This document shows, one piece after another, positions 1 to 64,000 of a DNA stretch of 64,000 bases. Location of the stretch: NCBI GenBank assembly GCA_964106915.2, contig OZ066919.1, one strand, 5' to 3'. The position numbers and the translations under genes are program-made. Source of the stretch: Podarcis gaigeae (lineage: Eukaryota). The notes under the pieces were generated by a model, which saw only the letters and a program-made list of their open reading frames with translations, was not told the DNA's origin and searched no databases. Each line of letters opens with the position of its first letter. The stretch's first letter is position 1.

Positions 1-771
1 ATGGAAAGACTCAGGACAGAAGCTGAGACTGTCTGCAATCGGATCATGCACTGCACCACCAAGCTACGGCCCTGCCATGATTTGCTCAGCTATCAGTTTT
101 CTAGCAACAACAATGAGTTTTGTTTTAAATGCAGCCTGTTGGAGTCTTGGAGATGTGCTTAGCAAAATGAGTTTGAGAGAGCAAGAGCTCCCCTGCAGCT
201 TCATTCTTCAGCATGACAAGTACAAGCTATTATGTGATGTGCTCTGGCTGTATGTGGAGCGTGGCTGTCACCCAGTGGCCATTTTGTGCTGCTTCTTCTG
301 CCTAGTTTGTGTGTCTGTTCTTATAAGCCTTTCCTTGTGATAACTGAGGACCAAACAAGATGTAGTGTTAAATGCGTATTTAGCAACGACTGGTGGCCAT
401 GGGTATTGATGGGTACTGGAGCCAGAGCCAATGGCAGGCAGCGCCACCTTCTGACTGGCTATAAGAAAGAAGGCAGGAAGGTGGAGACTGGCCATGGGCA
501 TGCTGAAATTGGTGGGATAGTGCCCCCATTTGTTTTAATGCACCAGCCTCCTTAAAAAAAAATACCAGTAGCAGCCACTGGCGTTGCAGCAGATGAGGAG
601 GAGATTAACCATTGTCTCTCATGCTGCAGTCCTGATCAAAATTGCCCCTTTGACACTGCTGTTTGCTTTGGAAGAAAATCCCCCCACTGTTTCCATAAGT
701 ACATTTTATCCATTGTGTGATTTATTTCCATAACCAAGATTTTAGGTGACAGTAGCACAATACGCACAATA

Positions 772-1118
772 TGCGGGTTGCGCTGTGGGTTAGATTACAG
801 AGCCTAGGACTTGCCAATCAGAAGGTCGGCAGTTCGAATCCCCGCGACGGGGTGAGCTCCCATTGCTCGGTCCCTGCTCCTGCCAACCTAGCAGTTCAAA
901 AGCACATCAAAGTGCAAGTAGATAAATAGGTACCGCTCCGGCGGGAAGGTAAACGGCGTTTCCGTGCACTGCTCTGGTTCGCCAGAAGCAGCTTAGTCAT
1001 GCTGGCCACATGACCCGGAAGCTGTAAGTCGGCTCCCTCGGGCAATAAAGCGAGATGAGCGCCGCAACCCCAGAGTTGGTCATGTCTAGACCTAATGGTC
1101 AGGGGTCCCTTTACCTTT
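772..1118 (+). mobile_element. Sauria SINE, near full length
   Basis: GCGCTGTGGGTT..CAGAGCCTAGGACTTGCC.ATCAGAAGGTCGG..GTTCGAATCC tRNA-like head with B box; body shared with the 26310 copy; TTTACCTTT tail. Confidence 0.9.
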
Positions 1119-1119
1119 T

Positions 1120-1328
1120 GTTGTTGCTGTTTAGTCGTTTAGTCATGTCCAACTCTTCGTGACCCCATGGACCAGAGCACGCCAGGCACTTCTTTCTTCC
1201 ACTGCCTCCTGCAGTTTGGTCAGACTCATGCTGGTAGCTTCGAGAACACTGTCCAACCATCTTGTCTTCTGTCATCCCCTTCTCCTTGTGCCCTCCATCT
1301 TTCCCAACATCAGGGTCTTTTCCAGGGA
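1120..1328 (-). mobile_element. BovB (RTE LINE) 3' fragment
   Basis: Minus strand encodes SLEKTLMLGKMEGTRRRG (BovB RT C-terminus), followed by the typical GTCCATGGGGTCACGAAGAGT.GGACA.GACT 3' end and a CAA-like tail. Confidence 0.9.
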
Positions 1329-2058
1329 CCTAGCACAATCTGCTGTTGGTATGTCCTGGAAGGGATAGTTTTGCTTCTGGTAAATTGGCTGTGCTGCTGT
1401 TTGTTCCCCTTTAAACATCTGACAACATGCTTGTTCTTGCACAAGGGCAGGACAATGAAAAAAGAGCAGATCTGAGGGGAATTGTAAACAAAGCAAAACT
1501 ATTAACCAACAACATCCATATGTTGAAAGAGGAGGAGCTGATTACTAATTACAACCTCTAATAGACCTGCACAACTGTATTCTACATAGTGATTTACTGT
1601 CCTGGGAAAGTATAGCATTCACCCTAGGTACAAAATATTGCACTCTGAGTGCTTGGACACTAAAATAACCAAGCAAAAAAAGAGGGGGGACTATCTGCCT
1701 GCAGACTGTCTGCAACAAATGTGTATTTGTAGCACCAAAAATGGTCATGCCGGAAGGCCCTAGATGACTGATTTGGGAGGGTGCCTTCCTAATGTCACAT
1801 GGCTGAAGTGCATTGATTAATCTTTAAATGCTCTATTTGTTTTTGCTTCCATGTCTTCTACAACAGCCTAGTGTTAAGTAGAGCAGAGGATGATTTGTGT
1901 TAGGCAAGGCTTGAGATGCATTAGTTGGTAACTCTGACAAATCCGCAGTGTGCAGGGAACTCTGGCAATACCTGATTGTCACCAAGATCCACAACTGATT
2001 TTGTCTCTCCTGTTGTTCATGTGATCATCATCTCAGACTCTCTGTCCTCATTCCACAG

Positions 2059-2173
2059 GAGTCTGGACCGACTTGATTCGGTGGAGATCCTTTTGCCTCC
2101 AAAATTCCCAAGCTGGGAGGAAGAATACAACCAGATCGCAGACAACCTTAATGAGTCCAGTTGCATCAACCAG
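2059..2173 (+). CDS. DLGAP4: DLGAP4 (SAPAP4) internal coding exon
   Basis: ttccacAG|G acceptor and CAG|GTAAGA donor; encodes (R)SLDRLDSVEILLPPKFPSWEEEYNQIADNLNESSCINQ, matching recalled mammalian DLGAP4 RSLDRLDSVDMLLPSKCPSWEEDY...NDSSCISQ; ends phase 0. Confidence 0.93.
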
Positions 2174-2412
2174 GTAAGAGCCAGCAGTTCACAGCACCAA
2201 GGAGGACCAGCCTGAGAGTGGGGAAGGAGCAGTAAGGTGGGGGGAGGTGGCTTTATATAAGATCATTTGCTCACATTGCAGCTCAAAACAAATTTTGCAT
2301 TTCCCACATTGGCCAGAATGTGAAGTCAATCTCTTCTGCTTCCGATTGCTGTCAATACAGTACTTGAGCACAAATATCTCAGAAGAGGTTCAAAGGCAAT
2401 ATGTGTTGTTTA

Positions 2413-2455
<43 letters not shown>
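2413..2455. repeat. (TAT)n microsatellite
   Basis: Directly visible. Confidence 0.95.
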
Positions 2456-2456
<1 letters not shown>

Positions 2457-2604
2457 TGACTCTATCCTCCCCAATAAATACTCAGCATTCTGTGGCCACT
2501 GAGCATGCTCAGTCCTCATTGGGTTGTTTTGGGGTCCTTCCTTTCCCTTTAGGGTTGGCCCCTGCTTCTTCTGCAAACCTTGGTATTTCCCCAAGCTGGC
2601 TATT

Positions 2605-2606
<2 letters not shown>

Positions 2607-2645
<39 letters not shown>
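2607..2645. repeat. (GT)n microsatellite
   Basis: Directly visible. Confidence 0.95.
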
Positions 2646-2646
<1 letters not shown>

Positions 2647-5600
2647 ATTGTGCTGTTTGGCCTGCATAAGGATTGGCACAGAGAGAATCAGTTCACTACT
2701 AGTATATAGGATGATAAGATGAACCTTGCTGGATCAGAATAAAGTTCCATCTAATCCAGTGTCTTGGATCAGACAATGGACAAGCTGATGCCTCTAGGAA
2801 GCCAGCAAGGTATGGAGGTGACAACCTTCCCCTTCTGTTTGCTTGTCCCCCGGCAACTGGCCCCTGAAGCTGGAGGTTCCCTGTAGCTAACAGCCACGGA
2901 TGGACTTAACTTCCTGAACTTGTCCGTGTGGGAACAAAACTAAAGTGGGTGAGGTCAAAGCTGGCAGTGGATGGAGCTACTCCACACTCCCTCACACACT
3001 TGCATGAACACTACACCCACATCTCTCACACACATGCATACATGCCGCCCATCTTTCTTTCACACACTGTGTATATCTCTCACAGACACTCTTGCTCAGG
3101 GGGATGCAAAGGGCTACCCCACACACTCTTTAGCTGTTCTAGAATCATTGCCACCAAGGGCCGGATCCTGTGGCATGGTGATTAGCTTTACACTACTTGA
3201 ACACATGTTGAAAGAGTGACTGAGGCAGTTAAGTGAAAAAGAGAGGCCTGCACCTTTCATAGTTGTGTAGAAGGGGGGGTCCCAGCAGGTGCTGGGGGGG
3301 GAGCAGGTATCTCTCTTCTAGCCAGCTCTTCAAAGCACAGGAGCCTTGTCTTCTTTTGTGTCTGATGTGTGTGTATGGATGTGAATTCTTTGAAAAGTGG
3401 GTTTAGCCAGCTGGTGAAAACCTTCACAGGACCAAGAATGACATCAAAATCCTGTGTTCATGTATACTGAGTAAACACATCACCAAGCAGAAGTTATTAA
3501 TACATTTTACTGGAAGACCAGCATTGACTCTGTACCACAAGGGATGGATCACATGTGAGATTCAAATACAGGCACAATATTTGCTTTTGTGATATTTCTC
3601 TATACCTTCCATTTGTCTGGTGTCTCCCCCTTTATAAAAAAAATACTTTGTGAAGCTGTTTGAGATCCTCAGGAAAGAGGCTATATTATATTTGTCCAAT
3701 AAGAAACAATCAGCAACCATGTCTTGGATGTTGCAAATCAAGCGCATCAAACTCCTTTAAGAGTAGCAAGCACATTATTCTTCTAAGTCTCAGGTAGCAG
3801 AAAGGTTTCGATTTGTTACATTTCTGTATCACTTCCCAACACACACAAACACATCCCCAAAGCAATTTACAGCCAGAGCAAAAACAGGGTTATGAAAATG
3901 CACAAGCTTATCAAAAGCATAGGGTAGCATTTGATGGTAATCCTACTCATAGCAAACCCACTGAAGTTAACAAACATAACTAATTTATGGTTCATTAATT
4001 TCAGTGGGTCTACTCTAAGCAGTTGAACACCATCTATAGGCCCACCCTCTCAAACCCTGAGCCAACCCTGATTCACAATTGTAGTAGTGTTTTGTGGGAG
4101 GGTTTGTTTGAAATCTGCCAGCATTGTTGAAAGGAGATCACTATGACATGATTCTCTATTGATACAATTGACCACTGAGCCAGCCTACCAGTAATCCATG
4201 AGCCCAGCCCTCAAATTTTGCTCATGGTCATGTGCTTCTGCGGTGGTTGAAACGTTGTGAATTTTATTCTTGCTGTGAGGCTATCAGTGAGATTTTATTC
4301 TTCAGGGCTTTCCATAAAGAAGCTGCATCCTAGAGATTCTGCTAATGCCTGAAGAGAAAGAAGAAAATACAATTACTCATGAGCCATTTAAACCCAAATT
4401 ACATGAAAATTGATATGCATATGATAGGAGATAGGCATCTATACAAAATACCAACATTAACCTTTGCCATTTTAAGCAAGCAGGTTCTTAGATTGTCGTT
4501 TTAAACCAAATGTTAATTTTTGAATTTTCAAAAGGTTTTCATTTCCTACCATATGCACAAACCTGCTTTCATTTCTGAACAGTATTATCTCTCTAGAAAG
4601 CACTTAGAAATGGCTTATGTGGCCTTTTTCCCGCAACAAGAAAAAATGAGAATTTTCCTATCCAAATCTGATTAATTTAGCACCAAGAAAATTGCAAAGG
4701 AACTTCCTTTGTTCCGAATACATTTCTCAATGGCTCAGTTTGGATTATCTTTCCTAGATTTTTTCCAGCATGAGGGAAACAAGAAGTTCTGGAATCTACT
4801 TCATCAATTCCATTTTAATGAAGTGTAACAACCACATGCACCTAGTCTTAAGAGTTCTCAAATTGGACCACACAGCGATTCCTGCTGAGTCCAGGTGGGA
4901 TGTACAACCCCATCTAAGGCTCCAACCCTATGCAAACGCCTTTGGGAATAAGTTCCACTGACCTCAGCAGAAGTTCCTCCAAAGGCTCAGTCCTTTTATT
5001 AAGAATTCTGAGTCCAAGCTCTTCTACTTAGATTATGCTTTACTAGCATAATCATTCTCCACAGAGTTGTAGGTTAACTCTATACAGATCTGAATGGCCA
5101 TTAGAATGGAAAGGGAAAGAATGAGAGAAATGTAATGTGTTGGCAGCAACCAGTCTGTTGGGGAGTGTGCTACTTGCTGAGGCAAATAACTCAGGTGAGG
5201 AGTTTATCATTAAACAGGGTATCATAGCTATGATAAAGGAACATCTTGCCTACAATGGGTTCAGGTGTTTTGCTGTTTTTTGACTAGATCTTCATAATGT
5301 GGTGGTAAGGGTCTGACAAAGCAATCAATATAATACCTGCACTATGTGTATCCTAGTAGATTAAATTGAAAATACTTGTATCAGTGGTAGCTTGATGAGA
5401 ACCAGTCTATTGGTGGTGAGAAGAACTAATCAATATACAAACACAGCCATTCTGGGTGTAGGAATTGTGCTCATGATTTTTGAATGATCTTGTTAGAAGA
5501 GCATATAGAATGCTAAGATCTGTAAAGATTCAGATTGGGCAACACAAACTAAGTACCAATATTGTGGAGCTTTGTACCTCTTTTCCAGTTCCCAGACAAT

Positions 5601-5944
5601 TCCTATTATTTGGACTTCAGAATTTTGTATTATTTATGGCAATTGGAGAATAGGCTTTTGCTGTAAACTGTGAAAGGTTGACTGATCACCCTTGTATTAA
5701 AAATAAGTTTTTGTCAAAGTGTTCACTGTAACCAGGGGCTGATCTTTTTGTCTGTTTTGTTTGTGTTGATTTTTGTTTCACTGTGCTTGGTTAGTTTCCT
5801 CATGAGCCTTTGGCTTGGACGTCATGGAGCAAAACTGTTACATGGTCACCACTGTCACTCTTTGATCCCTGTAGAGTGCTTCTGTACAGAAGCAGTGAAA
5901 TCCCCATCCCTCACGCTTTAATCTTCTCCAACTCTTTCTTCCAG

Positions 5945-5995
5945 ATGTTTGGACAACCCTCATTTATCCCACAGATATTTACACAAGGAGAGCAG
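5945..5995 (+). CDS. DLGAP4: DLGAP4 51-nt internal coding exon
   Basis: Polypyrimidine tract ending ccAG, donor CAG|GTACTG; encodes MFGQPSFIPQIFTQGEQ (17 aa), matching recalled DLGAP4 IFGQASLIPQLFGHEQQ; phase 0-0, joins neighbouring exons in frame. Confidence 0.88.
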
Positions 5996-7622
5996 GTACT
6001 GTCATCTGACAAATCTTCTACTGCCCCTTACATGCACAAAGGAAGTTACCTTATACATCCAGGCCACTGATCCACCTACTTAAGCACTGGCTGCAGTGGC
6101 TGGCATCAGCTCTCCAAAGTCCCAGGCAGGATTCTCTCCCAGCACTTTAATGTGCTTACTGGGTATCAAACTTTCTGAATAGTTGTGCTGCCTTTTAGAG
6201 ACCGTTGCACAATATTTGAGGCTGGGCTGCCTGTTGAGAGGAGGTAAGAGGAACTGGGGTGAGCTGAGTGAAGTAGCAGAGAGTCTGCATCTTATTCCGA
6301 GGTGGATTGGTGGTGGCAGATGTTCCCTGCTGCCTTCAGTGCTGGAGTGAGGCTCAAGCTAAATCTTCTTGTGACAGGGTCTGACCTGGCTCAAAATCAG
6401 TAGATATGAAGGATACCTTTGGAAATCAGAGAAGGAACCCATCTTAAAGATTTATGCCCTGTATGGAGGGATCAGGAAAAAGGACAAAAAATAATCTGGG
6501 TTAGGTTAAGAAAACAAGTGGCCCTTACTGCTTCAGTTTAAATTGTTCTTTATTATGCATTGATTCCCTACGAAGGTTTAAATATATGGATATCTTGTTC
6601 AACTGGCGTCAGCCACACCAAGGTTAGTGGCGGAAACTGGGCTTAACAAACATGCGAAAGCATCAGCATCATACTGAAAGGGCTTTACGACAAATGCTAT
6701 GTAGGAACAGCTGGGATAGGATGGAAAACATTAGCCCCTGCTGTGTTCCTCTGCATAATCTGAGAAGAATCTTTTAGCTTAGAACTGGATGTAAATATGA
6801 TAGGCTTTGGTGAAATGAATAGAATTAATTCTTCCCAATTATAAACATGACCCAGGAATAGATTATTAAATTTGGGGACATATGCGGAAGCTTAAGAGTT
6901 GCTGAGCATCACAGAGTGATTAATGTGCTTTTGGGTTCTTTCTCCCTAAGCTTACCTGGGCATTGTAACATCCTCATTCACAGAAATTCCATGTCCCCAT
7001 CCTTTGAGGATCTCAAATAACTTTATATCACCATTGAACTAGTCTCACAGCATCCTTGCCCAGCTTGTGATGCACCAAGCTTGAGTACAACCCAGAAGCA
7101 ATGTATGGTGGTGACCCATCAGAGGCTTGGTGAACTTCCTGGCTCTTCTGCTGCCTGATTGGCAGTGCCAAAGCACAGGTACAGACAAGCACCTCACAAA
7201 CAAGAATGCAGCAGAGCTGGTGGCCTGCGTCGCTATCTCGGCTACAAGTTGTGCTTCTTCTGCTTTGAAGTCAAGAAAAAATGGACCTGTGTCAAAAGCC
7301 AACAGTACATTATTTAAAGCAGGAATGGGGAACCTGTGGCTCTCCAGATCTTGTTGGACAATAACTCCCACTGGCTCCTGCTGGCAGGGCCCAATGGCCA
7401 GGGATAGTGGAAGCTGTCATCCACCAACATCTAGAGGGCCATATGTTCCCCATTTCTGATTTGAAGAGAAGAACCTTCAACCACTGCATTCCACATACTA
7501 ACTTATAAATTCATACATTTTACCAACACAATAAATGCATTCAAGCAAAAAGGGAGGGGAACCCATGAGATCATATCTGGGAAGTTCTTTTGGCAGGAGA
7601 ATGACCAGCTTTGTTCTTGCAG

Positions 7623-7869
7623 GCAAGAGAACCAGAGCTGAACGACCAATATGAGGGGATGTGCGAATCAGCCTACAGCGAAGCAGAATCGGCCACTGTA
7701 GAAGTCCTGGACCTGCCTCTTCCCAGTTACTTTCGCTCCCGGAGCCACAGCTACCTCCGAGCAATCCAGGCAGGCTGCTCCCAAGAGGAGGACACCATCT
7801 CAGTGCGGTCTCTCTCTCCACCCCCAGCCAACAGCATCAGTGGCAGTCGGACGCTTCCCAGCAACAGCA
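7623..7869 (+). CDS. DLGAP4: DLGAP4 internal coding exon with GKAP/SAPAP repeat
   Basis: ttcttgcAG acceptor, A|GTAAGT donor (phase 1); encodes AREPELNDQYEGMCESAYSEAES...LDLPLPSYFRSRSHSYLRAIQAGCSQEED..., containing the SAPAP family repeat RSHSYLRAI. Confidence 0.96.
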
Positions 7870-8222
7870 GTAAGTCTGACCATATGGAGCTGGAGTGGAG
7901 GGGAGCGGGAACTGGAGGGGGTGGCCAGACATGGCTTGGCTAGAGTGTGATGAACTTTGTAAAGAGAGTTTTGAGCACAACATAAATTTCCAGGTCGGTG
8001 TTGCTTCAAAGAAGCAGTGACTGGGTTTTTCCATACGCACTGAATGGGGGATTTGGATCTGGTTTCAATTAACGTAAGCATTTAGAAGTTGACCTATCTA
8101 TTTATCAACTTTTTATATCTTATATTCTATTTCTGTATCAGCGCTACAGAGAATGATTTGACTCAAAAATCAGAGTGCAATCCAGCCAAAGTTCAGTATT
8201 ATGGAGGAGTCTTTCTCCTCTA

Positions 8223-8464
8223 CAGTGGTACCTCGTGTTATGTACTGTCCCCCTTATGAATGCTTCAGGTTACATGCTCCAATAACCCGGAAGTAGATGC
8301 CCCTTGTTGTGAACTTTGCCCCAGGATGCAAGCAGAAGTCGCGCTCCAGCAGTGCGGCAGCAGTGAGAGACCCCATAAGCGAAAGTGCGCCTCATGTTAC
8401 AAGCCATTTCCGGTTACGAATGGACCTCCGGAACGGATTAAGTTCGTAACCAGAGGTACCACTG
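8223..8464. mobile_element. Tc1/mariner-type MITE
   Basis: TA|CAGTGGTACCTC...GAGGTACCACTG|TA. Confidence 0.9.
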
Positions 8465-8627
8465 TATTCCCTTTATGCCACATTGCTAGGCACTTTCTGT
8501 TTCAGTGTGGCATAGAAATGCTTCTTTTCCATACCCTAGTATGAATATATCTAAATGGGATTGTTTGATTGTAGTGATATCCTAAAGGAATATATATAAT
8601 AACTCCTCCTCATGTACTTGGGAGAAG

Positions 8628-8752
8628 CATAGAATTGTGGAGTTGGAAGGGACCCTGAGGATCATCTAGTTTGACCCCTTTCAGTGCAGGAATATGCACC
8701 TGTTCCATACAGGGATTGAATCTGTGACCTTGGCATTATGAGCACCACGCTC
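8628..8752 (-). mobile_element. tRNA-derived SINE with CR1-type tail, head truncated at the ERV junction
   Basis: Same family as the 21462, 30055 and 37397 copies (GTCCCTTCCAACTC.ACAATTCTATG tail); stops before the A box. Confidence 0.75.
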
Positions 8753-8891
8753 GGTGTTAAGATCCGGCCAGCAGTGGTTTCAAATCTTATCTTGTCCACC
8801 ATCAAGGGCTAGTTTCCTAGGCACGACAAGTTTAAAACAATCTTGGAAACTGACTGTTAATACAGGGTCTGCCGAAGATTTTAATCACCAC

Positions 8892-9035
8892 TAGTTGTTC
8901 CGTAATTAACTGGGCTGCCACTGCAAGCTTCTGTCTAGGCAAGGGCCACTGATCCACCCATACGGGGGTGTCTGTGGTCCAGCAGAGAGAAAGCGCAGTC
9001 CGGGGCATGGCAGGGGCAGCCCTCAGCATAAATTT
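8892..9035 (-). pseudogene. pol: ERV pol 5' stub (first ~45 aa of RT), remainder deleted
   Basis: LCWTTDTPVWVDQWPLPRQKL...LITEQL matches the beta/alpha RT N-terminus (W.SD.PVWV.QWPL..EKL....L..EQL); similarity stops after EQL and the frame stops at 8832. Confidence 0.9.
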
Positions 9036-9730
9036 GTAGAAATTGTAGTTTCCGCTGCAGCAAGCAGATCTCGCCCCCAAAGGGAGACGGGAATGTCCAG
9101 AACCAGTGGTAAGATAGTCATCTCAAAGCCTTGTGAGCCTTGAATCAAAATAGGGTTCCTGCTGCGTCGGGCAGCTGCAGCGCCACCAACGCCAATAACA
9201 GAGGAAGCTGGCTCAAGTGGCCAGGCGGAGGGCCAATCCTTAATAGCAATCACAGAACAGTCTGCCCCCGTGTCCAAAACCCCTTCAATCGTGCGACCCC
9301 CAAGGGTCATCTGGATCTTTGGACGCTTCTCTGTGACTGGGAAGGTAGCAGCAACAAGGGGGTCATGGTCCTGGGTTGGCCCTGGGACGCATATGAGCTT
9401 TGCTATAGGAGAACCTGATTGCAAACGTGCCTGGCGATCAGAAAATACAGTCACATAGGGGTCATTTTGTTGTAATCCATGTAAAACATCTGGAACAAGG
9501 TGAATCCCATGCTGCAAAACCTCTGACAGTGGAAAAACAAGGCACTGTGCTGAAGAAGAAAAACCAGCCTCTAATGACACTCTGACTTGGTGTGGTACAT
9601 AGGGGACTGGCAGGTATAAGTCCTGAATTAAAAGGAGGCGGGGCAAGGCCGGAGGTGAGATGGCTGGAGAATGCGCTGGATCCCCTATTGTTGAGCCTGG
9701 GCCCGGGGTGGGCCCGACTGCCGGTTTCCC
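9023..9730 (-). CDS. pro: ERV Pro (-1 frame): degenerate dUTPase-like domain plus aspartic protease
   Basis: LDTGAD active site, WPSAWP, IGVGG flap, LWGRDLL; upstream segment ends GSPIAKLICVP (cf. dUTPase motif G.RIAQL); entered via G GGA AAC. Confidence 0.93.
   Translation of the reverse strand, partial: GKPAVGPTPGPGSTIGDPAHSPAISPPALPRLLLIQDLYLPVPYVPHQVRVSLEAGFSSSAQCLVFPLSEVLQHGIHLVPDVLHGLQQNDPYVTVFSDRQARLQSGSPIAKLICVPGPTQDHDPLVAATFPVTEKRPKIQMTLGGRTIEGVLDTGADCSVIAIKDWPSAWPLEPASSVIGVGGAAAARRSRNPILIQGSQGFEMTILPLVLDIPVSLWGRDLLAAAETTISTNLC
9029..9035 (-). promoter_or_regulatory. pro-pol -1 slippery heptamer A AAT TTA
   Basis: At the end of pro (T-N-L-C-stop), in register with the RT frame; same heptamer as RSV gag-pol. 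Confidence 0.8.
9680..9730 (-). promoter_or_regulatory. gag-pro -1 ribosomal frameshift site with H-type pseudoknot
   Basis: GGGAAAC (9730-9724), spacer, then GGGCC-CACCCC-G-GGCCC-AGGCUCAACAAUA-GGGG: stem 1 GGGCC/GGCCC and stem 2 CCCC/GGGG, the layout of the SRV-1/MPMV signal. Confidence 0.85.
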
Positions 9731-11250
9731 GTCGGTTGATTTTGCTGGTTCTGTTGAGGCGTGGCGGAGCGACACTGATTGGCCCAGTGGAAACCTTTTT
9801 TGCAAATGGGGCATTTTGTGCTAGGACGACTTTGCTCTGTATTAGATCTGCACTGTGCACGAAAATGGCCCACTTTGCCACATCCATAGCAGGTTTTATC
9901 CTTTGCAGGATTTTTGGACACAGTGGAGGATAGAGCTGCGGCTAGCAAGCGAGCTTTATGTATCTCAGTCCCCACCGATTGGCAGGCTTTAAGCATATCT
10001 GCAATGGCTACATTGGGAGTTGCCAGCAAAGGGCGTAGTGCTTGCTTACAGTCCTCATTCGTATTATCAAACGCAAGCTGGCGGACAATCACTGCTTGGG
10101 CTGCTACGTCCTGAACTTGCCGTTTAAGGGTGTTATACAAGCGATCGACAAATTGTCCATAGGGCTCTGTAGGACCTTGTCTAACGCTCCCCCATCGGCC
10201 ATCGCGCTCAGTTTTGTCATCAGGGACAGAAGCCAAGGCCTCCTGAGCAGCAGCCGTAGTGGCCTCCCAATATTGAGGATCGAGAGTTAGTTGTTGGGCA
10301 GCAGTAAGAAAATTGCCTCCTCCCGTTAATCCATCGAGGACATCAGCTTGGGTTAACATGACGGGGGGTTGCGGTGGTGCGGCACCAGCAGCGGCAGCAG
10401 CCAAAGCAGCCTGATGATTAGCCAATGCAACATTATTAAGATTATTCCTAATCCCATCTGCACGACGTTGGCAGGCCCAGTGCCAAGCTTGTATAAACAA
10501 AATCATTTGATGAGGCTGCATTACAGTGCGGGCCAACAGCTTAACATCCTCTGGTATCAAATTTTGTTGAAAAATAGTGGCAAACAAGCCCAAGGTGTAA
10601 GGAGATTGCAAGCCATTGTTCTGGACAGAGGAATACAGTTCTTTTATGAATCTCAAATCAAACTGTTCGTGCCGGGCTGGGCCTCCCCCTGGCGCGGCAG
10701 GAGCAATCACAGGAAAAAGATTAGGAGTTGTAGAATCAAAAGCTAGCAACGGAGCAGCGGCGCGAAGAGATTCTTGAAGTGGGGTGGAAGCGGTGCCAGA
10801 TGCCTTGGGCGGAGGAGGTGGAAGAGCGGGGGGTGCTGCAGAATTTGAAGAATGCAGGGGAGTGACAGGAGGAGCCGAAGGGCAAATGTCCGGTGGTTTA
10901 GGAGGCAGGTTTGAGGCAGGCAAAGCGGGAGCTGGGAGGGCAGGCGAAGAAGCTGTTGCGGCAGCCAGAAGAATGTTTGAAGGAGTTAAGCACGACATAG
11001 CTTTGTAGACGTTAGACCAGGCATGCAAAACTTTGACATCAATCTGAGGATGATTTTGAAAGAAGTGTCCAATTTTTTTCCAATCGTCTAACGCATAATT
11101 TCCGTCCTGGGGGAACCAGGGACAGTGAGTGTCCAGGGCTATTATAAGGGACTTAAGGTCAGCTTTCTGAACAGCAAGGTTGTTACTGGCCAAAAGGAAT
11201 TTAAGGTCTTTATAAAAATTTTTCTGTGGTGCAGAGAGAGACTTTCCCAT
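9685..11250 (-). CDS. gag: ERV Gag polyprotein, intact 521 aa
   Basis: MGKSLS myristoylation motif; beta-type matrix CPWFPQDG..W..IG; PSAP late domain; F/PV MA-CA cleavage site; MHR VRQGPTEPYGQFVDRL; two CCHC knuckles CYGCGKVGHFRAQC and CPICKKGFHWANQC. Confidence 0.97.
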   Translation of the reverse strand: MGKSLSAPQKNFYKDLKFLLASNNLAVQKADLKSLIIALDTHCPWFPQDGNYALDDWKKIGHFFQNHPQIDVKVLHAWSNVYKAMSCLTPSNILLAAATASSPALPAPALPASNLPPKPPDICPSAPPVTPLHSSNSAAPPALPPPPPKASGTASTPLQESLRAAAPLLAFDSTTPNLFPVIAPAAPGGGPARHEQFDLRFIKELYSSVQNNGLQSPYTLGLFATIFQQNLIPEDVKLLARTVMQPHQMILFIQAWHWACQRRADGIRNNLNNVALANHQAALAAAAAGAAPPQPPVMLTQADVLDGLTGGGNFLTAAQQLTLDPQYWEATTAAAQEALASVPDDKTERDGRWGSVRQGPTEPYGQFVDRLYNTLKRQVQDVAAQAVIVRQLAFDNTNEDCKQALRPLLATPNVAIADMLKACQSVGTEIHKARLLAAALSSTVSKNPAKDKTCYGCGKVGHFRAQCRSNTEQSRPSTKCPICKKGFHWANQCRSATPQQNQQNQPTGNRQSGPPRAQAQQ

Positions 11251-11274
11251 GATTGCAAGAGTTGCAAAAGAGCA

Positions 11275-11594
11275 GGGAGCACTTACCGGAGGGATCCTTA
11301 GGAGGATGAGGGAGGCGCCTTTTGCCCTGTCCGGGCGGAGATAAGTGCTGATAAATCCGTAACGTAGTCCAGAATCACATTCACACGGGAGCTCTCACCG
11401 GGGATCCACAACGTGGATGAACGACGCGTCTGCAGTCCTGGCAGGCGAGGTGAGGCTGAACGTTGTAAAACAGCATGAAGTCCGAAAGAAATCACACGGG
11501 AGCACTCATCAGGGATCCACTACGTGGATGAACGACGTGTTGGTGAGCGCTGAATAAGACAACGTGAAGTCCGAAGGCCTCACACGGGGCACCA
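11275..11594 (-). repeat. ERV leader made of ~3 tandem ~110-nt repeats
   Basis: GGATCC at 11292, 11402, 11513; TCACACGGG at 11381, 11492, 11580; shared GTGGATGAACGACG and GAAGTCCGAA blocks; major splice donor G|GTAAGT on minus at 11286-11281. Confidence 0.85.
11578..11594 (-). promoter_or_regulatory. Primer-binding site complementary to elongator tRNA-Met
   Basis: Minus strand TGGTGCCCCGTGTGAGG; + strand CCTCACACGGGGCACCA equals the recalled 3' end of vertebrate elongator tRNA-Met(CAU) including CCA. Confidence 0.85.
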
Positions 11595-11596
11595 AT

Positions 11597-12022
11597 TGTC
11601 GAGTTGCAGCTCGGCATTCAAGGAAAAATCAGTCTCACACCATAGTAGGTTCCGAAATATGGCCGCTCCTAGGGCTCATGCAGCACAGCTTTTATTGTGT
11701 GAAATCAGAAAGATACAAAATACAAGCCAAGCAATTTGTTCTAGCAAGCAGATAAGGACCTTCGCACTAGATCAGGCCATGCCACGTTAGCCAATCATAT
11801 AGGACAGCACGAGCTGTCCACGCACTGTTCATGCTCCAAGGATGCTTCTAGCTATGAAATCACCCTGTAACAATAAGAACCTTGCTTATGCTCTCATGTA
11901 CAAGCAATCATTTTCCCACAAGCTAGCAACGGCACGTGACTTTAAATGTTCGTGAAACAGCTGGTCAAGTACTATATGATGCCAAGAGGTCTCTCTTTCC
12001 ACCCGTAATCCTCTTACTCACA
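11597..12022 (-). mobile_element. ERV 5' LTR (~426 bp)
   Basis: Minus strand ends ...CAACTCGACA 2 nt before the PBS; proposed start TGTGAGTAAG is an imperfect inverted repeat of that end; AATAAA on minus at 11691-11696. The 12022 boundary is inferred only. Confidence 0.72.
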
Positions 12023-12463
12023 GCAAAGGATTCTTTTTTTTTTCCCCACAGATGGGGTGGGGCCACAAGCACAGTAAGCTAAGAGCCCAGTCCTTGCTTC
12101 ATTTTGTCTCTCCAGACAACAGTTGGGTTGGGTGGGTGTGCTTTTCCACTGATTTCATTTGGAACATCACCGAGAAGTCTGTGCTAATGGACTTCTCTCA
12201 ACATCCCACCTTAGAAAGTCTCTAGAAAGAGACTTAGCTGTGAGTGTGAACCTGTCTCACTTAGCAAAATGTCAAAACCTGGCCAAGATGTGTCATAAGG
12301 AGGGACTGTTACAAACAATTTCTTTAAGGACGGCCTCATTTTGAGGCCTCTTTGCATTTAACACTGTTTGTAAATGAAAGATAGCAGACTGGTACTTTGC
12401 TGACATTAAATATACAGTGTACGGTATATACACAGAGGAGCCCATATTATTAGTCTGTCATTA

Positions 12464-12600
12464 GCCTTCCCCAACCTGGTGCCCTCCAGGTGTCTTAGAC
12501 TTGAACTCCCATGAGCCACAGACAGGTTGGCCAGTGGTCAAGGATAATGGGAGTTATAGTCCAAAACATTTTGGTGGGCACAAGGCTGTGGAAGGCTGGT
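12464..12600. mobile_element. Short palindromic MITE, multi-copy family
   Basis: CCAACCTGGTGCCCTCCA...ACT..AACTCCC...GGGAGTT.TAGTCCAAAACA; related copies near 7320, 25225, 25740, 32400, 36980, 43250 and 52790. Confidence 0.7.
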
Positions 12601-13982
12601 CTAAATGCTTTATCAGAATTACAGCCTTATCTCTAGTCTTGTTTATCTAGTTCATTTTGTCCTGTGGGAAACATTCATAGGACTCCAGGCAAATGCTGCA
12701 ATCTTACACACATTTACTTTGGAATTAGCTCTAGCGAAGAACTTCTGTGTAAAAATGCAAAAGGATCAAGCTCTTAATTACATATTTCCTGTTCAGCACG
12801 CACTCTGCCCAGTACAGTCCATGTAAATGACACTAGATTAGTCCAAGGATTCTATTATATGAGTGTTCCTCAAATCTAGTTCTCCTGAACTCAAAGGTGT
12901 GTTTAGCCATTCAAATACTTTGACAGGATGGCATCCTTCCTACGTCTCCCTGCTGTTCTTCAGAAGACAGCTTAACCTGAAATATTTTTCTTCCTGCATA
13001 TGTAATACGACGGTTGCAATTGTCACTGTGCTTGTGTGTTTGGACGACTGCATTAAAATTGTAGAGCATATAATTTGTGCACTGAAAAGAAAGCTGCTCA
13101 GGCTGCAATCAGCATGGGATTTGTGGCTTTTGGGGATTTATGGCTTGTCTCGTGAAAAATAAATTGCACTTGGCAGTGAGATATAAATTCTGATGCTGTT
13201 AAGACACTGTTCTGCTCTTTCCTTTTGACGGAATAGGAAAAGGATTTAAATTCCTGTTGGCTGAAGACATCAGCCTCATGTGCCCCCGACATCTGAATAG
13301 ACTCTCTTGGCGTATATTAAACATTGGGCTGCGTTAACGAGCTCACAGATTGCGCTACAATTACACTTTCAGCATTTTTTTAAAAAAAAAATTCAGCTAC
13401 AATGACAGCTTTTTGTAGGCTGAGATTTCTGTCGTTTGCAGGCAAAGCCTCTGGCCTTTGAGAGCTGCATAACAGGCAAAGTTCAGCTAAAGGGTTAACC
13501 TTTCTAAAAGTCTGCTGGAAAGCTTTATATTATACCTAAATGGGATTGACACATGATTACACCTATCCCAGTGCTTCTCAGGCAGTGGGTTAAGATCCAC
13601 CAGTGGACCTTGGTGTACTTTCAGATGAGTCTTAGCACCACAGATTCCTCCTCCCCAACCCCAACCCCCACTGTTATCCCTGTGGCATAACCGTTTGTTT
13701 AGACCAGTGGCAGCACCAGCGAATCCTTACATGCTGAGTAAAGGGGCCAAGGGACAAGTTCAGGTAGGGAGAAGAGGGAAGGAAAGTTTCCCTCCTCTGC
13801 TGTGAAGAAACCAGAAGACATGTGGAAGGAAATTAGAAAGTGAGAAACGAGATCACCATTCGTTATTGTTGCTGGTGTTGTTAAATAAATGAATTGGGAA
13901 TAGAAAAGGAGGAGATAAGTGGAAAGCGATTATAAGAGGGACAAGTGACTATAAAAGAACCAGGGAGAAGGAAAGAAAGTTA

Positions 13983-14237
13983 AGAAGAAGAAGAAAAAAA
14001 AGAGTTTGGATTTGATATCCCGCTTTATCATTACCCGAAGGAGTCTCAAAGCGGCTAACATTCTCCTTTCCCTTCCTCCCCCACAACAAACACTCTGTGA
14101 GGTGAGTGGGGCTGAGAGACTTCAGAGAAGTGTGACTAGCCCAAGGTCACCCAGCAGCTGCATGTGGAGGAGCGGAGACGCAAACCCGGTTCACCAGATT
14201 ACGAATCTACTGCTCTTAACCACTACATCACACTGGC
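13983..14237 (-). mobile_element. tRNA/CORE SINE with L2-type tail (Squam3/MIR-like)
   Basis: Minus strand GCCAGTGTG.TGTAGTGGTTAAGAGC head, GGGTGACCTTGGGCTAGTCAC CORE block, AGCCGCTTTGAG tail, (TTC)n end. Confidence 0.8.
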
Positions 14238-14252
14238 CCTTAAGGTTAAGGA

Positions 14253-14456
14253 TATAAGAAGCACCTGCTGGATCAAGCCAAAGGCCCATCTAGTCCAGCA
14301 TCCTGCTCTTGCAGCGGCCAACCAGATACCTGTAGGAAGCCTTCAAGCAGGACCTGAACACAACAGCACTCTTCCCTCCTGCATTTTCCAGCAACTGGTA
14401 TTCAGAAGCACATTGCCTCTGGCAGTGGGGGTAGAACATGGCCACTATGGCTAGTA
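14253..14456 (-). mobile_element. CR1 LINE 3' end
   Basis: ATAAGAAG..CCTGCTGGATCA.GCCAAAGGCCCATCTAGTCCAGCATCCTG motif, shared with copies at ~2714, ~19573 and ~25870. Confidence 0.7.
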
Positions 14457-14707
14457 CAGTGATACCTTGGTCATCGAACAGCTTGGCTCCCGAACAAATC
14501 GGCTCCCAAACGCCGCAAACCCGGAAGTAAGTGTTCCGGTTTGCAAACGTTTTTTGGAAGCCGAACGTCTCACTCGGCTTCTGTGGCTTCCTATTGAGTG
14601 CAGGAAGCTCCTGCAACCAATCAGGAGCCACACCTTGGTTTTCAAACGGTTCCAGGAGTCTAATAGACTCCTGGAATGGATTAAGTTCAACAACCAAGGT
14701 ACCTCTG
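14457..14707. mobile_element. Tc1/mariner-type MITE nested in a CR1 3' end
   Basis: TA|CAGTGATACCTTGG...CCAAGGTACCTCTG|TA. Confidence 0.85.
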
Positions 14708-16626
14708 TAGTCATGGATAAGGGGTTGGAGTGGGGGAGAACATAAGGTACAAGCAGTGAGGAGGGGAGAAGAAATTACAGGATATGGGTAAAAATACTTT
14801 GAGAGGCATGTGGAAGTGAAAGGTCATTCATCTCCTTGTTGAGGCCCTGAATCAGCAAATTCTGCCTAAAATGGGGAGGCTGAGTCTCAACATCTCCAGA
14901 GCAAATGTCGGTACTTAGCATGATGAAAGCTGAGCTATGGAATTCCTTGCCACAAGGAAGGAACTTTAGCAATTTCCAAAGATGGATTAGATATCAGTAG
15001 AAGCTGTTATCAGTATGGTAATTGCCAGCTGATTATGCCAGTCTCTGCCTCCATCTTGTCACTGGCTTAGCCCTTGAATCACCACTTTGTGACTGGCGGG
15101 CCTTAAGTAATTTTCAGCAATTTCAAATGGATCTTGTGCGTAGAGAATTTGAGAACCACTGATCACTAAAATAGAGCCATGGGGGTGGGGCTAATCAAGG
15201 TGGCTTTTGCATTCTGACAACAAATGCTAGAATTCTTCACTCCTGCTGTGACTTTTGTTCTTGCTGAATTTGTCACTGGTTCATTTGAGTTTCTCTGTCG
15301 GTCTGTCTCCCCTGGCTTAGCATATTTCTTTTGAGGACTGTGCATCCTGTTTGCTGTGAACTAAGATATGTGTGTGAGTGCGCACACACGCTGAAGGGGC
15401 AGAATCTGACAGCAATCATAATAAGCAGCCCAACATTCTAGTTCTTTCTGCAAATTCAAGCTTGGGTTATATATTACATGAAAGTTAGCACCATGATTGA
15501 CAGCTGCAAAGATTACTGCCTGCCCTGGATAGGGCCTTAAACAAAGCCTTTGTACCTTGGCAAAATTGGGGGGGGGGGGCTGGGACTGGGACTGGGACTG
15601 GGAAGGGGAATACAGCCAGTCAAATCTACTCATCTACTTGGCAGGCATTCTGCTGTCAGCCTATTTGAATCTCCGGCTTTAATAAAGACATCCAGAGTTC
15701 TCTGCATTTCTGCATTTCGGAGTGGAGGGAATGAAGATAGTTTTGATTTTCTTTCCTCAGAACAAATAGGTGTATGTGGTGGGATTTGGGGGATCCTATC
15801 AAAATAGCCTAGGCAGAAGATGTCGATCCCACATAACTGGATGCAAGGCTTGAACTGAGATAGTTCTTATAAGTTGCCATTCTGTACATGAATTCCCACC
15901 CCCACCCCCACCGGAGGGGTTTCTTTTGGCTTGATTTATTTATTATAAATTATAATGTAACTGCATGGACAAAGAATAACCTGCCACTGACAGAGCACAG
16001 CTCAGTGGTTATCCATGAGATGCTAAAGTTCAACAGAGAGGCCCACTGCTAATCATATCAACCAGCTCTGACCCCACATCACCTTCCGTGTCTGTAATAA
16101 TTATTTTTCCCCTGTAAGACTTTCTACTTCTTTTGCCCTAGATTCCATCTCCAGAAATAGATTTCTCTGGAAGTAGGCAGGGGATTGTGCAGTTGGCATG
16201 TGTGGTTTGTGGGTAGGTGAGCACTCATTTGCAAGGCGACCTTTTTGATTAATTCTGTCTCCAGTATTTGTGTGGGAGAAAGGGAGGCAGGGAGCGTTAG
16301 CACATAGTGTATATTGGTATAGATAAAGAAGAGCTGGTTCTATTGTAGCTATGTACCTGTGAGAGCAAGATGTATATTCCGCCCGTGTTCTCTACATGCA
16401 TCAATTTATTTCTCTGGACCAAGGGGTTTATTGCATAATGTAGTCAGGCAAGTTTTCCCACATCTGGGTCGATAAACAGAGGCAAGCTGTGATTTGTTAG
16501 TGAGTGAAGGCTGCAAATCAGTAGTCCCTGCCTAGGAATGCTTCTCCTATAATGTAGCCTAGATATTTTTATGCTTTGGCAATGCCTTTTCTGTGTACCA
16601 TTTAAAGTACACAGAACCCTTTAGGA

Positions 16627-16992
16627 AAGGAGTGGGGAACCTCAGGACCAAATGTGCCCCTCCAGGCTTCTTTACACAGCCCTCAGCCTTCTCTCCAGGC
16701 CACTAGGCTCAACAGCCCTGCTCTTCACCCTCCTTGAGTGCTTTTGCATGGCTGGAATGTGAACAATGGTAATGTCTCTTGCTTGTGCAGATGGTGGAAG
16801 AGGATGGTGCATTGGCTTGTGTGTGTACAAACTTCTGGCTTTTGCATGGATGGAAATTAGCTTAGTCTACAGTATTAATAAGGGTCACACCCTTTGCTCT
16901 GGCCACTCCCATTTTGCCTCTAGCCCTGCCCATCACTGGCATGCAGACACCAGAAGGTGACCCCATGTGCTGAAACAGGTTCCCTACTGTGC
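16627..16992. mobile_element. hAT-type MITE
   Basis: GTGGGGAACCT near the left end and AGGTTCCCTAC near the right end; TSD not resolved. Confidence 0.55.
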
Positions 16993-17349
16993 CTTATGAA
17001 AACAGTAATTTACAGACAACAATATCTATTGTGCTCATAGGACTAGTTCGAACCAATGGAAACCCCCAGCTTTGGCAAGGATTGTAAAGCATTTTGTGCA
17101 AATCTAAATACCTACATAAATGATGAAATGAGGGTGATGATGTCTTGTTGTTCTGGGATGAAGCCTGCCTGATTGTGGTTGATGTAGTGGCCAATAATTC
17201 TGCTAAGGTGGGAGGTAAGGACAACAGTGGGGGAAATTGTGTCCTGGTTCAAAAGAGCATGTTCTTATGGTTGGCTGTTTTTTGTTGTAATCACTTCCAT
17301 CCACACATAAGGCAGAGGCTTCTCCTGTAAAATAGCATTAGATAGGACA

Positions 17350-17492
17350 CATGGGCATAGCCAGGATTTTTGTTGGGGGGGGCAGGCTTTTGTTATGAGG
17401 GTAGAACCTCAGATTTGTATTGATTTGGATTGGTTTTTATTTATTTAGGAGGGCAGCTGCCCGTCCCCTGTCTCCCCTTGGCCACACCCATG
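17350..17492. mobile_element. Small hAT-type MITE
   Basis: TIRs CATGGGCATAGCCA / TGGCCACACCCATG; perfect 8-bp TSD ATAGGACA. Confidence 0.8.
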
Positions 17493-18578
17493 ATAGGACA
17501 CCTAAGTTAGGCAAGACTTGCTTGTTATACAATAAATAAAGCAATAAAATTCCCAGATGCACCCAGAGGCTTTGTAGAGCACTTCATGCATATGTCAGTT
17601 CTGGCATTCAAAGTCTATGTGCCAGATCTCCAAAATTCTGAGACAGAGTTAAAAACCCAACACTCCAAAAATGTTTTGTGTTCTCACATTTTGTCAGGGG
17701 TGGGTTTTGTTTTTGGTGTTTTGGTTTTCTTAGAGTAATGTATGGATTCCACAAGCACAAGGGTTGTAATTAATATTGACTTGTGTTGACTTATTCTAAT
17801 TCTGGCACATGTCAGCTGTGTCTTAGCAGTCGCTTTGGCATGCATCTTCTGTTTTGCTGTGAAATTATCTCATATGCGTTCCAATCTCTTGTCTCCAGCC
17901 TGCGCTGCCTTCTGACCATCTGGTTGCCTAATGTTACTCAATTGGTCTCTTACGTTACCCTTGTGGTGCCAAATGTCTTTGAAGTAACTAGAAATCTCCC
18001 AACCCGTATAGATCAGAACTAGGAGCTGGTGTTGTGGGGCCTGAGAATCACATGCATCTGGGTATTTGCTGTTACATTTAAAGCATTAAAGTTGTGATCC
18101 TGGGTTTAAGTCTCATAGAACCCGGTGTTACTCGCTTCTGAGCAGACCTGCATAGCATTGTAGTGTAAGGTTTTGTTTTGTTTTTAAAGAGCAACTCAGT
18201 ACTCTCCACTTTACACAGCAAATTGAGTTTTCCTTCATCTGCCTGATGAAGGAAAGGTGGGAGCAGAAATATCCTAAGAAATACTGGCAAGACTGGCAGT
18301 CCTGTCTAAAGTTGACTGTATTAATTTTGTGTTTAAAATGATGCCTTAGGGTATAGTGGAACTTAAATGTAAATTGTATGTCCCAGATTTGTATTCAGTT
18401 TGTTCTGAGATTTTTAAAAAAAATTAACCATATATCTTGGATTAAAGTCAGGTGAGGCTTTTCTTACATCAGTTCATTCTTTTGTGAAGGTGGAAAATGA
18501 AATGATGACATGTATTGATGGAATTATATGATGATCTTGCTAAAGCTACTGGTCTTGCTATATCTACTAAAGCGTGAG

Positions 18579-19338
18579 TGTCAGGGGTTCAGAAGGAGAG
18601 ACACAGGAGGGGGAGCAAATGGAGAGTGAGGAGGAAGAGGACGAAGGGGGAGCAGGAAGTGACAGCTGCCAGAGTCATTCCGCAAGCCTCTCTAGTGAAT
18701 CGGAAGACTCGCAGAAGGGAGCACCGATGGCCAGAGCAAGGGAGATTCCAGGGGAGAAACCTCAAGAGGGAGGGGCCAGCGGGGAGTCCCTGAGCAGCAG
18801 TTGGAAATCGGGACCAGCTTCCCCACCAGAGCGCAGTGGGGAGGGGGAGTCCCAGGAGTCGGAACCAGTGTTCTTGCCACCAGCGGGAGGAGAGGAGGCA
18901 GGGCTGGCCACGCCCACATCCGGAAGCGGGGAAACGGTCAGAAGGAAGGTTACCGGCTGGGCGCGCGCGCCAAGTTCAAATGTACAGGCGAGCGGCACAG
19001 CGGGGAGTCCTGACAGGGAGCCAGGTCCTAAAGCCCGCCGGAAGGAAGGGCGGGACTCAGGGGGGTCAGCTTCAGAGGAATCAAGGAAGGAGATAACCCC
19101 AGAGGGCAGAAGGACCCAGCGTAGGAAGGAGCAGCGTAGGAGGTGGAGCAAAGCGAGAATCTTAAACTGGTGTGGCTTTAGCAGCGAGTCAGAGGGGACT
19201 TAGCCGGTCTAGCGTTAAGACGTGGGTCTGCGCGCCCAGAGCTTGGAAATGGAAACTAAACTTCAATAAAGACTTTTGTATATAATATCCACTGGGCGTT
19301 GGTCCTCTGTGAGCTGGGACCTAGCGGCAGTCCTGACA
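18579..19338 (+). mobile_element. Solo LTR (760 bp, probably Gypsy-type) with 5-bp TSD
   Basis: Termini TGTCAGG...CCTGACA; perfect TSD GTGAG at 18574-18578 and 19339-19343; AATAAA at 19265-19270; CpG-rich, so likely young. Confidence 0.9.
18619..19203 (+). CDS. Putative LTR(U3)-encoded protein, 194 aa, acidic/Ser-rich with C-terminal Arg-rich motif
   Basis: Frame open from the start of the LTR to 19203; MESEEEEDE...RRTQRRKEQRRRWSKARILNW; expression unproven. Confidence 0.45.
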   Translation: MESEEEEDEGGAGSDSCQSHSASLSSESEDSQKGAPMARAREIPGEKPQEGGASGESLSSSWKSGPASPPERSGEGESQESEPVFLPPAGGEEAGLATPTSGSGETVRRKVTGWARAPSSNVQASGTAGSPDREPGPKARRKEGRDSGGSASEESRKEITPEGRRTQRRKEQRRRWSKARILNWCGFSSESEGT

Positions 19339-19572
19339 GTGAGAATCACCTAACCAGCCCCCTTAGTGGAAACCCTGCACAAGGACTTCCACTTGCACAA
19401 AGGGGCTTCTTCCTCTCTCCTTTCCCTATGCACCCCTGGAATTGGTTTAGGGAGGGGGTCTGGAGGACCCCCAGAACAGCATGTAGAGGAGTCATTCTAC
19501 CTGGCAGGCTGCAGTGCTTACACAGATGGAATGTTTGGAAGAGCGCAACATTGAGTTCTGCCCAAAGCTTTT

Positions 19573-19878
19573 AACATAAGAAGAGCCTGTGGGATCAGGC
19601 CAAAAAGGCTCATCTGGCCCAGCATCCTGTTCTTACAGTGGCCAACCTATAGGAAGCCAATAAAAAAACCAGGACATGAGTGCAACAGCACTCTCTCCAA
19701 AAGCAATTCCCAGCAACTGTTACTCAGAGGCATACTGCCTATGACAGCGGAGGTAGAATGCAGCAATCTTAGCTAGTAGTGGCTAGGAATTTGTCCAATC
19801 CTCTTTGAAAGCTATCCAGTTTGGTGGTCGTCTTGTGGGAACCAATTCCATAGTTTAACTATGTGCTGTGTGAACACA
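19573..19878 (-). mobile_element. CR1 LINE 3' end
   Basis: AACATAAGAAGAGCCTG.GGGATCAGGCC...CCAGCATCCTGTTCT.ACAGTGGCCAACC. Confidence 0.7.
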
Positions 19879-21461
19879 TAGTTCAGAAGAAGGGCTATTT
19901 TTCGAGAAAAAGAGGTGCCAAAACTCACCATGAATGCCTCCATCGTTCTCTGATAATGGCAATGGCACCCAACTGAAAAATGCCAGAACTAAGTTCTAAT
20001 GAGGAGGAAAAACCCTGGCTACTGCTACAGAAGAGGAGGCTTCTATCAAAGACACCTTGCTCAAGGATGCCCCCCAACATGGCCAGCTGGCCCATGAGTT
20101 GGGGTGAGGTAGTCACCTCCGGCAGCAGAGGCCCAGGAAGTGGTGCGCCCACAGGCAACCCATCTGCCCTACCACTGGTGGGGTAGCAGCAGCAGCACTG
20201 GCTTCCAGCAAAAGATCTTCCAGAACCCACCACCACTGCTTCACAGGCACTGCCATGTAAGGTAAGGGAGGTGGAGGCAGTAGCACCTCAGGCGGCAAAA
20301 CAGGATGCGCTACTCCTGCCTCTCCAAGCCCTGGAGTCAGCGCTAGACATAGTGGTTGCTGTGCTGATCCCAAAGAATATGAGATGCAAAGTGAGTTTAA
20401 CTGTACTCTTGAGTTCCACATAACTCTTCATTGGACAGAAGCACTGGTGATGAAACTCGGACTGGAAAGTTCTGTGATCCATGAAAGCACTCACACTCCT
20501 ATTCAATTTGAGTTTCCCTGTTAAATATAACTTTCTCTAACTTGGATCGATGTATTACAGCCTACTCTTATTATGAGTCATGATCACAGAGTGTCTTACC
20601 CCGTACAACTGTCTATATTGATCACAGAATGGTGTCACCCACAGAAACACAACAGAGATGTTCTTACCTTCACCCCAACTCATCTTCAGATCCTTTCCCA
20701 CATTGTGATGTAAAAAGTGAGCAGTGATTCACCACAGATGCTTGGACGCCAAAATCTAGAACATGCGTACTTTGGGGCATGCATGAAAAGTGTCTTTTAT
20801 ATACTTCCAAGGCAAGAAATAAAACGTTGAACAACCATTATCTTCCATACTGACATGAAGGGGAGGAAATGTACATTTTCAGAAATAATATTGGCATAAC
20901 AGCAATGGGAGAGGCAGTATATGTTTATCTACTACGGAGTCAGGAAAAAAGGTTATGCTTAAAAGTACCCATAAGCCAAGAGGATGGAATTTGAGGTAAA
21001 AATATTTTAACCAACAGGACTTCCCCTGTTGGTTAAAATATTGATTATTGATTTTTGTTGATTACATTATTGTTAGGGTACAAGAGCAGGCAGAAGCCTT
21101 GCATAGCAAATGGAGCTGATACATAAAAGCACATGCTGCAAAGAGCAGTCTAGATCTACACTCTGAACCTGTTTTGATGGAGAAATCATAACCCCAGCAA
21201 ACCCCATGAAAGTCTGTCCTCACCAAGACCAATATTCTACTAGCATCATTTCTGATGTATCCCGGTTGGACAATACGTGTTCTAAAAGTTGCATCCTGCA
21301 ACCTTTTTGCATTTCCACTGTCTTTCTGCTTGCTCTAGCTATCGAAGCTGGTGAGCTCTATCCTGTTTGAAAGGGGTTATGTCTCAAGAATGGCAAAGCT
21401 ATTTGGCAGTTGATCTTGGATACCTCAAACTGGTGGCATTTGCACGGTTAGCCAAAGAACA

Positions 21462-21610
21462 TGGAATCATGAAATTGTAGAGTTGGAAGTGACCTGAGTG
21501 TCAAATAGTCCAACCCCTGCAATGCAGGAATCCTGCACAGAACCATCCCTGGATGGGCTCGAACCACCAATCTTCTGGTTAACAACCAGACACACTGACC
21601 TATTGCACTA
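21462..21610 (-). mobile_element. tRNA-derived SINE with CR1-type tail
   Basis: GGTTCGAGCCC B box, GCAGGGGTTGGACT, CTTCCAACTCTACAATT tail on minus. Confidence 0.7.
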
Positions 21611-24600
21611 CATGTGGGGAAAGGAAGCAGGAGACTGTGTGGATAGGACTCGATTGACTGTAACTGACTAAGCCATACTCTGAGTAGACCCAGTGTAATC
21701 GGTGGACTTAAGTTAGTCAAGCCCATTGATCTCAATGGATGCACCCTGAATATGACTTAAGTCAGATGCGTCCTCATGTGAATTGGCCAGCACAATGGCA
21801 TGCAAGTTGTAGGGAACAGGCTGCCCACTCTGTGCTCAGAATAGTTACAATAACCCACACAGTCTGTAAAGAAGAACATGATTATTCTGAGCATTTAGGA
21901 ATTTGGGAAGCTGCCTTTTGCAGAGTTAAGACCATTGGTCCTTGAGCACAATATTGTTCTCATTGACTGACCCTAGGTCCCCACAGTTTGAGAGAGGGAC
22001 ATTCCTGGCCATAGCTGGAGACGCTGCGCATGAAACCTGGAATCTTCCACATGCAAGGCAGATAAACTGCTACTGAGCTACAGCCCTTCCACAAAGAATT
22101 AGTTTACACAAAAGATATCAACAAGAATCACTGATACTATCCTTCTCTAAATGCCTTCCCCTTTAAATATCTGTACAATAGGTATCTGTACAGCTCCTGA
22201 GATTATTAATCATTTTTACATAGGCAGAAAAGAATGGAATTCATGTTTTTTCACTTTCTTCAGAGGCTCAAAAGACAGTATAATCATTCTAGATGGCTCA
22301 GCCCATGCTCCAAACTGATATATTCTCGTCCATAACAATAATAGGATTATTGGATCCCAACCAAGGATTTATATCTTGCTATTTAATTTTTCAACATGAG
22401 GTCAGATTGATTAATGTGTATCAGATGCATGGATGGTATCTTGAGATAGTCCAAGGAACAAATTCTGAGTGCTTGTCTTGAAAGAGACTTAATAGTCTCT
22501 CCACTGTGTGCTGATCTCCTTCCCTTTAAAAGTCAGTCCTCACACATCTCTGCAGAGCAGTAGTGCATCAGTGAATCATAAATAAATTACAGAACTAACT
22601 AGCTATTTTTGAAGAGCATGCAGTTTAGGTAATGCATATGCTTCCTCCCTAATCCAGCTCAAGGAACGAGATTGATTGTCAAGCCCACTTGACAGCATCT
22701 GGAAAAACCATCTTCATTGGTCATGTTTCTGTCTGAGATGTTCAGTTCTGCTCCATCAGCTGTTTGAAGAAGGCTATTGGTATATGCTTGATTACGGGGT
22801 CATTTCACCCATTGGATACCTCCCTCCTATTAAGTTTCATCAGAAGATTAGATGTGACTTCCAAGGTCAGCAAGAGGACTGTGCCAACCCATGGATTAAA
22901 TAAATGTAGTAGAAACCACAAGAATGGCAAGAGTATTTATGAGAGGTGCACATTTGCTCTGTGTGCACTCTGAATTACAAGGCAAATGGGCTGATTGGAT
23001 GACATTTCCACCTGCCTGAGTCAAAGTGTGCCTTTCAGCAAGATGCCTCAAGTCAGTTCAGGGACTCCGTAAAGTCTCAAGTTGTTCTGTGGTCTCAGGC
23101 GTCCAAAAAATCCTGAATTTTGTCACTTAGAATAAAGCTGCATATATATTTTTAAGAGCAAAACCAAGCTGATGAATGAAATGCTGAGCTTGAGTGGAGA
23201 GATCTTTTCTTTTGATGGACAGCTCTAGGTTTTCATTGCAGTGAATTGTTTCCCCGTGGCATGCCAATTACTGTGATTTGGGAAATAGATGTTCTGCCTG
23301 GGAAAAGCAGGGTGTGCAGAAGAGCAGTGGACTATTGGCATCCTTCTCAATCACTTCCCCCCCTAACAATTAAAATCAGTAGTTCAATCACCTTGTTTTT
23401 ACACTGCTCATATTTTCTCCCCCATTTGTGTTAATCTGGTTCTTAGTCTGCAGACTTTTAGGAGAGATCAGCATAGGGTCACTCAACTTTCCCTCTCCCT
23501 CAGTTCAGTTGTAGAGCTTTTTGTGTAACTACTGTAGTTTCTTTTTATTCTAATCACTTTGTTTTCCAACAAACACCTACTTCATTTTTCATGCCATTTG
23601 TTTTCCCTTATTTTCCCTTAGGTTAGTTTGTGCAAACTTCTCACAAGTCCCCACATCTCTTTGTGTGCATGTGTTTTTCTTTCCACCCTCACCCCCAGTT
23701 TTAACTTACTTTTTCAAAGTTTTATACTCCTCTCTTCATTTTAGGGTACCTGTAATTTCGCTGTGTTGAATTATTGCTGTCCGGTATTAATATTTTTTAA
23801 TTAAAGTTTTCTCCCGCTTTAAGTTTGGTGCTCTTTCCTCACTCAAGTAAGCCTGCTTGTCCCTTAAAGTAAGCTCCCATTTGCATTGCTCATTGCCAGC
23901 CTTTTATTGCCCATAAAACGCATCCACCCCAAAATAGAAAAGTCTTGTCCTTGCAGGAGAACCACTCCACCTATAACATGCTGAAAGATGACAGGCTTCA
24001 TCTCTTGAAATAAAAATTTAAAAGACACTGAAATACACCCACAACAGTGGACTAATTTATGTAAAATATATTGCAGCCACAGTGAAAAATGTATGCTTAT
24101 CTCTGATTTAAACAAGAAGACACAGCTGAAACAGATAATCTAAAAGCATAACATTATTGGGATATGTTGCATTTTATTTCTGCAGCACAATATAAAGTAC
24201 GCTGTATGCTGCAAGCAGCTCTAAATTTATCTTAATGGGCCTTTTAGTTATACATATAAAACCACCTATCATTTTACTTGCATACAGAGTACTTTACTTG
24301 AAACCTACAGTGCAAACCAATTGCTGACAGTTCAATGACCACTTGCCACATTCCTCTTATATAACTCTTTCCATTTTGACAACATGCACATTGTTTTAAA
24401 TTTATTATTGTAATGTTTCCTCCATGGAGATCTTCTTGATACCCAAGAGCGTTTGGAAAACAACCCCTCCCCTTTTCCAAAGTCAAGGAGTCTGTGCTTT
24501 CAAAGCATGGAATCCTATGTTCACCTACTTGGACACAAGACCCACTGAAAACTGTAGGACTTGCTTCTGAGTAAACATGCATAAGATCAAGCTGTACCAG

Positions 24601-26309
24601 AGAGCTGAATAAATATCCAGTCTAGAAATTTGTGTTTGATTCTGCTTTCAGTGTGTCTGTTCTGGATGCTAAGGCACTAAGTTTCCATTGAAAAATAAGT
24701 CAGCTTTTGTGAATGTTCTATAGTTCACTGTGCAAGCATGGAATTTTGGATCAGACTATAAACTGCTTATATGTAGGACCTTATAAAAGGCCATTATTCT
24801 TTCCAAGTTTTTGTTGTTATGGTTACAAAGACAGGGGAAATGCGGGCAGAATTCTCATGATAGCCAAGTGCCTTTCTAAGCCTTGAAAGAGGAACCTCCA
24901 CATACAGAGGCAGTATAGGTATATCTGAATGTCAGATGCAGAAACAAACAACAGAGGCTGTGCTCAATTTGAAAGCATCCAGAGCCATTGGGTTGACTTC
25001 AGCTGGAAACAAAACACTGTACTTGGTGGTCCTTGGACAGAGCAAGGCAATTCGTATTTTCTTCCTCTTATTGCCTTGCTTATTTGGAGGGTCACCTAGA
25101 AAAGCATTTTAGTTTCCAGCTGAAACTAACTCAGTGCCTCTGGATGCTCATTAAGTGAACCGCTGTAGGTTTTCAGGGTCTGGTTTACTCCCCACTCCCC
25201 TCAATCCTTCCTTTCCTTAGCAGAGAGATGGCTAACCTGTGGCCCTCCCAGCTGTTGTCCATCATTCGTGGCCACAGGCTATGCTGATGGGAGCTGAAAA
25301 TTCAGTGGGTAAGCCTCCCAGCCCTACTATGGTGTGTATTATCCAGCATGTTTACTCACGAACTGTCTGAAGAGATGCCTGGCATTGTTAAGGCAGCAGG
25401 GACTAAAGGTTTCTTGTTCATTCATTCTATTTTTAACTCTCCCTTTCTCCACGGAGGTCAAGGTTCCCTGTGTGGCTTCCCTTAACTCACTGTAATAGCC
25501 CTGTGTAGTAGATGTTGACTTGCCCAAGGTCATACTGAATGCTCTGACTTTTTAGAGGCCAGATTTGTATACCTCCCCCCCCACAAAATTTCATTTCTTA
25601 AAATGTATACACAGCTTGACTTGGTTTGTGTGTTTTTTTTGTGGGGGTTCTTTGTTTTTGATTTTTTTTAAAAAAAAGAGCCCTCAAAGCAGTTTGCAAA
25701 AAGAAGCCAGCAGTAATCTTGTGCCTTGTTGGTAAAACAGGGGTTGCCAAGGGGGAGGCCAGATGTTGCTGGACTACAACTGCCACCCTCCCTAACCATT
25801 GGCCTTGCTGGCTGAGGCTGATGGAAGTGGGAGTCTCATCAAGCGAGGAGCACTCTATTGCACTCCCATTCCTGCTTGATGGTTTCCTATAGGCAACTTG
25901 CTCACCAATGTGAGAATAGGATGCTGGCCCACATGGGCCTTTGGCCTGATCCAAGCAGGGCTTTGGGGTCCAATGATCTGGAGGGTCACAGGCTCTCTAC
26001 CCCTGCCATAAACTCCAGAGATAAACTGCTAGTATAAAAGTATTGTAATAATGAAAGCCTCAGGCTATCCCATGGAAGGGGCAGCCACAGGGCACAAAAC
26101 TGTGCCTGAAATTTAATCCACGCAGAGATGAGGCCAATTAGACTCACCGGCATTGGGGACAATGAAGCTGGCACCATCCTTTGCCCTTGGTTTTGATGGT
26201 AAACTGGGGTACCAACTTGAATAAAATATGGGGAGGGGCAGATAAGCCCCACCCTGTATGATCAATCACAAAATGTGGTGTGCACACACCATTTGAATGG
26301 CAATAGCCA

Positions 26310-26564
26310 GTGGCGCTGTGGGTTAAACCACAGAGCCTAGGACTTGCTGATCAGAAGGTCGGCGGTTCGAATCCCCGAGACAGCGGGAAGGTAAACGGTG
26401 TTTCCGTGCGCTGCTCTGATTTGCCAGAAGCGGCTTAGTCATGCTGGTCACATGACCCGGAAGCTGTACGCCGGCTCCCTTGGCCAATAAAGTGAGATGA
26501 GCGCCGCAACCCCAGAGTCAGCCACGACTGGACCTAATGGTCAGGGGTCCCTTTACCTTTACCT
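26310..26564 (+). mobile_element. Sauria SINE with ~90-bp internal deletion
   Basis: Highly similar to the 772-1118 copy but lacks the segment corresponding to ~849-940; ACCTTT tail. Confidence 0.9.
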
Positions 26565-26659
26565 ATAAACTCGGGGTGGGGGGCTGGCCCCTCAAATACT
26601 TTATTGGAGGGTCAATGGGATCTCAGCTCCCACGAGTTGGCTCCTAGGATGGAAACAAA

Positions 26660-27850
26660 TGGCGTGGGAGCTGCAGGTGGGGAGGAGGGCGCCTGCTCTC
26701 GGCGGCTGTCCTGGAAGCAACCAAAGATGGAAAGCATCCCTCGGCGAGATCCGGAGCTATTTCAGGGCTGCTTCGGAGTCGCGCGTGGTTCTTCCCTCCG
26801 CCCCGATTCTTCCCGCCATCCGCATCTTCGCCGCGCAGCCAGGAAGCGCCCCCTCCCTTCCTCTCCCCGGGGGCGCGCGCGCAGACACACCTGTAGTCCA
26901 TCTGCTCGTCCTTCCCGCCCATCCCCGCCCCCGCGGGAAGGAAGCCTCGCGAAGCTGGCGCGCGTGTAGCGGGGCGCCGGTGGGTGCCCACCCGGGCGCC
27001 ACACCTACCGCGGCGGCGGGGGAAGGAGCCTCTCGCGCGGCCCCCACCTCCTTCACGAGCTCTCCAAATCTCCCCCACCCCACCCCAACACACACATACT
27101 CCTCCCCGCAAAAAAAAGGAGGGGACAGGCAGCGCGCGAATGGGCGCCTTGTGAGCATGTGCGGAATACTAGCTGGAACTGGTTTCGCGGAGGGCGCTTG
27201 TGAGCTGCAAGGAGCGGCTGGCTCGTCCTGCGCGCTTCGCCACAGCCGACGAGGCTCCGGGCGGCGCAGCAGCGCCCTCCCCTCTCCTGCCATTGGCAGC
27301 CCCGGCCAGGCTTCCTTCCCCCGCCGTCGGGAGCGGCTGGGTGTTCTCCTCTTCCTCCTCCTCCATCCCGGCCTCCTCGGTCTTCTCAGCCCTTGCGCCG
27401 CGCCGCCCGCAGCCCTTGGCCGCCTTCGGGGCCTGCCTCCTCCGGTCTCCGGGCGCGGCCCGGCGAAGGTGGGCGTGGCGAACCCGGGGCTTTCGCAGCC
27501 CCCCGACGCTCCTCCCCTTGGAAGTACATAACGGGAGCGGATGGGGCTGGCTGAGTGAGGGAGGAGGGTGAGTGTGCGCGGCCAAAGCTCGCTTGCGCGG
27601 CTCGGTTACTTTGTGTCTTTTTCCAGCGCCGGTTCCAGCGTCGCCCAGCAGCCGCTGCCCGGATCTCCGCAGGGCAGGCCCGGCCCGGCTCTGGTCTCTC
27701 GCCCGTCGTCCACTCCTCCTTCTTCGCCCGGGAGCTGCTCGCTGCTGTTGTTGTTGTCGTGTGTTTTTTCTCAATGAACAGGGCGAAACCCGGCTCTGCC
27801 CTTCTGCCGTAGTGCGATTCCTTCTCTTCGCTTTCAAGGCGAAAGGAAGA
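26660..27850. promoter_or_regulatory. Intragenic CpG island 1 / alternative DLGAP4 promoter
   Basis: ~1.2 kb very GC- and CpG-rich stretch against an AT-rich, CpG-depleted background; GC boxes; donor GG|GTGAGT at 27568; short-isoform exon immediately downstream. Confidence 0.85.
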
Positions 27851-27936
27851 ACAGTCTTCTCTCCTTTTTTCTCTTTTCTTCTCTCTCTCTTTCCCTTCTT
27901 TCTCCCTTTTTAGCCCCCCCCCCCCCATCTTGTGTC

Positions 27937-27967
27937 ATGGCTTTGTGTCTGGAGCTATTTAAACAAT
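27937..27967 (+). CDS. DLGAP4: DLGAP4 short-isoform alternative first coding exon (MALCLELFKQ-C)
   Basis: gtcATGG start, ATG GCT TTG TGT CTG GAG CTA TTT AAA CAA T|GTGAGT; phase-1 donor matches the phase of the 7869 donor; resembles the recalled mammalian short isoform N-terminus MALCLELLKQCSSCLVAYKK; lies at the 3' edge of a CpG island. Confidence 0.85.
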
Positions 27968-30054
27968 GTGAGTGTACTGAATTGTGTGTGGGCTTTTTTC
28001 CATTATGGCATGCAAATCTCGGGAAGGCTTTGCAAGCGGCCGCTCAAGGTTGTGCTTCATATATATATATATATACTGTATTGTTTTCAGTTTGTCGGGC
28101 TGTCATTTTGAATGCATCCGTTCTGTGCATATATCGCATAATGCTCTAGCTGGTAGACCTTTAAATGCAAAAAAGGGGGGGGGGGAATCATTCCCATTTC
28201 CTGTTGTGAGCGAATTGCTTTCGGATACAGAAGTGCTCCGAGTAAGTGGGCGGGTGCTGAGGGTAGCCTGCTTGGATGTGGGAAAGGCTTGGTTTTTTCA
28301 ATGGCTTACCCGCTTCCCTTTTTTCCTGCCTATCCGGTTGCATTTTCAGCTAAATCCTGAGCTTGAGTGGCTTGTATTAATGGGGGGGGGGAGGCGAGGT
28401 TGATGGCACATATGCCCGGTTCTCCCCACTGCATGGCTCTGTGCTTGATCAGAAATTGTTGTCACTTTTGCTGAGATATATTTAGTCTACTCGTGGCATT
28501 CCAGATCATGACAGGATATGAAATCACTTTCCTATATTTATGCCATCCCAGACTAAACGTGAGCCATATGTGCATTTGTGTCTGCTTGAGTAATGAAAAG
28601 ACACAGATTGGGGGTTAATCATCTAGTTTTTCCTTAATAGCACTGCTGTTAGTTGAGCATTTGTGTTATCTTATTAATATTTTAAAAAATGGTACTAAAA
28701 GTTCTAATATTTTCCATGTGTGTGACATAAAAATTGTCTGGGCACAAACTGTGCAAACCTGTACAGTTGTGATTGAGATGTATCCTGTCACAGATTGCTG
28801 CTGAAGGCTGCTAGGAAACAGGGTGTTCTTAATGGGTTGGGGGAAAACTGCTGATTTAAGGCTTCTTCACATCACATATTGCCTAAAGCCACAAAGTAGA
28901 AGGAAAGGTGACATGAAAGGACACCCTCTTTCCCTTGTAGAACTGAAAGAACTTACAAGAAATGAACTCATTGGGGATTTCTTAAGGAGCCCTAAGCAAA
29001 TATAATGATATATTACAGATATAAAAACCAGTGCCTGATAAAACAAGAAATTTTCCATTGAGATGTGATGCCCAGTTATCTGAAAGTGTGTGATTTTGCC
29101 CCTAAGCATGTGGCTAAGGCACTGCAAAATTAGAGAGTACTTTTTTAAAAAAAGCTTTAAATGATGATAATATGACAGAATTAATGAATGCATGTAGACT
29201 TGTGGGTAGATATATGAGTAAAGTTTTTACAGCCCTAACACACCTTGGAATTCAGTTTCCAAATATGGTTTGCTTATTTTTCCTTTCCTATCATGAACAC
29301 ATCTTCCACCCTGCCAGATCTTTATTCATTATGAAACAAATTCCTGGGTACATAAAGTGATGCTAAAATTAAACTGCTTGTCCTGTCATCAGTATACAGC
29401 TGCATAGAGGGACATAAAAAGGTCTGGAGCCTCTTCTCTCTTTCTCTCCTTAGTGAACTATTTTCTCCCTTTTACTGAAGGGAAACCTGTCCTTGCTTTG
29501 CAGTCAGCCCTTTCCATCCCTGGGGCTTGCCTATGTGAACTGGTTCCCAAAAGAAAATAGCCTCTTGACAACGGCAGCAGAAGGTGTTGCAATGACATAC
29601 TGTGTTTATAGAGGAAAGTATGCCTGGAGTGCTGCTTATTTTGAACTAATGAGTCCTTAATTGGCCAGAATACTTTATTGCTTGGTAATCCCTGGCCTGG
29701 CTTTTCTTCATGAGATGCTCACCAGAGGTAGAGAATTGCTAAAGCGACGCTGGGCTTGCAGAATGGTTTTATTGTTGTGTATGAATGCAAAGCAAAGTAA
29801 TTCAAGGACCTGAGTGTGTTCTTACTGTAAGGAAGCCAGGTGGTGTGCCTGAATAGGCAAATAATCCTTGTGGCATACGGTAATTGCCATGTGTAATGGA
29901 CTGGATGTCCCTTATGTCAGTAGAGGCAATTTCAGAAAGTCCCTTATATCATAAATGTTAAATCTGACAAAAGCTGCAGTCGTCTTTGCACTGACACCTT
30001 ATGTGCAAGAGAATACCTGAGGACCAGGAAAAATTAGCAGAAAGAGCATATGTA

Positions 30055-30182
30055 GCATGAGACTCTTAATTTCAGGGTCATGAGTTTGAGTGCCACATTG
30101 GGCAAAAGATTCCTGCATGGCAGGGGGTTGGATTTGGTGACCCTTGTGGTCCCTTCCAGCTTGACAATTATGTGATTCCATG
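30055..30182 (+). mobile_element. tRNA-Lys-like SINE with CR1-type tail
   Basis: GAGACTCTTAAT.TCAGGGTC tRNA-Lys-like arm; GCAGGGGGTTGGA; GGTCCCTTCCA tail. Confidence 0.7.
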
Positions 30183-31991
30183 CTGGGGCCCTCATTTTAC
30201 CCCTGCTTCTCAAGCCACTTGGGTGTTCGTGCAGCCTCTGTGCACTCTCCACATCTTTGGAGAGTTGGGTAACCCTCTGGAGCAAATTTCAGAAGGCAGA
30301 AGGGCTGTAAAGAGGAGAGGAAGTCTGCTCACACACGGTTGAATAGTCATCCCTTGCTGAGAATCTGAACACTTAGCAGAAATACTATAGAAATGGTACA
30401 ATTGAAGCTAAACTTAAAACTTTGTCAGCCTTGTAAACTAAGTGGAGTCAAGCTAGGTCAGCATTTGAATGGGGGTTAGTAGTTATCTCATTGCTGCTGT
30501 ACATTGTATTTGATTGCATCATGTGTTGAGATATAATGGGCAGAGTTCGCCAAAGAAGCTCTGTCTGACTTCAGCTTTTGCAGTGGGTCTTTCCGCACTC
30601 TCCTACCCTGCAATTGGATTTGAGGGGAGTTGAGAGAACCCTCAGAACAGCATGCAGGAGGGAAAGAGGGTGGATAATTCCATGCACAGTCAAAATGGTT
30701 GGAAGAGCATGATATTGAATTCCACACTATGTTGGAAACTGCCTGGTGATTCCTAAGCAATAAAAGGCTGATTTATATATTTTGGTAAATAGATACTTTG
30801 AGGAGACTGTTGCAGAGTCATAAAGTGATATTGGTGTGTTGTGCCACTCTGCAGGTAGAGTTATTACTTTTGCCTGAAACTAAATTGGTGACATTGAGTG
30901 ATAAGTTTATCCAAAAGTTCAGGATACTTAAAGCAGTACAGTATTCAAGTTTTACTCAGAGTGGACCCATTGAAATTAATGAACCAAAGTCATGTTCATT
31001 CATTTCATTGAGTCAGTTTTGAGTAAAATGAAGTTCTGGCTAGCATATGTAATACATATTATTTTTAAAAAACCGACTCATGGTCTCATGCATTGTATTC
31101 CATTCCTCTTCTAAATTTTGGTGTTGGTATTCTTCAGCTGGCGGTGTCCTGCAACTTTTTCTGGCTGAGAGAAATTTGGTAAAGTTGGGGAAGGGCACAA
31201 CAGTGAACTCCTGGGAAAACTGATTCTATGTTGCCCTAACTTGTGTTGTGTGGATAGAGCAGCAATGTGAGGGGGGAGGCTTTTACGAGAGCCCTTTGCT
31301 TATACAGTATGGAAGTCTCTACCCATGTTTATTTTAGCAAATTGTTGTCATGCGGGGCAACAGAGAAGGCAAGAAGGCTTGTTGTAGATTTTCAAAGGCT
31401 GGTTCATCTTGCTATGTGAACTGTTTTCTAATGTAGCTTGCCAATTCTGTATTAGTTGTTACCCATATAAACATTTGTCTTTTTAAAGCCCATGAACCAT
31501 TTAAATTGGCTTGCAAAATTTAAAATCACAGTGCAATAACAAATGTAATACAGCAATAAAAATACACAAATTAAACATTTAAACACGTTAAAAGGCAGCT
31601 GTGTTGGAGAGCACAGGTAAAAATGACCGTCACAAATAATACTGCTTTCCAATAGGAAAAAACGTCTGTGGCTTTTGCTGGCTGGTAAAGGAACCCATCT
31701 GCACTTCGCAGAGCATGGTATTCCACAATACTGGTGCAGCCAATTAATTTTCAATAAATAATTTCTGTCTTTAGCAAATGCAGTATTCATTTCTGGTAGG
31801 AAATCTTAGCCAGCTCACCCCCTCAAACTAATACAATAAAAAATAATTTCTGTTAGAAACTACTTTACATGTGGCTACCTAAAACACACTGCAGATTTGA
31901 GGCATTAACGTTGAAACCAGATAGGAAAAGAGAGCTCCAAATTGTATTCCTAATTCAACTAACAGACAAGATGCAAGAGTTAATGGACTCT

Positions 31992-31994
<3 letters not shown>

Positions 31995-32039
<45 letters not shown>
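31995..32039. repeat. (CT)n microsatellite
   Basis: Directly visible. Confidence 0.95.
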
Positions 32040-32040
<1 letters not shown>

Positions 32041-32766
32041 ACCCACACACTTAATTTTTGCTAGGGTGATTACCAACAAGTTTAGTGCAATATACTGTAT
32101 CTCTTATGTCTGAGCAGAATTTTGTTCAAAAAGGTTCAAAATTACCTGTCCCCCTTCCCCCACAAAAAGCTGCACAACCTGTGGCAAATAAGATACAGGC
32201 ATGACCAGATAAAAGCTACATGAAGCTGGAAAGGGGTCTCTGAACATGCTGTCATGTTACCTTTAAAAACCCTGTAATAAAATATCTATATTGCTATCCT
32301 AGTCACATTAGTTACAGACTCTGCAACTATGTTCTTGGTTCTACTGTACTTTGAAAGGGCTTGTTGTAACAGTAAAAGGTGCACTGGTTCACTTTACACG
32401 AGGGATGGGAAACTTGTGGCTCTCCAAATACTGCTGGACTGTGCTTCTCATCATCTCTGACCCTTGACCGTGGGACGGATGAGAGTCAAGCAGTGAGAGC
32501 TACAGGTTCCTCACCTGTTTCGTGATAAAAGATGAGAAGGTGAAAAGCATTGTAAAGAGGGGTCTGCTTGATTCCTCATTTAAAAACTCACTTTATCTAA
32601 TAAACCCATTGATATCCTTAGGCACACCACCTATTTCATTATGTAGAAATATAAATGCTGGCTTATTTCCCAGGCCCATTGAAAAATTTGCTTTAGAGAT
32701 TATGTGAAGTGCTTTGATTTCTCTAAAGTGTGTTGTTGTTGTTTGTTGTTTGTTTGTTTGCATTGA

Positions 32767-32784
32767 GGCCAGGAGATGGCAGCG
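32767..32784 (+). promoter_or_regulatory. Candidate CTCF site
   Basis: GGCCAGGAGATGGCAGCG, one mismatch to the CCASYAGRKGGCRS core. Confidence 0.45.
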
Positions 32785-35700
32785 TGTTTGATACTGTCGA
32801 CAATGTTGTAAACTTTTGCTATCACACTTTCAAATAACCCTAAAGCCTAGAAATTTACTTTAAAAGTTACCAAGGCCCTGATTCATGCATAGAAGAGGGT
32901 CTGTTTTATATGGTAGCCCAAAGGCAGAGTTTGTCTAGTGGTAATGAATCATATCTGAAAGCCGCCCCCCCCCCCCCATTTTTGTGGCCCTTCGGTGGAT
33001 ATCAGTGGGCATGACTACTATATGTTTAGCCATATCACAACCAAGCTATGTAAGTGACAGGGAAAGCCATTTGAGGGAAATGTCTCTACAGAGCAAATCA
33101 TGATTTGCAAGGTGGAAATGGGGCTTGGTTCTCCCAGTCAAAATCATAAGCTTGCTCTGGGCTGATTTTAAATATATATCCCTGCATGTGAAAAGCCATG
33201 TTAGGGGGGAATTTAAGATCATATCCCTTCTCCCTCTTGTGTATGTGTTAAGGAGAGAATCCATTTGTGCCGAGGAGCTCTGATTTTTTTTATATTCTGC
33301 CTTTCATCATAAGAGCTTGGAGCAAGGCACAATAAGAATTATTACAGATCAAACAAAATGTGCAAGCAGGTAAAATAAATGTGAAATTGCCAAGCCCACC
33401 TATAAAAATTCCAAAATGGACATAGCCATTTCAAAAGGCTTAGGTAAACAGCCATGTTTTGAGTCGCCACCTGCCGCCTGATGTGGTACAGCCCAGACAC
33501 AGGGTTCCCAGCACTGGCTTCTCTGCTTGTGAGAATTCAGCCTGCGGAAAGTCTGTTTATAGGGATTGGCTTGTGGATAAATGGGTGAGGCCTCTGAGTA
33601 AACTGCAGTTCCTTGACTCAGTCATGAAAGAACTTGCAGCTGTCCTCAGTTTGCCAGTGCACCTGTTCCTCTCCTTATACTGTCTTTCACTCCTGCTCAA
33701 ATACTTCATAATGTGCAAGGACATAAACTACCTGACTTAGTGCACTAGCAGTTTAACTCATTGTCTCTAATGAGAGACTCTAAGCAATCCCATTTCCCCC
33801 CATTTGCATCTCTTGCAGCCAAGCCTTTGGGCTGAGATTTCACTGTCGTTGTTATGAGGCATTTACAGATGAACCTTTTTTAAAAGGGGGGGACTGATGT
33901 TTGTGCTTATATTCACCAAGCCACTGTTAGTAAAAAAAAAAGGGAGGCATTCCATGTGGCTGTGACATAGTGATGAATAAATCTTTTAATAATGGTTTAC
34001 ACATTCCTGTCCCCAGAGGCAACATTTTTGAACCAAACTGCAGAAAGACATCTTCTGGTTGTTGTCCCTCCCACTTCTGTTCTTTATGTCTTCATGGTAG
34101 CAGCTTAGCATTTATTTATTTATTATGTTTTTGCTTCCATGGGCTGAAGCAGCATAATTGGATTCAGTGCGGTGCAAATCGCTGCAAATATGTGAGCTGA
34201 AAGGATGAAGTTTAGACAGTGTGTGGCCTTGTTTCATAAGTCCACATTTGGTCATGAAGATATTTGGTGAATTTGCCTACAACTGCAATTTCCAGGAAGC
34301 AAAAAAGAAAAAAACAACCTTGCTGGAATCTTTCTCTGAAAACAGACTTGCTGTCTGGAAAGAGGACGAAGCGAAGATGGTTTTTCAAGGCACAATGATC
34401 AGGGTCTCCAACTTCGATTAGTGGCATAAAAACCTTTCTAGCTGGAGTACTGGAGGAGTGGTTTACCTAAAAATTGCAGATTGTGCGGATATTGACACCG
34501 CTGCTATGTGGCAGAAAACATTATGTGCCATTAATTTCCGTTTGTTTAAATGTGTTCTTAAACAGTGTTTGTAAATGTGCTGGTTTAACGAGGAGACTGG
34601 GAATTTTGCCTGATCCACTAGTCATGCATTTTTAATGAATGATGGGCACTTTGTCTCTGATGAGCAGCATATTAAATCAATCTGCAGTCCTATTTAAATG
34701 GGAGTGTAGGGTGTGCAATGGTAGTCTCTCTTGGGGAGGAAGGACAGCAGATCCTGCAAACTAGAATTGCTTGGGATACAAAGTTGGAGGTGTGTTTTGA
34801 TTGAGTTAGTAATTTTGGGCAGGGCCCCAGTATGACAGCAGCAGAGAAAATGGAACTAGGAAGCCTTTCAAAAGGCAAAACCAGCCTTGTTGCAAGAAAA
34901 CTGGTTGTGATGAAAGCCAATAACATGGGGCTAACTATTACGTACTGTATTGCTAGATTTGCAACATTTCTTTCAGAAAAAAATGGAAAATAAACTTTAA
35001 AATAGCAGCACCGTTTACAATAATCTTGGGGAAATTTGGATTAAAGGTTCTAGGGTGGTGATGCCAGATTACCCTTTGTTTAAAAGACTAATCCAGACTT
35101 CAAATGTATCCTGAAAGGGACAGAATCCCTGTGAAACCATGCAGGGCAGGGTAAATAACCCAGCTCCTAACTACTTACTTTAACGCATATGGATCACATG
35201 AATATTCCCTGAGAGGGGAAATATGCCAGTGTCGGATGGGTCCAAGGGCAAAAGTAGGCAGAGCAATTGATTTTGAACACTAGCTGCTTTCCATCTAAGG
35301 AAATATCAGAGTTTAAGGACATATTGCAGTCAGGCAAAACCCTTAAGGAAGGTGCAACTGGAGAGAGTAACATGCAAACATGTGCTATTCTTGGATTATG
35401 TCATGCTTAAATTACAGGGTGGGTGGCGTGTTATTACCCTACTGTCTTCTAGTTAGGCCATCCCACTCTCTCTGGGTGATTGACCCCCCAAAATACTAGA
35501 AGTCTGTAACACCGCTGACAACGCAGTCTGAAGAAAGCAACTGTATTAAGTACTCCCTACTTTCCCTAAAGGTAAAAAAAAAGTGTGTGTTGTAGCCATG
35601 AGTAGGTTTGGTTGCCTGGGATAAGTGCTTCTGAAACTGCCTTGATCTTTCATACTGCAGCTCTGTTTCTTAATTTTTCCATAATGCATGCTAAATAATT

Positions 35701-37396
35701 CAGTGTCTTTTATCAGGAGGAATAACCTGAGAGAACTTCTGTTCTCCTGCAAGCTAGCTTTCAAGTTTGCCCTCTGATGTGCTGCAGCAATGAAGCAGTA
35801 ATGGGCTTTGATTTGTGGAGTCTTGCCGTGGTCCGTGCTGTGAAGCAGGAGGAGGATTTGCTGTACCTGTGTCAGTCAAAGTGCCTTGGCCTGCCCTGTT
35901 GCCGTTTCTTCATATCAAGCCGTGCATACAAGAACAGTTACACTTATAACCCTGCTGGCACACTCTGGGCTAAGCCTGTCAGTTCCCTTTATGTCACTAG
36001 AAAGATAGCAAAAGAAGTCACTCCTGACAGATTGATTTTGGTTGGGGGAAAGAGGAGTGAACAGGGGACAGAAAGAGCAGATTTTCTCAGCCTGCACAGG
36101 AAAATAAACCCAACAACTTCATACTATATGAGTGGATTGCAAAACAAAACTAAAAACAAGGGACAATTTATTTCATGCTTCACATTGTAAAATTAACATA
36201 CTTCCTAAACATATATGCCTACGTTGGTCGAGGTAACGATTAAAATATAATTTACAGCTAAATAGAGCAGGCATAGGTAACTGCAGTTATGGGGCCTGAT
36301 CTGCCCCCCCCCCCAAGCATATTATTCTCCCCCAACCTAATTTTAATAGCTGCAGAAAGAGAAAAATATTGAAGTAGACACTGTGCTGGAGAAGGTGGAG
36401 CCCACTGTTCTGAGAAGGATACATCCTGCCCCCTCGTATTTTATGAGCAGGGAGCATGTGATGACTTCCCTTCTCTGGTGGCTGCATATACCAGCTGAGG
36501 AGGGTCAGAATTGTTGGCCTGTGTGAGAAAGTGCGAGTTGATCACGCCCATCACTGGTATGCAAAAACTACCCGTTATGCAAAAGCTTTGATAATGCAGC
36601 CTATATGCCTTTAATATTATAGTTATGCCTGTTTCTTCGTGACAGAGGGAGGCAACCATGTAGCTGATTTCTGCTTGGAAGTCTGTACATTGCAAAAACA
36701 GTGCTGCTGCTCCCTGAGCCACAGCATAATGCTCTATGGGAGGAGTCCACACTGGCTCCTCTCCACACCAGCGTTTATTGTCTAAAAGCTGTGCTAATGC
36801 TGGCATTGGGAAGAGCTTCAGCATGTGGTCCAGAAGTGCTTGCACTATGCTGCTGACACAGGAAGGAACAGCACTCCTGCCACTCCCATGCTGCCAAGGT
36901 GACTTAACCCTATCAAACAGCATTGAACTTGACAGAAATGATGGAAAGTTACTGGGCAGAACAGTGTTTTCTTTATAATAGGGCTGGTGATCTTATGGCC
37001 CTCCAGATGTTCTTAGATTCCCATTAGCATGGTCAGGGAGGATAGCAGCTGTAGTTCCAACTATACCTGCGTGGTCAAAAGTTCCCCAGCCTTGCTCTAG
37101 ATACTGTTAATAAGCACAATTATTTTTAAAGTCATAAATATTCAGAAATGCAGAACTGGATGAATTGCTAGGAAATTTAGAGGTCACTAAATGAATATAC
37201 CATTCACTCAGGTGGAGTTAGCAGAAGACTCTGGGGTGATGCAGGATGGAGTCTCATAGATCCTAGTGCCCATGTTTGGCCAGTCCCTGGTTCTAGTAGG
37301 ATTCATTATATCCTTTATTAAGGACCTTGAAAAGTTAGATTTCTCTTTCTTCTCTTACACACACAAAAGTCAGGCATTAACTCAGTTTGTAGGATA

Positions 37397-37532
37397 TAGC
37401 TGTAGCTCAGTTGGTTGAGCATAGGACTCACTCTCAGGGTTGTGGATTCAAGATTGGCCAAAATATTCCTGAATTGCAGGGGTTGGACTAGATGACCCAC
37501 ATAGTCCCTTTCAACTCTACAATTCTATGATT
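37397..37532 (+). mobile_element. tRNA-Lys-like SINE with CR1-type tail
   Basis: TAGCTCAGTTGGTT A box; GGGGTTGGACTAGATGACC; CAACTCTACAATTCTATGATT tail. Confidence 0.75.
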
Positions 37533-38420
37533 GTGTGAAAAGGGTCATGGTTTCGGTTTGAGATTATAAATTTTGGGCTTTAGCTTGTTTTTAATACATT
37601 TGGATCTTGTTGTTAGCCAGATTTCCCCCCGATTTGCTATAATGGAAATGTAATAAAAATCTGATTCCATTCAAAAGACTAAATAGTATGAATGTAATTG
37701 TGGTCACTTCTGTGCCTCAGAAGCACACTCCATTGTCCCTCAAAACAGACAGATGCCAACAACAACAACGTCATCTGCCAAATGGCAGACAAAGGCATCA
37801 CTCTTATCTTCTTACCTGGGAGTAAGCCCCAGTGAAATCAAGGGAACTTAATATTAGACATGTATAGGATTGTGCTGTAAAAGACGTGTCTACAATGACT
37901 ACTACTGCTTGTTGCATCAGCAAATACAAACATAGTACAGTAAACAAGTAGAGTGGACGATGACCTTTATGGCACTGGATTCTACTTTAGCTGGAAACCT
38001 AGACCTGGAACATGGAAATTAATCATTTCATTCATTATTTCCACACCTAATAGTGGGTATAATGTACTATAGAATGCTTATTGATGCTGCGCCAATATGC
38101 TTACTAGAAACTCGAAGTGCTGGAAAATATTCCCGATTTGCTAAAAGCCTTTTGTTGCAGCCTCTGCTTACAACCCAACCATTGTACAGTAGGTGTCACT
38201 CTGGTTCTCTTAACTATGAATGGGCTGTAAAAATTGCATACCTTCAAAACAAGCTTTTATACACTGCCCGAGCATTCCACGTTGTGGCAGGTGCCATATT
38301 CACAGTGGTGGTATAAATTTTCTCCATTCTGCATGAACAATGTGCTTGAACTTCAAAAGCACTAGTGTCTAGAAACAAGTGGAGCACAGCCTAAGTACTT
38401 AGTTTGCTGTATGTCACAAT

Positions 38421-39319
38421 TAGGCCTGGGCAGTATAGCAATATACCGCCCAGGACTGGTGTGAGGAGCAGACCGTGATGTTGGCTTCACTCAGTGGTAT
38501 ATCACTGATGAAACGGCCACGCTCCTGTGTCCCTCAGCTAGCAGCGTAACTTCGTCCAGGGGTTGCTGCTAGCAGAGGGACTCTGAAGTGCAGCTGTTTC
38601 ACCAGCGATATACTGCTGAGTGAAACTGGCATTGAGGTCTGCCCGCATACAGCACAGAGGGAGAAACAAGTTGCATTGGCAAGGTGCCTATACAGCTTGT
38701 TCCTCCCTTCCACATCTTTAAACTGCTCGGCCGGGGGGCACCCGGTTGCTACTCCCTTCAGCCAAGCATTTAATAGTGCCCCCTGTCCAGTGCTGGCTTG
38801 CCCAAGTTGGCAGCCGGGTGGGGGCTCTGTGAAACTGGCGACCCCTGACACCCCAGCAGCATTGGATCGCTGGGGGGGGGGGGCCTTCTTCTTCGCCCCA
38901 GCTGCACAAAGCCCAATGCTGTTGCGGTGTTGGATCGCTCAGATGCAGAGTGAAAGAAGCCTCCCCACCCCCCACCCCATCTGAGTGATCCGATGCTGCA
39001 GATGGGATTGGGGGAGGCTTCTACGCCACAGCTGAGCAAAGCCCAATGCTGCTGAGGCGTCCGGATTCGCTCAGCTGGGGGGGGGGGAGCCCTCCTGCCC
39101 CCCAGCTGAGCAGTGGCCTAGGCCAGCTGCATTGGCCCTCCTGCAAGACACTGAGGTGAAAGGGTTCCAGCTCTGGCGTTGAGAGCTGTGGCAATTTCAC
39201 CCTGCCTCTAGCTGGCTGGGGCCAATGGATTTTGTTTCACCATCGTGGTATATCGCCAAACTGCAATGTCTAGCTGGTGATACATCACGATGTTGAAAAT
39301 GTAACATTGCCCAGCCCTA
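38421..39319. mobile_element. Non-autonomous hAT transposon (~900 bp)
   Basis: TIRs TAGGCCTGGGCA / TGCCCAGCCCTA; 8-bp TSD GTCACAAT / GTTACAAT (7 of 8). Confidence 0.85.
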
Positions 39320-41689
39320 GTTACAATATGCTCTGACTGAGATAATGAAGTAGGTTTCAGGTTTGTTTGTGTAGAAGACAATTGTGTAGAATTTGCCCTA
39401 AAATGTGACACACCTAAAAAGTGCTGCACTTGAAACCTAGTCTCTTATTTTCCCTCCTGTTCTTTCTGGATATAATGACTTTTCGAGGTCTCATTATTTA
39501 TAACAATACAAAATACGGTGGTCAAGCAATGGTGTTGGGAGGGGCTATGGGGGGCTGGGCCCTGGATCTTTTGCAGTAGACCCTAGATCTGGTGTCTGTC
39601 CATCCATCCCCGTGTCTCCCCTTTATTTCATATTTGAATTTACTTACAGGGCAGCTTTCCCTCTGAGTCAGCCTAATTTACACTATACATTTGCATTAAC
39701 AAACTTGTATGTAAATGCGTGTCATGGTCCTGCCTCAAGTCCTTTTAAGGCTGTAGGAACATCCCTGTAGTCAAAATTTAACACCCTGTTTAGATTTATT
39801 ACTAGCTTGTTTAAAATCCTTATGAAACAAGTGCTTTTTAAAGATTCTAGGTTTCCATAAGGTGCCCCAATGACAGCAGTGAACAAGAATGTAGCAGCTG
39901 TGCTTCTGTTGTCAACCTATTCTCTCAAATACTTTCAAAATTGAGGCTCGCAAATGCCTTACTACTTACTTTTGGAATTAAAAATACCAGCTTGTTTGGA
40001 CTGCATAGCAGCACTACAAAGGATTAACCATGGCCTACTTGGCCTATTCAGTTCATTGGGGAATCTGTATGGATTATTTTGGACTTGGACCAAGATATCT
40101 GAGAAAAAGTGTCCTCTCTTGGGTGGCTTTGAGTAACTGACTGTTATTTGAAAGGGCAAGTGACATAAGGCAGGGCTTCTTTAGTGGTGGCCCTTCACCC
40201 CTGAAATTCCCTCCCAAATGGCATTTGATATTCAGCCACTGCAAAAAAAAAAAAAAAAGGAAAAGGAAAAGGAGTTGAACTTGTCCAGGCATTCAGATGT
40301 TGAAGTAGTATTTGTGGTGAGGTTCTACAGTTTTATCACATGTTCCTTGTTTTTATTTGAGTATTTTCTTTTGATTATGGTATTTTATTATTGCTGTAAG
40401 CTACCTATGCTCCATTTTAGAGAAAGGGTACAATAGAAATCTATCAAATAAATAACGCCTTCCTTGCAGATGATGATAAAATGGAATAAGTCCCCATACG
40501 CTACCCTGAGTACCTTGAAGGAAAGGCAGGGTACACATGTGCTAAAGCAAACTTCAAATACTAAAAGTGTCAAAATTCAAGTAGGGGTGAGGTTCAGGAT
40601 ATTGTCAGTGGTGAAGGAATAGTAACTATATTCTCAAAAGTATTTTTGTCACTGTATCTTATGACAGGAGTGGGTTGACATGTACCATCTACTTAAAACT
40701 AAAACTCTTGCACCACCAGTTACATAATAAACTTAGGGTACAGTCCAAACTCCTTGCTGCTTCATCCCACCCTGCCTTTGCCCAGATGGGGTTTGAATTG
40801 CTCTGCCAGAAAGCAATAGGACTTAGTTGGAATCGCTTGCTTGTTGCAGCATAATTAATCTGTGCTAAATTATCCTGTGTATGCTTTCTTGCTTGGTCTT
40901 GGTCTCCAGTGCAGCACACAACGTGTGCTAAGAGCTTTCTGAGATAGAACTAACATGGTGAGAAGTGGGTGAAACTACAGTCCATTCTCCCTATATGCTA
41001 GCTTGAGTTGGTGGATTTGTGTTTTTTGCATCAGAGTGTTCAAAAGCCTGTGGTGGCCTTCTAATTTAACATCTCATTCTGCATGTGTAGATTAGGTTTT
41101 AAACATGTAAGGCATAGTATTATTATTATTTAATTTATATCCCACCCTTCCTCCCAAAGAAGTCCAGGGTAGCAAACAATGAGCATTAAAGCAGTAAATG
41201 CATCTTAAATGAAGGATCAACCAAGGTCCACCTGGCTCAGGATTTTTGGGAAATCCCAGAGACCACTAGGAGGAGGTCTGCCAGAAATGGGCTACTGCAG
41301 CAGGGCCTACCCCCTAACCCAGGGGTGTATGAAGGTGGGATCAACACCCCTCTCCCCTTGCCACCTTGAGGCCAGTCAGCTGGAAACAAGGTCAAAACCA
41401 CCAAGGACTTTTTGAACATAAACATTTCGGCCCAGGAATTCATTTTCAGAAGCAAAATGCCATTCCTGGTGCCCTCCTCCCCCGCAAGCTTTCTTCATTC
41501 TGGCAGCCTATTTGGATGGCAAAAACAGTAAAAAAAAAAAAATGGAAGTCAGAAAACCTTGGTGATCTTAACTGCAGATTGCCCAGAGTCCTACCAATAG
41601 ATGCTGACCCCTTCTTTCTCACCAGCAGTGAAACAGATTCTGCTGGGACAGAATCCTTAAATTTCCATACTAGCCTTCCTCTGAGGATC

Positions 41690-42590
41690 ACAGGGCGGTA
41701 GACAATATAATTAAACGAAAATGCAAACCGTAGCAACAAACAAAAACAGTAACCGCCCTCCCCTACATAGTTTTAAAGGCCATAGATTGGGTAATTAAAG
41801 GCCTGAATGGCAGCGTTCCCACCGCACTCCGAAGAGGCGGGGGGGGGAACCCTCCGTGGAGTCCCTGAGCGCTTCCCCACCCACTCGTGGGTCGGAAGCG
41901 TGAAGCTGCTCTCCGGGCTGGGCCCCAACCGCGTTTCGCCATCACAGGCCTCGCCCCGGACTCGGAAGGGCTGAGGGGCGGTTTTACAGCAAGGCCGCGA
42001 AGCAGCGGCGGCGAGGTAGGCGCTTGTGTCCCGCGGAGAAACGGGGCTTCCCGCCTTGCCAACGCAGGGCTCGCGGCCGGCCCCGGTGCCGCTTCCAGCC
42101 AGGCCAGGCCGGGCGAGGAAGAAGACACTCCTCCCCGGGGTAGTAGCGCCTCGGCGCCGGCTGAGGGAGGCAGGGCCCGGGCGGGGCGCGTCGGGGAAGC
42201 GAGCGTGGAGGCCGGCGGAGGTGAATGGGGGGAGGAAGGGCTCTTGTGAGCAGCGCCTCCCTCTGTCCCTCCTTGGGGTGAGGCGGCGCGTCTGACTCAA
42301 CAGAGGAGGGCGAAGGAAAGTTTCTCCCCAGCCTCTGGCGGTGCGGTGCCTGGCCTGCCTCTCTTCGCCACCCGTGGGCCGGCGGGCAGCCAGGCAAGGC
42401 CACCCTGCCCTCCTCTCCTCTCTCGCTCTCGCTCTCCATGGAAACTTCTCAGCCGGGCAGCACCACACTGGGCCTCAATCCCACGAGGGTAAGAAGAAGC
42501 ACGCGGGTTGTGAGAGGAATTTGGGAGTGGGGCCTTTTAAATTCCGCCACCCGGTAGTTGGAAGTCGCCGCTGTAGTTGCATCTGGACTG
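41690..42590. promoter_or_regulatory. Intragenic CpG island 2 / probable further DLGAP4 promoter
   Basis: ~0.9 kb CpG-dense stretch with GGGGCG/GGCGG boxes; + strand donor AGG|GTAAGA at 42488/42489 near its 3' edge. Confidence 0.75.
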
Positions 42591-42646
42591 GTTTGGGCTG
42601 CCTTTGTGGAAGGGGAAATGAGGTCGTTTGGGTATGTTGGGGTTTG

Positions 42647-42649
<3 letters not shown>

Positions 42650-42689
<40 letters not shown>
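42650..42689. repeat. (CT)n microsatellite
   Basis: Directly visible, just 3' of CpG island 2. Confidence 0.95.
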
Positions 42690-42693
<4 letters not shown>

Positions 42694-45600
42694 TTTTGAT
42701 TTTTAATTAGGTTTAATTTTGGTGATCGGCTCCCAAGGGATGTGTATTGATGGGAGCGTATATAATTATAATTAATAAAAACAGACTTCCGGGGTAGACC
42801 ACAGGAGAGTAATGGCATTTCTTGGTCGCTGCTGCTGTTACTAGGATACCTTTAAACTGTAGCCACAGCCCCTATAAGATGGGGGGGGGGGAGAGATCTT
42901 AGTTTACAATATAGGACTGCCTTTTTTGTGAAAATGTTTCAGAATTGCCAGTTTTGACATGTCATTTTAAGCCTTAAATGATTGCATGTAGAATTCTGTT
43001 TTCATTCTTCAGATACCTGTAAAGTCACTTTCCTAGTTTGCCATTTTCAGGCTTTTAATGTTTCGAGAGGGTGTGTTTTAATGGTGTCTGTGTTGCAATG
43101 TAATTACTGGTGAGCTAACAGTGTGTTCTTAATAAGTGTGGTAGCTTAGGAGGAGTGAAAGGAGCTTGACTCCCAAGGGTTGTGGCTATGTCAAAAACTG
43201 AAAGCAAAAAAGTGAAAGCAATCATCTGCTTCATCTCTAGAGTATTAGTAGTGCGTGTGCTGGCTGGGGTTGATGGGAGTTGTAGTCTAAAACATCTGAA
43301 GGATACTAGGTTAGCGAAAACTGGGCTAAAATCACACTCCATCCCTCTAGCCTACTCCTTCATCATTTCCAGTCTTATGATACTGAGACAATTTAAAGGG
43401 AAAGTTGACTCATGCTACTGGTTAGTGATTACCTGCCAAACATATGTTGCATGTACATTATGAGTCAAACTTCAGCCTACGGTAGCTCTATATTATTTCA
43501 AGAAGATTTTTGTGTTCTTTGATCCTGTGTCCCCATCTTTAAGCTAGCTGCTTCAAGTGGTCTTGCCAACTTGGTATTTAGGTAACTGTCAGTATTCTAG
43601 CAGCTTCTGAGTTGTATCCCGTCTAAGTTTGCCTTTTACATGAGCTTCCCCACCCCCTTGCAGTTTGTAAATACAGAATTTACTTACATAAATATATAGC
43701 TTTTATTTCGTATAGGTGGCAGTGGAAGGTGGCAGTGGCAGGCATTTCAGTTGCATATAACTATGCAGCAGTATTTTACTCATTCCAACACTTTGTGTTT
43801 GCTCCTGTGTTCAGTGGGGTGCACTTTCAATTAAGTGTACAGTACTTCAGATTGCAGCCCTTTCTTACCTCCTTTGGCATACATGGCACTTGACAGCAAG
43901 TCAGAGGACAGGTCCCTGCCCCTGGAGCAAAAAGCAAAAGCAGGGGTGAACAAGGAAGAATACGTGGCTATTTCAGTTATATTTGTTTAGGTTCCGTTAC
44001 AGGATGCATTACAGAATAGGATGTTATGTGCTTCTTGAATTCATCATGTAGAGCATGGGGATAAAACTCCTTTGAACTCAGTTCATCATGGGTGTTTACT
44101 GACCACAGTGCTGTCAGTTGTTAATATACTTTGTATTTAATGCCTATTGAATTTCATGTTATCTCAAATGTGGTTCAAACTGTCTTGTTCTTTATACTGA
44201 AGTCATGATTTCTAGTGAAATAACTGCATGCAGTAGTGTCTCATTATTCATTAGCACAAGCTTTGAGGTATATTTTTGAGTCCAAAGACAGAACTGGGCT
44301 AGTCCTTTATGACGGCTGAGTTTGCTTTTAAGTAATTTTTGTCAATCTCAGGTATGGAGGCTGCTTTCTTCTGCAGTTTCTATTTCTAGCTACACTCCCT
44401 TTGATTGAGTGTCGTGAACAGATCATTAAATAAGGTAAGTGTTTCTGTATTCCTTCAGTTCTTTCTACCTTCTCATCATTGGATAGGACAAAAAAGTCAT
44501 AGGCTCATAAAAGGAGCATTAACACTGTACCTTTTGCATTAATTCGCTCCAGCTTTTCTTCTGTTACTTTTATACACTGCCTTAACTGCTCCCCCTTGTA
44601 CTGTGAAACTTCTGTACTACAGGATGTTGTCTCCAAAGTTTAGGTTGTGATAACTCAAAATAAATTTCCTATGTAGACCAACACCATTCCTAATGGGATT
44701 TCTCATACCCATAACCCTTTCCTGCAGATACTTTCAGGTATGTTTGATGCTGTTGAAATAAGTCTGCCTTGTAGTCCAGAGCTCTTGAGAACTGAACAAG
44801 TTAGAGGCTACAGTTATGTGAGCTAAACTTCCAGACAATCTGAAATTAGCGTTGTATGAACTTGAATTTTAGCTGCAAAGTATGTCCTTTATAGCCAGTA
44901 CATGAAATGGGTTTTTTTCCTTGCCCAACCCTGTGCAGCGCCACTTAATTTTGCAGCTGCAAAGTTGCTACTCCACCCTGCAGTCTTAACATCCTAATTA
45001 CTTGTTGTGAGGTATAGCTTTTGGCTAGAGCTACTAAAACTAAACAGGAGCATAGTCCTGTTTCTGTCTTTTCTCTACTGGATCTTGGGTTCTTGAGGGT
45101 GAACTCTCTCATTCAATACACACTCTTATTATAAAATAAGATTTGCATGGTGTTTCTCAGCTTTAGAGGGCTTTAGCATTTTATCAGAAGCCTTCATCGG
45201 TGACACTTTTGAGGTGCTGCAGTACTATTGAAGTCTGTTGTGTTGTTGCTTTTAAGGACATTACCATCCCCAAAAACGCTTTGCTCACCTGCATGTGTCC
45301 ATGGAACACAGAGTAGTTTAAGCAATCTCATCTACTAAAGACAGAGCAATACAGAGTTTGTGGATTTGAGGAGAGTCAGTGTGGTATAAGTTATGATAGT
45401 GCAGCCCATTGGTTCAGTCTACCTCTTTATTCTGCCTTCCCCAAAACTATTTCAATAGTATATCTTGGGGATCGTATTCTTGTTGGGTATTTTATTATGG
45501 GTTGATTTTTGTTGTGGTTCCCCAGATTCTTAAGCTTAAGAGCTGCATATCAGAATCCGGATTTAGGGGCCTATGCCTGGCTCATCATCAGCTCACCTGA

Positions 45601-47439
45601 GCAGCACATTCGTCTTCTCCCACTCAGCCCTTCTCCAATCCTGTGGAGCATCCTACTGTTCTACTGCTGTGGCTTTTTCTCTGGCTTGTAGGTCCCAGCC
45701 TGTAGCTGTAAAGAGGACACTGTGGCAGGCAACTCTTGTGCACAAGAAAATACTACTTTAATTTCTATTCTCATGCTTTGAAATGCTTGGACCTGCTATT
45801 TGCTTACTTGGCATAGAACAGTACTGATTAATATACTGGCATTTTTCCCTTCCCTCCTCACCCCCAAAACCCCAAGGAAACGAATTTAGGAAGTATGTAG
45901 TTTTTAATTTTAAAAAATTCTTTGAAATCAGAATTCAGAGAAAAGGAGGTTGTTTCTTGCTCTCCTGGCCAGGGGATTTTCCCCCACAAAGACTATAGAG
46001 ATTTCCATGTATTCTGTGTATTTATTTTGTGTGTGTGTGTATGTACACACACAGAGAGAGAGCTTACAGGAACTAGTAATGTATTTTAAAGCTTTTACCA
46101 TTTCCATTATGGAACACTGTTTTTGTTTTGCTTTTTAAGATACAGTTGGGCAGATCTAAATATAGCAGGCATTCCTGAAACCCATTAGATTGAGCTCATT
46201 AAGTTATTTGTACGTTCTATAATTTGCTTTCCTATTTTTATCAGTTACAAAGTCTTTGTGTGCCCATAAAGCCTGTTCTACTGCTCTCTAATTGGCCACC
46301 TCCTGTTTGACTGATTCATTTCTGTCGGAAACAGTTGCTACAGAAACAGTTAGTGATGTCATGTCACAAACTTGTGGTATCATTGAATGTGTAGAACAGG
46401 AGGTGTCTGGTTCTGCATCTAAGCTTTTTCTCATTTTAGACTGGTTTTGCAAAATTGCAGAAATGGTTCAGTGGGTTCAATGGAATTAAATATGGTATCT
46501 AGCCAAGTTGCAGTTCTCTTCCCAAACTCTGGAATTTGGGCTGGGTGGAGGCCTTACATACTTTGGCAAATATTAGATGTCCTCTATTTTTGCAGCTATG
46601 CTTACTGAAGGTGGCAGAAGCTCAAAAACCTTCAGCTGCTGTTTATTGACTGAAGCTCTGTTAACAAACATTTGTTTGTGCACTGTCTTAAATATCTGTT
46701 AGGCTGAGTTCCAGTGGTAGCATTTGATACATGATTGACTTTGGCCTCTGTACAGACTAGTAGCAGACTTGCTGAGCTCTTCCAAGTTTTCATTTTCACT
46801 TGTTGAAGAGCGTAGGACACGGTAGAAGCACTTCCGATTCGCTTCCTTTCAACAATCCTTGTATAAGTATCTCAGAGTCTGTAGCCGTCATGTTTACTCA
46901 CATGATGAATTGGACTCTCTGCCAAGACCTGTGTAATGTGATGAGGTCACAGACGCTAATGTGATTTGACTTGCTGCATGTCGTAAAGGATGAGCTAGTG
47001 TGGTTGTAAAAATTGGCTTATGCATTTTTTCAGTCTTGGGTAACGAAGCTAGAAAAGTGAGTTATAGGGAATAATTGGCCTATTAATACCCTTTTGATAG
47101 AGAGCTAGAAGGGATTTAAATAAACTGCATCCGTGTTTGTCTTAGGGGTCTGTGACACTGGTGCAGTGCATCAAATCTATCCACCCTACATGTACCAGAT
47201 TCTTCAGCCTGTGCTGGTTTTCTTCTTATCCATATAGGTCATAGAAGGGCTGGAAGATGTCATGGGTTGTATAACATCCACAGCTGGCTTCCCAGGGTCC
47301 CTGTGGGAGTGTCTTGGGAGTTAAAGTCCCTGATTTGACCAGGTGTCTTCCTGTACTTCTGGATGTGTGTGTGGGGGGGAATCTGATGAAGAGCCCAAGA
47401 AGCTGACATCAGGATATTCCCCATTTTCTGACCTTGCAT

Positions 47440-48790
47440 CCATTAATCTATTTGCATACCACATATCATAAAAAACATCTCATGGCAGGTTACAATAAAA
47501 TCCATTAAAATACAATAACAGAAAAATAAACTTAACAGCTTTGGTAGGCAGTTCAAAATATAACATAAAAGTTTTGACAAATGACTGCTGTCAATAGCCA
47601 GCAAAGCCTTCAGTAAAGACATATAGTTTCAGCATGCACTGTCAATGCACAGAAAAAGCCCTTTTCCTGGTTGCTGCAAGATGAGCTTCCACATAACCAT
47701 GAAGACCTCAGCAGATGGCCCTAATGACCAGGAAGGTCTGTACAGGAGAAGGGGTTCCTTTGGATTCCTAGTCCCAAATTATTTAGGGCTTTGTAGGTTG
47801 ATACCAAACCTTAAACCTGGCCCATTAGCAAATTGGAAGCCAGTGTAGCTCTTTTAATAGTGGTATTGTATATTCCACTTGACAACCTAGTAGCTACATT
47901 CTGTACTAACAGCAGCTTCTGGACTAAGCTTAAGGGCAGCCTCACATAAAATGCATTATAGTAATCAAGTCTTGAGGTTGTGTATGCATAGTTCACTAAG
48001 CTGGTAAAAGATGCTTTTATCCACTACAGCCACTTGGGCTTTCCAAGTCGAAAATGGTTCCAGGAGCACCCCCAGACTACATACCTACTCCTTCAGAACC
48101 CTTGCCAGTATTCAACATCAGCTTATTGACCCTTATCTAGCCTATTGCTGTGCCCAAACACCAATCCACATCCAGACACCGATCCAGAACTTGTATGGCC
48201 ATACCTGATTCAGATGGAGAAATCAAGCTGAGTATTATCACTATAATGATGTTGTTGTGCTTCAGATCCTCTAAAGACTGCTTTTAGCAGTTTCCTATGG
48301 ACGCTAAACAGCACTGAAGATGATATGGGACTCTGCTTTACTCCGTAGCCGAGCTGCCAAGGTACAATCCTCCAGTGCTACTCTGATACCAACCCTACAA
48401 GTAGGAGCAGAACCACTGTAACACAGTGTTTCCTACTTCCAACCCACTGAGCAAGTCCAGCATGATACAGTGACTACGTTATCAAAAGCTACTGAGAGCT
48501 CAAGCAAAATGCCAGGGTTGCACTACCATGTCCCTGTCAGGGTAACCAATGCTGATTCACTTCCAAAACCAGGTCTGAACTCAGAGTGAAATGAACCCGG
48601 ATAACTGGTTTCTTCTAAGTACTTGGGTTGGGTTGCCACTGCCCTCTCAGTCACTATCCCCCGAAAGGGTGTATCGGCAATCAGACAGTAGCTGTCAAAT
48701 ACCCTGGGTCCAGGGTGTTACTTTACCTCCTCCTTAAGAATAACAGGTATTGTGCCTTTGCAAAGTGATGCATACACCACACCACTCTGT
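47440..48790 (-). mobile_element. Degenerate L2 LINE (RT and 3' end)
   Basis: Minus-strand peptide TSRLDYYNAFYVRLPLSLVQKLLLVQNVATRL matches L2 TSRLDYCNAL..GLP.....LQLVQNAAARL; boundaries approximate. Confidence 0.85.
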
Positions 48791-51700
48791 TTCCCCCCTC
48801 TCAGCTAGTTTGAACTTGAATTTGGCACATTTTGGCTGGGAACCAACCTCAGAAACAATCTAGCATAGTTGGGGCACATGCATACATAGGAGCTTAGAGC
48901 AATTTTACTTTGATGCTGTCATCACTTTACATTCCTGTTATTCCAGTCTAACATGGAAAACTCCGCATTCCAAATTGTGTGACGTGGTCATATGTTCAAA
49001 AGATTATTAAATAATATTGGTTCATATCATTTTCAATAAGATGAAAAGGCGTTGTGAAGACCAAACTACACAAGGCAGTGGGAGATCCACGATCAGACTT
49101 CCTCTGTGCTTCCCTCCACAAACACATTTATTGAATTTTCTAAACAAATTATAAATAAATAAAAGAAGATACAATAAAAAACAGTATCCACATACTAGGA
49201 AAATTAAGAGATAGTATAGTTGCCATTTATCAGCAACTTCTCTTGTGATTTGAGTTAAAATGCAGCCATGGGGAAGCCCCCATCCCCATTGGATTGAGGC
49301 TGTAGTACTGGCAAGGTTTTAAATCTATCTTCTTGTATTTTCACAATATAAGTTGCTTTCTCCCATGCTAGTATTTGCCTGGGGTGGGGCGAGGAACATG
49401 TGCCTTTGCTTCAAGAGGGAGAGCAAGTTAGATAAGGAAAATGGCACAGGAGAGAAGGGTTTTTTAAAAGCCTGCACCATGTGGTCTTGATCTAATCTGG
49501 GGTTCCCAACCTCTTAGCACTTCTCACAAACAAGGATCAGTGGTGAGTCAGGAAGCAAGCCCCAAACAAAAGGAAATCGCTTTTGATGGGCTTCCCTAAT
49601 AATAACATGAAGAAACTCCTGCTTATTCTTTTTATTTTTAAAAGAATGCTGTTTCTAAAAACCATCCAGAGTGGGAACTGATTAAAAAGCCCTTTACATG
49701 AATCATGCCCACCTCTGCCTTCCCACACTATGAAAGAATCCATAGTTCAAGACTCTTCAATTCTAACTTGTATTCCCTTGGATGAGATTGTATTTTTAAT
49801 TTGTTTGCATTCTCAAAATGAACAAATGCTACGTAAAATTAGCGGACAAATGGGTTTCATTTTCATTCTCAAGGACCTTGCAATACTATTTCTCTGGCAA
49901 AGCTCTTTGATGTATTTCTCTTGCATAAAGAACTCTCATAAGTATTGCTTCCAGTTGAAGATATTTTGCAAATCTGCTGGATGTCATTCAGTGTGATAGT
50001 AGGATTAGTTGCATCTCAAGTAAGTGTACAGTCTTTTCCTATTGCTTGATGCTTAAAAGGTAAGACATACCTTTTTCTGCAATTTCAGGCTCTAAATCCA
50101 TTGGGCGGTTGACTGGCGCTTAGTCGTAAGCACTGTCCATTAGAAATAATACCATCATTTTCAGGCTAGGCATAGACTATCTCTACGCTTTTTTCTATAT
50201 TTGGAAACTTTGGGTTGTATCCAGTGTAGTTCTAAATAACTTGTTTCCATTAGTTTTACGCTTATGTGTAATGGACATTGTGTGTCCACCAGCATTTGCT
50301 GTGGTCAGTATGTAAAATGTAGAGGGGAGACATGCACCTCCAAACATGCAGTGGGCATACACCACGTTGTTGGAGAAAGGGAACAATGATTGTACTGAAG
50401 GCTGGACAGAAACCCACTGAATGCACCAAGCAGCAATATTTCTTTTTCGATATTTGCTCTAAAAGCAGAAGACTACTAAGCACTTTTGGAGTTCTTCTTA
50501 TTGATTACACCTGCAATCTAATGCATTATGTACCTGGAGGTAACTCCTATTTAAATTCATTGAGGCTTGCTCCCATGTAACTGTGGGTAGTGTTGTCGCC
50601 TAAAGTTAACTTTCATGAGAACTTTAGTTGGTAAGGAAACTGCATGAAGGCATCCAAGATCAAATTGCAGTGTTTTCCTTTCTCTTCTCGCTGTGAGTCT
50701 TAAATCTGTAAACCTGGTTTCCTAGTATTCAGTTGTGTTATCCTCAGTAGTGTAATGGGACATGGAAACTTGACACGTAATTCAAAGTATGGGGTGCTTC
50801 ATTGGACACCAGTGTGAAAAACTCAGATGCTGCTGTTGATGAACTGAGGGTATTTTATGCAAATAAAGGTTTTTGAACAAATACTGAGTAACTTGGTTTA
50901 AAGACCCATTATGGAAATAACTGTTATGAGATACAGGGTTAATACCTTTTAAATTATCTTATGTATGACAGAAAATAAAAGGAATTCTAGGGTTTTTTAT
51001 TTAACCAAGTAATCCTATGGGTGAGTAATACACTGAATCAGCCCTGTCTGGTGTTTAACTTGTCTATGAACTGTGTGCAATACTCTATGCTGATGCCCTT
51101 TTGTGCTCAGAAAGCATATATGTTACCACCTCTATGAAGGAGGCTCTAGTCAAAGTCCTGTTGTCTATCCTGCATCCGCATGCATTAGAGGATCAGTCTG
51201 GAATGGAATGAAAAAAAAGTTGTTTTCAACACTGTTGTCCTTCATTGGATATCAAACATTTCACAGTTATGTTGCACTGAAAATTGTAAATATCATATAT
51301 GATGCAAGCTAGCAAATCTTGATGCCAAATAATCCTAGGAGCGCTTTGTCTTCCGAGTCTCCTCATGGTGATGCTCCCATATTTTGAAAACATTTTGATC
51401 ATCAGTGCTTATATCTCCAGGCAAACATGTTGCTATTTTGGTTTTTTGTTTGGATGAATAATGCGTTGTTACAGGCAAATTCTATCACATAGTCTCCAGT
51501 CTGGAGTGTTTAATAGATGTTGGTGGCAACATTGTTCCATTTTGCTTTGTAAGATGAAATAAGATGCATGTCCAAGCTTTAAAACCATTTTGAGGTCAGG
51601 TGATTGCTTTGGAGTCCTGTTTTTAACTTGTATTCTTCATATTCTGTAGCTCTAACTGAAATCCTTGTCTCAGCTTGTAGCTGAGTATGAGAAATCTTCC

Positions 51701-54700
51701 CAGACAGGACTACGTAGCAGTTTCAGTAGGCAGCTGTCTAATGAGAATGCAAGGAACCTGTTCCCTGAGCAACTAAGCATGTGGGCTGCTGCTAAGCAAC
51801 AGCCATCTGGAACCCAGTTTGTAATTCTTGGAATGTACCAACCATTTCGTTGGCCAAGAGATAGCATATAGTTGTAGCTGTAGTTGTAGCTGTAGTTTTA
51901 TGTCATTCTGAAACCCACAAGAATTGGAAAGCCCAAGTGAAATGGTGCTCATTCCACCAGCCCTAAAACGACATCTTTCCTCTTGTCTTTTGAATTCCAA
52001 ATATCCCGTGTTTCCAAAAGTATTCTTGGCAGTATTTTGTCTTTCAATCGCTTTTCACAAGCTGCTAGTGACTTTATCATGTTACATTCCTCTTGTGTTT
52101 AATTCTTTAGGTGACTACAGGGAAGAGTCTAGAAAACTGTTCAAAGTGCATGTCTGTAATGTGCAGGCGTGTGCCCAATAAAACAAATTTGATGTATGTT
52201 TTTCCTAATGCATCTTTCAAACTCTCCTGGAGATAGAGTTTAGTTAACAAGATGTGTCTCTCTACTTCACCCATCTCCTGTTCACTTCCTTATATTTATT
52301 AAGTACACATGTGCTGAAAAGTAGTATTTTGGAAAAAGGAATGATCCAGTCAGTAACAGTTTAGATTTGTATACAGTATTTAAGGGTGTCTCCATAAAAA
52401 GTATCTCTCATTTGCATTTAATAAGCTCCATTCTTAACAGTTGTGAAAACTGGCAATATTTTAGTGTCTCTAACCACCACCACCCCATTATATCCATAAA
52501 CAGAGGGAGAGATTTCTGTATGGAAGCAATTGGTATCTCCCAGAAGCTTTTTGTACTGAATGTTTAAAAGTCAAGTTATTTGGGATGTTGATTCTCTGCA
52601 AGCATAACTTGCATATAACATTCTTGTCTAAACTATTAATAGAATCTTCAAGTGATTTATGAATTGTGCCAGAAACAGAATGTTTGGGCTCTGTCTACTG
52701 TGCCCATAGTATAACCAGGCTCAGAGTTTGATTCCTGCACAACAGGTTGTATCTTAATGCCAAGAAACATCTGTTAGCATTCAGATCAGTCTTTGCCAAC
52801 CTGGTGCCCTCCATGTGTTTTGGACTACAACTCTTATCTGCCCCAGCTGTGCTGTAAGAGTTGTAGTTCAAAGCATATGGCAGGCACCAGGTTAGTAAAG
52901 CCACATTTAGATAGTGTTGTGTCACACAGAACATAAGGCGGCACTTACCGGTAAATGGGTGGAGGGAAGGTATGATGAGCACATAGTAGGTAATGTCTGT
53001 CTGCTTTCTCCTTATCTATTGTCTTGGAGGAACAGCTCTTGGCATAAGAGCCACGGCTTGCAAACCATTGTGATATGCTGTTGCCTGGGTGAAAAAGCAT
53101 TTGTCAACAAATCTTTAAAATGGTTGATATGATATTAAGTAAAGCCGTTTGGAAATGAACCACTCTGCTCCTATGTATAGCTAAGTGTGATAACTTGTTT
53201 CAAAAGAAACATTCATGTACTTTTCTTTGTGGAAGGTGCTGGATTAAGTACAATTCCTATTTCTGATTTTGGGGTGTTGGTGTCTACATTTATTTCTGTA
53301 GCTAGGTGACTGGAAGATAATTTTCAGTGTGCATAGGATGGGAAGAGGGAGGGAAGGCATGGGCAAGAAGCAAATAGCCATCTCCTTTCTTCTTCTTCTT
53401 TTTAGAAAGAAAATAAAGGATACATCACAGCTGTTGGTCACTGTAGTCTCATTATTATGTTGCTGATGGTCTCCTTGGAGATAGCAATGTAGCTGTTTAT
53501 AGGGCTGAGGTTTTCTGTTGCTTTCTTGCTAGTTTCTCATCCCGAGTGACACTGGTAAGTTCCAAGTTTAGGTGAGCCTACATTTTCAATCGCTACAGCT
53601 TTGTGGTGCTATGTTCAGAGTTTCTTAACTATCAATGCATCAAGCTGAGTCTTGAGGCAGACCTATCCTATACATTGCCTCTTTTCATTTTGCTTTGTGT
53701 TGTGTGCCTGTATGTTCAGGTTAAGAAAAAACCTTCTTTTGTGTTTTATTTTGGAGTACAAGAGCAAGGTTTGATAGCTTTGTGTGGAAATGCACAGACA
53801 TTTAGATAGATGTCTTGATAGTTTATAGTACCAAAAGGAAAGCTACAGTGGTGGAGGATAAATAAGTCACCAGACTAGCATTCTGAAAGCTGTTGAGCTC
53901 TCTTTGGGTCCTTTGCAATACTACAATTCTGTGATTCTATGAATATTGAAAATAAACCTGTTTTGTCTGAGTTTTCTTAACTAAATGAGGAAAGAGGGAG
54001 CTACTCTCAAAATTTTTAACGTTTACACGTGAAGAAACAGGTCGTGTTGGCTTTCAAAATGGTTTGCAGCAAGTTCTTTGTTCATTCTGAAGTTAACTGC
54101 AATGCTTTGTTCTTTTTTGCTATGTATATGCCTCTGTAAACAAGATTTGTGAATAACTGTAGGCACTAGTTTAGCCTTTCTGACTTAATGTTTGAGAATG
54201 TTTGAGGCAGTGGTATTGCTTGATTCACTCTGGATTTAAAAGCTCCTTTTATGTTGAAGGTTAAATGGCGGTGGTGGCAAAACTTCTTAGAAGCTACTTG
54301 CTCTTTATGAAAGTCTAAAAAATTAGTAACTCAAGGAACAGACTCCAAATTCATAATGGCAGGATGAAAGCCCATTACCAGAAAAGGAAGGGGGGAGGAT
54401 CTGACTCGACCATTGGAATGAAAAAAGTAGACACATAATAGTCTCAGGAATGTCACATTGAGGAAATGACCTTTCAGTCTAATTTCCTATTTAGCTGGAT
54501 CCCCTAAATTGACTGAGGCAGTAGAAACATTTGTTAGAGTTTGCTTACTGCCAGCCTTTTGCTGTTTAGTGTTATATCTTCAAAAACAGCTGTAGCTTAG
54601 CCTTGTGTAGTGTGCAAATGAGGAGTTTGTTGCTTTGATTGGGGGTGCACTAAACATGTTTGAGCATCTTCCATAGGCACATATGTAAAGCATTTCTAAT

Positions 54701-56544
54701 TACTTGGCTGAATGTCTGTAAGATTCTCCTGTCTGAAACTTTGAAGCAGAGAGTCTTAATGTTTTGAATCTAGGGAAACGTTTTGTACTAGTCACATGTA
54801 AAGGAGAAATTGGGCTGTAAAAAGATTTGGCTTGTTGCCATTTGGAATATAGTCATAGTCTTAGGTATGCTTGGGAAAGGCTTTTATCTGATGCTTGTCT
54901 TTTGTTAGTTGAAACTTGGATTGTACATTAAACCTTGTTATTTAAAAAATATATGAAAACTTTTCCTGGGGCATAAATAAAACACTCAAGAAAATACCGT
55001 ACCTCCCTTTCATGTTCTGTTGTCCAGTGTATAATGCTTAGAATAATGCTGGGTAGTGGAAAAATGTGTCTCTGCAATCAGAATCTGACATTCATATTTC
55101 CTACCCAGATATGTGTTGCTTTAAATTGCACATTTCTAATATGTCTGGATCACATAGTAAATTTTTGCTGGACATTGCTCAACTTACAAAGCTTTCAGTA
55201 TCTTTGTATCGTTGGGAATGGAGTAGGGGGCTGAACATTTGCTGCATTTACTGCAAAACAATGCTGGTCTATGACTGTTTCAAAACATTCTATAGTATTA
55301 GAAGGTTTCTTTCTGCATGTCTGAAGCAAGGATAATTATTATTTATTGTATTAGTTGCTTTATACAAAAAGATGCCTTAAAGCAAATCAGCAACTACATA
55401 AAATGAAAAAAGCTAAAATCAGAAATAAATAACCAAGAGTATAATAAAGTTCCTAAAAGTGCTCATCCAACAATACTTTAAAAATAACAAATTCTGCCCC
55501 TCCCCACCAAAACATGAACACCACAATAAAGATCAAAATCGTAGCGAAGTATGATTCAAACTTACAAAAGGAAATTTCATCATAACTCGCAATGAAAACA
55601 GTTAATGCTGATTTCTTAAAGAATGCAAAAGTCAGTATTTTTTTTCCTTGCAGAGGAAAAAGTTCCCTTGCTGATCTCTCTATAAATTGTAATATCTATC
55701 AACTGAGAGTATATGGAATGCAGGGATCTAAAACTTCTCTACTTTCTCCCCAATTATAGGGAAGCAATGGTTAATTAAATTTAATGTGGTTTCCTAGAAA
55801 CTGACTGGTGCTTTCCTGCTGTTGACTGGACCCATCTGTCTGTAGTTTTCCTTTCTGGAGATTAGGGAAAGGAAGCTCTGGCCTTGATGCAAAATTCTTC
55901 ACCCTTGATAGTTTTTCATGAGCAAAAGCCACATCGGATACAATTACACTCCTTGGTTCTGTACAGGGCATATAATGGGTGATCACTCAAACTGTGGCAA
56001 GCAAGGGAAACTTTGCATTTAATTTAACAAAGGCAATGCTGAGTCAGCTCCTCTGGTATTTGCAACATCCGCTTCTGCTGTTTCATGTGAAATGCTAACT
56101 TAAACTAGGATTCCAAGTGAGAACCACAGTCTTCAGAGCATTTTGCAGATTGTAAACCTGCTCTAAATTAATAGGGTGGATGCAAAAGGGCTTCCAATAT
56201 TAGAAAAATAAAATTTAATAACTGTGAATAACTGTGTTCCAGATGATGGCTTGGTAGCTTGAATGACTAAATAGTTTCTTATTAATTGTGACACTCCTTC
56301 CCAAGGAGAAAATTGTCCTAGCATAGTCATTCTTTGGGTTCCTTATTGAGCAGAGTTTAAACACTTAGTCCAGAACGAAGGAGCAAGCCCCTGAAGGTTA
56401 ATGGCATGTGATTTAATAATTTTATCTGCTCTCTTCTGCCAAAATTGTTCACTTGCCATCTTAATATGCTGGTGGCAAGATTTTTCAGCTGTGGTCTATA
56501 ATGTTTCCACACTATCCAATGTTTGTTCAGAGTGTTTATTCAGA

Positions 56545-57882
56545 GAGCATTTATTCCTGTGATTATATAACATTACCCAATAGCACTTTTTTTCTTTCCT
56601 TAGCTCACAATGCAAATGATAAAATACTATAAACACAAAGTATTAAAATCAACAGTCTGCAGCATAAACATTTTCCCACAGAGAGGATAATAGAAACAGT
56701 TAACCACTGGTTATGTGCTGTGTATATTTTTAGTTAAATACTTTAAAATTGGATTTTAAACCCTGGGAGAAAAGTCTTCACCTGCATGCACTTAAAGAAA
56801 GTGCCAGATGAGCTTCTGTGGGAAGGGTGTTATAGAACAGGAATCTTAGCACTAAGAAGGCCCATTCCTTCACAGCCACCTGGAGCAGATCTTGAGGTTT
56901 CAGTTGCCCAACACTTTTAACTGCATCTGGAGACAGGCTTGGCAATTGGTGCTGCTAATGAAGCACTAGCATAATATGATCTATTTGTCCAGTTAACAAT
57001 CATACAGGCCTATTTTGGATCAAGTGCAGTTTCCAAATTATTTTCAAAAGCAGCCCCTTGTATACAAGAGAAGCAGCCATTTGTACAACTCACTGCAATA
57101 TAGATGGGTTGTCAGTGCATGGTTAATTGTAGCTATGTTATCTCAATTTAAATATGGTAATAGCTGATAAAAGATACTCCAGGCAACAGAGGCCACTCAG
57201 GACTCTAATGGCAATGCTGGATGAATAAGCACCTATAAACTGTGTATCTGATATTCTTTAGCCCCCTTCAGAATAGGTCTGAAAGCCATTCACCTAGGTG
57301 ATGAATCACCCACCAACATTATCTCAGTTGTGTTTGGATTGAGTTTCAGTTCATTTGCCTTCATACAGTCCATCCATTACCATGCCCAGGCACTGGTTTA
57401 GGACACCAGCAGCTGCACCTGAATTTGAGAAAGCTTGGTGTCATTTGCATATCTCTGGATAACCTCAGCAGTTTTGTGTAGGTGTTGAACAGCAAGGAGT
57501 AGAGAACAGAACCCTGCAGGACGCCTAAGTAAAACTGCCAAGGGGTCAATCAACGCTCCTCTAGCACTACCCTCTGGCATCAATTATGCAAATAGGAATG
57601 GGACCTGCCACTAAGTGGTGCTTCCAATGCTCAACTTAGATAGCCTTCCCAGAAAGGTACTGTGGCCAATGCATCAAAAGCCACTTGGAGGTCCAAGGAA
57701 ATCAACAGTGTCTCATTCGTGCTTTCTCCTTCCTAGAGTGATCAAGGCAGTTTCTGTCCCAAACTCAAACCTGAAGCCTTAACTGAGATGGTTGAAAAAT
57801 CAGTTTCATCCAAAAGTAACAAGCTTGTTAGCGACAACTTTCCTGGGCACCTTACCTAGGAAGGGGATGCTTGCCACTGGCC
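56545..57882 (-). mobile_element. Degenerate L2 LINE (RT and 3' end)
   Basis: Minus-strand GVLQGSVLYSLLFNTY (GVPQGS motif) and YANDTKL (YADD motif); boundaries approximate. Confidence 0.85.
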
Positions 57883-57884
57883 TA

Positions 57885-57985
57885 GGAGCCAATGTGGTGT
57901 AGTGGTTAGAGTGTCGGGAAACCAGGGTTCAAACCCTCACTCAAGTTTACAAAGCACATTTGGTGACCTTGAGCCACTCACAGCT
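57885..57985 (+). mobile_element. CORE-type SINE 5' fragment
   Basis: GCCAATGTGGTGTAGTGGTTAGAGTGT A box, GGTTCAAACC B box, GGTGACCTTGAGCCA. Confidence 0.65.
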
Positions 57986-59094
57986 TTCAAATTTGACTGG
58001 GTGAAAAGCATACTTCTTGGGGGGAGGGAGTTGTGGTGTCATTACTCTGCATAACTCTTAGCTTCTGCTAGTTAGGGCAAAAAAATTTTTTTAATATTTA
58101 TTTCAAATTTCTATATTGGCCTTCCATAAGAAAAGACTTCTCTTCCCAGAAGGAAAAATGCATAAAAAGAAAATACAGGAACAATTAAAATGCTGGTAAA
58201 GCAAATTGGGACAATCTTTGTTGGCGTACGTCTTACCTGGGAGACTATGGAAGAGTGCACCTTTGTGGGTAAAGTCAAACATTTGGAGAGTTTCAGCACC
58301 TGCTGTGGTTGTAGAGACAGATATAGAAGAGACATATTTTACTGCAGTTGGAGCAGATAAAGGCTTCTGGTGATGCTGCTACAGGTTCCAACACCACCAC
58401 ATAGCTGTATTCACATGGGGGGTTTGTTGGCGGGGGGCGTGTCAATACAAAATGTACACTGTCCTGATTGAAATGGTCTTTGGCTGGTGGGTCATAGCCT
58501 GATCCAAGGTGGGTCACAACAGCGGTACTACTATCATGCAAATATATGGTAAAATATAAAGAAATAGGTTCCCAAATGTATGTTTGGGTTAAAAGTGGGC
58601 CATGAGTCTAAAAAGGTCAAAGATACCTGCTGTAGAGGACATTGAAATCAGCTGAGTAGAGTTCATCGAGCGAATTATGATATCCTGTAAGTAACTGCTC
58701 AAAACATCAGCTCCCTCCAGCAGCTTTTCTTTTCCTTTCAGGGCATCCAAGTGAAGTTTCTTTCATTCTGTGTTAAGAGTGACTCATGGTTGAGACAGAG
58801 CCAGCTCACTGCTATTATGCATTAAAAGATCACATTGGTGTGTGTTAGCACTGATGGAGGAAGAGCTAGATCAGCAGTGGGGAACAGGATTTGGCCAGTG
58901 AGCCAGAAGAGCTCCCCTCCCCCCTGTGGCTATTTTGACAAGTGGGTGGCACCATCCACCTGTCAGTCGCATGACATCACCATGATATCAGGTTACCCAA
59001 CATAAAATGAAAGAATCAAGAGCACACTCTTAAGCGAGCTCCCAGTTCTTTCCTTTCTTCGTTTCCAGCCCATTTTACTGTAGATGGACAGTAT

Positions 59095-59333
59095 TTTACT
59101 TAATTACATTTTTATGCTGCCCTTCCTCTAAAGAGCTCAAGGTGTAGCATGCTGCCTTTTCTTCTTCTGCCCACCTCCTACTCTGTGTTGTTTTCCCAGC
59201 CTGACCAACCTCCAAGGAATGTTATGGAGAACAGCTGGTCCAAAAGGCACCCAGTGAACTTCATGGTTGAGAGAGGATTTGAATCTGGGTCTCCTCACCC
59301 CTAGTCCCACTTGTTAAATACTACGCCACACTG
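59095..59333 (-). mobile_element. Older CORE-type SINE
   Basis: CCAGTGTGGCGTAGT head and GGGTGCCTTTTGGACCAG CORE-like block on minus; degenerate. Confidence 0.6.
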
Positions 59334-62300
59334 GTTTTCTTTACATGCATCCCTCTTCATACAGAAATTACACTTGCACCGCCCACCATCTACTCCAAGG
59401 TATAACCTCCATCCCCAAATAATACTGATATGGCATTTCTTCCAAAGTAATGAAAATAGGTGTGTTGATAATAGAAACAAAGATTTACTATGAATATTCC
59501 TTAGCTTGCAGCCAGCTTCCTTGGGAATAATTAATAAGTGCTGGCTTGTTTCTCTTTTTTTAAACAATGGCAAATAGACATTCCAGAAAAAGAAATCAAG
59601 GTAGCCGAAATAAGAGTTAGCTGTTAAGAAACCTGATATAGGCCCTAGCAACGGGAGAGGCAGAATGTAGGTCAGTGCCTTTTATAGGCTGGTGGAATTA
59701 TTGTGGGAGCTCCCAGAGGAAAATAAAATATGTTGCCTGTAAAGATAGAAGAAGAGAAACTTTTATAAGTATTAGAATTTATTGATCTTCTGTTCCAAAA
59801 ATGAGGAGATGTTGCTAATTGCCTTAAGGTGAAACGTATCCATTATCCAACATTAGTTAGAATAGCAAAATGGAAAAAAATGGATTTAAAGAAACTGACT
59901 TGTATTCTGCTGCTTGGGATTGTTGAATCTTCCCATCCATTTGGAACTTATGAGATGGTGGGCTGCAGTGGGGGAAGGATAAGGTTATATAGCAGAATGG
60001 ATCCAAAGCTGCCCTTTCATTCACAGGACTCCTTCCATGACTGGTCATTGATCCAGTGGAGGATCAACTAATGGAAAGTGCTAGGTGCTATTTCTCACTG
60101 ATTTTATCAACACCACCCCTTGAACCCATCTGCTTTGAAAGGTTGGTGGACCCTCCAGTACAGCTTAAGAGGTGATGGGGGGCTGTAATGGAGGGGGTGA
60201 ATTGTCAGTACAATGCCTCCTTTCCATTTGCATTACAGACACCAGTGGTGCCTTTTACATCAGCACAACTCCACCGACTGGATTTTGGAATCCAACCCAG
60301 TATTTCATCTATATATTCCCAGTTTCTTTGCTTCTCGCAGAATCTTGTTAGCTATGCTCTGTGCTGTCATCACAATTTCTAGAACTGCTGTCATCACTAA
60401 TTGGGAATAGAGGTGTCTCGGGCTACATACTGATTGCTACCTCCTTTGATGTTGTAGCAACAGAAGCAAACAATTTTTGCAGCTTTGCTCTGTACAAAGG
60501 CAAACGTCACCAGTTCTGCATCTCATTTATGTGCTTTGGGGAACAGTTTTTTTTAAGGTGCTGCATATTGCAGATAATGAATTTAAAATATATTTAAAGA
60601 CTTTTCGACCAGTATTCTCAGTAGAGGCCCAGGCATTCAAAGGCTGAACAAGCAGAGATCTTTTCATCACTGAAAAAATATGGATTATTCTAAAATGGAA
60701 TTGATTATCTTAGTCTCCTGTCTAAATTTAGAAAGCTGCAATCATTCCTGTGTTTCATAGTGAGCAATAAAATTCTATTTTGAGAGAGTAGCTATTGCCA
60801 TAGAAACATTTATTTAAATCTAAACCCAATTTTGTTTGTGCCTTCCAAAATAGTTTTTAGAAATCATTTTTGATTAATGAATTGTTGTTCTCTAGTACAG
60901 ATGTACCAGACTTGCATTGGGTGTTTCATGGGCAAGGCTCAAATGAATGTTTCTGCCATGGTGCATGGAAGAACATGGAAAGAGAAACTCAGTGTACATT
61001 CAATATAACACTAGCTTGTTTAGACCACGCAACAAACCAGCACACCTTTTAAGCACTTGCCGCCTTGTATCCATCTCTGTGGGTGGTTGCTACAAGGAAC
61101 ACATTGTATTATAAAGAGGACCTTTGCATTCTAATGTTCTATTAAGTCTCCCAGCCTCTGTACCAGTTGCCTAACAATCCACTTCACTGAAAGATGAATG
61201 GAATCAATAATGCTTAGGGTGCACCCTGTTTGTTTGACTTGCAGGCAGAGCCAAATCTTTGAATAATCTGCATCTGATTAAAGGGGTACCAAGCCATTGC
61301 AGCAAAAACTAGTAAAGTGCCTGCAAGGTGGCATGGGGTTAAAAGGTACATGGGTTTGTTCCAAGCTCAAGCAAGCATTTGGATTCCCTGAAATCAGTCC
61401 CATCAGAATGAAGGCTATCATTTTCCTTGAATATGAGCAAATTATCCATGTGAAATGTGACCTTCTTAATAGTCTCTCTCTCAGTACTTGCACATTATGT
61501 TATCTTAACTTGTAATAGCAGGTTTAGCAAAGGGCAGCTCATCACTGGAAATCAAATACCTTATACCAGATTTGTCACTGGTACCAAGCACACCTGTCAG
61601 AAGCAAATCTTGATGGAATTTATTGTCAAGTAGCTGTGTTTAGGATCACAGCCTTACTGAAACACTGTACAACTCTACAGATGAGGGCATTAAGAGGCAA
61701 ACATTGCAAAATGGCTTAATAATATCTGTGTGAGTACTGAAGGAATTGCCATTATGGTAGTAATTTGCTTGAAATCCATTGTGCAGCATACTTTGCAGTG
61801 TTTTTGCTGTATCTAATGGAGAGCAGACATAATTCTTAGGGTGGAACAGGCAAAACACTGTATAAAAGACACCTAGGCCCTTCAAATGGAAAAGTCTAAA
61901 TTTCGTATTTTTGCAAGTGATATGTTTAGGTCAGTGGGTTTCACATTGTTAAATCTGAATATGCCAAAGGGCTACATTTAACTTGTTAAATAGACTTTTG
62001 CCAATTCAGTCATGTGTGGACCATTTTGTAGAATTAAGTTGGAAGTCCAGCCCTAAAACTCACAACATCCTTCTTGAATATGTCAGATTTTGTTATGAAC
62101 CCAATAAAAAAGTTATTTTGCAGCCAATGTGTTCCCTGAGAAATTATTCTGGAATGTCATACATCCTGAATTTTACATTTTCACCTTTTGAAGTACCATA
62201 TAATCCAAATGTATTGGAGTTTATTTTGTAGCCATGTGTGTTCTTGTATCTACGATTGTCTTTAAACTAGATAGTTTGTTTCCTTTTGGTGTGGCTTTTT

Positions 62301-62840
62301 CGGGACAGGTGAGTGGGTCCTCTATAAAATAGTACATGGCTATGTAAACTATGCACATGTGGAGACAGAATGTCTTGAAATTCTTGTGTCTCAAGTGTAA
62401 TGCAAGATACAGAGTTCATTATCAAACTGCAATACCCTTTAGGATTGAGGAATTTTACAAAGTCAACTGCATGTGATCAAACTGCTGTTAGGAGATATCA
62501 GTAAATTAGCTTTTGCAAGATGTGCATGTTATCGTTCCACATACTACACAGGAGAAACGAGTAGCTTGTGCTTTCTTGGTTTGCATTGTGTAATGGTGAC
62601 TGCTTAAGATTAAACTATTAATCTTATCCCTATGGTTATTTGGATTGCTCTTTTTTATTTTCTCTTTCCCCCATTTGCAACATGTATCTGTCCCTCCTTT
62701 ATAAAGGATGAGAGTGTAGAAACTACCTAGTGAACCCAACTGGTATCATAATTAATCATCCAGTAATGCTGGAATAGTCGAGCTTGTTTTGATTTTATCC
62801 CACTTCCACCATGGGACTAGATTGGTTCAAATCCCAGGTA

Positions 62841-63082
62841 CGGTGGTACCTCGCAAGACGAATGCCTCGTAAGACGAAAAACTCGCAAGACGAAAGAGTT
62901 TTTCGTTTTTTGAGTTGCTTTGCAAGACGAATTTCCCTATGGGCTTGCTTCGCAAGACGAAAACATCTTGCAAGTTTGATTTTCAATGCATTCCTATGGG
63001 AATCCGTGCTTCGCAAGACGAAAAATTCGCAAGACGAAAAAACTCGCAGAACGAATTAATTACGTCTTGCGAGGTACCACTG
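62841..63082. mobile_element. Tc1/mariner-type MITE with internal motif array
   Basis: TA|CGGTGGTACCTCGCAAGACG...CGTCTTGCGAGGTACCACTG|TA; about 8 copies of CGCAAGACGAA. Confidence 0.9.
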
Positions 63083-64000
63083 TATTCTACTTTTTAATAT
63101 ATTGGTGACCCACCATTACAAACTCAAAGGGTTTGTGATACTGGGTAGAACAGAATAATGCAGGTCAGCAATTGTTTTGAAACAATTATGGTTCCTTATT
63201 TGTTCATTCATTGCACTGAGCATCACACATAACTGTGTCTGTCTTCCTGGATTGTGAGTGACTGAGTTCTTGCCCAAGTAAACAAATGTTCCTCAATAAG
63301 CTGACTGATGCTCTTGGCTCCAGATAAAAAGCCCATTTCTTTCTCTGTAGGGTTGTTCTTGCCATGCTTTGCAACAAACGAGTCTTTTAGATTTAAAGTC
63401 AAGTTCTACTGCCAGTTTGTTCTCTGCTACAGTAAAACACTTCAAGAAATAAGAACCATGCAAATATAACTTTGGTTATGGTTGTTGTTGTTTAAAAAAG
63501 GTGTGTGGTACATACATACTAGTTCTGCATTATTGTGCTGACTTGTTTAATATGAAGTCGCTGCTATTTAAAGATTAAACCATTTTTTTAACATCTTCAC
63601 ACACAAATTCAAATAATCTTGGACAGCTGACAGCAAGCTTTTGAATGTTGGCCAAGACTGGAGGCAACCAAGAATGCCTGGAAATAATTAATCGAAATAG
63701 ATGGTACCAACTTCTGAAATGCTATTTTCTGAAAATAGCTATTGCCAGAAAAATGACAGATAGCTAAGCAGCATATATAACAAAAGTAAGCAACCTGTTT
63801 ATATAGGTTTAAAAGAAATTTCATTTGACTGGAATAAGTCTAGTGTTGTGCTTATTTAAACTTAAGAGAAAGTAAGAATTCAGAATTACTAATTCTTCAT
63901 GCCTGTAGCTTCTGACATTATGGCCCCAAGTGCTGGTGAAGGAAATCTGTGAGTTTTAAACGTCCCATGAGCCTGTAATGTTTCACCCAGTTCTTGCCAG

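Follow-up and report, generated by a model that had tools for sequence, protein, structure and literature searches.

A 3'-truncated, unfixed provirus of a young class II endogenous retrovirus family, likely a one-ended integration, in a DLGAP4 intron of a wall lizard

An uninterrupted retroviral gag-pro cassette, antisense inside a synaptic scaffold gene and missing nearly everything downstream of the protease, raises the question of how it came to be in this state: as a capsid module retained by the host, as a member of a non-autonomous gag-pro subfamily, or as a recent insertion that has had no time to decay. We addressed this question for one such locus in the window, the whole stretch of 64,000 nucleotides of Podarcis gaigeae DNA that was analysed (contig OZ066919.1, assembly GCA_964106915.2). 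The cassette very probably represents one provirus, cut short on its 3' side and not fixed, from a class II (beta-like) endogenous retrovirus (ERV) family of very recent origin; it lies antisense in an intron of DLGAP4 and likely arose by one-ended integration.

The element lies on the minus strand and spans positions 11920-8893, where the matches to sibling copies begin and end and where an empty allele, described below, joins 8892 to 11920. These data correct the limits of 8832 and 12022 in the original prediction: the bases at 11921-12022 belong to the host, and 8832 marks only where the pol frame, read on past the junction into host DNA, meets a stop. The 324-bp 5' LTR (11597-11920), bounded by TG and CA, contains a TATA-like box near 11801 and an AATAAA at 11696. 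Next come a primer binding site complementary at 18 of 18 bases to the 3' end of tRNA-Met(CAT) (11577-11594); a leader with two 49-bp repeats that are 90% alike and each close with primer-site-like words (11381-11540); a major splice donor consensus (11281-11288, GT at 11286); and an open gag of 521 codons (9685-11250; ATG at 11250, stop at 9685) encoding MA, a PSAP late domain, CA and NC. A -1 slip heptamer in frame at 9730 is followed by a GC-rich stem (9661-9730), read by eye as a likely pseudoknot, and leads into an open pro frame (9023-9820) with a dUTPase-like remnant and an aspartyl protease (DTG at 9274). The second -1 slip heptamer, in frame at 9035, opens a pol stub of about 47 codons (8893-9035) that is cut at a blunt virus-host junction without microhomology (8892/8893). 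The rest of pol, env, the 3' LTR and the polypurine tract are absent, which bears out the predicted loss of most of pol, env and the 3' LTR. Both slip heptamers, the dUTPase-like stretch and the tRNA-Met primer had gone unremarked in that prediction. Its statement that every expression signal is intact goes too far, since the polyadenylation site of the 3' LTR is gone. A host ATTAAA is located at 8885, eight bases beyond the break, and by its sequence could supply the cassette with a usable 3' end.

Gag contains an N-terminal MG-x-x-x-S, PSAP at codon 124, the major homology region at 356 and CCHC knuckles at 454 and 480; these motifs and those of Pro were called with generally known patterns. 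In a Pfam search with a Gag query that began six codons downstream of the ATG, Gag_p10, Gag_p24, Gag_p24_C and zf-CCHC_5 scored above the cut-off and zf-CCHC below it, and the pro frame matched RVP above the cut-off (E 1e-20). The features predicted from the letters alone, from the LTR, primer binding site and splice donor to the open gag and the protease DTG, are confirmed. The dUTPase-like stretch in pro stayed below the cut-off (E 0.049; 13.8 bits against 22), and no dUTPase was found among the best 60 of 235 PDB matches listed.

The host gene, predicted as a synaptic scaffold gene on the opposite strand, is DLGAP4. Its coding exon 5' of the intron (7623-7870, plus strand) matches lizard DLGAP4 best, with 100% identity to Zootoca vivipara, and has 0 PDB matches; the next coding exon lies at the window-equivalent position 67,323, past the window end and about 59 kb from the first. 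The cassette is thus antisense in a 59-kb intron, about 1 kb from its start. Within the element, no host-sense AATAAA able to shorten DLGAP4 transcripts was found, and one ATTAAA occurs at 9627. A micro-exon considered near 12053 was rejected, as the DLGAP4 proteins compared give no support for it; a supposed second LTR near 56,680 is a chance occurrence of the 12-base LTR-start word, and BLAST gives no other LTR in the window.

The LTR has many close relatives in the genome. Among 40 of 103 candidates scored, 37 matched at 99-100%, and these were grouped into at least 22 loci, all of which were mapped on one 7.8-kb sibling that served as a ruler only. Four are solo LTRs, two span the full length, eight are internally deleted with two LTRs, three contain inversions with two integrated ends, and five, the cassette included, have one proper end; hence 16 of the 18 non-solo loci are rearranged. 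The two LTRs of a copy are identical in all 11 pairs compared. With an assumed, unmeasured rate of 1-5 x 10^-9 per site per year, 0 differences in 3,564 LTR sites place the mean family age below about 80-420 thousand years. Target duplications of 6 bp flank 10 of 11 two-LTR siblings, where they are perfect, and all four solo LTRs, and none is present at the cassette.

Nine other loci cover 11920-8893 end to end at 99.7-99.9% identity, differing from the cassette at 3-9 of about 3,030 bases. The only change private to the cassette is a missense substitution at 10062 (gag codon 397), in the capsid C-terminal domain. Among siblings, all 11 matches of complete span (one copy counted twice) have an open gag and an open pro, pol is open in two of three, and env forms a single frame in five of seven. 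One random substitution keeps both gag and pro stop-free with a probability of 0.96. Because the family is so young, with few differences between copies and one private change in the cassette, we infer that the frames are open for want of time to decay, not through selection.

How the 3' part was lost is suggested by the two ends. On the left, the element starts precisely at the LTR terminus with its terminal TG; the right junction has neither a target-site duplication nor microhomology, and about 33 host bases present in the empty allele are missing there. In aberrant integrations, integrase inserts one viral end only; the other end, frequently shortened, is joined by host enzymes, and at times flanking DNA is deleted as well (cases given in PMC5041404). 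By this route, viral integrase would have joined the left end of the cassette and host repair the broken right end, truncation having occurred at birth, likely when plus-strand synthesis after the second strand transfer stalled early in pol. Such stalling would fit the tRNA-copied form of the primer site that the cassette carries, a form seen in both 5'-only copies against one of 12 others (post hoc, p 0.03). This association hints at stalled synthesis, and the form could instead be inherited.

The main alternative is that a whole provirus integrated and a later deletion took pol through the 3' LTR, the target duplication and about 33 flanking host bases. The sequence alone would be the same for truncation at birth and for later loss of flank together with some 4.7 kb of provirus; a normal left end is what such a deletion would leave, and blunt deletions by end joining are common. 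However, a single private change allows little time for it, the loss extends only about 33 bases into the host, and in this family with identical LTR pairs one-ended loci make up five of 22 and rearranged ones 16 of the 18 that are not solo LTRs. We consider later deletion unlikely, if far from negligible; it is a variant of our best explanation and holds about a third of the confidence placed in that explanation. One-ended integration is likely, and favoured about two to one, because the copy is so young and five of 22 loci are one-ended.

The empty site was examined in four of 23 sequencing runs from two studies, covering two samples of the best-matching species (organism A; runs X1 and X3) and two other species (B, X4; C, X5). 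X1, X4 and X5 each have a contig that links 8892 with 11920 across 33 other bases; in X3, an empty site is implied by contig extent and equal depth on either side. X1 may be the source of the assembly itself, in which case that animal is heterozygous; whether or not this is so, the insertion is not fixed. No filled virus-host junction is among the contig matches listed for the four runs, and the depth of the empty allele in X1 (52.9) is close to that of the flanks (49.5-57), as might be expected if the cassette were no germline allele but had arisen somatically or as a chimera of the assembly. A heterozygote contig composed mostly of flank would, by our estimate, give such a depth too, the left junction falls exactly at the terminal TG of the LTR, and the copy is marked by a private base and by a primer-site form of its own, so that we regard an artefact or somatic origin as quite improbable.

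The empty site in the best-matching species and two others refutes co-option: the cassette has neither the fixation nor the orthology across species expected of a co-opted gag, and it is near-identical to many copies. The single private change is non-synonymous, and one change is too few to measure purifying selection. By two of the refuting signs named in the original prediction, an insertion that is not fixed and near-identity to many copies, the proposal of a capsid module retained by the host, and with it a co-opted or domesticated gag, is rejected. A weaker version would make the locus an incipient restriction factor, rising in frequency, whose Gag, perhaps altered by the private change, would hinder the invading family by analogy with enJSRV, the transdominant Gag of which interferes with infecting virus. 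The promoter, splice donor and open gag and pro, the host ATTAAA just past the break and the location of the private change in the capsid C-terminal domain would all suit such a role. Against it, both samples of the best-matching species and the two other species carry the empty allele, siblings encode the same proteins, and one missense change is what reverse transcriptase error is expected to yield; an incipient restriction factor is about as improbable as a chimera or somatic insertion. If unsilenced, the LTR is predicted to drive Gag and Gag-Pro, which would add nothing to the coding of about ten siblings.

Internal deletions in many family members might speak for a gag-pro subfamily that is non-autonomous and moved in trans. 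In this assembly such a subfamily has next to no probability, because the break at 8893 occurs in the cassette alone, one of 12 copies carrying the pro/pol start. This count, proposed in the original prediction with the break given as 8892, was obtained by searching the genome with the last 408 bases of the cassette (all 20 candidates scored): these bases occur in 12 near-identical copies, cassette included, and all 11 others run on into pol, each to its own end point except two alike. Since it has no 3' LTR or polypurine tract, the cassette cannot be copied again; lacking also RT, IN and Env, it would be a dead end, not retrotransposable even in trans.

The family itself belongs with the beta-like (class II) retroviruses of reptiles; it is young, and its TM is of the gamma type. 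The best named PDB matches of Gag are HERV-K capsids. As the cassette lacks RT, that of a sibling was used; its best PDB match (E 9e-129 against 1e-63 for the next) is one that we take to be HERV-K RT. Among the best 120 of 566 sequence matches, identity to the sibling RT is 58% for a Komodo dragon protein, 54% for turtle, 53% for cobra and roughly 50% for class II proteins of birds and mammals, and all named matches are ERV-K-, IAP- or beta-like or uncharacterised. In a midpoint-rooted tree of 50 rows, built without an outgroup or PyERV from 49 of these 120 matches (named ones plus the top 46, at least 250 residues), sibling RT falls, at 100/100 support, into a group with five unnamed proteins and those of Komodo dragon, sea turtle and cobra, hosts being labelled from database names. 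The placement proposed for Gag and Pro, carried out on Gag (PDB and sequence matches) and through this RT tree, is thus beta-like, and together with the near-identical family it upholds the idea of a young member of a lizard beta-like lineage. Other class II characters are separate gag, pro and pol frames linked through -1 slip sites, two CCHC knuckles alongside beta-type MA and CA (Gag_p10, Gag_p24 and Gag_p24_C), and the 6-bp duplication of the family. The primer is tRNA-Met(CAT) and not the tRNA-Lys required of Betaretrovirus in the strict sense. That genus also has a dUTPase at the 5' end of pro, for which the cassette offers the sub-threshold stretch noted above. Sibling TM matches Pfam TLV_coat, a gamma-type domain (E 1e-7), and sibling SU has no Pfam match; D-type betaretroviruses carry a gamma-type TM, and B-type Env is beta-type.

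Gag relatives in Podarcis muralis and P. lilfordi show 76-92% identity, which points to a lacertid host, and one in Zootoca 60%. These UniRef and NCBI entries belong to the same lineage and are auto-annotated as ERV-K-like or uncharacterised; no family description was found for them. No published description of this lacertid family was found in the literature (Repbase and Dfam lay outside the search), nor was a tRNA-Met primer combined with identical LTRs found described there for lacertids. The premise that reptile class II ERVs are sparsely described holds only in part: ERVs related to the betaretroviruses are published from pythons, other squamates and turtles (PMC6001957; clade Shui), and clade II loci are common in reptiles, a count over 92 reptile genomes having given 12,120 clade II RT loci (PMC11089739). 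What is probably new here is this lacertid family; the wider reptile beta-related lineage is already published.

The primer site may bear on the many malformed copies. ARAGORN detected tRNA-Met(CAT) genes matching the primer site in two of 23 loci scanned. The cassette pairs at 18 of 18 bases, and 11 of the 18 distinct primer sites of the family match at 15 bases only. The primer site of one sibling extends 34 bases into the tRNA; read-through of this kind is reported for aberrant HIV-1 second-strand transfer (PMC12657518). An inverted LTR-plus-primer piece is joined within pol in three siblings at two sites, each of which ranks in the top three of 7,097 for its 9-base match, and one sibling is deleted immediately behind its primer site. 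These junctions point to misprimed second-strand transfer, which the primer mismatch probably promotes, although the mismatch leaves most internal deletions unexplained. Tentatively, and with somewhat less than even confidence, we propose that an undescribed retrovirus with beta-like gag-pro-pol, a gamma-type envelope and a tRNA-Met primer site that mismatches the final bases of this tRNA is now invading wall-lizard germlines, and that the mismatch derails second strand transfer, so that most insertions are born inverted, deleted or one-ended, the cassette being one product. If true, the family would be a natural record of primer mismatch shaping an endogenisation wave.

The cassette, then, is ordinary debris, and intact gag-pro without pol is no evidence of domestication in so young a family. 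The interest lies in the family, a lacertid invasion with identical LTRs, unfixed insertions and many malformed integrations, apparently ongoing and with error-prone priming. Its junctions record reverse-transcription errors otherwise studied mostly in HIV-1 and ASLV, and it could serve for a population study of endogenisation in a reptile. Ongoing retroviral invasions are seldom documented, as stated in PMC10435555, where Podarcis muralis is among the species screened and Lacerta agilis is marked by an asterisk.

Among known systems, Fv1, Arc, PEG10 and enJSRV share with the cassette an open gag without a working pol; the cassette differs in having no orthologue in related species, no divergence from its siblings and no sign of selection. 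With HERV-K(HML-2), MMTV and MPMV the family shares its three frames and pair of -1 slip sites, its two zinc knuckles, its 6-bp duplications and the presence of young insertions that are polymorphic; it differs in an RT only about 50% identical to mammal and bird class II proteins, a Met rather than a Lys primer, a gamma-type TM and only a dUTPase-like remnant. HERV-K(HML-5) also appears to be Met-primed (PMC6114882). PyERV has been characterised as a distant relative of the B/D-type as well as the C-type viruses (PMC3230843), and the beta-like pol and gamma-type TM of the family fit this mixed affinity; the best RT match among reptile beta-related ERVs is only 58%, and the family probably shares a lineage with PyERV, the tree having recovered its reptile clade with PyERV not among the rows. 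Closest to the cassette itself in structure are the aberrant one-ended proviruses of ASLV and HIV-1 (PMC5041404), which likewise have one normal end and one that is truncated with host flank deleted; those arose experimentally, from mutant ends or drugs, whereas the cassette, judged by its structure, would be a natural case.

Three copies of the retrovirus family, each located in a stretch around a different genome locus, carry an inverted piece in pol that consists of LTR and primer site (L031:3776-4105, L039:4638-4965 and L041:4417-4760). These pieces are plus-strand strong-stop DNA inserted within pol. Their pol junctions fall at two distinct sites, one of which is common to L039 and L041. 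Because these two sites are among the top three 9-base matches to the end of the primer site, out of 7,097 positions ranked, the inverted pieces likely result from misprimed second-strand transfer.

At L033/L034, a tandem element has its middle LTR in common and an inverted LTR at the end; both outer ends are U3, and the target duplication is 6 bp. The L043 copy is of mosaic structure, combining the family's sequence with that of an older subfamily of about 85% similarity. Copies of an older subfamily are present at L047-L050 (74-90% identity), and these also contain internal deletions.

The cassette insertion is absent in organisms B (run X4) and C (run X5), and both carry family sequence elsewhere, approximately 96-99.5% identical to gag-pro, so members of the family occur under three species labels or more.

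Elsewhere in the window, the short element at 8220-8466, which is bounded by 26-bp terminal inverted repeats and covered by reads at very high depth, is likely a MITE. A GC-rich island (58-64%; 26000-28000), inside the DLGAP4 intron that also holds the cassette, is possibly an internal promoter for a short DLGAP4 isoform.

A different, further element family (L054, L061, L064, L065, L070, L072, L076 and L077) seems to share the retrovirus family's tRNA-Met primer site, with CCA next in the sequence; in some copies, primer-like words are repeated in the leader.

Among 18 distinct primer sites of the retrovirus family in L031-L046, the tRNA match extends over 15 bases in 11, 18 bases in six and 34 bases in one. 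In the last of these (L043:1644-1678), the sequence is complementary to tRNA-Met(CAT) from the primer site on, after which viral sequence resumes. This stretch reflects primer tRNA read-through and is direct evidence for tRNA-Met(CAT) as the family's primer. Read-through of the primer tRNA, as in L043 of this lizard family, is described for HIV-1 in PMC12657518.

Follow-up and report, generated by a model that had tools for sequence, protein, structure and literature searches.

The long open frame of a solo LTR found in a 64,000-nucleotide stretch of Podarcis gaigeae DNA (contig OZ066919.1; the whole stretch is referred to here as the window) is the C-terminal end of the Pol polyprotein of a Ty3/gypsy chromovirus, and not a separate gene. 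In two full-length copies of the parent element (L031 and L032), the Pol frame crosses the polypurine tract and enters the 3' LTR without a stop codon, and the solo LTRs are leftovers that carry this Pol tail passively. The reading that we consider probable is that the frame is the U3-encoded integrase end of a young, self-priming chromovirus, likely a disordered tail that would serve nuclear entry and chromatin tethering.

The solo LTR and its parent element

The locus was initially annotated as a 760-bp LTR with a perfect target-site duplication, and this description holds, with GTGAG on both sides and TG...CA ends. The features, in window coordinates, are the following:

18574..18578, no strand: 5' target-site duplication GTGAG (sequence)
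18579..19338, + strand: solo LTR, 760 bp, TG...CA, Ty3/gypsy chromovirus subfamily A (near-identical genomic matches; full-length parents L031-L034)
18580..19203, + strand: last 207 Pol codons (integrase C-terminal extension) and the stop codon, encoded by U3 (in frame with the 1566-codon Pol of L031 and L032; dN/dS)
18619..18621, + strand: in-frame ATG, an internal Met of the tail and no conserved start (found in subfamilies A-D, absent in the relatives P0001, P0002 and P0242)
19108..19170, + strand: terminal motif RR-x3-R-x3-R-x-R-x-S-x4-L-x-W, predicted single helix (invariant columns in 8 copies of A-E; codon usage; AlphaFold)
19160..19167, + strand: TATA-like box TCTTAAAC, putative core promoter overlapping the I-L-N codons (TTA Leu codon; position relative to the self-primer)
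19191..19202, + strand: self-primer, the complement of the PBS, and likely transcription start at the U3/R border (11-12 nt match between the PBS and the element's own LTR)
19265..19270, + strand: polyadenylation signal AATAAA (sequence)
19339..19343, no strand: 3' target-site duplication GTGAG (sequence)

The frame has no stop from 18580 to 19200, that is, 207 codons or 82% of the LTR, and ends with the stop codon at 19201-19203, 61 nt upstream of AATAAA. The initial annotation had counted 208 codons and a spacing of 60 nt; the long frame is real and the spacing close, although one of the counted codons straddles the target duplication. The product of 194 aa read from the ATG at 18619 was correctly described, as were the peptide motifs quoted from it, and a Pfam search with this product returned no family at E up to 1. 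The composition of the LTR part is of low complexity (S/E/G), with 22 hydrophobic residues in 207, while the last 32 residues of the tail include 10 K/R.

Shuffled sequence had been proposed as a check on a frame of this length, and frames of at least 207 codons arose in 0.6% of 5000 dinucleotide shuffles of the LTR (+ strand), with the stricter nulls giving 2-3% (2.2% in six frames, 2.2-2.6% when shuffled block-wise). The length by itself is thus only moderately above chance, and it is the family evidence, not the shuffle, that establishes the frame. DNA contigs from four of the 20 sequencing runs with matches, which bear four organism labels, cover all 30 bins, and the sole indel listed at a 20% share in these contigs lies 3' of the stop codon, the G-run stretch being excluded as a repeat.

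Two other observations concern this region of the window. A GC-rich block of the U3, GGCGCGCGCGCCAAGTTCAAA, at 18960-18982, is kept in subfamily D and deeply covered in four runs; we take it to resemble adjacent E2F and CHR sites; it overlaps the W-A-R-A-P-S-S codons and is possibly a promoter element active in the germline or the cell cycle. On the minus strand, at 9023-11394, lies a betaretrovirus-like gag frame of 569 codons (Gag_p10, p24 and zinc knuckles), overlapped by a 265-codon dUTPase-protease frame, and these are the remnant of an endogenous retrovirus unrelated to the solo LTR.

The comparison of the LTR with its own genome yielded 2420 candidates, with all 40 of the scored matches being 99-100% identical, and LTR pairs spaced about 5.8 kb apart led to full-length elements of 6574-6586 bp. 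Subfamily A, to which the solo LTR belongs, is very young, given that the two LTRs of L031 differ at one of 760 bases. This copy has a gag frame of 370 codons, whose product carries a CCHC knuckle, followed in the -1 frame by a Pol frame of 1566 codons, in which Pfam recognises the protease, RT, RNase H, integrase and a Tf2-type SH3 domain, in that order. A chromodomain is also present: a profile of the A, B and E tails matches the HP1/CBX chromodomains in the PDB (best E 4.5e-6), and as the Pfam Chromo family has no match with the subfamily A sequence alone (L031 Pol), the domain is degenerate in A. Past the chromodomain, the L031 Pol continues for 154 codons, the polypurine tract and then the 207 LTR codons. 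The same Pol frame ends in the 3' LTR of L032, whereas those of L033 and L034 are broken farther upstream or at the junction. The earlier suggestion that an ORF of the internal region runs into the LTR, and that its tail is the frame left behind with every solo LTR, was therefore right, and this ORF is Pol itself.

This Pol has 441 residues beyond the SH3 domain, as against about 65-100 in most of the other Pol hits. The closest named proteins are Pols of Podarcis muralis, among which P0002 ends in the same motif. A search of the ESM Atlas with the 420-aa tail gave a best score of 0.81, below the recognition threshold, and its only lead was the chromodomain.

Every subfamily has one or more copies with an in-frame junction between Pol and the LTR; the junction is frameshifted in G-runs just 5' of the LTR in one of five A copies, two of three D copies, three C copies and one of four full-length B copies; the three frameshifted C junctions stand against a single amplified insertion of C that is in frame. 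The affected G-run varies from copy to copy, and slippage or sequencing error fits better than a programmed feature; the frameshifts may be errors of sequencing, slippage that followed insertion or a sign that the tail is dispensable. At the end of gag, the slippery heptamer GGGAAAC was found, within the window scanned, in five of 10 A-D copies, in none of four A copies and in none of four E copies.

The genomic survey also provided a number of observations on the copies themselves. A solo LTR of subfamily A is nested in a full-length element of subfamily B (L036:6540-7299), and two subfamily D LTRs spaced at 2925 bp, which share their flanks and an extra base (L041:1123-1883 and 4048-4808), are either a tandem duplication or an assembly repeat. 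At two loci (L105 and L106), the 3' half of a subfamily B element directly follows an RT frame, with an identical junction at both; by its motif, we take this frame to be Ty1/copia-like. Contig C32 has numerous full-length copies from every clade, and is possibly a repeat-rich sex chromosome. At 24.7-27.4 Mb it carries many full-length copies of subfamily C with identical flanks and a GTCGC duplication (L079-L101), which points to a single insertion amplified together with its surroundings. The 68 solo LTRs of A-D among L001-L136 have a strong palindromic target preference, with A/T three bases outside the duplication in 67 of the 68 left flanks and in all 68 right flanks, and a duplication of the form RYNRY in 22 of the 68, against a background of 5%; several are inserted in (AAT)n runs.

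Selection on the LTR-encoded part and its terminal motif

The further subfamilies share about 89% (D), about 82% (C) and 75-78% (B) LTR identity with A. Among the best-scoring copies of each, which are not a random sample, the frame runs uninterrupted as far as the motif in 29 of 30 copies of A, 23 of 25 of D, 27 of 30 of C and 15 of 30 of B; in the remaining A copy, from which the first two bases are missing, 206 codons are open. Pairwise dN/dS of the LTR part, computed on real copies, is 0.23-0.24 for A-D, 0.31-0.32 for A-C and 0.51-0.53 for A-B, with all of the bootstrap intervals below 0.8, compared with 0.04-0.20 in the enzyme domains. The other sense frames give 0.98-2.17 (+1) and 0.61-1.52 (+2), the only other frame with low values being the antisense frame that shares its third positions. 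Differences by codon position amount to 11/17/40, 27/22/56 and 33/47/69 (p 3e-5 to 1e-3), and the third-position excess over four pairs has p values of 3e-5 to 9e-3. Between A and B, indels of 3 and 63 nt lie inside the frame, and indels of 1 nt lie in R/U5. In a neutral simulation, the frame remained open in 34, 27 and 13 of 1500 runs. On these comparative grounds, the LTR part is judged to be under purifying, protein-level selection across the diverged subfamilies, and the conservation of the frame that the initial annotation had asked for is seen in the dN/dS below 1, the in-frame indels and the conserved R..S..L.W. Much of the LTR part is a spacer, given that codons 61-120 have a dN/dS of 1.06-1.07 in the A-B pair. 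The terminal motif of 23 codons has values of 0.08-0.30, but with intervals that reach 0.96 in the worst pair.

A more distant clade, E, is represented by 147 matches in the same genome and shares 64% RT-IN identity with A. The LTRs of this clade are shorter, at 396-407 bp; Pol again reads through the polypurine tract in the G-G-E-x-D-V-R register seen in A, and ends in the same terminal motif about 96-100 codons into the LTR. Between A-D and E, the spacer is not alignable while the end, about the last 21 residues, is, with the residues R, R, R, R, R, S, L and W of the motif being invariant in eight copies of A-E. The Ser is encoded by AGY in all 75 rows of A-D and by TCN in all 38 rows of E, and the Arg codons also differ, so that the same residues written with different codons point to a protein-level constraint on the motif. 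AlphaFold predictions for eight sequences placed one helix over the motif (17-44), with a pLDDT of 72-76 in the helix blocks and a mean of 62. The profile of the motif had one hit in the PDB (E 0.56), which was taken as chance, and likenesses to the CENP-C motif, SAM and calponin-homology domains were dropped, having no supporting evidence. Clade E is a second very young clade, with dozens of Pol frames of 1376 codons (L162-L166), whose LTR ends in TA in L162 and L163, with the canonical AATAAA being absent from its 3' part.

A profile search of 1.84 billion proteins retrieved further families with the same layout (P0241, P0242 and P0247), all the named ones being from Podarcis. In a midpoint-rooted tree built from two copies, the 45 best of 100 long hits and a Pol from a fish, the A and E elements and the Podarcis Pols formed one clade with a support of 1.0, and this clade grouped with the fish Pol P0086 and one other Pol (support 0.96) in a sample that included no named Sushi or Amn references. 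Among the Pol hits compared, no other clade had such a long, selected tail encoded by the LTR, or its motifs.

Promoter, FxGF motif and role of the tail

In nine of 10 full-length elements, the bases 3' of the 5' LTR complement the element's own LTR over 11-12 nt, and the PBS and the self-primer co-vary among A/D, B, C and E. By this complementarity, the A-E elements are classed as self-priming in the manner of the Tf1/sushi group, in which the primer is the 5' end of the element's own RNA (PMC4600332, PMC6317226). Given that the self-primer would correspond to the 5' end of the RNA, transcription likely starts near 19191, at the end of the frame. The TATA-like TCTTAAAC lies about 30 nt upstream of this start, and in all 113 rows of A-E the Leu within it is written TTA. 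With a start at this position, the LTR frame would be nearly all U3, the genomic RNA would contain it only near its 3' end, and the promoter of a solo LTR would not transcribe the Pol-tail frame that the LTR carries. Since promoter and motif share sequence at the TATA-like box, two residues near the end of the motif, the invariant Leu (TTA in every row) and the Trp (which has one codon), may be partly constrained by the promoter, rather than by the protein.

A second short motif, F-x(7-10)-F-x-G-F, is found just 3' of the chromodomain and upstream of the LTR, once in A-D and twice in E. Its F..F-x-G-F residues are invariant in all 10 aligned tails, and the pattern, which was defined post hoc, occurs in 13 of 14 tail-bearing relatives and in none of 255 other hits, as well as in 1.4% of the shuffles of the A spacer. 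The linkers are acidic in E and in three further families, and Ser/Thr-rich in A-D, where they would be acidic only if phosphorylated. The TND-interacting motif (TIM) is described as a helix, an acidic or phosphorylated linker of 8-16 residues and FxGF (PMC9987994; also 10.1101/624023, PMC7220354), with the FxGF being essential in the partners of LEDGF and HRP2 (PMC9987994). The lizard motif resembles the TIM/IBM of IWS1, KMT2A, JPO2 and JIL-1 in its short putative helix with Phe/Leu, the linker of 7-10 acidic or Ser/Thr-rich residues and the FxGF. It lies outside the LTR, upstream, and its linker in subfamily A is Ser/Thr-rich and not acidic.

The host genome has genes with LEDGF domains. The dN/dS over the 30-codon FxGF stretch (0.34-0.45 in A-B and A-C) was counted against a LEDGF reading. 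Profiles of the motif gave no hits in the PDB in one case and a single unrelated hit (E 0.52) in the other, and these profiles also failed to recover the LEDGF-motif fusion chains present in the PDB library. A complex prediction for the lizard PSIP1 IBD (P0134, 400-492) and the subfamily A FxGF peptide gave no answer (score 0.00), in a run without alignments and with a tool unproven on peptides, and carries no weight either way. By its pattern, the tail motif resembles LEDGF/HRP2-binding motifs, and the putative binding is offered as a lead.

In the proposed mechanism, Pol would be translated from the genomic RNA after a -1 shift out of the gag frame, and the integrase would retain, after cleavage by the protease, an extension of about 360 residues behind the chromodomain. 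This extension would comprise the helix-linker-FxGF motif, an acidic Ser/Pro/Gly spacer and the terminal basic amphipathic helix, which would act in nuclear import and as an anchor on chromatin or DNA, with phosphorylation of the Ser that is invariant in R-x-R-x-S as a possible switch. The role in import and tethering is proposed because of the analogy with the plant CRM group A and with the Ty3 integrase, whose C-terminal part binds a host transcription factor and sets the insertion site (10.1101/2021.07.27.453949). An extended version of this mechanism, which we put forward tentatively and regard as rather doubtful, is that the lacertid clade replaced chromodomain targeting by a tail that mimics host motifs, with FxGF docking on LEDGF/HRP2 and the LTR-encoded basic helix on chromatin, so that insertions would be steered through the TND-TIM network by a module encoded in part in the element's own promoter.

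A different account would have Pol read-through kept open mainly for RNA reasons: a stop codon 61 nt before the polyadenylation signal would avoid the decay of RNAs with a long 3' UTR, the peptide would have little function, and its end would be held by the promoter. The low-complexity S/E/G composition, with its 22 hydrophobic residues in 207, the dN/dS of about 1 in the middle third (A-B), an LTR part ranging from about 96 to 233 codons among the clades and the invariant TTA at the TATA-like box are all consistent with this account. We nevertheless consider it unlikely, because the dN/dS of the whole LTR part is well below 1, and the Arg and Ser of the motif are reached through different codon families in A-D and E, as no DNA element would need. 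A chance frame in G/A-rich sequence, which 0.6-3% of the composition-matched shuffles do yield, can be virtually dismissed, as it is refuted by the continuity with Pol, the dN/dS, the codon-position bias, the in-frame indels and the presence of the tail in a distant clade.

Two further alternatives derive from the initial annotation, which had seen in the frame a Rev-like accessory protein. The arginine-rich motif of Rev is an RNA-binding helix, and the basic helix of the tail might be a module of this type, which as part of Gag-Pol or integrase would act on the RNA of the element itself, in packaging or dimerisation or as a chaperone of self-priming, given that the Arg-rich stretch is predicted as a single helix and that the end of the tail is rich in K/R (10 in the last 32 residues). 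Richness in Arg is, however, the sole likeness to Rev, for which neither Pfam nor the PDB gave a match. The pattern used for a nuclear export signal (NES), phi-x2-3-phi-x2-3-phi-x-phi, was not found in the post-chromodomain tail, the motif has an invariant Ser and a hydrophobic L-x-W end, and Gag already has a CCHC knuckle, so that this module is judged improbable. Less probable still, to the point of being hardly credible, is that the tail additionally exists as an accessory protein of its own, translated from an RNA spliced at the GTAAGT after the 5' LTR or from solo LTRs in host transcripts. The GTAAG 3' of the 5' LTR in A-D, three weak acceptor-like sites kept in A-D in the 3' part of pol and a G at +4 of the ATG at 18619 would favour it, but clade E has GCAATC at the position of GTAAG, whose bases are accounted for by the self-priming site, and the acceptor-like sites fall in conserved codons. 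Moreover, the ATG is missing from P0001, P0002 and P0242, and the frame, which is the end of Pol, lies upstream of the inferred start site. An integrase tail for nuclear entry and tethering is thus retained as the preferred reading.

Comparison with known systems

The Pol tail explains how an intact frame of 200 codons occurs in a very common solo LTR of this genome, and the case warns against calling such LTR frames new genes. The frame also provides a coding-based means of locating the start site and dating LTR subfamilies. To our knowledge, the choice of insertion sites by vertebrate chromoviruses has been little studied; the clade is young and abundant, and its two short conserved motifs are testable as peptides. 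Lentiviral integrases hijack the LEDGF/HRP2 reader through a different surface, and if FxGF binds LEDGF/HRP2, this would be a case of convergence with lentiviral targeting, by direct mimicry of the motif. In the retroviral nef and sag, the coding sequence overlaps U3, as does the lizard tail. With HIV-1 Rev, the tail has in common an Arg-rich helix with a Trp, and differs in being a part of Pol instead of a separate gene.

In a literature search of partial coverage, made without subscription papers, Repbase/Dfam or supplements, nothing was found that deals with these lizard elements, with a U3 filled by the pol frame of a vertebrate Ty3/gypsy element or with FxGF/TIM motifs in a retrotransposon, and supplementary family tables may already list these elements. 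The available text of one paper on LTR structure (PMC3601003) contains neither "ORF" nor "open reading frame".

According to the sources (PMC6317226, PMC4600332), the lizard elements share with the V-clade of Tf1/sushi (Sushi-ichi, Amn-ichi/ni/san) the PR-RT-RH-IN order, the GPY/SH3 domain and the chromodomain, as well as the self-priming site, a TG...CA LTR with AATAAA and the 5-bp target duplication. The difference is the long, selected LTR-encoded tail with its motifs, which was found, among the Pol hits compared, only in the lizard clade.

The initial annotation had regarded a U3-overlapping ORF as untypical of Gypsy-type LTRs, which has to be qualified, given that Pol extends into the 3' LTR in the plant CRM group A and in Bingo1-4/7 of beet (PMC3059260, PMC3605345), the CR motif in the 3' LTR of CRM being regarded as a targeting domain (PMC3059260). 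The lizard element has the same layout, with a Pol frame that runs into the 3' LTR, and is likened to CRM in this layout only, without being a member of CRM. Its host is a vertebrate, it retains, 5' of the polypurine tract, a chromodomain that has not given way to a CR motif, its extension is far longer, with about 360 residues after the chromodomain (207 of them in the LTR), and it has a self-primer where group A has tRNA-Met. A vertebrate clade of Ty3/gypsy would thus have evolved, apart from plant CRM, a selected integrase extension that overlaps both the U3 and the core promoter. The entry of Pol into the LTR was already known in plant chromoviruses, and what appears to be new, judging from the literature covered, is such a tail in a vertebrate element.
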